A stretch of DNA of 60,655 bases, filler included, from Basidiobolus ranarum (lineage: Eukaryota), in the NCBI GenBank assembly GCA_040143965.1. It is 16 parts of 16 records of this genome, joined end to end, with 100 filler letters (N's around TTAATTAATTAA, not from the genome) between each part and the next. Parts side by side here need not be neighbours in the genome. Positions count along the whole stretch, not along the records: positions 30,454 to 34,151 come from JASJQH010009205.1; 15 more parts are not named here. One strand, given 5' to 3'. The notes below the pieces were generated by a model. That model did no database searches and had not been told where the DNA came from. It was given only the letters and a program-made list of their open reading frames with translations. Positions 1 to 60,655 of the stretch are shown piece by piece. The position numbers and the translations under genes are program-made. The first letter of the stretch is position 1. Each line of letters starts with the position of its first letter.

Positions 1-1053
1 TGATTGTGGGATCTACTTTAGGACAGCACAGGACACTAAAGTGATACTTGCCTTATATGTAGATTCTCTGATTATAGCCACCAATAATGATGAAGCTCTC
101 AGGAACACCAAAACAGATCCATCAGTCTAATTCAAGATGACTGACCTTGATGAACTTATATACTTTTTGGCCTGCAAATCCATAGAGATGTATTAAGCAA
201 ATCTATTACTCTGAATCAATCTAAATACATCTCAGACATTCTCAGACATTACTGGATGGAGAATTGTCAGCCAGTAGCAATTCCTATGGATCTAGGTGTG
301 CAACTAGCAAAATTCTCATCCAAATGATGAAGATCAACCAAATATGGCTCAAAATATGTCATTTAAAAGCCAAGAGTTGCCTTATCAGTCTATGGTAGGT
401 AGTTTGATCTATGCTTTAACTGGAACCTGGCCAGATATCTCTTTTGCAGTGGGAGTAGTTAGCCAACATGTGCAAAACCCAGGATCTGAGCATTATGCAC
501 CAGTTGAGCAAATTTTTATATATCTGAAGGGGACAATTGATCTGGGATTAAGATAAACATATTCTTATGAGAATGTGGAGCAAATTGGGCTTAGTGATGC
601 AATTTGGGGATGTAATATTGAGGACAGAAGATCATTTTACTGGATACACCTTTCTCTATATTGTAGCAGCCATATCTTGGAATAGCAAGAAACAACCCAC
701 TGTAGCACTTTGAACAACTGAAGCAGAGCACATGGCAGCTTCAAATACAACAAAGAAGGCTATGTGGTTAAGAAAACTGCTCAAAGACTTGGCATTTTCA
801 AAGTTCTCACACCATAATTTTGAAGGATAACAAAAGTTATATTTCTTTAGCTAAAATTCCCAAGTTTCATGCTGGAAGTAAGCACCTTGACATTCAACAT
901 CACTTTGTTAGGGAAGCTTTTGAGATTAAGCACTTCCTATTAGAGTACTGTCGAACTGGGGACATGATTGCAGACATCCTTACTAAACTATTACCCAAGC
1001 CAAAGTTTGAAGAATTAAGCTTTAAGTTAGGATTTAGATATAAGAATATTTAG
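1..1053 (+). mobile_element. Ty1/copia (family A) reverse transcriptase-RNase H remnant, degenerate
   Basis: Copia motifs LALYVD, PYQSMVGSLIY, PTVAL*TTEAE and SKHLDIQHHFVRE...MIADILTKLL, with stops and frameshifts. Polypurine tract GAGGGGGAG at 1056-1064. Confidence 0.93.
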
Positions 1054-1064
1054 TTGAGGGGGAG

Positions 1065-1439
1065 TGCTGAAGTTTATTGTCTTTATCATATTTGTTATCT
1101 CTATCTTTATACACCTAACTATTTCATATATCACATTTAAGTTAGTTAAGATTACTTAGTTAAATAGCACCTAACTGCAAATCAGAGCATATATTATATA
1201 TAAATGTGAATATTGTGAGAATGAGCATTTCCATATTGGAAATTTCAAACTCATCTGAATTGCCCCAAAGAGAGCTCATTTTACTCCCACAGATGTTCTG
1301 AACACAATCCCAGTGTTAGTTCTCAGTATTGCCACCAAAATGTATAAATGCTTCATTTTTTGACAATAAATAATTATCTCATACAGCTACTAATAATTCC
1401 ACTTTTCAAAAGTTCCTCCAAGCATATTTTCCTAATACA
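1065..1439 (+). repeat. Copia family A 3' LTR
   Basis: Starts with TG directly after the PPT and ends with CA. Aligns as an inverted copy of 2968-3323. Confidence 0.85.
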
Positions 1440-2938
1440 ATAAAGGTCATAAAAAACTTTTTTCTGTCTAAGGGTTTTGTCTGCATTCGGTCACACAAAT
1501 CTGAGTGTATCAAGCCCAATTATTTATCACTTTTGCTCTTTCCAGAGCCCACAAATAGTTATGTATATTGCCTACCTTATAGGCAGCCTTTACATATCTC
1601 CAAATCCAGTGGAATTACAAAATCTGATCCCAAAACCATCTTGCCTTTGATTAAATTGTTCATAGTTTCAGCTCCTAGATGACCCAATCTCCTATGCAAG
1701 TTTTTCCAGTCTATCTCTTCAGCTGTGGCATTATTAAATTGTTCATATATTAGCTTAGTATATTGAAGTTTATAGAAGTTATTTTACTTAGCTCCAGAAG
1801 CTTTGTAGTTCTCTTTTGATCTCTATTGTACAGCTATTTTAATCAAAATTAAAGCTATATCCCTTGCATGTAGCTTTCTTCACTGATAAAAACTTTTTTG
1901 CTATTCCAGGCACATTTAGCGCATTTTCAGTGTCAAATTCATGTCCCCAGAGATGCCCCCAAGATTCACTTCAATTTCTCCCACTCCCAGTACTTCTAGT
2001 GGCCAGTCATCTCCCATATAAACCTTCTTGGTTATGTCAGCTTTGAGTGTCTCAAACCTGTTTTTTGGTTAGAGAAATATTGAGAGGTTCCAGAATCATT
2101 ATACCATGTCCTACAGTCTTGTTCAGAAGTTACTGATATGGCAGAAATGAATAAAACTTCTTCTTTGGTTGTAACCAGCTTTACTTATTCTGGCTTCTCA
2201 TATCTATGGTCATTTCTTGATTTGCAATCTTTTAACTTGTGTCCTGGTTTGTTACAACCATAGCATATGCTTGGTTTCCTTCTTCTGGAACCTTTGTACT
2301 TTCCAAAGCTTTATATTACAGGGGCAAAAAGAGCCACTTCCTCAGAATCTTTTTCCAAATTCTGACTTTTTAGGTGTTGCTCCATTAGTCTTGCCACCAC
2401 AAACTCCAAAGATGACTTCTCAGATCTTGCTTCAAAAGTTATGACCAAGTTTGAATACTATTCTGGTAGACTACTTAGCAGAGTCATAATGACATCTTCT
2501 TGCTGTAAAGTTGCACCAATATTTTCAGTTGTTTTGCCAAAGATCTCACATTTGAAATATGAGTAATTGTGCTTTCAGACTTTTCCATCTTTGTATTGAA
2601 AAATATTGGTCCAAGAAAAAATATATTAGCAAGACTCTTTGCTTCATAACACTTCCAATATAGTCCAAGCTTGATGGGAAGTCTTTGCATATTTAATATT
2701 CACAAGTTGTGAATCCTTCAAACTTTGACAAATGACACTAAAGCCCTTCTTGTCTCTTTTCTTGTAAGCTTCCACTAAATAAGGGTCAGAAGGTTTCTTT
2801 TCATCTCCAGAGGCTACATCCTAAATCTTCCTGTCTTCCAGCATGATTTTCATGTTAAACTTCCAGAAATTGTAATTTTCTCCATCAAGCATTTCAATCC
2901 TTGAGTTAACAAAAAGTGATAGTAGTGGCTTCTGTCAT
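1440..2938 (-). mobile_element. Ty1/copia family A gag-protease-integrase 5' half, degenerate
   Basis: Minus-strand gag start MTEATT followed by an IEMLDGENYNFWKF-type motif, pre-integrase LHRRLGHL (~1680) and integrase LGLIHSDLC (~1500). Confidence 0.85.
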
Positions 2939-2967
2939 GCTGTAAAGGTTAGAATATGGGGCTCATA

Positions 2968-3323
2968 TGGAGGAATTTTAGAAAAGTGGAGTTCTGAATA
3001 GCTCTGTGAGATAATTATTAATTGTCAAAAAAGAAGGATTTAAACATTTTGGTGGAAATACAGAATACAAACACTGGGGTTGTGTTCAGAATATCCACGG
3101 GAGTAAAATGAGCTATCTTTGTGCTATTTGGATGGGTTTGAAATTTCCAATATGCAATTGCTAATTCTCACATAATTCACATTTATATATAATATATGTT
3201 CTGATTTGCAGTTAAGTGATATTTGACTAAGTAATCTTAACTAACTTAACTGTGATATATAAAATAGTTAGGTATATATATATATATAGATAACAAATAT
3301 GATAGAGACATCAAACTCCAACA
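2968..3323 (-). repeat. Copia family A 5' LTR (3'-truncated) with PBS remnant at 2959-2967
   Basis: Reverse complement begins TGTTGG and matches 1065-1420. It is followed on the minus strand by TATGAGCCC. Confidence 0.85.
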
Positions 3324-3601
3324 GCTTTTGTTAAGTTTTTCTATGAAGCCTCCAGCTTTAATAGCACAAGAATTTGTCACAATAATAGCAGGGCTTCTTT
3401 AAATGTCTGTGTTGGGAAATGAGCAGGAAATTGTAGAAAAAAGAACTCCTCCTATGTAAGGGTGGTATTTTAGATATATCACTTCAATATCATCTGCTGA
3501 TTTTGAGAGGGTGTCATAGATGAGTCATCATGGGATTTACAAGCTATTTCCATGATGGATGACAATTTTGGTTCATCATAAGCTGTTTCTAACCATTTCA
3601 T
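3324..3601 (-). mobile_element. CACTA/EnSpm-like element fragment (transposase 5' end and spacer)
   Basis: Aligns with ~51555-51825. Confidence 0.8.
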
Positions 3602-3712
3602 TGTTGAAATTAGGTAAATAGCAACTCATTATTTAGTAGTTAGTTTATTCATATTCTGATTATTTAGCACTCAATTCTGTTATTCAAAAACGTGTGTTTA
3701 TTGCTCTAATTG
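3602..3712 (+). repeat. Copia family B LTR, 5' part (cut by contig end)
   Basis: TGTTGAAATTAGGTAAATAGCAACTC start shared with 4503. Confidence 0.85.
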
Positions 3713-3812
3713 NNNNNNNNNNNNNNNNNNNNNNNNNNNNNNNNNNNNNNNNNNNNTTAATTAATTAANNNNNNNNNNNNNNNNNNNNNNNNNNNNNNNN
3801 NNNNNNNNNNNN
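3713..3812. other. Artificial contig linker N44-TTAATTAATTAA-N44 (first of 15)
   Basis: Same 100-bp six-frame-stop spacer recurs at 7524, 11334, 15141, 18947, 22751, 26554, 30354, 34152, 37947, 41740, 45528, 49313, 53097 and 56880. Confidence 0.98.
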
Positions 3813-4480
3813 TTCTCTTATCTATTGATCATGGGTGGTTAAATATATAAAATGGTGGGAACACTCTTAAACGTTGCTGCAGCAGTAGGAACTGTTAGCC
3901 AATATCTCAAAAATCCATGATCTGTGCACCAAACTGCTGCAAAACAAATAATAAGGTATTTAAGAGGAGATGTAGATCTAGTTTTGAAATATTCTTGCAC
4001 TTCAGACACATGAATTTTTGAATGTTACAGTGATGCAGATTGGGAAAGAAACCCTGATGATAGAAGATCAACAACTGGGTATATTTTTCCCTATTGTTAT
4101 GGAGCCATAACTTGGAATAGTAACAAGCAGCCAATCATAGCACTCTTTACTACAGAGGCAGATTATATGGCTGCCTCTGCTACTACACAACAAGCTATGC
4201 AGTTGAGAAAGTTATTTACAGACTTAGGATAAATGCAAAAACATGCTATTACTGCATTGAAGAGAATCAAAGTTGTATTTGATTAACTAAAAACCCTTCA
4301 TTTCATGCTCAAACAAAACCTATAGATATTGTGCATCATTTTATTTGAGAAGAAATAGAGAATGCTATCATTCAACTTGTCTATTGCTCCAGTGAACAAA
4401 TGATTGCTGATGTTATAACCAAACCTGAAGCTATAGCATGATTGAATTATCAAGATAAAAGTCAGGTTCAAGAGAAATAG
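3813..4480 (+). mobile_element. Ty1/copia family B RT C-terminus/RNase H remnant
   Basis: YLLIMGGL, ALFTTEADYMAAS and TKPIDIVHHFI*EE...MIADVITKP motifs. Confidence 0.9.
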
Positions 4481-4502
4481 AAAATAGTTTTTTAAGTAGG
4501 AT

Positions 4503-4841
4503 TGTTGAAATTAGGTAAATAGCAACTCATAATTTTGTTGTTAGTTTATTCATATTTTGATTATTTAGCACTCAATTCTGCCATTCAAAAGCAAGTGTTT
4601 ATTGCTCTGACTGATAGAAATATCAATTAGATCACTTTATCCAATTTTCACTATTTTCTCAAAACTTCTTCAAATTGTTGAAATCTTCACACATTTATAA
4701 CAGTCATGTTTCTTCTGATCTAATAGTCAATTTTGTAGTAAACTACAAATAGGACATATCCAAATCAATAAAACTTAAGTGTCTAATTCACAAATTCAAA
4801 TCTTGTCCAAAACACTTCCAATTACATTACTGCTTTTATCA
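4503..4841 (+). repeat. Copia family B 3' LTR
   Basis: TGTTG...ATCA. Homologous to 38562-38910 and 39003-39351 (+) and to 20384-20734 and 58988-59322 (-). Confidence 0.85.
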
Positions 4842-5699
4842 TTTTTCACATTGATAATTGAATACATTTTGAGAAGCTTCATGAATACGCCTATACTAGC
4901 CCAATTGCCATTTGCTTATAAAAGCCCATGATAAGCCACTTGAAATAAGTCAAGAACCATCAGCATAACACCTGGTTGCTGGTTTTCCTGATTGGCTTGA
5001 ATTGAGGTAATTTTGGGCAATATTCCACACAGTTTCCAGTGTGTTAATCCATTCATTATCAAAGCAAGTGATAGCATCTTGGTAAATCAGAGTTTGTTGG
5101 TTTGCTAATTTTTCTATGAGATTTCTACTTTTATGTGCCCTAGCAATTTTGGGTCATTTCATGGGCTTAATGGTCTCACACATTTTCTGCTTGCTTGATT
5201 GTCACAGTGACATTCATATGTAAAGTGTGGGACTGATTGAAATGCCATATGAGAATGGACAGAGGGATCAGCATGTTGCTGTAGCTCAAGTATAACATCC
5301 TGAAGTTCTTGTGTGATTGTTGAGTGGTTCTCTTATTGTTAACTAATTGCTTTGGAATACTGCATTAAATGCAATATGGCAGCATTATTGCTTGAAATGT
5401 GCTGTGTAGCAACTTCCTAGGTTTTGCTTATGATTGCATACAAATCATTACAATATTCTGCCTGAGATTCCCTTGTTATAATAATTCAACTCAATTTGTC
5501 TACAGAGGGGTTTCAGTAGCTGGCAAAGTAGGCATTTTAGAAGGTGATAGTCTTGATGTGATTTCCATTGAGCTTTGCTCAATTGCTGATTTACTACACC
5601 AAGGGGGATTATCTGTGTTTCACTTGCACTAATGCTAGAAAGGAATGCATCTTGAATATTGCTTAACAATTCCTTATTACTAGTGTTAGTTTCCAGCTG
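4842..5699 (-). mobile_element. CACTA-like element ORF2 remnant
   Basis: Reverse complement aligns with ~52000-52860. Confidence 0.85.
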
Positions 5700-6543
5700 G
5701 CCTAACAGAGTTAAAATTGATTTGATCTGGATTGGAAACACCCTTGTGAATTGTAAAACCATCAGAGAACCATCAAAATACTGGTGGCTTGCATTCTGCC
5801 ATGGATATTGATGGTCAGATGGTGGCATTCTGATAGTATTTTGACAGTATGCATAAATGGTAAAAATGATCCTCATATTTGGCATGCATTGTTTAATTTC
5901 AAACAATTTTGCAGAGAACTGTTCTACAAGTGGTGAATTGTGGGGTTTACTGCTATAGTAATTCACATTGATATGCATGCCTATATCTACAAATCTTAGG
6001 CCTTGTATTCCAGCCATTATAGGAATCAAAATACAAGAATGTAGTTGTGTTTAAACTCTACATATGCACATACTTGACGGATCAGACATAACTCAACAAC
6101 ATCAATATGCTTTACCAACAAACTAATGATGGAAAAAATGCTGCACATCAGAAATTCTTAATAGCACTGATGCTTGGCAAATAGCTGTCTCTTGTTACCA
6201 TTTACAATGAGTGTAAGCTGTTGGTTTTGGAAAATTTCTGCAAAGAATTTGGCCAAAATTTCTTCAACTTGTAGCCAACAAATGTCCTGCCACAAGTATA
6301 TGTGTTATTGCTGGAATAGATTATCCCATGGCTAAAACTACAAAACTGCTAATCTTGATTTATCTCATCAAGAAGTCTGTCTTGCAGCTTTTCTTGAAAA
6401 ACTGTCAGATTATCACATGAACAAATTAGTCCAAATTAAAGAGGTACCTACTCAATAGCCTTTGATTGGGTTTTGTTGCTAATATAGTGCTAAAACAATG
6501 CAAAAACCTGTGAGCACATTAAAAAGGGCCTTTAGTTGGAAGG
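5700..6543 (-). mobile_element. CACTA-like element terminus plus transposase C-terminal remnant
   Basis: Begins (G)CCTAACAGAGTTAAAATTGATTTGATC. The remainder aligns with 19250-20082 (reverse) and 49413-49775. Confidence 0.85.
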
Positions 6544-6995
6544 TGTCATTATTCTAATCTTGACATACCCATCAACTGCAAATAGAATCTGCCAAATCTT
6601 ATATTATAACAGCAGACCTGCTGTGCCATCCTTTCTTGGCAATCTTGTGCTAGTTCAACAAAGCTACCTTATATGGAAGACAGGTTTTTTGGAATAATCC
6701 ACAAAACATACACATATTGGTCCTTGTAGTCCCCAACATCCCAACTCTTGAACTTGCCACATTATATTCCCTATTCATTATATTATGTTTCACCTTGCAA
6801 TATCTACATAAGCCCTATGTATTCCTTGATCAGACCTCAGTCTGATCAATGCCAGTTATCAATCAAGATACTTGCCAAAGTTTCTGCCCTGTCCAGTCTT
6901 GTTTTGTCTTGCTTTGTGGTCTACACCCAAATACCTTCCTGTATTCTAGCCTCTTGTCTCTGCTTCTGGTACTTGACCAGCTCCTTGTTGTGACA
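6544..6995 (+). repeat. Ty3/gypsy-type LTR (family D) followed by putative self-priming PBS
   Basis: TGTCA...TGACA termini, homologous to the solo LTR at 59740-60289. TTGATCAGAC at 6998-7007 is complementary to LTR-internal GTCTGATCAA at 6840-6849. Confidence 0.8.
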
Positions 6996-7098
6996 GTTTG
7001 ATCAGACCACTTACATTTGCTTTCAGACCTCTATGTATCCTTGTTATCTGATATTGAAACCCCCAAGGTTGGCTTCCCTCTTATTACTCATCTCTGCC

Positions 7099-7523
7099 TC
7101 CTAACAAAAATAAAATTGATTTGATCCGGATCAGATCCACCCTCCAAAATAGCAAAACCATCAGAGAACCGTCACAATATTGTTGGCTTGCATTCTGCCA
7201 AGGATTTTAATGGTGTGATGGTGGCTTGTTGATGGTATCTTAAAGGTATTCATACATGTTAAAATATTGATCCTCAAATTTGGCATGCGCTATTCAATAT
7301 CCAGCAATTTTTGCAAAAATATAATTTTTGAATGGCAAATTATTGGATTTACTGCTGTAGGAATTCAAATTAATATGCATGCCTTTATTTAGATATTTTA
7401 GGCTTTGTATTTCAGCCATAATGAGAATCAAAAAATACAAGAATATTGTTGTGTTTAGTCTCTACATATGCACATATTTGACTGATTAGACATAACTCAA
7501 CAACATCAATATGCTTTACCAGC
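7099..7523 (-). mobile_element. CACTA-like element terminus (second copy in this contig)
   Basis: TCCTAACAAAAATAAAATTGATTTGATCCGGATC... matches 5700, 41591 and the reverse of 20082. Confidence 0.85.
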
Positions 7524-9581
7524 NNNNNNNNNNNNNNNNNNNNNNNNNNNNNNNNNNNNNNNNNNNNTTAATTAATTAANNNNNNNNNNNNNNNNNNNNN
7601 NNNNNNNNNNNNNNNNNNNNNNNAAGCGCATCCATCTCCATAAACCAAAATAGAAGTGCATGGCAGTTGGGTAACTAATATCATACATTTGGCAATTCGA
7701 TCCATCATAAATATCAATTGCTCTAAGAAGATCTCCAAGCAGAAAAAAGGCTGCTAACAGTCGCTATTCAGGGATTTGTTTATGCTGTCGGAATCCCAGG
7801 CAAATACTCGATAGAAACTTGATTTGGAGAGACTCAGAATCTAGATCATGATACTACCTTGGATGTGTTACTACATCAACCATTGAGTGTTGATAATAGT
7901 GCAGTTGTTCCGGGTTACTCCATCACTCCTCAAAGCCAAACTCATATTAATCAAGATTTCGATGGCACATGCCCCAACATCTCTATCACATTTAAGCAGT
8001 GATGAGACCTCCTCTCGTCAATGCCGACAGGCAGATGAGTCTTTGCAAGTGGGTAAACCTAATTTCGTAGGACAAATATCGGATTTCAGAAATACCAATG
8101 TTTGCTGAATTGTGTATAATCATGATGATTCTGTTGTCCTTGACAAACCCTTCTCATTATTGGAATTCTAGTCTGTTGTTAGTAAGTGGAAGCTGGGCGT
8201 TGTACTCCCTGGATGACTTGAAAACAATGCACAGAAGTCTCTGTGCGAACAGATGCGATGAAGAGATACCATTCACGTAGTGAATTCATATGAAAAACAC
8301 GAAGTGCGATTAGGCGCGATACTGAACTTGGTCTATTCTTAATGATATGTGCAGTGCAAGATCACTGCTGATCTTACTCAATTATCACGTGAGGAAAATA
8401 TTGATTTCCCTTACGTTACAAAGGTGAATCATAGTAAGACTTATACCAAAAGTAGCTGGAGCCCATTTTCCTTTATTTCTCTACTACGCCAAATTCTGTG
8501 TTTACCCAATATTGAGTGTTCTCTACTCACAGAAATCTGCACTGAAAGCAGTGCCAATCTTCGGTCAAAACAATGTGTACTCGTTCTAGAACCTGAGGCA
8601 GATTTGCTGGAGGATGTGATGCTACAAGTATAGGTCTGGTAAAGGTTTAGCGTCGTCACAATCATTAACTATTGATATACTCAGTCTATATACCCACCAA
8701 GCCAAGAGTTGCATGAACAGCCCATGTTTTCGGAGTGTAAATACAACTGAATGTATTTACAGCGATTGCATCTCCACTATGAAATGCCATAAAATTGGTG
8801 GGTTCTTCTCAGCAGCCTAGACTAGCAGGGTTTCACCAATGTATCACTAGCATTTAATACCTCAATGCAAGATCTTTTCTTCCCCCTCCAAGCTCCAGCT
8901 TTGTTGAGCGATGTAGATTCGGGTAAAAGAGCGTGAGGCTTTCCGTTGCAGAATCATAGTGTCTCATTTACCATCAAAGGTGAAATCAAACTTACCTCGA
9001 TCAAACCAATACAGTGTCATAACACAAGACTTTTCTAAGGAATGCTGATGGATGCCGGGTTTTTTCGATTCTGTCTCCTTTGGAATATCACTTACTCTTT
9101 AAATGTATGGGTTGATAGCAAATCATCTCGTTGTCATATGCTGGTGATTGGTTCAAGAGTCGATCAAAACGTGGAGATTTACTACCTATTCCTAAATTTA
9201 GAGCCTGGAGATATTAAGCATCATCAATAGAGGCTCAAAAGAGCAAAGCAATCACCAAAGTGGTCCTCCATTCATGACTTTCGATGATTTGAGTGGCTAT
9301 TTCTAGTTACTTCTCAAGGGAACTCGGACATCACCGGTTTGCTTGGGTACATTCAAACTAAATTAATTGGGAGCATATGCCAAAATATTATCGAGTATAG
9401 AAATAACTGTTCTGTTTCTTATAACTAACCCATTTAGAAACTTGCTGTAGTACGAACTCGGCTCTGGTAGTTCGAAAAGGTTACTGACAAGCTTTATAAG
9501 AGGTCAATGCGGGCATTGTGAATGATACTAAGATATCACCTTTTCCTCATATCTCTTATTACATTGATCCGTAAAGATACC

Positions 9582-9974
9582 ATGACCATAAAGCCAATAG
9601 ATCAGCCTGTTCTTGACGAAGCCTCTTTGGCATTGGTATTGTCCTCCTTTCATGAATATAATCTGGCTGACACACGGATCAACAACTATTTCAGAAACTT
9701 AAACATGCAAACGGTGCTTTCTATGCAAGCAAAGTTTTTAAGTCATGCTCTAGGTGGGCCAAAACTAAACCACAAGATTATGAGCATGAACCATCGCCAC
9801 CTCAAGTTGCAAGATTGCCATTTCGACGCAGTGATGAATAATCTACACAAAGCCCTGAGAGATCATAAACTAGACGAGTCCGAAATCGAACATGTTCTCA
9901 CAGCGGCAGAAGGGACCCGCGATAGTATGCTTGGGAGAAATACTCGTAAACCATCCTTATACAACATGGATTGA
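9582..9974 (+). CDS. Group I truncated (2/2) hemoglobin, intronless, 130 aa
   Basis: LADTRINNYF, QAKFLSHALGGP, proximal His in MSMNHRHL, HFDAVMNNL..AL and TRDSML match the trHbN/GlbN pattern. TATAAG box at ~9495. ATG 9582 preferred over 9522. Confidence 0.88.
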   Translation: MTIKPIDQPVLDEASLALVLSSFHEYNLADTRINNYFRNLNMQTVLSMQAKFLSHALGGPKLNHKIMSMNHRHLKLQDCHFDAVMNNLHKALRDHKLDESEIEHVLTAAEGTRDSMLGRNTRKPSLYNMD

Positions 9975-11433
9975 TATGTTCTAAGTCATGTTGCCTGTTG
10001 TCATGGAGGAGTCATTATAATTTGGAATGCCAGCCCTCTATTATATTCAGCTCGTTCTCACAAATCGTTACAGTTAACTGACTGCTCGATTTTAGAATCC
10101 CGAATGTATTATATTATTTTACCTTTTATCATCAATTAGTTTCTGAGTTACCTAGATATATAATTACGCTTTATGATGTTCAAGTTATTTACATTATCAG
10201 TATCGCATTTATTAAAGCTCAAATCTAGTCAAAAAATCCTTCTAACGGAGCTTTGAGTTGTACTTCGTGAATGTTCGCTTATTTTTATGTTCTAATTGGG
10301 TCAACACGAACGGCTGTAGAGATTCCTTAGCTACAATCGGCGACAAAACACTCACTAGCAATCAAATGAACAAAACCATTACAATGTACTTTAAAGTATT
10401 ATACCTTGAAGCATAGATTTACTAGATCATGGTTTGCAGAATCTCATAATGAACACGAAGAAATGTATCTTGACAAAAAATGACAATTTGCTCTTCATAG
10501 TAGTCTTGAGACAGTAAATCAAGCTGACTTTCTACGGATTACATCGAAATTATTTAGTTCTCGAAAGATATGATTAAGTACGATAGAAAGTTGTTCTAAC
10601 AACGCGCCTCTATCCATAAGACTATCTAGTCGACTCACTCTTTGACCACCTACAAGTCAACGATTTACGAGCAAAAATTTAGATTAATCGATTTTGATTT
10701 CTATTATGGACGCAGGTGGACGGTACCTCAGACTGGCTGCGGAATTTCTATTCCTTTGTTTATGAAATCTGCAGATAACAAGGGTCGCGATCAAGAATAT
10801 CAACAAGAATTCAAAGTTGAGATTAAAAAAAGGATCCAAATTATTTGGAACGTTGAATATTGTCATTACGATCGAAGAATTTGCGCCGCAGTTAAGGTCG
10901 AAATTGCTCAAGATTCCAGTAAATTTAATAAATTTGTATCCTTTGCTCGGGCTGATTGGATGACTTGACTAAGGGAGTCAAGGTTATTTAATCTTGTTTG
11001 TACACAGATAACTCCCATTCTACTCGTATCTTGTACTATATTCCCTTTACACAATTTTTAGCTGTCTTGTATCCTTTGCACCAATTTTTCTTTGTATCTT
11101 CGAATAGTATTACTTTGTAGATCTTTGTGTGTTTGAGACTAGAGTTAGCGTGAAATATGAGACGAAGTCAAGCCCCAAGTCAGGTGCAACCCAACGTAGG
11201 TACACCTACTACTCCACGCTTCAATTCTCCTTTCAAACTCGGAAAGCCTAAAAGCTTGCCCGCCACACTCTCTACTACACCTTCAAAGCCACGTAGACTA
11301 GTAGTCTCACGCGCTTAAAAACACATCACTCCANNNNNNNNNNNNNNNNNNNNNNNNNNNNNNNNNNNNNNNNNNNNTTAATTAATTAANNNNNNNNNNN
11401 NNNNNNNNNNNNNNNNNNNNNNNNNNNNNNNNN

Positions 11434-13130
11434 CCTAAATCTTTACCACGATCTGCTTCTACGATTACCAAATCCCCCATCTTAGTGGCAAATCCACAAT
11501 TTTCAGTCGTGTAGAATACATCAGTACGGCCAGCCTTAAACTCTACAATGTAGAGAGGTCCCTGGCTAGGAAGAGCGTGAAGTGGAACCCCTTTTCCGAT
11601 CTCCGCATATGGGCGCGACTGGCGATGCTCATCACCAATAAAATAGTCATCCATATCATCACCCATACCGTTGTATGGTGATTGTCCATTTTGACGCGAA
11701 TCCTCCAAGTGAAGTGACTCCAGAGCTCCAGAGAGGAATCGCGACGAATGGGGCTGAATTCCTGGATGTAAAGAGGCCAAGGTAGGAGCCGCAACCGAGT
11801 GACGACGATAATTGAGATGGCTGTAATCAGGCTCAACTAGTCCATTAGGACGACCAAATATGGAATGGGGTGCATTCATGGGGTCCTGAGGCCCTTTCAT
11901 AGGGTAGGAAGGGGCTAATGAGAAACGTCGCTGCTGCCTCATTCTCTCCAATCTTTCAGTGGCCAATGCTTGGGCATAGGCGATGTTATTTTGAGGGGGG
12001 ACGGGGTTGCCAGAGTAATTAGGTGGATTGTTATCCCAAAGGTTGCCATAGCTAACCGGATTAGCAATCGACCTACGGCGATACATTGCTGCTTCGGGGA
12101 TTCCCCCGTTGCTACTCCACATGTTATTCATTTCTGAGACTTGATCAATCTCCTCAAAACCAGGTGGATGACTCAAGCTCTCCTCCGGATACTGGGACTG
12201 TTGAGGTGGTGCGGGGAACATAAATGCGCTTTGTGATCGTATGCGAGGTTTCATCATACTGGCATACTCCGATTCGGTTAACTCTTCGTCCATAGGAGGA
12301 AGTGCACCTCGATGTTGATATCTATCCTGATTATCAAGGTTCGTTAGAGCCTTGAATCTTGACATAGATCCAAAGAAGTCCGATGTTTCCTCTCCTATAG
12401 CAATGGAAAAGCTACGCTGCTGTCGGTAAGGTGGTATTGGCTCATCTGACTCGTTAAATGCACTACCATGCTCCTCGATTAAACTATTTTTCAGATTATC
12501 GGATACTGCACTAGTAGCACCAGGCTTGGATGGAGATGGTGTTCTTGCCGACGAAGAGTCATTCCAAATTGATCCCCCATTCCATTGGGTCCCTAAACTT
12601 CCCCAGATGGATGTTGCTGGAGAAAGTCCGGGGGCTACCGGCTGCTTAACTGGAAGTATGTTAGAGTTAGGCGAGCCCCGACGCAATGGATCTTTTCCAA
12701 GCAAACTCGGTGGGGTTTGCGTTCTCGGAACTCCGGATCGGAAGGATAGAGCTCCTTCGGAATCTGGTGTACGAGGGGAATCCTCACTACCTATAGTAGA
12801 GCCATTAGGGGGTTTAATAGTCTTCCAGTTGTTAGGAGGAGTCTCTGCTCTCTGAGTTGGACTACTACTTGAAGAAGGATTGGAAGAATTCCCACTAACT
12901 TCGTTGATTTTGGGGACAGCTTCAGGTTGTTCAGTACTCTGGGCGTGAATAGTCTTCAGTTAAAAAGGAGATTAGAATACTGTTTAGAATAAAATGGATT
13001 GGAAAGTCTGAAGAATACCTTATCCCATGGAGAGTGACCACGGATAACAGACTAATAAGGCAAATATGTTAAACAATCTGAACTTCAAAAGCTTTCTCCT
13101 TAATAAATATACACTTACTTCTGTCTGCAT
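11434..13130 (-). CDS. PSP1-domain protein, 3'-truncated by contig end
   Basis: LYIVEFKAGRTDVFY...GDLVIVEADRGKDL is the start of the PSP1 C-terminal domain. Proposed exons 13130-13119 (MQTE), 13051-13019 and 12938->11434, with GT-AG introns. Long low-complexity N-terminus with RRxS motifs. Confidence 0.85.
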
Positions 13131-14880
13131 TGCGTCAATGGAGGAGGCTTAGCAGCTATGAGAGAAAAAAAGAAAAAGTTACAAAAGGCTCCTCTCTGTT
13201 CTTCCAATGGTTGTCTTACCGTATACTCTAAAGGTAAGTAAGGGAACTTCTATTCACTTCTAAATGTATAGTTGAAAGAGAAACCGATTTTCTTTTGGGC
13301 TCTATTGAAGGTATTTCAAATAGTCACGGATTAAAGGTTAGCTACTAAAGAGATAAAAGGGAATAGGATAAAGAAAGGTTGGTCAAGCTGTTTGTAAAAG
13401 GAAGTAAGCTGACAAGGGGTACGGTTATCAGAAAATAAGTGAGGATTTGAGCTTGAGATATAAACGTAATGATAGAATCAAGGCGGAACCCAGGGGTGAA
13501 ACGACTGACGGAGAATTAGGAAAGAGCTCACAATAGAGTATCAGGAGCAAGTGAGGGTCAATCAATGATTATGCTGTAAGGTGGAAATTGGGTTCCCGAG
13601 GATCAGATTCCAGCTCGATTAAGTCGCTGGACTAGAGTGTGCTAAACTCAACTAGTCCAATCAGATTGCCTAAGATAGAAATCATGCCACGGTTCTCTAT
13701 AATAATCTCAATGGATATAGTATAAGAGCTTCTCAGCGAACTGTACTACTATTCGGATCAGTTGGATCAATTGGATGATTTGAATCAATAGCCATGACAA
13801 CCTTCTGCTCGACATGATTGAATAGAGATCCTTCCAAGTCTTATTTATATATCAAATCAGTGATATTTATATCAGTATGCCATCGTCCAATACCACTCCA
13901 AGTGATAGAAATACATCACCCGCTTGCACTCTGTTGCTTTCTCTCACTCTCTTCACCTCTTCTCATGCATCCACTGTTGAGCGATGATTAGTGTGTTTGT
14001 ACCAAGTGATTGGCAACGGCTTTTCCATTTTCGAATTGAGATGATTACCAACGAATAGCAGTCACGGATGAAGTCTTAACCTATGACATTTAAAGATCGA
14101 AGATGTCTCCAAAATTAGTGAATTCTAGGCAGTACCAGCTTGAGTGGTACAACATGCATTCCAAAGCAAGAACCTCTCCCCATTAATAATTCGGTTGGAT
14201 TTGGCCATATTGGGAAGAGATTAACACTTGGACGAACTTCTGGCAACTTCATATATGCACGCATTTGAGTTGTAGTCCGCTCATGCTCGTACTCATACCA
14301 GTGGTATTTACATGTGTCCAATGCGATATTAGTGTTTCCTTGTCTAAACGTTCTGTGAGTGTCAGTATTTCTTGAACAGAAACAAGATTATTAATGGGTT
14401 GCAGCTCGATTCATTAACCCTTAGCTAACCCTATTACCAGAATGTCTCAGTGATGAAGGTTAAATTGCTAGCTGATATGAGGGTTAAATTACCAGTCAAT
14501 ATCCCCTCTCCTTGGACAATACTCATTACTGCATATTTCCTCAGTATTGGCCATTTCACTTCCATACACTCCCCTGATATCTCCTTTATCTAACCCTAAC
14601 CCATCGATAAATACCCCTTTGAGTTAGCATCAGCGGTCTGATGAGTTGCTCAAGTTAAGCAACATACCAATACTTCAGCAAGTGCGAATAGATATTTAGG
14701 GTGTCAAAGGTGGATAATATTTGGTAAGGGGATTTTGTTTTTTCCTTGATAATTTTTTTCCATCAATTCGCTCAGGACCGAGTTCACGTAGCATATTCAT
14801 GAACAATTTTTTTTCTCTGACACAATAAAATCCACATTTGTCGGGTAGGATATTCTTTCTCTCCAGCATCCTCGTTAAAT

Positions 14881-15140
14881 ATGGTGAGTTTCAATCTCGA
14901 TTTGTGTTGAATTCATCCATCAGATTAGCATTAAATATGCCCATACTGTTCAAAGCGTACCTCATATCCAACCACTTCGCAAGAATCCTTATACTAATAC
15001 TAATCTCATCAATTTAGTCTCATCGTAAATTCGAGGCTCCTCGCCACGGTTCTTTGGGTTTCCTTCCCCGTAAGCGCTCCAGAACTCACAGAGGAAGATG
15101 CAAGTCTTTCCCTAAGGAGGATGCCTCCACGCCAGTCCAT
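14881..15140 (+). CDS. RPL3: 60S ribosomal protein L3 (uL3), 5' fragment; missed by the ORF track
   Basis: Exon 1 is ATG only (14881-14883). Intron GTGAGT...TTTAG. Exon 2 from 15018 reads [35 protein letters not shown]. Confidence 0.97.
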
Positions 15141-15240
15141 NNNNNNNNNNNNNNNNNNNNNNNNNNNNNNNNNNNNNNNNNNNNTTAATTAATTAANNNN
15201 NNNNNNNNNNNNNNNNNNNNNNNNNNNNNNNNNNNNNNNN

Positions 15241-16467
15241 CTTACCCTGAACAATGTGTTCACGCAAGTATTTCAACCGTTTCTCAAAGCCAAAGAGTTT
15301 GATTTTCAAGATTCACATTTAATGGAGTTGAGGCAATCAATTTGCTCCGTTCACCCGGAACTGAGAGATTTGTATAGGTTCAGTAAACACGAGGAGAACT
15401 TGGTTAGATTCCACGAATACGGAGCCGTAGCAGTTGCTTACTCAACCACCCCCAATTCTTTTACACCGACCATTCTTTCAGAGGTGGAGAGATTTACCAA
15501 CGGAGACGATTTGATTGGTGCCACTTCTATATTTGCGGTGGTATGCAAGATGTTTGCATTCGAACTTGAGTTCGAAGATGAGGAGGACGAGAATATGCTT
15601 ACTGTGTTGCAGGATGAGTCAATTTCACGACGCTCCACAGGAGCTCAGGTGATAGAGTATTTAACACAAACGTACGAGGCATTGCATGCCAAACAATACG
15701 AGGAATTACTCCAGGAGTATCAATTAGGTGAGGAGGCCGAAGCCTTTAAAGAGCTTCTCACAAACATCAATGACGAAAGTAGTGTTGATGTACAAGAGGA
15801 TTTGGTAACTTTTAGATTAATTCACGATAATGATTCGGAGTTTACCATTTCAAGAAAGCTTCTCTCTTCTATATCCCCTATATTCAAAGCCATGCTACTT
15901 GGTGAATATGTCGAGTCAAAACAAACCATCATTTCGCTACCCGAGGCTCAATCTCCAGAATTTATGCTTTTGCTGTCTATCATCGAGCAAGTTCAATCGT
16001 CTTTGGAGTTAAGTCCTTCGGAGCTGATACCTACTTCGACCTCTTGGACGCATGTCATATCATTAATTGATCTCTCAGATAAATACATCCTAGAGTTTCC
16101 CAAGCTTGTAGCTGAACTCTGGCTATTGAGGCAGATGGCATTGGACTATTTGCCTGAGATCATCAACGAAATAGTGGTAACCTATAGGTTTTATGGTCAC
16201 AAAGTTACAGAACAAAAAGAACGCTCTATGAAATTACGGCATGAATGCACTCGCCGAATGGCCAAACGTATGACATTAACTGCCTTTTCTACTGAGTTTA
16301 AGGAGATAACTGAGGATATTGACGAAACCGCGAAATTCGTGGAGGATATCGCAAATTTAATCCAAACAAGTGATCCGAAATACCTTGGGGAGTCTTTAGG
16401 CTATAGTGATGGACTCGATGCATTTAAGCCAGATTTGGATCTAGAAATATCTTCAGATCTATCCTAA
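15241..16467 (+). CDS. BTB/POZ-domain protein, 5'-truncated
   Basis: Frame is open from the contig start. DLVTF...ISRKLLSSISPIFKAMLLGEYVESKQTIISLPE...DLSDKYIL is a BTB signature near the C-terminus. Confidence 0.8.
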   Translation, partial: LTLNNVFTQVFQPFLKAKEFDFQDSHLMELRQSICSVHPELRDLYRFSKHEENLVRFHEYGAVAVAYSTTPNSFTPTILSEVERFTNGDDLIGATSIFAVVCKMFAFELEFEDEEDENMLTVLQDESISRRSTGAQVIEYLTQTYEALHAKQYEELLQEYQLGEEAEAFKELLTNINDESSVDVQEDLVTFRLIHDNDSEFTISRKLLSSISPIFKAMLLGEYVESKQTIISLPEAQSPEFMLLLSIIEQVQSSLELSPSELIPTSTSWTHVISLIDLSDKYILEFPKLVAELWLLRQMALDYLPEIINEIVVTYRFYGHKVTEQKERSMKLRHECTRRMAKRMTLTAFSTEFKEITEDIDETAKFVEDIANLIQTSDPKYLGESLGYSDGLDAFKPDLDLEISSDLS

Positions 16468-16803
16468 TGTTTTTGTCATTTGTACAGTAACTTTCATTTT
16501 ATGGATTTGTGTTTATATATACTGCATGAAATAGAGATGAATAAACCAACTCCCACAGTAAATACGTTACAGCCAGTAAGAACGTTAGTTAGAATTGTTG
16601 CGCATCTCTTGTGGAGTGTATAAATCTATAGATGTTATTTTGCTCAAACGGCTTTAATGAGCTTGAAGTGGCAGTCCTTAGAAATGGGCCGATTTAGCCG
16701 TGGTACCATGTAGGGTTAAAGAAACAGGATGAAAAATGACATTAATATAACACAGTTGAAGCAATTATGAAAGATCGAAGCCCATATATACTACGGATAT
16801 AAC

Positions 16804-17795
16804 CTAACCCTCCCAATGAACTGAGAACGATATAGTATGAAATGGAATGAATTAGAACGCTGGTTTTGCTAACTGCTTGTTATAGGATAATACCTGGAAG
16901 TTTGTCGCCTGGGACAAAAATGCGCTCTACTCCGTCTTCAGTGATGACAGCTAAACGAATTACTCCTCCTGAAGACCCATCCCTAGACATAGCCAATGAT
17001 ACCGCTGGAGAGATATGAGAATCAACGTCAAATTGAAAGACTTATGATGGTATTGTAAAGTCTCACCATTTCGAACAAACTCCACACATTCGTCTTGTGA
17101 CATTCCTTTCTTGAACACAGAGTCACAGTAACCGTAAATATAGGCAGAACCAGAGCCTATTTAAGACAATATTCAGTATCATGCTGAAAATGACCACGTG
17201 ATAGAACCTTTGTACCTCCTATCGCAAAAGGCTCTCGATGAAGAGATCCGCCAAGAGGAATATTATATACTGAGCCACCAGTCTGCTTATCCCAACCAGC
17301 GACTATGATTCCGGCCATTAGAGAATCTTTATTACTATAACACAGTTCTTGAAAAAGAGACGCGGCAACTTTGGTTCCTGGAGCTTCACCATGCTGTGCA
17401 CTATTTACAAAAGTTAAATGGTTGAAATGGTACGTAATATATTCTCTCAAAGGAACGTCGTCTTACGTGTACATCTGTAGATAATAATGAACTATATCAG
17501 CAACTGCCTGGGTATCAGCTGCACTTCCAGAACGACAACACCAAATCCGATCGTGTACTGGTGTTAACTTATCTGTAACGCGATTCGCAATGTAAGAGCC
17601 TGTTGTTGTACGTGAATCCGCGCCAATAATTACGCCTTTATCAAATTCAACTGCCATAATAGTGGTCTATCAAGAAATATAGAAATCGAGTTTGATTTAG
17701 ATATTTGAAAGCTGAATGTTGAGTAGAAAACAACATTAAAAGCGAAAGAATATACGTACGCCCAAATTGGCTTCCCCAGGTTTTAAGCCTGCCAT
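16804..17795 (-). CDS. PRE3: 20S proteasome subunit beta-1, 6 exons
   Basis: Propeptide [12 protein letters not shown] then [51 protein letters not shown] and [11 protein letters not shown]. Ends VHWEG*. GT-AG introns. Confidence 0.96.
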
Positions 17796-18069
17796 ATTGT
17801 CTAAATTAAAGTCTCAGGAGAAGTCTATCGTGCTAGTGTATTTAAGTTTAAGGAGCGACTTTCAAAAGCCTTGTATGATTATAGTGTTTCGATTGCGTCA
17901 TTTGTAAGTTGATTATGTACCATCCACCAATCCCGATATCTAAACAATCATATATTTACTATTTCGTTATTTACACACAAATTGACAAAAAATTCATGCC
18001 ACTAACTAGATCTTTAACGTTATATTTGGTTTACTTGGTGATATCGAAACTTTACCTCCTTTGTCTAAT

Positions 18070-18435
18070 ATGAACACCAATCCCTCCACACCTGGTACAC
18101 CCTCTGTAACTGCGCCAACAGATGCTTCACCTGTGACATTTTCACGCGAGGACTTCACTTTACTCTCTTATCTTGCTCCTGCATTGGACTGTCTCGAAAA
18201 AGGGGATGACATTCAAGAAGCGGCAAACCAGCTAAATCAGCTAAAGGAGAAGCTTTCATACCTTTACCGCTTAATGGAAGAACTTCCAGGCTCGGATCTC
18301 AGTAGAAATCAACAAAAAATACTCTTATCAAAAGATACAGAAGAATTGAAGTTGAAAAAGACCCAACTCGAGAGATATCTGAGCTTTCCCATCTTCAAAG
18401 GTTCCCAAAGTGACGTACCAAAAACGGAGGAATAA
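18070..18435 (+). CDS. MED9: Mediator subunit Med9/Cse2-like
   Basis: FTLL..L, LKEKL...MEELPGSDLSRNQQ...L.LKKTQLERY fit the Med9 helical pattern. Divergent from PRE3. Confidence 0.7.
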   Translation: MNTNPSTPGTPSVTAPTDASPVTFSREDFTLLSYLAPALDCLEKGDDIQEAANQLNQLKEKLSYLYRLMEELPGSDLSRNQQKILLSKDTEELKLKKTQLERYLSFPIFKGSQSDVPKTEE

Positions 18436-19046
18436 CAACCCTTTCTTTTCCTTTATACTGTACTTTTCGTGGTTTACTTGATGCTTTTAATTGAACCATT
18501 CTTCTCTAATTTGAGTTGATAGTATTTTAGAAAGTTGTATATAAAATAATATTTGGAACAATAACATTCACTCTTTAAATTCCATTCACTTTACTTTATT
18601 CAAGAAATAATAGATGTTAATTTTGTGTCTTTTTCTCGCTTTATTTTCCATTCGATATCTTCGGACTTGGTAAAATGATACTCTTAGGTAGGAAAATTTT
18701 GATTAAGATGGGGAAGTTTGGTAATGATTTATTGAGTTATATGTATATATGATTTGATGCCAGCTAAATGGATATTGAAGCCTATATGGAAGTAATAAAT
18801 TTACTCAATTATGATGAAATACTCGTTTGTTCAGGATACACAAAAGAAACACATTTAACACTTGTAACCGCATTCACGGAGTGACGCTTGAACACTGACC
18901 AGAACTTTCTTGATATGACCACGTTCAGGTTGAGTAAATTTATTACNNNNNNNNNNNNNNNNNNNNNNNNNNNNNNNNNNNNNNNNNNNNTTAATTAATT
19001 AANNNNNNNNNNNNNNNNNNNNNNNNNNNNNNNNNNNNNNNNNNNN

Positions 19047-20082
19047 GCATCTTTCACAATGCTTAGAGATTATAGGCCCTTGCTATACATTCTGGGAGTT
19101 CCCAATGGAGTGCACCTGTGGTGAAATGATGCTCTGTGTGAAATTGTCAGTATTACCATATGCTAATCTGATTAACAATGTATCAGCAAAATCAGTGATG
19201 GATGTAATTCAATGGGTTAAGGAGACTCCAGAGTATATTAACCTGCCTACAAAGGGCTCTTTTCAATGTGCTCACAGCTTTTTGCATTTTTTGAGCACAA
19301 TAACAGCAACAAAGCCCAATCCATGGATGCAGAGTAAGAACCTCTATAATCAGACTAATTTGCTTGTGTGATAATCTGATGGTATTTTTAGAAAAGCTGC
19401 AAAACAGACTTCTTGGTGTGATAGATCAAGATAGGCAGTTTTATTGTTTTAGCCATGGGGTAATCTATTCAAGCAATTACACATCCACTTATGGCAGGAC
19501 ATTTGTTGACTGCAAGTTGGGAATGTATTGACTGAATTCTTTAAGGAAATTTGCCAAAATGCAAGAGCTTATTCTCATTGTGAACAGTAACAAGAGTCAG
19601 CTATATGCCAAGTGTCAGTCCTATTCAAAATTTCAGATGTTTAGCAATTTTTCCACCTTTAGTTTGCTGGTAAAGCATATTGACATTGTTGAGTTATGTC
19701 TTATCAGTCAAGTATTTGCATATGTAGAGACTAAACATAACAAGATTCTTGTATTTTTTTATTCCCATTACAGCTGGAGTACCAAGCCTAAATAAAGGCA
19801 TACATATTAATTCAAATTCCTATAGCAGTAAACTCAGTAATTTGCGATTCAAAAATCATATTTTATGCAAAAATTTCCTCATGTTGGATAATGCATGCCA
19901 AATTTGAGGGTTAATAATTTCATATGTATGAATACTATCAAAAAACCGTTAAGACACTGCCACCACATCATCAAAATCCCTGGCAGAATGCATGCCACCA
20001 ATATTGTGACAGTTCTCTGATGATTTTGCTATTTTGGAGGATGGATCTAATCCATATCAAATTGATTTTATTTTTGTTAGGG
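19047..20082 (+). mobile_element. CACTA-like transposase C-terminus and element right end
   Basis: Y(G/R)PCYTFWEFPME(R>C)TCG matches the Tnp2-family GPxxxxWxFxxER motif. Ends ...TTTTGTTAGGG, the reverse of the CCCTAAC terminus. Confidence 0.85.
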
Positions 20083-20383
20083 TAAGCAGTTTGAATGTTT
20101 TTGGCCAACCATATGTGCCTCAATTGAGAGTCTCTCAGCTGTAGACAAAGTATAGATGGTGCTTTTCTCTGCTTCTTGTTGAAGGTAAGGATTGCTTCTG
20201 GTGGACCCTTTGGCTCAATTTTTCACCATTAACATATCCTCAAAGGTCTTGGTCTTCCAGCATCATTTGCATTTTGAACTTCCAAAGTGAAAGTATTCAC
20301 CATCAAACTTTTCTGTGGATGCAAAAATATTGGTAAAAGTACTGATAGACATTCCATGATTAGCTAGCTTGGGGCTTGTAACT
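20083..20383 (-). mobile_element. Copia family B PBS and gag start
   Basis: Aligns with 58690-58987. EKFDGEYFHFGSSK-type gag N-terminus. Confidence 0.8.
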
Positions 20384-20889
20384 TGATATTAGTGTTTTGG
20401 TGATTTGGAAGTTTTTTCAGACAAGAGTAGGATTTGTGAATTAGACACAAGTTTAATTCAATTGAATATGTCTTATTTACAGTTAACCATGAAATAAACT
20501 AATTGCACATGCTTAGATCTTAACACCCATGCCTGTTAAGCATGGGTGAAAATTTCAGGTGTTTTGGAGAAGTTTTGAGAAAATAGTGAAAATTGGTAAA
20601 AGTGATCTAACTGATATTTTGATTGATTAGAGCAATAAACATATAATTTTGAAAGGCAAAATTGAGTGCTAAATAATTGGAATATTAATAAACTAACTAC
20701 CAAGTAATGAGTTGCTACTTGCCTACTTTCAATAAAAATAGTGAAATTTGGTAAAAGTGGCATAATGGCTATTTCTATTAATTATAGCAATAAATACAAC
20801 TTTTGTAATGGCAGAATTGAGTGCTAAACAATCAGAATATTAACAAACTAAGTAATAAATAGTCACTTGCTACTCACCTAATTTCATCA
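20384..20889 (-). repeat. Copia family B LTR (20384-20734) plus tandem partial LTR copy (20735-20889)
   Basis: AAAATAGTGAAATT(T)GGTAAAAGTG...TTTCAATA/TTTCATCA occurs twice in tandem. Confidence 0.8.
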
Positions 20890-22750
20890 CTTTGAGAAGT
20901 ACCACTTGAGGTTGGAGAGCCATGAGTTTTATTCATTAGTGTTTTGGTTTGTTGAGAGGTAGCAGCTGTTGAATAAGCTGGCAAATTTGGTACTTTTCCA
21001 ACTGGTGTACCTGGTTCCAGCGTAACATAATCTTTTTTGCCAGTATATCTGACTCTTGAAATATAGATCTTGTAATGGTCTGAAGAATTTCATAGGTGAG
21101 ACAGTAGAGCCTAAGCACACTAGCTTCTTTGCTTTTCCCTTGGACTTACCAACTTCCTGCTCCCTGAGTACTTCTTTACCTTCTTTCCTTTCTTTTCCAA
21201 GTCAACAATTGTGTGTATTTTTGCAATGTTTAACAAATATGCCTATACAAGTCCAATTGCCATTTGCTTGCAAAAACCCAGGATAAGTCACATGAAATAT
21301 GTCAAGAAGCTTCACAGTAATACCTTATTTTGGTTTTTCCACAATTGGCTTAAATCAAGGTGATTTTGGGCAAGATTCCACACAACTCTCTAGAATATTA
21401 AACCATGCATTGTAAGAGCACGTGACAGCATCTCTGACATTCATAGTCTTTTGGTTTGCTGGTTTTCCTACGAGATTTCTACTTTCCTGTGTGCAACAAA
21501 TTTTGGGTCATTCTGTGGTCTTAATGGGCCAGCACATTCTTTGCTCTGCTAGATTGTCATGGTGTTGTTCATACGTATGGTGTGGGATGGATTGAAGTCT
21601 TGTATGAGAATGGACAGAGGGAGCAGCATGTTACTGTAGGCCAAGTATAGCATTCTGAAGGTCATGCAGCATTGTTGAGTTACTCTCTGACTGTTAACTA
21701 GTTGCTTCAAAACACTACTTTGATTACAATATTGTGGCATCAATGCCTGACATGGCCTGTATAGCAACTTTGGAGTCTTTACTTATGATTGCATACAAAT
21801 GTTTATGGTGTTCTGATTGAGGTTCCCATGTTGAGATAATTCTATCAAAATTTTCTATGAAGTGGTGTTCAATAGTCAGCAAAGTAGCCATTTTGGAAGC
21901 TGATGAACTTGACATTGTTTCTGTTGAACTTTACTCAACTATTTTTTCACACATAATTGGGGACTACAATCTCTGCACTTTCACAATTGCTGGAAAGGAA
22001 CACATTTAGTAAATTGATAAATCTTTATCATTACTTGAGTTCATTTGCAGCATGTTGATACCTTCAAATTGAATGGTGCATTGCTAGATTGCTTATTTAT
22101 TAAATCCTCTGATTTTGCTGGTTTTTTCCTTTTGTGCCATGCAACTTTTGCTTGGAAGCTAATTTTGATTTAGATTGAATGTTTTTTACATGGCTTTGAA
22201 ATATTTAAATGGCAAACTTGGTGTAATGAACTTGCTTATAAACATCCTATAATAAGCCAAAATTGCCAACCACTACCAGATATTTTACATAAATCACCTG
22301 AGGACTCATCTGTGACACCATCACAGAATCAGCTGATGATATTGCTAGGCTATACCCAACTTACCACCCTTACATAGGCGGTATTCTTTTTTCCACAAAC
22401 CCTTCTCATACTGCAACACCAACTTTTAAGAAGGCATGCTATTATTGTCACAAATTCTTGTGCCATGAAAGCCAGAGGCTTCATAGAAAAAATAATCACA
22501 AGTATTGTCACTGTACAAAGCCACCAGCTGCACAAAGCCTGGTGAATATTAACATTAATCAGTGTGCAAAATGGACTTTAGTTTTGCCCACTGGGTCCAC
22601 TGACTGTACTTTACCTCAAAGTTTTGGTAACACTGCCAAAAGTCAAGATACCATGGAGTTACCACAGTTATGTGACCAGAATGATGTAGCTAGAAATGCA
22701 ACTTTGATCAAACCAGTAAGTCCAGACAACTTTGAGGACATGCTACTAGA
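20890..22750. mobile_element. CACTA-like element: ORF2 (minus, ~20890-22195), spacer, transposase N-terminus (plus, ~22370-22750)
   Basis: Reverse-complement homolog of 51300-53096. Confidence 0.87.
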
Positions 22751-22850
22751 NNNNNNNNNNNNNNNNNNNNNNNNNNNNNNNNNNNNNNNNNNNNTTAATT
22801 AATTAANNNNNNNNNNNNNNNNNNNNNNNNNNNNNNNNNNNNNNNNNNNN

Positions 22851-23030
22851 TAAATGGCCTGGCTTCTGGCTGTACTGGCAGGTGTTTAATTTCCTAGTAG
22901 CGGCACCGTTATTGAAGCCTGTAGGATATTCTAAAGCTCTAAATAATGCCGGTTTTGCACTATTAAGTTGCAAATGAGATATCCTTAATTCCTCATCCAA
23001 TAGCATGGCACCAACCTAATCCATTGCTAC
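22851..23030 (-). mobile_element. Copia family B gag fragment
   Basis: MLLDEELR...CQYSQKPGHL (zinc knuckle). Homologous to 58255-58420. Confidence 0.75.
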
Positions 23031-24469
23031 TGGCTCTGCTCTTGAGTCTAGGGCAATTATATGGTTGTATAACAGGTGAGACTGGTTCCCTAAATGTGTC
23101 ACAAATGTTCAAGCAAAGTTCCTTTGGTAGATATATTAAGGAGACAACAAAAATAACACAAGCAAATGGGCATGGACCACTTCATACCTTGGCAGCTGCT
23201 GAATGCTCTTGTTAATGTTTACATTATCCTATCTTTACTGTTTAGTGCATCTTGCAAAGTTAGTATGGATCACAGTTATATATAGCATAAATTGTATTAG
23301 TTAGATAACTATTGCTTGTATCTTTATAAAAAATTAATAACATGAAATTGTCATACCTCAAAAAAATCAATGCTAGTCTATTAATACAAGCAATTTCACT
23401 ACAATTAAATGAAAAAAGTCTGTCAATAAAAAGCTTGTGCAGCAATGTTGGCTCAATATGGCTCATTCCACTCATATTTGCATGCATTAGAAGCTTACAT
23501 CATTGAATGAATAATTTGCTGATCTAAAAAGATGAATCAATTGATCCTGATCATTATACTGTGGTTTGTTCCTCCATTGCATGCTGTGTTTTGTCACTGA
23601 AGTGCCAAAGCTTCTGGAGTTTAATAATGTAGGAGCCTTTGGGCTCAATACAAAGATCAGGATATTGTGTGAGTGAGAGACAAATGACTGGCCTAAAAAA
23701 CATGTGAATGTCTTGGTGGTACATTTGATTAGGTAAGTTACACTGTTAATTGTTTGTTGTTACACATCCAATTATTGATATGTTACAAACTAGAGGATGA
23801 ACTTGCTTTGTCAGTTACCAAAAATCTTTATTTGATAACACTAAATTGGGTAACTTGATACAGGCTGACACAATATCTCCAGAAAAATCATTGTGTCAAA
23901 TTGTGGTGGGATAGTGCCACATTGTTCCTTATAGTGTCCAATTGAGTATTGGACTTGTTCCATTGTGCCAAGATTTATCAGACCTTGGATCAATATATTA
24001 AAGTAAATGTGATTGAAATTGATCATGCCAGAGGGTGATGGATAGTGCCAAATTGTGCCGCATAAATTTTAGAATACTTTATCCAATATGATATATACAG
24101 CACAATCTGGCACTATCACAGAGAACAAGTCCATTATAGGGTCTAGCAATGGTAATTGACTTATCATGCCAGATGGTGATTTAGCAGGCTGGATCAAGCA
24201 TCATGATTTGACCTGGCCCTATGGGACAAGTCAACTAAACATATTCCAAAATTAGATCTGTGCAAAGAATGAATATATGAGAAACATCTCAGACAGCCTT
24301 TGTCCGGCTCTGGAGGTATCAAATCCACTCAGATTTTTGCCCCATTTCACTCTAGCCTATTTAGGCCCTTCAAGAATGTCTCATTAGGTTCCCAAAGTTA
24401 TTTTAGGCTGATTATTTGTGACAAACAATATATACTTGGGTCTTCTCTCTCAAATCATAATCCAAATCC

Positions 24470-26553
24470 TTAGCTATCTTAAAACACTACTAAGCAATGG
24501 TGGAGAGAGAATAAGCCGAAAAATAGGGGACCAAGGTGTGATAAAGATGGAGAATATTCCTTCAAAGACTCTTTGTGTTTTTGTTCTAAACCTGGAATTA
24601 ACTGACAACCTACTGTATCTTTAACTGCACAGCAAATTGGAGTTGCTGAATATGCAAAAAGAACCATAGTGGAGTAGCATGTTCAATGTTGCATGATCAA
24701 AAGTTGGATTACAAACATTGGGCTGAATCTGTCTCCAAAGCAACCTATATCAAAAACCGAGGCCTACAAAAATTGCCACAAAATTCTACTCCATTTGAAG
24801 ACCAATGTACATAAAAACCAAGTGTGGATCATCTCTGGATCTTTGGCTGCACAGCATGTTGCAAATTTCTGCTCAAAACTGCTCTGAATTGGAACTCAAA
24901 AGCCAAAATGCATATTTCATGGTTGCAGTGATGGATCTAAGGCCTACAGACTGTTTGATACCAGAATCAAGGAAGTGTTTTGTGAGATTCTAGCTGTATT
25001 GGTGCCCAATTCAACCAAAATTCCAGGCCCAATAACATCACAGGGTGATTCAGAAGCTAGAAGATCATCCTTAAGGAGGATAGAGCCAGGAAACTATTGG
25101 AATATTTCCATTGATGATGTCAATGATTTTACAGCATGATGTAACAAGCTACAGAATCATGAAGAAGCTGTGGAGTGTCCAGAATCAATATTATGGGAAA
25201 ACACAATGTCTGATTAGTTTTCTTCACTTCAGGTCAATATTACATTGGTTTTAAGTTCTCTACCATCCGGAAGAAAGCCAGTAGGTTGCAAATGGGTCTA
25301 CAATGTTTAAAAACTAAGCTGATGGAATCATATACAGGTACAAAGCAAGATTGGTTGCAAAAGGTTATTGTGAGACTCCAGGAATTGCTTTTGATGAAGC
25401 TTGTGCTCCAGTAGCTACGTTTAGCTCTATTAGAACAACCATGGCTCTCCCCAATGTCCATAACCTTGACTTGGTCAAATGAATGTAAAAACAGCATTTC
25501 TGAATGGAAATCTGGAAGAAGAGATAACCCTAGAAAAGTACAAAGCAAGATTGGGTTCAAGAGGCTATTCCCAGACTCCAGCAGTTGATTTTAATGAAAC
25601 CTTAGCACCAGAAGTTACATTTAGCTCCATTCGATCAAACCTGGCACTCTCAGCCATCTATGTTGTTGATTTATATCAAATGGATGTAAAAAGCCTTTCT
25701 AAATGTAGTTTCTGATGAAGAGATCTATATGGAGCAACCAGATGGATTTGCTGGCCTAAAACAACTTAATAGAGTCTTTAATCTGCAGAAGTAGCTGGAT
25801 GGACTCAAGCAAGCACCCTGTGCATTGTACAACAGGATAGATAACTATCTGGAATCAATGAAATTCCAAAAATGTATAGCAAATCACATTTTTTACCTCA
25901 AAAAGACCGGTAATAGGTTCTTTATCTAGGCACTATATGTGGATGGCTTGATCAAAGCCACAAATGATCTAGAAGCACTTGATCAAACAAAAATCAGCTT
26001 GTCAAACCTATTGCAGATGACTGATATGGGGAAAGTAATTTATTTTCTTGGAATCCAAATCAAGAGCAACAAACCCTATGAGAAAATCATGCTGAATCAG
26101 TGTAAATAGATCACAGACATCATAAAGTACTTTAACATGGAGATTAGCAAGATAGTATTAATGCTAATGGATCCCAATGTGAAATTAATATAACTTTCAT
26201 CCAATTTGGCTACAATGACTCAAAGCATACCAAAAGTTCTTTATCAATCCATGGTGGGTAGTTTAATGTATAAAATAGTTAAAACATGTCAAGATCTTGC
26301 TGTGGCAGTGGGAACTTTCAGCCAATATCCCACATATCCAGGATCTCATCAAAAATCAGCATTAAAACAAATATTGTGTTATTTTGGAGGAACTGCAGAT
26401 TTAGCTCTGGAATGACACTACTAATGCAGAACATTTTGAAGGCCAAGGTGATGCAGGCTGGGGATGAAGCCTTAATGATTGCAGATTGACAACTGGTTAC
26501 ACTTTTCTCAATGGTAATGGAGCCATAACTTGGAATAGTGAGAAGCAACCAAC
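24470..26553 (+). mobile_element. Ty1/copia integrase-RT-RNase H remnant, chimeric
   Basis: SNGGE, QQIGVAE, KPVGCKWV, YKARLVAKG twice (~25340 and ~25540), GLKQAP, LYVDGL and YQSMVGSLMY. Many stops. Confidence 0.9.
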
Positions 26554-26698
26554 NNNNNNNNNNNNNNNNNNNNNNNNNNNNNNNNNNNNNNNNNNNNTTA
26601 ATTAATTAANNNNNNNNNNNNNNNNNNNNNNNNNNNNNNNNNNNNNNNNNNNNGGTAAGGAATTATGAGCTGGGAAAAAATATTGAGAAAGCTACTTA

Positions 26699-29402
26699 CT
26701 GATCAAGTAGTAAAGTAAAAATTTCAGAGTGTTTTGGTAAATTCGCCGACCTTCTCCAATTGCACGAAGAATGGTGGCAAAGTTATCGTCCGTTAAAATA
26801 ATGTCTGAAGCTTGCTTGGCAACATCCGATCCATTCATTCCCATAGCAATACCAACATCGGCTATTTTGAGCGATGGAGAGTCTATACAGTTTCAATTGT
26901 TAAAGTTAAAACTGGATGATAGCCAAATTTCACAGAAAGAGGAATACAAACCGTTAACACCATCGCCTGTCATAGCAACAACCAAATTTCTCCGATGCAA
27001 GGCCTTGATCATCTTGACTTTTGTATCTGGTGAACATCTTGCAATAACAAGTGGTAGCTGCTCTAAACTATCCAACTCTTTTTCTGACATAGCATCAAAA
27101 CAAGGACCACTGATTACGACATTTTGTAGCTTCGATTCTGTTGTGTTGGAGCTGAGAATGCCCACCTCCTTTGCAATAGCCGTTGCCGTCTCTTCATGAT
27201 CTCCAGTGAGCATATGTACCTTGATTCCAGCACCGTAGGCCTCTTCTACTGCACGGCGACTCTCGGGTCTTGGAGGATCTGATTAAAGTCAACAACATAA
27301 ATTCGTCAGTTTACCTTATATTGAGCTGTGCATACAAAAATGTAATCAAATACCGTAAATGCCAACCAATCCAAGGAAGGTGAGATCCTTTTCTAACGCT
27401 TCTCGACTGGTATTCTGAGCTTCCTCTCTGGTGATATCAAGAGATTTATATGCCAATGTCAAGACACGCTAACATGTAGAATAGCGTTAGAGCAAACATC
27501 AAAATCGAGATCGAATGGCTGTGTTCTTACTAAACCCTTTGAAGCTAAGGCATCTACGCGAACCAATATTTCTTTTCCATCCTCAACATTATGACATAGG
27601 GATAGAATTCTCTCTGTTGCCCCTTTCGTAAACATAAGTAAATTTTCAGAATCCTTTAGTTGATAGATGACGGACATTCTTTTAATTGATGAGTCAAATT
27701 GAAACTCAGATAGGAGTTCATAATTCATCTCCTCCAAATCAGGCTTTCCCATTCCAAATTTATGAGCAAACACTTGAAGAGCGACTTCAGTTGGATTACC
27801 ATTGGCAATCCATTCTTTCGATTGATTCAAGCGAATGCTTGCCATATTGCAAAGAGCGGCGCATCTGATGAATCTCTCCAGGTCTTTTGATACATTGGAC
27901 TTGTTAATAGGTTCTGCACCACTGTTGTCTAACTCAGTTTCCAATCCTAGATGATATACCTCGCCTTCTGGGTCAATCCCTTTAGAGGTTACAGAGTAGT
28001 AACCGTCCTTAAAGATCCAGAATTTAACCAGCACCATTTGTGCTTGGGTCAGAGTACCCGTCTTCACGAAGTGGAAATCATTATAAAAAAGAATGAGTCA
28101 AGATATTACTAGTACAAACTAATCAAGAGATACGAGAACAAACCTTATCTGAACAAATGTTTGTTACGCTGCCCAATGTTTCCAAAGAGTTTAATTTTCG
28201 TACAATAGCCCTTTGCTTAATCATCTCCTTACCACCAATGACAAAGGTAACGGTGACAACTGTAGTCAATCCCGCTGGAACTGCACATAAACCGGCGGTC
28301 ATTGCGTACATTCCGATATCATAGCTGGTAGGAGCATTGTATGTCAGCTAATTAGTAGTAAAGTGAATGTAATTCAGAGGTACTTACGTAATTTTAAATT
28401 TGCTAATCCCTATAACAATGATAGCAACAACAGCGGCGACCACTAACAAAAATAGAGCCATATAATTCAGGCTGACAAGCAGTGTTAGAAAAAGAATATC
28501 GTATTTATTCGATGCTAAATAGACTATACCTTTTCTGCAAACGTGTCTGCCCACTACCTCCAGATTCAGAAATGGTTTTTGCTATTTTTCCAATCTCAGT
28601 ATTCATCCCTGTGCCAACAACTATTCCTTTGGCACGTCCTTTAGATGCTATGGTCGAAGAATAGGCCATATTAGTACGATCTCCTAAGGGAATGTCTTTT
28701 TCTTGAAGAGCGTCTAGCCTATAAGGGAAAATCAACTAGATTAGAGAGAATGCCACTTTTCATACATTAACAAATCAAATTCACCTTTTTAAAACATGCT
28801 CTGATTCACCAGTAAGAAGGGCTTCGTCAACTTCGAAATTTGAAACGTAAATCAGTCGAACATCGGCAGCTATCGAATCTCCTTCCTGAATGAGTAGAAG
28901 ATCCCCTGGAACCAACTCTCGGCTGTTTATCGTCAGCTCCTCACTGTCACGAAGTACGCGAGCAGTAGGTGAGGACATCCCGCGTAGTGCTTTCATCGTC
29001 TGTTCGGCACTATACACTTGTTGAAATCCCAGAGATATATTCAGGATAGTAATCGCAAGGACGAGAGTGGCAGAAATGTAATCTTTTTGCACATAGGACA
29101 CGATCTACAGGCAAATTTTAATTTAGCTAAAGCTGCAAAATGTATCGCGAGAAAAGGAAATGGTATGCTCTTACCGCTACTGCAAGAAGGATATAGTTAA
29201 CTGCATCTTTAAGTTGGTATGATAGAATGGTGTACCATTTAATTTCCCCAGCGCCACTCAGTTCGTTATAACCATATTGATTTAGCTTATCACTGACATC
29301 TGAGCCCTGTAATCCAGTCTCCTGGTCCGTGCGAAGTGCTTGTACTGCTGACTCTGGATCCAAAGAATGCCAAGGTAGATTTATTGCGTTGTTCTCCTCC
29401 AT
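26699..29402 (-). CDS. ENA1: ENA-type (P2D) Na+/K+ P-type ATPase, multi-exon, 3'-truncated
   Basis: [15 protein letters not shown] in TM4, ICSDK|TGTLTQ (split by an intron), [29 protein letters not shown] and MTGDGVN|DSPSLK. Confidence 0.9.
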
Positions 29403-30245
29403 GGCTATTTGATGTGTTGGCCTTTGAATAATCATTTTATCAATGTTCCGATGCTCTTTTATATTGGCATACATAGATCGGGAATCTGAAAATCACCAAG
29501 TCGACGTTGAAAACGGACAAACCTCTTTCACCACACTAATATATTTGCGGACACTTGTCAAATATAGATATTAGGCGATCAATATCCCACCACGTGATCA
29601 CGGTTATTCTATAGCCATGTTAAAGATTATTCAATTTCTTCATAACTGACGAGGAGTGGACGGAAGCAGACAACAGAATACAGTATAGAAAACATTAGAA
29701 GAGCCAGTGATAAGATGAGAATTAATTTTGCGTACATGATATGCGCTTGCAAAGGTGATCAGGATATACCGAATTTGTGATCTGGTTAGAACAACCTGGC
29801 CCCCAACCTGATTGTATATCGTAATTTCAATATCTGAGATAAGTCAATCACATTATAGGTATTTAAACATACATTTGTGAGACTTCATCTAGTGTATAAA
29901 GGGTTAGCAGTACACATAAAATTCAACCTGTTGTAATTGCTATTAACTGACTGTGGCAAGCCTTTGATATTTCTACCCCTTTTGCAAGTATACAGCTCCT
30001 ATCTTGACTAATTAAATCATAGCAAATCTTTAAATATGTAGAAATTAGAATCTTCTTGCTACTTGATGTACCTCCAATCCATGTGGAAGTGATCTCTTGG
30101 CCAAGTGTTGCAAGTTTAGCATAGTGGCCATAGTTGCTGAAGCTGGTTGCACTTTTGGTGGTGGTAGTACCTGCAAGTGCTTTTACAGCCTTGGCTGGGG
30201 ATACATCACAGGCATCTTGCCATTTGTTACTGGTGGCTATACTTA

Positions 30246-30353
30246 TGTTAAAGTATTTGGGAGCCTGTTGGAAGTGGTTTGGAGAATTAGAGGAATTGGT
30301 GGTTTTCACTTATTGATTTATTGAGTAGAAAGTTGACATTTATAGTTTTGTCA
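30246..30353 (-). repeat. Copia family C LTR 3' end
   Basis: Matches 41923-42030. Confidence 0.75.
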
Positions 30354-31547
30354 NNNNNNNNNNNNNNNNNNNNNNNNNNNNNNNNNNNNNNNNNNNNTTA
30401 ATTAATTAANNNNNNNNNNNNNNNNNNNNNNNNNNNNNNNNNNNNNNNNNNNNTCGTGATTGTTTTAAAGTGACGTCCCCTTAATGACACGGCGTGATGG
30501 GCAATAGAAAACCCATTGATGATGATCTTCACTCATTGGAATATAACATCATTTTGGTTCTCATCGCATAATGGGCCTAGATTTGATGGATTGATTTCCT
30601 TATTGACGGCTCTCCATCATCAAATACCTGTATGAGTTAGAGTCTGAGCAGTCAGACTCGTGTAGGCCACATTCTCATTACCTAAAGCTCCTTTAAAGGC
30701 TACAAATTACCACCAGCTTGATTTTTTGCGGGCTGTACCATTTGCGCTATTAGTATTGTAGAGGATTTGAACAGCCCCATCACCCCCACAAAGGTATATT
30801 TCATGCCAGTAGCCAATTTTTGGCTTACTTTAGCCAAATTTGTAATAATAATATGTTGTTAGAGGCTTGGTATGTAACAGAGATGTTTTTGTAGCTTCAA
30901 ATATCCCTTTTTGACTAAAAAACGACATCACCTAGACCACGTACTTATGGACCTGTTGCGTCTTTAGTGTGTCGTTCGACGTACTTTATCCTCAGAAAGG
31001 TTCAAAGAAATTATTGAGATGGAAAATTGGGTGTATAGCGTATAGGTCATTTATGATCAACAGGTAGCTTGCAATTCACCAGCTTTTGTATCGCTCAACC
31101 AAATGAGCTTTTGTAACCAGCTCAGTCAGAACGAATTGCATAACATGAAGTAATTTTGCTACCAACAGAAGCTCAAGTATGTAACATCACGTGATACTTT
31201 GTTTTCAATCAACGAAGTCATTTTATTGCGCATATTGATTATAACTGCAGAATACATATCAATCTGATAATGCAACACAAATAGTCTAGAATTTGATTGG
31301 TAGTCTGAACATCATGATTTAATAAACGAAGATTGATACCTGCGTGTTATCTTAACCAAGTCTTATGCGGAATCCACTTTTAATCTACAGAATGATGGAA
31401 GAGGTCATCCTAAAGAGTCAAATTTGTTCAATTTATTTTATCTATTCATTGGTTACGATATTTTGGTAATTACTGTGATTAATTCAAGCTTATACTTCAA
31501 CAGCTCAGTCTAATACATACTGTTGTCCCTGTCATTCAAATATAAAC

Positions 31548-33165
31548 ATGAGTCAAGCGAAACACTCTCGTGTAGTATTTGGTGGGTTGCATTTCATTAG
31601 TAAAAATACTTTTAGTTTAGAATTCTCATAAACGTTACCTTATTCAGTGGGCGGCATTCCGTACGATCTGACCGAAGAACAATTGATTGACATCTTTAAA
31701 GAAGTTGGACCGGTAGTTTCCTTTCGGTAAGTCGATGGCCATTTTAACTTTTATCAATGAAGACTTTGAAATTGATGAGTTTGGATATTTAGTTTGGTCT
31801 TTGATCGAGAGACTGGTAAACCTAAAGGATACGGATTCTGCGAATTTCACGACGCAGTAACTGCTAGTAGTGCCGTTAGAAATCATAGGTCTTTACAAAT
31901 CCTGATCGATCTCCTTTTTATTTTTCTTCATGTCGTATGGATTTTGTTTGATCGAGAACTCCAGCAACCACTCTGGGCATGAACGGGTTGTGTTTGGTAG
32001 TTACGGAATAACGGAGGAACTAATGCATTCCTACCAATTTTTTTCTTGTATTTTTTTTTCAATACTGAACAACTATGAAGTTGGAGGTCGTCAGCTTCGC
32101 GTGAATCATGCTGAAAGTGACTCTACTAATAACGCGGAAGGATATCGTATAAGTGAAGGAGATGTTTTGTCGAGCGGAAGTGATGTAAGGATATCGGAAT
32201 TTCTTGTTTATCACTAGCACAATCTAATTAGAGTTTGTTGCTTTTATCAAATAGCCTCGATTATCTGGACAAGCAGGTGGGAGACCCCAGGTTTCCACAT
32301 CCACTGAGTCTGTTTCCAATGCTATATCATCTATGAACACGAATCAATTAGCTGAACTTATGGTCCAGATGAAGGTGATACATACTTTAGCTATATCTCT
32401 TTGGTTACAACTGCTCAAATGGTTGTTTTTGTAGGCAATTGCGCAGCAAAGTCCCGAACAAGCTAGATCTGTTCTAACAACTAACCCTCAGTTGGCATAT
32501 GGCATTTTTCAGGCAATGCTCACCATGAATTTAGTTGACCACAAAATTTTGCAGGTATGTATACGATCGTATAGTTATGATGTATTAAGAATGTTTCTGA
32601 TATACTACTATCAGCGACTTCTAAATCGGTCACCAAATCAAACACAAGCCATCAACACACCTGTGGCGCCAGCCTCCAATTATTCAGGGCCACCTGAGTC
32701 GGTACCCAATGTACCCTTGCCTACACCTATGGCACAATCAATACCTCCAGCTCCAAGTGCTCCGATTAGTAGTGTCGATAATATTGGGGCCACCGCACCT
32801 CCAGCCATGAGTAAGAATCCGCCATTTTGCTTTTATTTTAGATATATTAACCCTTTGATTTACGCTGTCTGTAGATGATTCTCTCCAGGAGCAACAACGA
32901 GTATGCTTTTTGCTACCATATGACTTAATTACACTTGTACTTATATATGTATGCACCAATAGGTTCTTCTCATGCAGCTACTCAGTCTTACTCCACAACA
33001 AATCGACTCTTTACCACCTGACCAACGCCAACATATCTTGCAACTGGTAAGGGTTTTCAAGTTGATACATATATAGGGTAGATGTATCGTCGTTCTAACT
33101 AATTTTGCATTTGTTGTTCATCTATTTAGAAAGCGCAAATCATGATGGGCCAAGGTCAAACATAG
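31548..33165 (+). CDS. RNA15: Cleavage stimulation factor 64-kDa subunit / Rna15, 10 exons
   Basis: [20 protein letters not shown]...[16 protein letters not shown]...[17 protein letters not shown], hinge [24 protein letters not shown]-terminal [25 protein letters not shown]. Intron 3 (31885-32065) appears to be AT-AC. Confidence 0.93.
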
Positions 33166-34017
33166 GAGTTTATCATAGAGTTGCCATTTCTAAACGGTAA
33201 TTGATACTCCAGTTGAGCGCACCTCTCTTTACCCTGTAATTGTTCATTCATATTAGAATTGGATCATACTATGAGTAAATACTTGGCATTTCATCAAGTA
33301 TAGCCTCATTGATTCCACACTTTTCTTGTGAAAATAAATGGACATTTCTATCAATCCGAACAATATGTAATTATTCATTAATCTTGATTCACGAAGCTGA
33401 AGTGATCTGTTATCAACCACTGTATCTCTGTGTGAATATCAAGATTATTCTATCTGGAGTCATATACATAGATAGCCTATGCTTATTTCGACAGATTTAA
33501 TGCCATTGTGTAAAGATTCAAAGGGCTTGCAACCCATTGACCTTCTTTCTACATACGCAATATTACTCTGAGGCAAAGGAGATATACAAAAGCATCATTA
33601 GCCACTTCAGTTGCATAAGTATAAATATTTTCAATTGAATAAAACAATAAGTTCAGATCACATAATTCCTCTTTTTATCCCAAATCCTCACAACAGGAAA
33701 TGCATCCATTTCATCACCTCGTGCCATAAATAAGCTGATTACATCAAACTGTAATCCAATCTCTCATTGATTGTTTGATCATTTAATATTCTAAACTGCA
33801 TTTTACTTCCCATTTTATGGCTTGTATCTTAACTTGGAGTATCTCTGTATCTTCTACATTCATTGAGCTGAATACAGTCTAGATAGCTACAGTTATCAAT
33901 ACATATTATTGCCCAAGTATTTTGTCTGATCTTATGATGTAGTTTATATCCAAGTATCATCCTGCTATCAAGCTTCTTGTCCACATATTCAATAAAGTCC
34001 TAAGTAAGCCCTATTAG

Positions 34018-34151
34018 GATGAAACATATTGACATAAGATATCATTTTATACAAGAGAAAGTTCAAGACAAAGAAGTGAACTTTATTTATTGTAATACTG
34101 AAAACATGCTTGCAGATATACTAACAAAACCACTCAAAACTTCAAGCTTTG
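34018..34151 (+). mobile_element. Copia RNase H tail fragment
   Basis: KHIDIRYHFIQEKV...MLADILTKPL. Confidence 0.85.
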
Positions 34152-34252
34152 NNNNNNNNNNNNNNNNNNNNNNNNNNNNNNNNNNNNNNNNNNNNTTAAT
34201 TAATTAANNNNNNNNNNNNNNNNNNNNNNNNNNNNNNNNNNNNNNNNNNNNC

Positions 34253-34717
34253 TCTATCGAGGAGGTAACTATTGCTGCTTTCCTCAAAGCTGAGCATACT
34301 CAACACACGGAGCAGTTTATTGTCAATAGCTTGAGAAAAGCTGGGCAGTTGACAGTCTCCCTGGTAGCCGAAGTCGATGGACACCTTGTGGGTCACGTAG
34401 GATTCTCCCCCGTGAAGATTTCGAATTGTGACGAACCATGGTATGGCGTGGGACCAGTTTCCGTTTTACCTGAATGGCAGGGGAAAAGTATTGGCACCCG
34501 TCTCATGAAGCAAGGACTAGACCAGTTGCGTGAGCTGGGCGCTACTGGTTGTGTGGTGCTTGGGAATCCAAACTACTACCAGCGTTTTGGCTTCAAAGCA
34601 GAGATATGTTTGGTGCTCGAAGGCGTCCCACCAGAATACTTTCAGGCCGTTTGCTTCAAAGGGGATATACCCTCAGGTACTGTAACCTATCATGAAGCAT
34701 TTAATGCCCAAGCTTAG
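34253..34717 (+). CDS. GNAT N-acetyltransferase, YhbS-like and bacterial-type, 5'-truncated
   Basis: Intronless as far as visible: SIEEVTIAAF...HTEQFIVNSLRKAGQLTVSLVAE...GHVGFSPV...GPVSVLPEWQGKSIG...GCVVLGNPNYYQRFGF...YHEAF. Confidence 0.9.
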   Translation, partial: SIEEVTIAAFLKAEHTQHTEQFIVNSLRKAGQLTVSLVAEVDGHLVGHVGFSPVKISNCDEPWYGVGPVSVLPEWQGKSIGTRLMKQGLDQLRELGATGCVVLGNPNYYQRFGFKAEICLVLEGVPPEYFQAVCFKGDIPSGTVTYHEAFNAQA

Positions 34718-35436
34718 TTAGTATACATACCATCAAAGGCTATGACCGCTTGTCGCAAGACTGGGATAATTTAATATATCTATAGGGGTTATATATATGC
34801 CCTTAACACTGAAATGAAATACATATTCAAATGCGATGTGGGTTGTCAGTTGAGATGGCGTTCACATATATATACATATTTATTTCATTTCCCAAATTTG
34901 GACATGCTGGATTTAGCCCGCATTGTAGTAGAGCATTCCTCAGACGAGCAATATATTCTAAATGTTGGAACTTTCAACCAGGCTAGTTAGTCTCTAATCC
35001 CCAAGGAATCATTTATACTGGGGGATACTAAGTACACTGGATCAATTTTTGATTGACATAATCATCCCAATCAGCCGGTAATCTTTGGATGAGCTATGGA
35101 TGATTAATAGTTTAAAGACCGCTTAGAATTTTTTCAATTTAGTAAACGTTTTGGTATTGGAGTTGGACTAGCCGTAGAGATGAATTTTGCATCAGAAATA
35201 AACCAAATGCCTATCATTGAATATAACTTTTAGCAGAGATAAACACATAATATGTGCCTCCATGGTTCAATAACATTGAATATTATGACCCTCTTCTAAA
35301 TGTATGACGAAAAGCACTTGGGTAGATCGTCAGACAGCAAAATCCAATTGGCTATCCAGTTGATTATATTACTTTGTCTACCAATGTCTCTCCTGCCTCA
35401 GACCATAGTCAGGAGTTAGAGATTATTCTACAATAT

Positions 35437-35822
35437 TGTTGAAATCAACATAGCCTAAACATCTATATAGTCATATATATAGCTTAGTATTTAGTTATTC
35501 CATATCTCACTAAGATGACCACCAATTCTTCTGGTTCGAAAAACCACTTCTAACAAACTCTCAAAACACTTTAAGACTACAAAGGCCCGAACCTCTCTGA
35601 CATTATTCTTTTGTCAAGAAGTAGATAAGTCAACGTGTTGAGTATGTTCAGGAAGGTCCCAGAAACATGTGTACAGAGTTTGGGGTCTCTTGGACAAGTT
35701 TGAGAACTTCCAAGTTGGTCTCAAAATTGAATTCCTCATGAAGATATTGAACAATACCATAGTGAAATTTAGGTAGCTAGCTGTATGATTATATAGATGC
35801 GTAAGCTATGCCATTTTCAACA
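35437..35822. repeat. Two abutting short LTR-C-related fragments in opposite orientation (35437-35635 plus; 35636-35822 minus)
   Basis: TGTTGAAA..CCTAAACA.CTATATAGTCATATAT and ...GCCATTTTCAACA match the LTR at 41923-42260. Confidence 0.65.
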
Positions 35823-36863
35823 GCACATACTGCAATATTGAACCGAAGCCAACTATTTACTCATATTATGCTGCTATGGTGCCAAGGAAGTAGAAAAATA
35901 GGTTTATGGAGCATGTATGTGTTTAGAAATCTTACCTTTCTCAAGACTTCTGTGATACATCTAATATCGAGTAGATAAATGTTTTTGCGGATAAAAGCAT
36001 AGTTTCTTCAGCAGACTAGCAATGTTTCTTAGTGATTCAACTCCATTATTGCATTTAATATACACGAATATCCATTAAACAATTTAATTTAACAATATAT
36101 ATGTGTGTTACCTTGGTTGATACCAAAAGTATATTATCCGCTGGCTAGATGTTTAAAGGGCCGTCTATACATGAAATGTTAGATGTACTTGTAGTACACA
36201 ACCAGCTTATGCAGAACTATCTCCAACATTGCATTACTACCTTCACCACTGATATTTCATTGCAACATTTGTCATACTACACATAGCTCTAAATCAAGAT
36301 GGTACAATACCCAACAAAATCGATCATCATCTATGCAGTAGAATGGCACCTTGTGATGCATTACGCCTTAGCATATGCTGATGTAGTGAATGGATATATA
36401 TGGATGGTACTTTATCAAGTTATCAGGGGTATTAAAAACTGCTACATTCTATGCAATTTTCGGTTCTCTAAAAGCCACAGCGAAAAAATGAACCGTTTGA
36501 TTGATTTAAATAAACTCATCCCATCATTCATCTCCTATGCCAATCCTCGATTGAACATTACCACCATGTGAGGTTTTCGATGATGACTAATGGCTGTTAG
36601 GGTTAGGGTTGGATGAAAATAGATAGACTTTATAGGTGAATTAGTTGCAATGGGAGAAGAGAAAGGAAAGGAGAAAGTACAGAACATAACATGGACAACA
36701 TGATGCAGTAACTCCGCAAGATAGATATAAACCAAATGATTACTGTTACAATGGTTACCCGAGGTTAATAATGATACAGATTCTAGAGGATGTACTAGAT
36801 GTGGCAATAAGATAGGGGGAATGCGTTACTATCATGCAGATATCCCATACTTTGGCTATTGAA

Positions 36864-37946
36864 CTAAGTTTGATAGTACTGTTTGATCTTGAGTGAGAAC
36901 ACCGCTGCTGCTATTGCTGATACACCACCAATCCTCAATACCCAACCGATGGCATCCGGGTTATGTCCGGCCTCTTCACCAACAATCGGAGAGCTATCCA
37001 CTGGGATTTGTGGCTGGTGAGGCTCAAACAAATAAAATACAATGCTGCTGATGAATGTAATGACAAATTGAGGGAAAACAATATACATATTATGAATGCC
37101 AAGGATCAAGCCCGCGGAATGTTCAGCATTCAATTCGTTAGGGATTTCTTCTACATGCCTAATAGGATGACGTTGATCTTCATCGCCATCACGGGCTTCC
37201 TGAAGTGGATGATACTCGGCTCCATCATGATGAATCCCAGTAGGTCTACCTAGGCCTCGCTGTGCCTTTGCCAAGAACTCACCGATCAGTGAGAACGGTG
37301 CCCACAAGGTAACCGCCCATGAAAATCCACATATGGCAATAATCACCGTAGCTTCACCGACAGAAGTGACAGCTAAAGTGAAGATCATAGACATGGCGAA
37401 GATGATATGAGAAAAGGTGTAACACCTAGGAAGGTCTAAGCCCAAGGGATTACACTCAGATGGTTTAGGTGAGTATCCACTGTTGTTGGAAGAATCGATA
37501 ACTAGCGGCAACACACATGATGTGGTCAGAGAAACCAGGGCGAAAAGAAAGAGAGCAAACGATCCAGCTCTAGTAGATGCTCCAATAGCATCCTCCTCAC
37601 TTTTCTGAAATGGATCCGATACGTACAACTCCGATACCCAGGTAGTAGAATAGAATAGAAAGGGAAACCATCCGATCCAAGCAAAGAATTGTGTGTTGCA
37701 TATGCGTTGAATTGGTTCTGGCAAGGTACGCACGGATTTAATGATTGAGAACAAGGTTTGAAACGGAGAATTGCTGAATGTAAAAGACAATGAGAATGTA
37801 CTTTTTTGATGACCGCTCAGAAATAATATCTCTACCTTGTGTTTTCTCCAAGTTCTGACCTGCCAAGTCTCCTTTCTTTGACGCAGAAACTTGTGACTCC
37901 AACTGTGAAGAACAAAGTGAAAGAAGCCATCATACATAGAACCTTC
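36864..37946 (-). CDS. Sucrose/alpha-glucoside:H+ symporter (SUT1/SLC45-like GPH family), 5'-truncated
   Basis: ICNTQFFAWIGWFPFLFYSTTWV, WAPFSLIGE and AGLILGIHNMYIVFPQF. Intron 37835-37774 restores upstream KVLCMMAS...CVKERRL. Confidence 0.9.
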   Translation of the reverse strand, partial: EGSMYDGFFHFVLHSWSHKFLRQRKETWQVRTWRKHKVEILFLSGHQKSTFSLSFTFSNSPFQTLFSIIKSVRTLPEPIQRICNTQFFAWIGWFPFLFYSTTWVSELYVSDPFQKSEEDAIGASTRAGSFALFLFALVSLTTSCVLPLVIDSSNNSGYSPKPSECNPLGLDLPRCYTFSHIIFAMSMIFTLAVTSVGEATVIIAICGFSWAVTLWAPFSLIGEFLAKAQRGLGRPTGIHHDGAEYHPLQEARDGDEDQRHPIRHVEEIPNELNAEHSAGLILGIHNMYIVFPQFVITFISSIVFYLFEPHQPQIPVDSSPIVGEEAGHNPDAIGWVLRIGGVSAIAAAVFSLKIKQYYQT

Positions 37947-38046
37947 NNNNNNNNNNNNNNNNNNNNNNNNNNNNNNNNNNNNNNNNNNNNTTAATTAATT
38001 AANNNNNNNNNNNNNNNNNNNNNNNNNNNNNNNNNNNNNNNNNNNN

Positions 38047-38290
38047 TGCTATGTTGTGCTCAGATCCTGGATTTTTGAGGTATTGACTGACAGTTACCAC
38101 CATCACAGCATCATCTGGATATGCTGCAACCATTATGTACTACAAACTACCCACCATGGACTGATACAGGAACCCCTGGCTATGACTTGAAACATTTCTG
38201 GCTTAACAAGATAAAATTTGATCAACTTCACATTTGGATGCATTGGTGTTGACACAGACTTGCAAATCCTCATGTTAATACATTTGTGGA
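38047..38290 (-). mobile_element. Copia RT fragment
   Basis: STPMHPNVKL, YQSMVGS-like and SQYLKNPGSEH. Confidence 0.8.
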
Positions 38291-38561
38291 TATTATCAAT
38301 AACTCTAATCTGCTTTGGCATGAGTTTCTGAGAGTGTTTGTGCCATGATTGGGATTCCACAAAAGTTACTTACTTCACCCATAAGAGCCATTTCAGTTTG
38401 ATTAATAAATCTGACTTTTATCTGATTGAGTACTTACAGATCATTCATGTCTGTGACCAGGCCATGCTCATGCAATGCCAAAGTATGAATCCACTTTCTG
38501 GTTGTTTTGATGCAACAACTGTGATATGATACACATTTTTGGAATTCAAATGATTTTAAAT

Positions 38562-40530
38562 TGATGAATTTGGTAATTAGTAAATGATTCCTTAGTATTT
38601 ACTTTGTTCATGTTCCAATTATTCAGAACTCAATGTAAACATGCAAGAATGTGTGTTTCTTGCTTTAACTGATGGATATATCAATTAGATCAGTTTTATC
38701 AATTTTTCCTTTTTCTCAAAACCATTCCAAATCACCTCATATTATCACCCATATCTTACAGGAATGTTTATAAAATCTATGCTTGTCAAACATTTGAATT
38801 TGATGGTAAAACATCAATAGGATGTTTGCTATTAAATAAACCTTAAGTGTTTGATTCATAAATCCAAATATTGTGCAAAACACTTCCAACTCCCCTTAAC
38901 ACTAATATCAGGTTAGCATTCCCCAGCTAGCAGTTCAAGAGGTATCTACCAGTAATAATCCCAATATCTTTACATTTACAGAGATGTGTCTTAGTCAAGA
39001 TTTATTGAAATTAGGAAAATAGCTACTCTTGATTTAGTAGATAGTTTATTCATATCTGAATATTTTGCACTCAACTCTACCATTCAAAAACATGTGTTTA
39101 TTGCTCTAATAATAGGAATATCAGTTAGAGCACTTTTACCAATTTTCACTATTTTCTCAAAACCTCTCCAAATCAGCTCAAATCTTTGCCCATGCTTTAC
39201 AGGCATGTTTGCTATGATTTAAGCATGGGCAATGGTCCTTTCTCAAGGTAAGGTATAAATAGGACATAATCATTTAATCAAACTCAAGTGTTTAATTCAC
39301 AATCCCATATCTAGTCCTATACACTTCTAAATCCAATAAATATTTTTATCAGCTTGGAACTGTAAAATTTCCAACAGGCTTTAGTAATGGTGCCCCTAAT
39401 AGGGATCAATCATCTGCAAGTATTGCAAGAAACCAGGCCATTCAATCAAAGATTGCAGAAAAAGGATTTTTGACAGAACACTAAAATTGGAAAAAGCAAA
39501 TTAAGTAAGAACTGATAGGGATCATCTATTTGCATCTGCCCTATCAGCAAGCACTAAGGAAGACTCAGAAACATAGTACATTGACTCAGGAGCTTCCCAG
39601 CATGTTGGAAACAAGAGAAATTAATTTCCAGCTTAAAACAATCCAAACAAGGAAAGTCAACTTAGGTGATGACTATTAACTAGATCTAGTTTTTAATGCA
39701 CAGGTGTGCTAATTTTGATCAAAATTCCACCACACCTTTTGCAAAACATGATATTTTACTCTATGTACCAAAAGTGCAAGAATTGGCTCTCAGCAGGCCA
39801 AGCAGCAGCTTCAGGACTATGTTTTGTGTTCAGCAAGGCTGGATGCTCTATTACAGATCCAAATACTACCCAATAAGCTACTGGGATCATAATTCAAACT
39901 TATACTAGTTTGAAAGTAGCAAATTGCATTATAAGCAAACAAACTTGGCAAAAACAAGTCAAACAAGCTGTCAAATGTGGCATAGAGAATTAGCCCACTT
40001 TGGCAAATACAAACTGACCCAAATGATCCAGATTGAGCTTGTTTCAGGCTTATAAATTGAAAATATTATCAAATTCAATCTGTGTGAAGATTACATAGAT
40101 AGAAACCAACACAGAAAGATGTTTTCAAGCTCTGGGGAGATCAAATCAACTCGGAATTTTTTCTTGGATTTATTCTGACATTGGTGGTCCCATGAAAAAC
40201 ATCTCAATTGGTAGCAAAAGGTACTCTATGACCTTTAATGATGACAAAACCAGATATACCTGTGTTTCATTTCTCAAATCAGAATTTCAAGCTGCAACTA
40301 CTTTCAAGCGCTAAAAAGCAATGATAGAGAAAGAATCAATACAAAAATAAGGGTACTTTGGAGTAAAAATGGTGGGGAATGCTAATTTTAAGACTTTGCT
40401 AGTTTTTGCTTTAATCATGGAATTAAGCAACATAGTACTGTACTTCATACTTCAGAGCCACATGGAGTTACAGAATGTGCCAATAGTACCATAGTAAAGA
40501 CGATAAGATCAATGGTACAAGATCCATATT
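38562..40530 (+). mobile_element. Copia family B: LTR 38562-38910, PBS, gag start, second LTR 39003-39351, then zinc knuckle-protease-integrase remnant
   Basis: CKYCKKPGHSIKDC, YIDSGASQH, WHRELAHF, YSDIGGP and NGGE motifs. Confidence 0.87.
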
Positions 40531-40799
40531 TAGATTAGACATGTTCCATTTTATTGAGCCAGATCAGGCCAGCTAAAAATAGTGCCAGCACAAATTGGCA
40601 TGATTGGGCACTGGCATAATGTTATTTACCATTTTAGAAACAATAGATTTGCTTATGTGGTAAATTCAGGAAAAGTACTTTTGGATATTATTGCACATAG
40701 AAAAGATGATGAATGCCTTATTCATAGTGTCTTAGGTCTAGAGCTCTCAATGGATATCTATGAGTATGAATGTATTGAGAATTAATCAAGAACTTGACT

Positions 40800-41590
40800 A
40801 CTTTGTGTAACTTTGACTAAGGCCCACAAAATGATTTTCTTCTGTACTTTCCTGCTACAATGTCATATCTCTTTGGGAAACCAAAGCTATGTTCCACTCT
40901 TGCCCTACAATGGGAAAAATGTCATTATAAAGCTTTTGCCTCTCTGTAAGTATCCCTCCTCTGGGGCTCCTGTTAGCTGTGACACATCCTAGCCTACTGC
41001 ATTCCTCCCCAATATATGCCAAATGCGCCATAGTCTTCTCATATCCCACAAATGGTGCATGCCTCTCAACCCAAAGCCTTTTGTCATGATCTCTCCCTGC
41101 ATGTGGCCTACTAAACCATTTGACGTTTTCTTCCAAATCTGTCCAAACCTGGAACTCTACACAGTAAGCTTTGTACTTGCCAGAAAACAATTGCTTATGG
41201 GTGCTTTTGGGCCTGTTAATACTCACAGGAAATGCATAAAGAATACTTCTAACATGAACTCCATTGGGAAATATTCCAGGAAATTGAAGGGAATTAGAGT
41301 CTGTAAATCTTTAGTCCTAGGCACTTTCAATATCATTCATCACCAAAGCTAGACATTTCTCATCTACTAGAAGCTGGCTATGGAAGCTTCTCTCACTTTT
41401 ATTACCCTTAATAGTGCACTGAATTCTGATTAGAAAATAGTGTTTGTAATAGCAAAATAAATTGACTAGCTGGTTTCTGGTAGGTATTGGAGTGTATGAG
41501 CCATAGCATTTCTCAAATATAGCTTCTAGGATGCTGATAGAAAAGCCAGTAGTGGCTTTTGGATTAATGAGGAATGACCATTTAGAGAAT
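40800..41590 (-). mobile_element. DDE_Tnp_4 (PIF/Harbinger-ISL2EU/IS5-like) transposase relic
   Basis: (D>Y)AFPVSINRP..KQLFSGKYKAY..Q..D..GRDHD..A(D>H)LAY.G..LTERQKLYN, then after a frameshift RARVEHSFG.KRYDI. Confidence 0.8.
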
Positions 41591-41739
41591 CCCTAAAAAA
41601 AATTAAATCCATTTGATCCGGATTGGATCCACCCTCCAAAATAGCAAAACCATCAGAGAACCATCACAATATTGGTGGCTTGCATTCTGCCAGAGATTTA
41701 GATGGTGCAATGGTGTTCTCAGGATGGTATTTTGATGGT
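41591..41739 (-). mobile_element. CACTA-like element terminus
   Basis: CCCTAAAAAAAATTAAATCCATTTGATCCGGATTGGATCCACCCTCC, inserted into the DDE_Tnp_4 relic. Confidence 0.85.
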
Positions 41740-41909
41740 NNNNNNNNNNNNNNNNNNNNNNNNNNNNNNNNNNNNNNNNNNNNTTAATTAATTAANNNNN
41801 NNNNNNNNNNNNNNNNNNNNNNNNNNNNNNNNNNNNNNNATTATGTCATGATCCTCCAACAAAAAGTTCCGTAAATTTGAGAAGTGAACATTACATAGAG
41901 TGCAAGCTA

Positions 41910-42260
41910 AGGGCTCATAACCTGTTAATGTACTTGGGAGGCTGTTGGAAGTGGTTTGGAAAATTAGGGAAATTGGTGGTTATCACTTGTTGATTTATTG
42001 AGTTGAATTTTAACATGTATAGTTTTGTCAGGATGTAATGTGTAGAATGTTTTTAGAAAGATCCCAGAAATATGTGTGCAGAGTTTGGAGCTTCTAGACA
42101 AGTTTGAAAAATCTATATATCTGAGATCTTCTAGGTTGGTGTCAATATTCCAAGTAAATTCCGATTGAGAATAATGGGTAATATCTTAGTTAGTTATAAG
42201 ATAATTAAGTACTAAGCTATATATGACTATATAGGTGTTTAGGCAATGCCATTTTCAACA
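41910..42260 (-). mobile_element. Copia family C 5' LTR (41923-42260) with intact half-tRNA-iMet PBS (41910-41922)
   Basis: Minus strand reads TGTTGA...TAACA|GGTTATGAGCCCT. Confidence 0.88.
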
Positions 42261-42478
42261 GATACTAACCCTCAAGCATGTTGACCAATTAAGTCACCAA
42301 AATTTTGCGCTCCTACCAGAATGATCATAAGGATCAGATTAACAACCGAAAATTCGAATTTTACCGCTTCCTTCCTGACTTGACTTCAATAAGTTTTATT
42401 GTTTTTGATATGAATGATGATTGTTTTGATGAGAAAATGCATGGATTATGAGAGATTGAGTGCATGGATATAGTGAGA

Positions 42479-43123
42479 TTATGTACTGTAAAAAGTGAAA
42501 TAGGGACAAGAAAGTCTCCAGCCCCAGTCTGAGGTCCTTGTTACGCACAAAGGAGGGAAATCTTGTATGCAAACCGTATTGCCGACTAACTCCCATTTTA
42601 AAGATCCAGTATTCTCTGAGCAATAGCTAAAATCGGGACAAAACTGAGCATGGATGGGATCACACTTTTGGCGTATTCCTACTTGCAGGACCCATTCGCC
42701 ACATATATCCTTGGTCGTAATTTGTGTCCTCTGACTTTCCCGTAGAGCAGAAGTATAGCGCAACTTCCATTTTGGCTGAGGATTGATGGGCGATTTTGTG
42801 TTCATGAGAGCTGTCTGTTGGGCATGATTTAGGCCTAACAACAGCTCGTTGGATTTAAGGGCTAGACTTACCTCGGCGGCTGGGAGGTGGCGGACACCAT
42901 CGCTTGGTAAGCTCATCTGACGAAGAGTTCTCAACCATGATTTCTTGTTCTCCCACGATCTTTTACACAAAGCAAACCACAAACTCTCGTCATTAGAAAG
43001 GACTCTCCATTCTAGTGAAACCAGTGCGCAACTGCATAGATCAGGCGCTGGTAGATAACTGAAAATGATGACGAGCAACTCCGGTGAAAGGGATAATGGC
43101 AAGTCACAATTAGTAGAATGCAT
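42479..43123 (-). CDS. F-box protein, intronless
   Basis: LSLSPELLVIIFSYLPAPDLCSCALVSLEWRVLSNDESLW is a canonical F-box. Confidence 0.88.
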   Translation of the reverse strand: MHSTNCDLPLSLSPELLVIIFSYLPAPDLCSCALVSLEWRVLSNDESLWFALCKRSWENKKSWLRTLRQMSLPSDGVRHLPAAEVSLALKSNELLLGLNHAQQTALMNTKSPINPQPKWKLRYTSALRESQRTQITTKDICGEWVLQVGIRQKCDPIHAQFCPDFSYCSENTGSLKWELVGNTVCIQDFPPLCVTRTSDWGWRLSCPYFTFYST

Positions 43124-44439
43124 CTTATACAAATTGAACGATGAATGTATTAACAATACGAATTGTGGAGTAGCATTCTTGTTCTTTTATAGAACTCAAG
43201 TACCGAATTGTCAAATCATTGTGGAGATCAAAATTCTGAGAGAAGTGGCACCTATTCACTTCTGAACCGCTAGAGGGTAATCTCTCAGTAATCGTCGAAT
43301 TGGAGTTCACATGACTACCACTTGTCATGATAAACGCTTCTACTCTAAAACTCACCTCACATTTTAGGTTGCCACGGCTATTCTGTCGAAAGCAACCAAT
43401 AAGATGCCTGTAAATGCGAGAATTCTTAGGAAATACATGTAAGCAATCCCAAGAAATCTGTCACATTGGTTCAGCCAATTAATTCTCATTAACTTTCTTT
43501 ATCATTCTCTACGTATCAGTATGAATCACGATATTTAAAACAATTACTAACAAATATGTGACTTAATTTCCTTGATGACCAAGCTAACATTCACATGTGC
43601 GGGTTTTCATTTATCCACACCAATAGTTCTGTTTACTACATCTCCATTACCTATTACAAGATGCGTGAAGAACGCTTATAATGAGTACCTCGTAGGACAT
43701 CTCCTCATATTTGAAGTCAGCTAACGTCGGAACAAATCAGAATCCTTGGCTGTTATAAAACTAATCCAATCCTTCATATGGATGATGCTATAAGCTGGCA
43801 AATATATCTTCCTCTACAACTAAGGCACAGTGGACCGGTTCAAAGAAATACCTTACTTGCCTTTTTGATCATGTAGTCAGTCATCTCAGGCATAACTGGC
43901 TTATAATCAACTCTGGTTACTACAGTAGCTACATTTGGAATACACATGGAAAAAGCTATCATTAGCACTTATTTCAGGCTGTTACTTTAAATTACCAGTT
44001 TTTATGCGCTAAATAAGATTCCCCAAGGAGAATAGATCATTGCAACAACGACGATTTAGTCGTTTCACTTCGCAAATATATTACTTTAGAACTAGCTGTT
44101 GGCCATTACCCCACATTTATGCATTAAGTTTATGAGGTATCAAATTAGTGTAAGTGGTGATCTGTAGTCAGTTTTATAGTTAACATTCGTGGCCTAGTCT
44201 TTTGTATATCTCTCTTTCAGTATTAGTTATAATATTTTGCGTAGAAAACTGATGGCGCATCATATCGTGGCTCAGTGAACGTTGTATCTAGTCACATTTT
44301 TGTATGATGGGAACCAAGACTTTTATAGTAAGCATTATACTCAATTTGCACTTTTAGAAGGTTAAGCAGTGTAGTATAAGCCAAAAAATCTGAATGTCAA
44401 GTTACCTCGAACAGTGTGGGCTCAGTAAAAGAGAAAATT

Positions 44440-45400
44440 GAGTACTCGAAACCTGCGTCTTCTACAATAGCTATAAATGTGCGACACTCTTGATAGTTTG
44501 GGGACTACTGGTAATCGAGTATCGGCGCTTCGCCATTCCAGGCATAGCACAAAGGGACGTTAAAAAGTCGAGTTACCTAATCGTTGTATAGTTATTGATT
44601 AGATCCAGTAAAATACGATATTTTTTAAGAATTTTGCGTAATTTATGTTTGTTTCTTCTCTAGTTTGGCACAGTCCTTAAAGATACTTTTTCTCCAATTC
44701 TGGATATTCATCTGAAATGGCTGATATGCAAACTCCAAGAAATTGTCGCGAGGGTACAGCTAGAACTTCAGCATAATAAGTGGGTGCATCGTGAACGGGG
44801 CATGGTCTTTTAATGGATGTTGCTAACGAGCGAGGACTGAGTGAGCTATTTGCAGAAGTGTCAATATCAACTTTACAGACCGCGTCCAACGCATAGCCGA
44901 AGAATTTCAGCGGTGATTTCTAAAGGATCACCAGCACTGTACTCAGAACCTTCTGGTAATTGGACTTCCAAATGACGTATATTACGGCGACTCTTCAAAT
45001 ATTTGGAGCTCTTGTTTGCCACTAGTTTAGCCCTGAGTTCGTCACTTTATTGTTTTGTGCAATATGAGTTTCTTCCTTGTGATCCGGTGAAATATAACGC
45101 GGAGTAACACCGACCGTAGGATCCTGAGACAGTAGTTCCTAACAAGTTCAAAGCAGAGCCTTCCATTCCCAAGTCAGATAACAAAAAGGTGTTTATTTTC
45201 GCACCCCATTCTGAGAAGTCGACATCAATAGCTCCATCAGCATCACCAGCTCCAGTAGTAGTTTTTTGTTACTATTTTAACCTCTTACACCTCATATTTT
45301 CCGGTTTTTGAAACTTCCCAGTCATCGAGGGCCAAGGTTAGCGGCAATTTTGGATATTTTATTTGCATATTTCTCGGAGAGGCCCATGTTAGAAGAGCTG
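44440..45400 (-). pseudogene. Diflavin (FMN/FAD) NADPH-P450 reductase domain relic, CYP102/CYP505-like
   Basis: In order: SNMGLSEKYA (FMN loop, ~45390), GAGDADGAIDVDFSEW, RNIRHLEVQLPEGSEYSAGDPL and KRRYSITSSP (~44510). Frameshifts, stops and deletions lie between them. Confidence 0.8.
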
Positions 45401-45416
45401 TTTTGTCGTCAATGAA

Positions 45417-45527
45417 TTTTATTGTTTTTGATATGAATGATGATTGTTTTGATGAGAAAATGCATGGATTATGAGAGATTGAGTGCATGGATATAGTGAG
45501 ATTATGTACTGTAAAAAGTGAAATAGG
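45417..45527 (-). repeat. Identical copy of 42394-42504 (F-box last codons and 3' UTR)
   Basis: 111-bp direct repeat at offset 3023, running into the contig end. Confidence 0.9.
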
Positions 45528-45627
45528 NNNNNNNNNNNNNNNNNNNNNNNNNNNNNNNNNNNNNNNNNNNNTTAATTAATTAANNNNNNNNNNNNNNNNN
45601 NNNNNNNNNNNNNNNNNNNNNNNNNNN

Positions 45628-46484
45628 ACCGCATCAGTCATCATCGCCACAGGTGCTATTGCCTTAAGCATGTTTTTACCTGGTAACAGCAAAATAAATT
45701 CAACTTCTCCTCGTCCCCTGGGTGCCCTCTCCCCCCCCCCCCTCTCTTTAATCTTTTATTTAGATTCAAATTTAAGCCACATTTTCACCAATTTTTAATA
45801 TATTCACAGGTGAAGAGAAATACTGGCAAAATGGAATTTCTGCTTGTGCCGTATGTGATGGTGCCGTACCGATCTTTCGAAATAAACCATTGGCAGTAGT
45901 AGGTGGTGGGGATTCAGCAGTTGAAGAAGCTATATTTCTCACCAAATTCGCTAGTAAAGTGTATCTTTTAGTAAGAAGAGACCAACTTCGTGCATCTAAA
46001 ATCATGGAAACCCGTTTATTGGCTAATGACAAGGTTGAGGTATTATGGAATACAATTCCTATAGAAGCGAATGGAGATGATTCTGTATTGACCAGTTTAA
46101 AATTGAAAAATACAAAGACTAACAAAATCACTGAATTCCCCGTAAATGGTTTGTTCTATGCTATTGGTCATACTCCTAATACTCAGCCATTCAAAGGTCA
46201 ACTGGAATTGGATGAAGATGGATACATCTTGGTCAACCCTGGTAGTACTTGCACCAGTGTACCTGGGGTGTTCGCAGTGGGTGATGTTCAAGACAAGCGA
46301 TACAGACAAGCTATAACAGCAGCTGGGTAAGTGGGAGTTAATTCTATTTCGAATGTATTTATGCGGCTCATTGGTGTGATTTCCTTCTAGGTCTGGTTGT
46401 ATGGGTGCCTTAGATGCGCTTAACTACTTGGAACATCAAGAAATACCAGTAGAAAATACTAATCGCTTACAAGCACGCTTGTAG
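45628..46484 (+). CDS. TRR1: Low-MW thioredoxin reductase, 5'-truncated
   Basis: [29 protein letters not shown] and [29 protein letters not shown]. Ends NRLQARL*. Confidence 0.95.
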
Positions 46485-47693
46485 TATTCATTCTAAGCCT
46501 TATTAATTCACTGCCATACCAAGCACGACTTCATTCAATTCAGGATATATACATAATAAAAGCATCATTTCGTATTGAATACAGTTTAAAATCATTCCGA
46601 AGTTCATCTCGGGTCAATCTAATCCACCTATGGAAATGATAATCTTCAACTTTTATTGAATCTGCTTTTTTGTTACGGGAGATTCCGAGGTCATGAATTT
46701 CAACCTTTAGTAGCGGGTATTTTATCGCTTTATTCACTTATGCTTGTCAACATATCCATCACGAAGATTAGAATAAATGGTCTGGAAGGTACATTTCAAC
46801 TTACCTTGCGGAATCATGTAGAAAGGTTAATTGTGTGGCTAACTCATACCAACTAGTGGCTGAATTCTATTATGGAAGCTAACTTTTATTGAAGGGTCTT
46901 TGGCCTAGCGACTTGTTATTTGTATAGTATAAATGCCCTGTCTTATGATGGACATATCATCCGGCCAATAACAAGTCAAACTGATGGTAAGACTATACAA
47001 CTATATATACATTACAAACGATATAGCTAAAAGAGCTTCGTCAGTTGGTGGGGAGCATAGGCTAACGGTGTGTAATTCGATATTAGGGGCTGTTTGGGAA
47101 AATGATGCATGTCTTACTGAGTGAATGTTAGCAATAGAGCGGAGACATAGGATTAGTGCCATTTATTGACAAGAATGCAACAAAAATGTGTGTCTGGTAG
47201 ATAAGGGATGAATCAAATATATCCAGTGAGTTTATGATCACCCATAGTGTCGTATTAACAGGGACATTCCGGATTCCATGGACAGTAAAAACTGTAAATA
47301 GAGTCAAGAACGAACAGGTTTCGGTTGGCATATGGAATGGATGGGAATGGCGATTAGCAGAACACAATCTCTAAAGATATCCCTTAGACGTTGTACACAG
47401 AGTAAGAGTGGAATGTCTTTATCGCAATTATCTTACTCTATCAATCACCCCCAATGAGATACCGATCACTTTGCTACACGTGATTTCCGAGAGGATTTTA
47501 GAGTCACAGTGGCTGATATCTCATTTATTCGAATATTGACGACATTGCGAATTCTAGCCAATCAACACTGAAGTAGGGATTTTACACACACACGACATAA
47601 AGATTCGTATTTTGGATACTTTTCAAATTTTATTTAAAGAATGGTAATAAGAGCTTTCTTGATTCGCACAATTTACTTAGATTCTCCTTCTCT

Positions 47694-48255
47694 ATGTTCT
47701 CTTTTCAGGCGTTAAAAAAGGTAAGGATAAATTGGAGAGGTCCATTGTTCTTTTCGACTTGAAGTACCAACATCAATTCAATCTTAGACTAGTTACGGTC
47801 CAATCATTCGTACATTCACCAAGGTAGGGTTGATCGTTGCATATATCTCCCAAAGCCTGGACTAACATGATCTGATAAAGGGGACCTTATCCGTGCAGAA
47901 TCGATTCGCCGACTTGGTACACTCAATTCGGGATATCTCCAAGATAGAAGAGATTAGTGTATCGAATTTAAAACATTCCTACGACCCAGAAACACTTCAG
48001 ATAATCGATGTAAGAGAGGCCTTTGAGCAAGAAGCTGGGATCATTACTAATGCAATATGTTTACCACGTGGCATACTTGAGAGAGATATTGAAAAGCAAG
48101 TGCCGATTCATAAAGAGGTAGTGGTTTATTGTGCCGGTGGATTACGATCAATACTGGCGGCAGAAAATTTGAAAAAGATGGGCTATAAGGTGAGAAGTTT
48201 GAAAGGTGGCTTTGATGAGTGGAAGGAGGATGGGGGAAGTATATCAAAACTTTAG
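47694..48255 (+). CDS. Single-domain rhodanese/sulfurtransferase with probable mitochondrial presequence, 3 exons
   Basis: Exons 47694-47720, 47788-47823 and 47881-48255. IIDVRE, PRGILE, active loop YCAGGLRS and LKGGFDEW. Confidence 0.87.
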
Positions 48256-49138
48256 TCCCTACCATTATTACTCAAAATCACGGTTCAGCTTGGATCCAAT
48301 AATAGTACTTCTATGAACAGCAAGAAGGCCAGCACATAGCCCAACTTAGCTGTCACCTTAATAAAGAGACCTCAATTATACAACTCATATTCAAACATTC
48401 AAGCAAACGATTGTCTCCTGTAACTAAGAGACTTTTAGTGCGGAAACTTGCAATGTCATGTATGGTTGTCTGTAGGAGGATGATATGATATGCTACAAAG
48501 GGGCGATGGTAATTTGAACACATTATTCCTGTGTGTATTACGGATGTTGATTTGCATATTCAGTCGACTTGAACACACTATTCGAATTAATGTGACAAGG
48601 ACTGTTTCAGGAAAAGTGAAACGAATGTTTACACGAAAACTTTAAACTTTTGAACAACATTCTATACTCTCTTTAAAAAATATCACTTTGAGACAAAGTA
48701 TGCTAGTGGGAGAGCATCTTTTCATTGGAGTTTCAAAGGTCTCAAGTTCACAAAATACACCCCGGTAATATTCTGAGAAGCATATGCATCTAAACATTTG
48801 GTTGTATTCAAACCATGTGTTAGCTGAATGCTGTTACATTATTACAAGACTCGAGTATGGATTGGCTTTCTGCAAGTAAACTAAACATAACTAACAGGGG
48901 CTCGTACCATTGGCTTTGAAACATATTCTCTTTCTCCTGCATAAGATCAACCAAAGTTGTAACTTCTTTTTGAAATTGGTGACAGCCAAATAAATGATTT
49001 TCAGATCAGCCTAATGGTAGATATAAATATTGGCATAAGCTCTTTCGATAGTGCTCAAGGAAAGAGTCCTACACATTTCTTTGACCTCTAAGGCCGCCTT
49101 CTCCTCTTTATCTTTTTCTAAACCCCATTCCACACGAG

Positions 49139-49312
49139 ATGCACGTACTATCGAGTTCCATTTTATTGTTATGCCTGTCAAGCTATTGGATTACTGAGAG
49201 AAGCGTTCAAGCTTTACCAGATCCTAGCCGTCGTTCTCTAAGAAAATGGTCTAACTCGGATGCGTTGAGTCTATGGGATTTAGAAGATGGGTTTGAGTTT
49301 GGTTCCAACAAA
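49139..49312 (+). CDS. Putative secreted protein N-terminus (3'-truncated)
   Basis: Hydrophobic signal-like MHVLSSSILLLCLSSYW..VQA|LP. TATAAAT at ~49022. Open to the contig end. Confidence 0.5.
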
Positions 49313-49412
49313 NNNNNNNNNNNNNNNNNNNNNNNNNNNNNNNNNNNNNNNNNNNNTTAATTAATTAANNNNNNNNNNNNNNNNNNNNNNNNNNNNNNNN
49401 NNNNNNNNNNNN

Positions 49413-51689
49413 AAATAGCTGACTCTTGTTACCATTCACAATGAGAATAAGCTCTTGGATTTTGGCAAATTTCCGTAAAGAATTCAGCCAATATATCCCC
49501 AACTTGCAGTCAACAAATGTCCTACCACAAGTAGATATGTCATTGCAGGAATAGATTGCCCCATAGCTAAAGCAATAATACTGCATATCTTGATCTATCT
49601 CACCAAGAAGTCTGTCTTGCAGCTTTCCTAAAAATACCATCAGATTATCACATAAGCAAATTAGTCCAATTATAGTGGTACCAACTCTGTGTCCATGGAT
49701 TAGGCTTTGTTGCTGTTATTGTGCTCAAATAATGCAAAAACCCATGAGTACATTGAAAAGAGCCCTTTGTTGGCATGTTAATATATTCTGGAGTCTCTTT
49801 AACCCATTGCATTACATCCATCACTGATTTTGCTGAAACATTGTTAATCAGATTAGCATATGCTAATACTGACAATTTCACATGGAGCACCATTTCACTG
49901 CAGGTGTGCTCCATTGGGAACTCCCAGAATGTATAGCAAGGGCCTATAATCTCTAAGCATTATGAAAGATGCAGCAGGGAATGTATTGAATACCAGCATA
50001 GATTCAGTATATCTTCTTTAAACCTGTAATAAAGTTTTTCATATCCAATTACAAAATCTTTGCACAGTCACTGTATATGCCTGAGATCTGCCAATGTGAG
50101 TTGATGCCATAACAATTTATTAACAATACCAACAAACAACTCCCAAAGTTGCCAATACTTATCAGGCAGAAATCCTTTGACAATTCCACTTGAGTATATA
50201 CAAATCCAATACTTCCAGTCTTTGCATTTGAATAAACACCTAGATGAGTGGATATTAATGGGAGTCCTGGTAAAATACGATGGTATCTTGACATTTTCAA
50301 GCATTTTCCCAATTGATTCAAACTTTGATCCTATCTCAAATGGCTCATTCATGTTGAATTTTTCACTATATAGCTGAGTAAGTAGTATTGGAATGTTATT
50401 GAATACCAAGTGCATAGTGCCTAATGGGAAGCTCTGGCTCCAGCTGATCCCCTTTAGCAATACAATCTTAGGCTTACAGCTAATACCAAGCTTGATGTTA
50501 GACTCACTATTTGGTGAATTAATATCAGTGATCATGTTGAAATCTGACCAGGCTCTTGATGGTGAAATCATGGAGTTTAGTGTTGTATTTGGATAGTACT
50601 AATGCATATGCCTGATTGAGTAAACTCCAATGATTTGAAAAATCTACAGCAAGATAGTGCATTGTGCCTGCAAACAACTCCAAGTTTATTGATGGCAGGA
50701 GTATCACCAATACCTACCATGATATTAGCTTTAACAAAATATTCACCCATCTGAACCCCATTGGATAACTGTTCAAATTCTGCAATCAAAGGCTCCAAGA
50801 AGCTATCTATAAGCACTGGTGATTTAGATACAGATATGATAGATAGTCAAAACTTTAAGATGGGGAATCAATGGTATGTAAGCCAAATATGAATGATATT
50901 TACCTGATTCAGTGATTGCCAATTGTATGCAAACAGTACATGACTTCAGGTTTTTCAGATCACTGGTCAAAGCCAAACAACCATTTGGACATGAAGGTAG
51001 TTTAATTACTGAAGGATTATAAGTCATACAAAAGACAAGTGTTTTGCACTTGTACCAGGTCTGTGGCAAGCAACAGTTGCCAATCAACTGTGGTAAAAGT
51101 GTAAGAAAACCAATCAACAACTGGTTGCTAAGATTGGATTGAACTCTCCACTCCTCAACAATCAAAGCTGCTTTCTTTACTGTAAGTGTTATGAGTGGAC
51201 TAATGTTTGCCAGTAGCAAATAGTCCTTAACAAAACTGTTGTCTTCTTCTTCAACTTCGGATATATTACCATTGGTACTGGAATAATCAAGGTCAACACC
51301 TAGCAGCAAGTCCTCAAAGTTGTCTGGACTTAATGGTTTGACCAAAGTTGCACTTTGACCTACATCATTCTGTTCATATAACTGTGGTAACTCCACAGTA
51401 TCTCAACTTTTGGAAGTGTTACCAAACTTTGAGGCAAACTACAGTCAGTGGACTCAATGGTCACAACTAAAGTTGATTTAGTATACTGATTACTATTGTT
51501 ATACACCAGGCTTTGTGCAGCTGGTGGCTTTGTACAGTGACTGTGCTTGGGGTCATTTTTTCTATGAAGCCTCCAGCTTTCATAGCACAGGAATTTGTGA
51601 CAATAATAGCAGGGCTTTTTTAAACATTGGTGTTGCAGCATGAGAAGGATATTATAGAAAAAAGAACACCTCCCACATAAGGGTGGCAT
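49413..51689 (-). mobile_element. CACTA/EnSpm (Tnp2-family) transposase, degenerate
   Basis: CPNGCLAL, GDTPAINKL...HNALSCCRF, GTMHLVFNN, FKCKDW and PCYTFWEFPME motifs in Tnp2 order. Confidence 0.85.
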
Positions 51690-51853
51690 TTTTGGTATAG
51701 CCCATCAATATCATCAGCTGATTTTGAGATAGTGTCATAGAAGAGTCATCAGGGGATTCCCAAGATATTTCTGGTAATGGGTGGCAATTTTGGTTTATTA
51801 TAAGCTGTTTCTAAGCAATTTCATTACACCAAGTTTACCATCTGAAAATTTCA

Positions 51854-53096
51854 ATGCCATTCAAGAAGCATTCAAAATCTAAGTCAAAATTGGCTTCCAA
51901 GCCAAAGCTTGCTGGCATGAAAGGAACAAAACCAGCAAGAACATAGGACTTATTTGATGAGCAGTCTAGTGATCCACTATCCACTTTGGAAGGCATTAAC
52001 ATGGTGGAAACTAACTCAAGTAATGATGAAGCATTGATCAATTTACCAGATGTGTTCCTTTCCAGCAATAGTGCAAGTGAAGAGATTGTAATCCCCCAAT
52101 TATGTAATAATTCAATAGTTGAGCAAAGTTCAACCAAAACACCATCAAGACCATCAACTTCCAAAGTGACTACTTTGCCCACTATTGAACAACCCTTGGT
52201 AGAAAATTGGGATAGAATTATTACAACAAGGGAATTGCAGGCAGAACACCATAATGATTCGTATGCAATCATAAGTAAAAGCTATGAAGTAGCTATACAG
52301 GCCATGACAAGAAGAAACGCCACAATATTGAAATTAATGCATTGTTTGGAAGCAACTAGTCAACAGTTAGAGAGTCACTTTACAATGATACAAGATCTTC
52401 AGAATTCTGTACTGGAGCTACAACAACATGCTGCTTCCTCTGTCCATTCTCATCAGGGATTTCAATCAATCCCACACCATACCTATGAATGTCACCATGC
52501 CAATCTAGCAGTGAAGAATATGTGTTGGACCATCAAGCCTACACAACAACCCAAAATTGCTTGGGCACATGAAAGTAGAAATCCCATAGGAAAACCAACC
52601 AACCAAAAGACTCTGAATGTCAGAGCTGCCATCACTTACTCTGATGATGAGTGGTTTAACATTTTGCAAACTGTGTGGAATCCTGCCTGAAATCACCTGG
52701 ATTTGAGCCAATTGTGGAAAAACCAAAAACCAGCCATTACTCTGAAGGTTCTTGACTTATTTCATGTGGCTTATCCTGGGTTTTTGCAAGCAAATGGCAA
52801 TTGGGCTAGTATAGGCCTATTCATGAAACAGCTAAAAATGTACACAATTATTGCCTTGGAAAAGAAAGAAAAGCAGCTTAAGAAGTACTGAAGGAGCAGG
52901 AAGTTAGTAAACTCAAGGGAAAAGCAAAGGAGCCAGTGAGTTTAGGCTTTAATGTCCTGCTTACCAAATCCTTCACACAATTATAAAAATCTGCATTTCC
53001 AGAGTCAGATATACTGGCAAAAAAGCTTAATTTCACCATGGAACCAGGTACACCAGTTGGAAGAGTGCCAGGTGTTGGAAGTTTATCCAACACCTG
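51854..53096 (+). mobile_element. Second ORF of the CACTA-like element (basic N-terminus, coiled coil, W-rich helical C-terminal domain), degenerate
   Basis: ATG 51854 MPFKKHSKSKSK is in frame with ORFs 51986 and 52703 across two stops. Also present at 4842-5699 and 20890-22195. Confidence 0.75.
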
Positions 53097-53633
53097 NNNN
53101 NNNNNNNNNNNNNNNNNNNNNNNNNNNNNNNNNNNNNNNNTTAATTAATTAANNNNNNNNNNNNNNNNNNNNNNNNNNNNNNNNNNNNNNNNNNNNAGTA
53201 GTAGTCGACCCACTAAAAAACCAACCCATCCTTTGTAGTTACCGCTACACTAATCCAAGATACAGTGTAAGCCTTTGAACATTAATGCGCTTCGTCTACA
53301 AAAAAAAATTACACCGCCTATTTTTTTTACATTCACTCGTCTCAGTGTTTTTGCAATCGTCCCGTATATTATATGAAGCGTCTAATTTTAGGCTAAAACA
53401 CTGTAAAACCACTATGCCTATATGTGTGTCGATTTTATCAGCAAATCATATTTAAACCTGTGCAAATATGATTAAATGTATTCAGCTTATCTCAACTAAT
53501 CCAAATCGATTAGCAAAGTTGAGTGTCCTTTTTTTTACTTTTTTTTTTCTGAGGAATTTTTTCCCAAATCCAAGTCATATTAGTAGTTTACAAGAGTCTC
53601 GGCGAAGCACGTATTGTCGGCATTCTTTAAACC

Positions 53634-54789
53634 ATGTCTCGCCCTGAACATCAAGGTCCTCCGGAATTCGTAAGTGAACAGAGACTATAGATGTGTTCTA
53701 TGCTATTGTATTTTCTTAAATAGTGTTTCTCTAGGTTTACAACGAAACTGAAGCTTCCAAGTATACTTCCAAGTACGTTTAGTTGAGTTCAGTTTGTTTT
53801 TTATGTTGAAAGAAACTCAAACAGTTTTCTTTACTTTACAGTACTCGTATCGCGGCCATTCAAGCCGAGATGGCCTTTCGTGCCCTCGAGCTCCTGAATC
53901 TTCCCGAAGATCAATCTTGTTTCTTACTAGATATCGGTTGCGGTTCAGGTCTCAGCGGTGAAATTTTGGATGAAGAAGGTCACATTTGGATAGGCTTCGA
54001 TATTGCTCCAGCTATGCTTGGTAAATACTTTAGCTATACTACGCAATGAATCCTTTTATTTACGAGACATTAATTGGTTAATGTAGATATTGCGTTGGAA
54101 CGTGAGGTTGAGGGAGATTTATTCCTTCAAGATGCCGGTGAGGGTATGGGTTTCAGACCCGGTACTTTTGATGGAGCCATGAGGTTAGTTATCTTTATAC
54201 ATGAAAGTGGTGTGACTGTATACTAAATTGGTTTACTAGTATCTCTGTGTTGCAATGGCTTTGCAATGCTGATAAGCAAATTCACAACCCAAGAGCTAGA
54301 TTGTCCCGTTTCTTCTCCACTTTATTTATGGCTTTGAAGCGTGGTGCTCGTGCCGTTTTCCAGTTTTATCCCGAGAATGATGATCAAATTGATATGATCA
54401 TGAATGCTGCCATGAAATCTGGTTTCACCGGTGGCTTGGTTATTGATTTCCCCAACAGTAAAAAGGCCAAGAAGTTCTATCTTTGTCTTTTTGCTGGTCA
54501 ATCTGCCCCTCAGGACCTTCCTAAGGCGTTAGGTGAGGAAGGTGAAGAGGCTACTGGAGTTACTTATGCTAACAAGAGGTACGTTTGAGTGAAAAATAAC
54601 CATTGTAGCATTGAATACTGATTGCCTTTATGTAGAGTCATAGAACGTCGTAAGAGCAAGGGAAGTAGACGTCCCGTCAAGGATAAGAATTGGGTGCTTT
54701 ATAAGAAGGAATTATCTAGAACACGTGGTAAAGAAAACGTCCCTCTCGACTCTAAATATACCGCAAGAAAGCGTAAGCCCAGATTCTAG
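53634..54789 (+). CDS. BUD23: 18S rRNA m7G methyltransferase Bud23/WBSCR22, 6 exons
   Basis: [42 protein letters not shown] and [13 protein letters not shown]. Confidence 0.97.
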
Positions 54790-55210
54790 AGTGTATATTT
54801 AAGTATATTTAATCAAATGTATTTTTCTATTGTTTCAATCCACTATATGATTTGTAATCATCTCTTGCTCTCGTTTATAATCTTCAATCTCCCTAACCCT
54901 TTCCTCTCCCACCTCGCAGAGAGTATTTTAAATAAATCCATTCTCATTATGTGAGGATAGACCATCTTGAACCTAACTAATGATTGTACGTTTTCTGGAT
55001 GCCTTAAATTAGTAAGGACGGAGCCGGAGAAATTTCCATTTTGAAATGAATTTTTCCGGTAGGCTGTAACCGGTTGAAATGGTATATCTAAAAGTATCTA
55101 GATTATGTAAAGTTAAAATCTACCAAATTTTCCAATTTCTTTTTATAAAGTGTCCATCTTCTCGGTATTCTGGACTTATTCACTACTATCACATAGATAT
55201 CTTTTTCAAA

Positions 55211-56146
55211 ATGACAAACACCTCACTTATCTCAGAGAACCAGGCAACCTGCGAGTTTGACGATATCTACTCTGCTTTGAAAGATTTCGGTACATCCATT
55301 TTCCTCTCTAGATTGTTACTTCCGAGCCAAATCCGCTTACTTTGATTTCTTTTAGCTGCGGGTAAATTTTTGTTGGTAGTCGATAACGAAGATCGTGAAA
55401 ATGAAGGAGACTTAATCATGGCAGCCGAGAAAATTACCACCAAAGATATGGCATTTATGATACGTTATACAAGGTAGATAGTAACTAATGGTAGGGTTTA
55501 TTTTTCGAGTTACTAAATGAATTTATTGATGTAGTGGTTATGTTTGTGTTCCTTTGACTAATGAGCGAGCAGATCAGCTTCAACTTCCTCTTATGGTAGA
55601 AAACAGCAGTGATCCTCATAAGACTGCTTACACCATAAGCGTAGATTATAGTCATAGTAAGCTTTTCGAGATTCTATTTTCTTTACAAAGTTTCATATTA
55701 AAGTAGTGTTTTGAATAGATACAACCACCGGAATATCTGCACACGACAGAGCGTTGACTGCCCGGAGCTTAGCTGATATATCTATCACCGAACCTTCCGA
55801 GTTTAATCGACCTGGACATATTCTTCCTTTACGCGCCCGAGATGGTGGTGTACTTACTCGTGTTGGACATACCGAAGCTGCAGTTGGTAAATATTCTGAA
55901 TGATTTGCATTTTCTTCCCTTCCCTTTCCTTCCCCTCCCATTGTAAACGTCATATTAATCTCATTTTTCATGGTAGATCTTTGTAAATTATCCGGATTAA
56001 GTCCAGTATCGGTTATTTGCGAACTTGTCAATGATGATGGTAGCATGGCCCGTCGAGATGATTGTAAAGCTTTCGCCATCAAGCATGATCTCAAAATGAT
56101 CACTATCGCTGATCTTATTAAGTATCGTTTAGATAATGGACTGTAG
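55211..56146 (+). CDS. RIB3: 3,4-dihydroxy-2-butanone 4-phosphate synthase, 5 exons
   Basis: [53 protein letters not shown] and [13 protein letters not shown]. Confidence 0.96.
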
Positions 56147-56979
56147 ATTCCCCACGTTTTAGAAGCAAATTACATTCAATCATCTCCCTTCCCTTTCCAT
56201 CTCTTTTCTATTTGAATACCTTTCGATGTAAAGTGGTTTGTACCATAATCTACTTTTAATCACCTACACTTGCTTGAAATAAATTGTTAATCATGGGTAG
56301 AGAAGGGTTCTTGGCTTTTGGATGGCGAGCTATGTTTTATACTAGATGGTGACGAGATTTCGATGCAAATTCCACTTTACAAATAACCAATGTCGACTCT
56401 GGTTACCTTGGTCAAATTACCAGTGTAGTATTAAAGGTAGAAATGTTACGAAAAGAACACGAAAATATGATTAAAATGACCTTTCGTAAACATATTTGGA
56501 CAAGGGATGAAAGATTCTTGAACATGGTGGAATTTCAAGTTCAAATTAATATACATGCTCCAGATATTGAAACTTAGGTCGAATGGAGATGAATTCATTC
56601 GATCTTTCGATAATCATTTACAAGAAGTAATCGGGTGCTGGCTTTTTAGAGGGGGCGTTTCGTACTTCTTGCGGTGCTGCTTCGAAAATTTTGTAGTTTT
56701 TGTTCAAATGTTCATCTAACTCTAAAATGGCCGCTACATTGCCACATCTTTGAACATTTCAATGTACAATGTTAATTAGTGGGAAACTACCAATTTCATT
56801 CAATCAAAATTACCTGTAACAATAGTTCGGAGCGGACCAAACGGTGACAATGGTATCGTTAAACATGAGTTTATACCCTNNNNNNNNNNNNNNNNNNNNN
56901 NNNNNNNNNNNNNNNNNNNNNNNTTAATTAATTAANNNNNNNNNNNNNNNNNNNNNNNNNNNNNNNNNNNNNNNNNNNN

Positions 56980-59322
56980 TCTGAATTTTTGTATTGAACA
57001 GGCTGTAGGCCTTACATCCATGACAGTAACCAAGAAATAAGCATATTGAGCTTTTGAATTCCAATCTAGAGCATTTTTGAGCTAGAATTAGGCAAGATGC
57101 TGTGTGCCCAAAGATCCAGAGAGGATCCACACTTGTTTTTGATCCATAAAAGGCCAGAAATGGAGTAGATATTTTTAGCTATCTTTTTGGGCATCTGTTT
57201 TTGAAATAAATTGCTACAGAGACATATTTGGCCCTATATTGGTAGTCTAACTTTTGATCATGTAACATTGATCTTACATCTCCACAACGGTACTATTTGC
57301 ACATTTGGCAACTCCATTTTGCTATTTAATATAAGGTTCAGTAGTGTGTTGCTAAATTCCTTGTTTAGAACTGAAACTAGCAAAATCATTGGAGCAGTAT
57401 TCTCCAGCATTATTTGAGAAAGAGCACCCAAGTATATCTTGCTTTGTCATCAATAGAGGTAATGAAGCATCTGTTGTTACCTAGCAAGATGTTTTTGATG
57501 TGGCCACATAGGTCAGAATGAATCAGGGCAAAATTCTGATTGCATTGGATCACTCCAGAGCTTGCTACTAGCTGTCTGTGCTGTTTTCCACATATGTAAC
57601 CTTCACACAGATCCAATTTATTGCTATTCTCAGTTTCTAAGCCTGAAACAAGAAGATATTGGGTCATTTGGGTCAGCTTTTTGCTCCCCAATGTGGCCTA
57701 ATCTTCTATGCTATGTTGAACATCTTATTTTACCAGTTTTAGCCAAGTTAGCATGCTCAGAATGCAATTTATTGATTTCTGGCTTGTATAAGTTATGAGT
57801 TTTGATCCCAGTAGCTAGTTTGGAATTATTCTGATCTGTGATGGTGCATCCAGCCTTGCTGATCACAAACATAGTCCTTGAGTGGTTGCTTGGCTTACAG
57901 AGAGTAGATTCATGGCTATACTTCTTACATAGAGTACATCATCCAATTTTGCAAATGGTGTAGCTGCACTTAGGTCTAAATTGAGCACAACTGTGCCCTT
58001 AACAACTGCATCTAATGCACAGTCATCACCCAAGCAGACACTCCTTTTTAGATGGGTTTCAAGCTGGAAAACCAATCTTTTTTGTTCAACATATATAGGG
58101 AAGCTTCTGAATCAATGTACCATCTTTCTGAGTGTTCCTTAGTGGTTACTGATAGGGCACACACAACCAGATAATCCCTGACAGTGATTATTTGATTTGC
58201 CTATTCCAATTTTAGCCTTTTGGCAAAAATCCTTTTTCTGCAATCTTTGATTAAGTTTCCTGGTTTCATGCAATGCTTGTAGATGATTGCTAACCTATTA
58301 GGAGTATCATTATTTAAGCCTGTTGGATGTCTTACTGCTCCAAAAAATACCTGATCTGCATTATTTTGCTCAGAATTAGATCTCCTTTGTTCCTCATCCA
58401 AAAGTCTAGCACCACTATATTGCATTGTTGAAGGCTCTGATCTTGCTTCTGGGGCAATTATGAGGTTCCCAAACTTGTTTGGCAGGCTCCCAAGTAGTGT
58501 CTTGTATGAGTCATCTTCACTTAAAGGTGTTCTAATGGATGAGAGCTGATCTACCTCAGTATTGATGCAATTTATATGATTAGCCTTAAATTCATCAGTA
58601 TTCACCTGAATCAAGAACAATTTTTACCCAAGATATTGTCTATTAGCTAGACTTTTATTCTCATGTAGTTCAGCAAGTGTTTCCCAAGCATATTGGATGT
58701 TTTTGGCCAAGTCTATGAGCCTTAAATGATAGTCTCTGAGATGTAGGCAAAGTGTAAAGAGTGTTTTCCTGTGATTCTTATGAAATGCAAGGATAGCTTC
58801 TGGTGGTCCCTTTGGCTCTATATCCACTCCAGTAACAAATCCCCAAGGGTAATTGTTTTCTAGCACCATTCACTTCTTGAACTTCCAAAAGTCAAAGTCT
58901 TCACCATCAAACCTCTCTATAAATGCAACAATATTGGTAATAGTGTTGGTGGAAATTCTTTGAACAGCTAGCTTGGGGCTTACAACCTGATAAATATGTT
59001 TAGGGGATTTGGATGTGTTTTGGACAAGATTTGTGTGTGAATTAGACACTTAAGTTTTATTGAATTGAATATGTTCTATTTATAGTTTATAATGAAGTAA
59101 GACTATTGCATGTGCTTAGATTATTACAAACATACCTGTTAAGCATGGGTGAATATTGGAAATTTGAGAAAATAGTGAAAAATGGTAAAAGTCATCTAAT
59201 TGCTATTTCTATAAATTAGAGCAATAAACACATGTTTTTGAATGACAGAAATAAGTGCTAAATAATAACAATATAAATAAACTAACTACTAAATAATGAG
59301 TTTCTATTTACCTGGTTTCAAT
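56980..59322 (-). mobile_element. Copia family B 5' half: LTR 58988-59322, degenerate PBS, gag, protease, integrase
   Basis: ERFDGEDFDFWKFK, CMKPGNLIKDC, WYIDSEAS, CEGYICGKQHR, IHSDLCG and KSSICLFLGYCHGCKAYSL. Confidence 0.92.
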
Positions 59323-59369
59323 AAACACACTATTTAGTTTGTAAACTGCAGATATTGCTATACAGACAC

Positions 59370-60600
59370 ACGCAAGCACCCAGAGCATAGTACAACAAGA
59401 TTTGAACCTACTTGGAATCACTGAAATCCATAAATGCACAGTAGATCACAGTGTTTACATGAAGCAATCACAAATAGGATGCTTATCTTGATGCTAAATG
59501 TGGATGACTTGATTATAGCCACAAATGATCTAGAAGCACTTAATCAGACAAAAAGAAGCTTATCATGCCTGTTTCACATGACTGATATGGCTGAATCAAG
59601 TTTTTTCCTTGTAAACTAAATCCAGAGAGATAAACCCAATCAGAAAGTCACACTAAATCAGTCTAGATACATCTTAGGCTTCCTAAATACTTCAACAAGG
59701 AGAATAGCAAGCCTGTATCAACATGAAGAGATCCCCATGTGTCATAATTCTGATATTAGCATACTCATCCACTGCAAATGGAACTCTGCTATTATTAGAT
59801 TCTGAAATCATATCTGCTGTGCCATCCCTTCTTCACAATCTTGTGTAAGTGCATCCAGGTTACCTTATATAGACGTTACTTTCTTTGGAAGATTCCATGA
59901 AACCAAACCATTTGTGCCACCCCATCAGTAGTATATTTCCACCATCCCACATAGTGTAGTTCCACCAAGACCTTCCATTGAAGGTCACCTGAACTTCATT
60001 ACATTATCCCCCTTTGTATTAGTCCTTTTAGTCCCCAACACCCTGCTTGACCTTATTATAGTATATTTCCTGCTCATTATATTATGATTCATCCTGCAAT
60101 ATGTATATAAGCTCCCTGTTTTCCTTGATCAGACTGAGATCTGATCAATGCCAGTTAACAATAAAGAAACTAAAGTATTTTCCCTGTCTAGTCTTGTCTT
60201 CTCTTATCATGTGGTCCACACCCAAGCGCCCTCCTGCTTTCTAGCCTCTTGTCTCTGTTTCAGTCCTTGTCTGATTCCTGATTGTGACACCATGTGAAAT
60301 CATACAGAATTTCATCTGATTGGGCCAAAAATAACTCACATCAAAGACAAGAGTCCCCTTATCAATCCATGATGGGTACTTTAATATGTACAATTGCTAG
60401 AACATGTCTAGATATTGCTGTGGCAGTGGGATCTGTCAGCCAATATCTCAAAAAACCAGAATCTGAGCACAAAACTGCAGTAAAACAAATATTCTGGTAT
60501 CTGAGAGGAACTGCAGATCTAGTTCTGGAATATCCTGACACTCCTGATGCACAAAATATTGAAGGCTATAGTGCTACAGACTGGGGAAAAAACTGTTGAA
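59370..60600 (+). mobile_element. Copia RT remnant interrupted by a solo LTR
   Basis: LNVDDLII, MTDMAE and PYQSMMGTLI. DPH|VK rejoins when 59740-60294 is removed. Confidence 0.85.
59740..60289 (+). repeat. Solo LTR (gypsy-type family D) with perfect 5-bp TSD
   Basis: TGTCA...TGACA flanked by CCATG at 59735-59739 and at 60290-60294. Confidence 0.92.
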
Positions 60601-60655
60601 GGATCTTGACATAATGGGGGTAGACTTTGTGACTTATATAGTAAAAAAGTAAATC

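Follow-up and report, generated by a model that had tools for sequence, protein, structure and literature searches.

A non-canonical AT-AC intron, best filed as U2-type, splits the RRM of RNA15/CstF-64 in Basidiobolus ranarum

AT-AC II introns, that is, U2-type introns with AT-AC termini, have been known since the 1990s and are very rare (PMC1557818). In the part of the survey by Sheth et al. 2006 (PMC1557818) that deals with this class, 15 are counted in human, six in mouse and three in fly, with no case from worm or Arabidopsis, which gives a total of 24 among the 608,562 U2-type introns of the five species. According to the same section, these introns are conserved among paralogous sodium-channel genes. 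It also relates that, in U2 introns of both yeast and human, a change of the first G to A is rescued when the last G is changed to C, "although less efficiently".

Intron 3 of the RNA15/CstF-64 gene of Basidiobolus ranarum resembles the AT-AC II introns described there, such as those of human SCN4A and SCN5A and of human and fly TAF2, in several respects. It has the same AT-AC ends on an otherwise U2-type donor, it has the same pyrimidine tract and is devoid of U12 motifs, and it lies in the same setting, a conserved housekeeping gene in which the intron is probably common to paralogs. By contrast, it comes from an early-diverging fungus, whereas the passages of PMC1557818 on this class have just hypothesised cases in xylanase genes of filamentous fungi. 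Its donor also has G at +4, with C at -1, and its U2 dependence is one that we infer from sequence.

Two other systems can be set beside it. With U12-type AT-AC introns, intron 3 shares the termini, a non-zero phase and a host genus rich in minor introns, but it has neither an RTATCCTT donor nor TCCTTRAY near its 3′ end, and it contains long U runs. With the feedback intron 3 of human CstF-77, as characterised in the relevant part of Luo et al. 2013 (PMC3708835), it shares a weak donor, a place in the same 3′-end processing complex and the rank of largest intron of its own gene. Nevertheless, it measures 181 nt and not tens of kilobases, belongs to a different subunit and differs in that no poly(A) signal was found in it among 16 hexamer variants.

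The window, by which we mean the whole stretch of DNA that was analysed (60,655 nucleotides, filler included), consists of 16 contigs of about 3.7 kb each in descending order of length, joined by 15 spacers of the form N44-TTAATTAATTAA-N44 that fall within 3713-56979. Since the contigs are joined by spacers, gene order across these is meaningless, and the apparent neighbours of the gene are not its neighbours. The contig of interest lies between the spacers at 30354-30453 and 34152-34251. Other contigs hold an intron-less GNAT acetyltransferase ORF (34253-34717, + strand; Acetyltransf_1, 4e-13) and several exons of a P-type cation ATPase (26893-29492, - strand; Cation_ATPase, 3e-24). The gene itself is laid out as follows:

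30454-34151, no strand: contig carrying the gene (JASJQH010009205.1), 3698 bases, with spacers at both sides
31548-33165, + strand: RNA15/CstF-64 coding region, 10 exons, 301 aa, in a model built from sequence
31548-31581, 31648-31726, 31793-31884, 32066-32184 and 32255-32374, + strand: exons 1-5
32435-32554, 32615-32810, 32875-32900, 32963-33046 and 33130-33165, + strand: exons 6-10
31793-31884, + strand: exon 3, which covers RNP1 and helix 2 in the RRM and ends with AVRN and the first base of the Leu-69 codon
32066-32184, + strand: exon 4, encoding strand beta-4 of the RRM and a linker and starting TG AAC AAC

The 301-aa product is, by its predicted domains, a member of the CstF-64/Rna15 family, as the N-terminal RRM, the CSTF2 hinge and the conserved C-terminal helix bundle are all present. 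In Pfam, it matches the complete RRM_1 profile (1-70 of 70; 1.3e-23), CSTF2_hinge (1.7e-23) and CSTF_C (6.9e-10), and it has 1580 homologues at E<=1e-10. Identity of its RRM to those of chytrids and Mucoromycota reaches up to 84%. Across 135 homologues, 36 RRM columns are at least 90% conserved; the B. ranarum protein departs from them at one, which compares with a mean of 1.03 departures per homologue and with at least one departure in 76 of the 135. Intact exons and domains, together with an RRM that is conserved as in other fungi, argue against a decaying copy. The sole departure falls at codon 14 (31587-31589), where N14 is changed to G, so that RNP2 reads VFVGGIPY at a position that is N in at least 90% of the 135 homologues.

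The intron that interrupts this RRM has the following parts:

31885-32065, + strand: intron 3, 181 nt, AT...AC termini, phase 1, whose excision yields the deposited 301-aa protein
31885-31890, + strand: 5′ splice site ATAGGT, a U2-type GTRRGT with G1 changed to A
32019-32024, + strand: candidate U2-type branch site ACTAAT, whose branch A (32023) is 42 nt ahead of the last base of the intron
32038-32059, + strand: pyrimidine tract, with T7 at 32038-32044 and T9 at 32051-32059
32064-32065, + strand: 3′ terminal AC, read from the sequence
31889-31964, + strand: alternative canonical GT...AG pair, 76 nt, open, which leaves 105 nt as a 35-aa in-frame insert in the RRM
31980-31982, + strand: TGA reached in the exon-3 frame when intron 3 is retained
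31930-31932, + strand: ATG inside intron 3 that starts the 278-aa isoform KAK9680576.1

Intron 3 begins with ATAGGT and ends with CAATAC, and its removal joins GTT AGA AAT C, which ends at 31884, to TG AAC AAC, which starts at 32066. Because C31884 and C32065 are the same base, an intron shifted by one position (31884-32064, CA...TA) would yield an identical mRNA; of these two, AT-AC and not CA...TA is the recognised terminal pair. The eight remaining introns of the gene are all GT-AG and 60-83 nt long, so that intron 3 is 2.2 times as long as the longest of them. In addition, canonical solutions were enumerated with donors within 31800-32059, acceptors up to 32183 and the full coding sequence required to stay open. 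This gave 55 GT/GC-AG pairs, each of which deletes or inserts RRM residues, and none of the 55 restores the conserved AVRN/LNNYE join. That excision of these 181 nt does restore it had been proposed by the first-pass annotation, and the model spliced in this way is the deposited 301-aa KAK9680575.1. What that annotation stated as fact on the remaining introns (GT-AG, below 90 nt), on ACTAAT and the long U tract before the AC, on the stop reached upon retention and on the open, in-frame GT(31889)-AG(31964) alternative with its 35-aa insert is equally borne out, coordinates included.

When a lineage-specific exon was used as a query, a single protein was retrieved at 100% identity, K7432_015887 of B. 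ranarum, for which two isoforms are deposited: KAK9680575.1 (301 aa) and KAK9680576.1 (278 aa). The AT-AC-spliced model equals the first of these letter for letter over its 301 aa and, therefore, the AT-AC junction is already part of the public annotation. The ORF of the second starts at 31930, reads through the intron to 32065 and continues into exon 4, and Pfam finds no RRM in its product. At the 3′ end of intron 3 this read-through isoform reads SILNN, which requires C at 32065 but comes from the same assembly. In effect, A31885 and C32065 are known from one assembly, and the deposited proteins derive from that same assembly. A literature search found no published account of how the annotation of B. 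ranarum AG-B5 was made, and one paper just names the assembly. Usually, an AT-AC intron and a second isoform enter a gene model via transcript or hint evidence alone, and intron-retaining isoforms are frequent in transcript-based fungal annotation.

The join is also supported by conservation. In an alignment of 17 sequences, in which 15 homologues were set beside the spliced model and the deposited read-through isoform, it lies inside a near-invariant SAVRNLN block in every sequence that fully covers the RRM, and in an alignment of 12 sequences the residues that flank the intron (R67, N68, L69 and N70) are invariant. The exact join, the lack of any canonical alternative among the 55, the deposited isoform and the near-invariant block together make the finding more than chance. 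Within the one assembly on which it rests, the reading of 31885-32065 as a real non-canonical AT-AC intron that splits the RRM of RNA15/CstF-64 can be taken as confirmed.

There is some information about the same position in relatives. In the Basidiobolus meristosporus ortholog (ORY02712.1), the join is contiguous at the protein level, as it is in the remaining aligned homologues that carry an RRM. B. ranarum itself has a paralog, K7432_007526, whose deposited model (260 aa) is without residues 66-108 of the 301-aa protein, exactly V66, R67 and N68 plus all of exon 4; its match to RRM_1 goes no further than profile position 55 of 70. The same skip is available in the gene of the window, where, judging from exon lengths, splicing from the GT in the codon of Val-66 (31875) to the acceptor of exon 5 would be in frame. 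A gene finder limited to canonical sites would skip in this way if intron 3 of the paralog were non-canonical and, thus, there are hints that the model of K7432_007526 was annotated around the same non-canonical intron. The three Basidiobolus proteins group into a single clade with support of 100/99, inside which neither the internal order nor that of the duplication is resolved by the tree.

Beyond the genus, metagenome loci were scanned. Among the best 80 of 502 relatives, all 80 are uninterrupted across residues 62-75, and 53 of the 80 have a wholly uninterrupted RRM; however, of the two search patterns one runs across the junction, the ranking favours uninterrupted matches and none of the 80 is Basidiobolus, so the 80 of 80 says just that the position of intron 3 is not universal. 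In three of the metagenome loci (L037, L069 and L076), the RRM matches are split near residue 37/38, which is the position of intron 2 of the gene. Unlike that of intron 3, this position may be widely shared.

Intron 3 also shows some similarity to the gene that contains it. It is open in the exon-4 frame from 31906 to 32065, and this frame holds short peptides like RNP1 (YGFC) and RNP2 (RVVF..TEE) of the same RRM. In a test chosen post hoc, this similarity is weak at both levels: against its own RRM-coding sequence, the DNA score of the intron was reached by 18 of 1000 shuffles (cDNA) and by 89 of 1000, and the protein score against its own RRM was reached by 21 of 1000. These RRM-like peptides may be left over from an internal duplication or may have arisen by chance. 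Exon 3 (31800-31810) and intron 3 (31947-31957) also share an exact 11-mer, TTTGATCGAGA, in different reading frames.

As for the spliceosome that removes intron 3, its donor was judged against the eight other donors of the gene, GTGGGT, GTAAGT, GTAAGG, GTGATA, GTATGT, GTAAGA, GTATGC and GTAAGG. It shares T2, A3, G5 and T6 with donors of this set, in which A3 occurs in six of eight, G5 in seven and T6 in three. Apart from +1, ATAGGT matches a U2 donor, and a pyrimidine tract and a branch site are found upstream of the 3′ end, as in U2-type introns. CTRAY-type motifs are present in three of the eight other introns, where their distance to the 3′ end is 15-32 nt. In its treatment of the AT-AC II class, PMC1557818 assigns to it introns with AT-AC termini, a donor that fits U2 well except at +1 and a pyrimidine tract, and U2-type "AT-AC II" is where intron 3 is best filed. 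The anatomy of the intron, the exact recovery of a conserved RRM and the deposited product are what the analysis shows, and from them we infer which spliceosome acts on it and with what efficiency: it is probably a genuine spliceosomal intron with AT-AC termini, and its likeliest route of removal is the major (U2-dependent) spliceosome, that is, an AT-AC type II intron.

If so, U1 and U6 would read the otherwise ordinary donor (A)TAGGT, U2 would pair with ACTAAT, some 42 nt ahead of the 3′ end, and U2AF-type factors would be recruited by the long U tract. In the second catalytic step, an A1-C(last) pair would replace the usual G1-G(last) contact. Some features speak against this U2 reading. 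The G at +4 is found in just one of the eight other donors, the exon base at -1 is C, and the branch A, at 42 nt, is farther from the 3′ end than in the three other introns with such motifs. Furthermore, Basidiobolus has a working U12 spliceosome, of which AT-AC is a hallmark, and the junction rests on the deposited annotation, with A31885 and C32065 coming from one assembly.

It is unlikely, although in keeping with several traits of the locus, that intron 3 is instead a U12-dependent AT-AC intron that has diverged in its 5′ and branch motifs, or a hybrid usable by either spliceosome. Its 5′ end, ATAGGTCT, agrees with the U12 donor RTATCCTT at just four of eight positions and lacks the TCCTT core, and a pattern search found no RTATCCTT on the + strand within 31885-32065. 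No TCCTTRAY-like branch site occurs 8-35 nt from the 3′ end of the intron, where the best candidate, TCCTACCA, agrees at four of eight positions. The intron also has a long U tract, which is atypical of U12 introns. By contrast, the AT-AC termini would suit a U12 reading, and so would phase 1, given that minor introns avoid phase 0 in the account of PMC10639083. Likewise, the genus is unusually rich in minor introns, as the parts of PMC10639083 and PMC11347168 devoted to it describe; in B. meristosporus they make up 0.554% of introns (n=249), the densest set known in fungi according to the former (PMC10639083). Hybrid and minor-like intron classes have been described as well (PMC11347168).

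The window was also searched for true U12 introns elsewhere. RTATCCTT occurs 10 times in it, against 5.9 expected, and 10 was reached by 10 of 100 shuffles; of these sites, seven lie outside the gene, none with a convincing exon context. Only one of the seven, ATATCCTT at 51652 (- strand), passes a loose U12-type filter. The frames to either side of it are open, and a CCTTGAT-like site precedes an AG/AC, for an intron of 375-378 nt.

A different kind of explanation concerns function. The intron could be deliberately inefficient, with retention (a stop at 31980-31982, likely followed by nonsense-mediated decay) or an internal processing site feeding back on CstF-64 levels. Because the stop reached upon retention lies upstream of six further introns, decay would be the expected fate of the retained form. 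An intron-retaining isoform is annotated beside the spliced one, the intron is far longer than the rest of the set, a GU-rich stretch is found at 31983-32000, and the model of K7432_007526 hints that both copies retain the odd intron. To this can be added the reduced efficiency of A1/C-last introns in the yeast and human tests cited in PMC1557818, and the precedent of CstF-77, which, in the portion of PMC3708835 on this subject, autoregulates via an intron that has a weak donor and carries a poly(A) site.

Nevertheless, the intron itself carries little of what such a device might be expected to show, and we consider this role improbable. None of 16 poly(A) hexamer variants occurs within 31885-32065, which is weak evidence since fungal signals are loose. 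The T fraction of intron 3 is ordinary, at 0.40 versus 0.39-0.44 in the eight other introns, with four T runs of at least five (5, 5, 7 and 9) versus two across the 531 nt that the other introns add up to. Its predicted fold is no better than that of shuffled sequences (z +0.78; 156 of 200 shuffles at least as stable). At the gathering score, Rfam gives no match in the window or the gene, and a chance-level miRNA match (E 0.93) lies outside intron 3; thus, no snoRNA or other RNA explains its length. Searching the window for other copies of the intron returned just T-run matches and chance matches of 9-15 nt, so it is not a repeated element there.

Conservation of the AT-AC termini would, in turn, be expected without any function. 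The AT-AC state is probably a stable trap, because exit from it takes two simultaneous changes, and single-base exits should block splicing and hence be deleterious. It need not be an adaptive switch. We treat the feedback role as a hypothesis, as nothing found marks the intron as a regulatory device. Of the interpretation offered in the first-pass annotation, the description of a non-canonical AT-AC intron with a U2-like 5′ end, a branch site and a U tract that splits the RRM is upheld by the sequence and by the deposited 301-aa isoform, whereas the slow-intron feedback switch, the U tracts as Rna15 sites and the intronic poly(A) site find no backing in the hexamer, T-content, folding and Rfam results. 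A broader version, in which both Basidiobolus CstF-64 paralogs would share the position of a U2-type AT-AC intron in the RRM, either as a relic of U12-to-U2 conversion in the fungal lineage richest in minor introns or as a selected slow step, with retention then tuning the level of CstF-64 as RNA-binding subunit of the 3′-end machinery, seems quite improbable.

Finally, it is very improbable that intron 3 was once a GT-AG intron and has acquired errors or mutations at each end, with working CstF-64 then supplied by K7432_007526 or the mRNA mainly using GT(31889)-AG(31964). In favour of this, there is a second CstF-64 gene in the same genome, the assembly is fragmented into 3.7-kb contigs and the 76-nt alternative is of ordinary intron length and keeps the frame open. 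Against it, two specific changes are unlikely to arise as errors when together they make the only compensating pair known, the remaining exons and splice sites show no damage, the RRM has the conservation seen in other fungi, and the deposited 301-aa isoform is spliced at the AT-AC join. In addition, GTCTTT, the alternative donor, is a poor fit to the donors of the gene, and with the 35-aa insert the RRM would contain a hydrophobic stretch that the U tract encodes.

Intron 3 is a rare intron of a known class that is already implicit in GenBank, and few such fungal cases are on record. The regulatory idea would be of wider interest just if RNA data bear it out. For annotation, the locus is a trap: two of the three deposited B. 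ranarum models at the two loci lose the RRM, wholly in KAK9680576.1 and partly in K7432_007526, and consequently domain surveys of this genome under-count intact CstF-64. Few intron classes are as rare as U2-type AT-AC introns, with a few per animal genome and few reported in fungi. Intron 3 is a clean case in an essential gene for RNA processing and, as the genus keeps a rich minor-spliceosome system, it offers a handy test object for how AT-AC introns are divided between the two spliceosomes and for the conversion of U12 introns to U2 introns.
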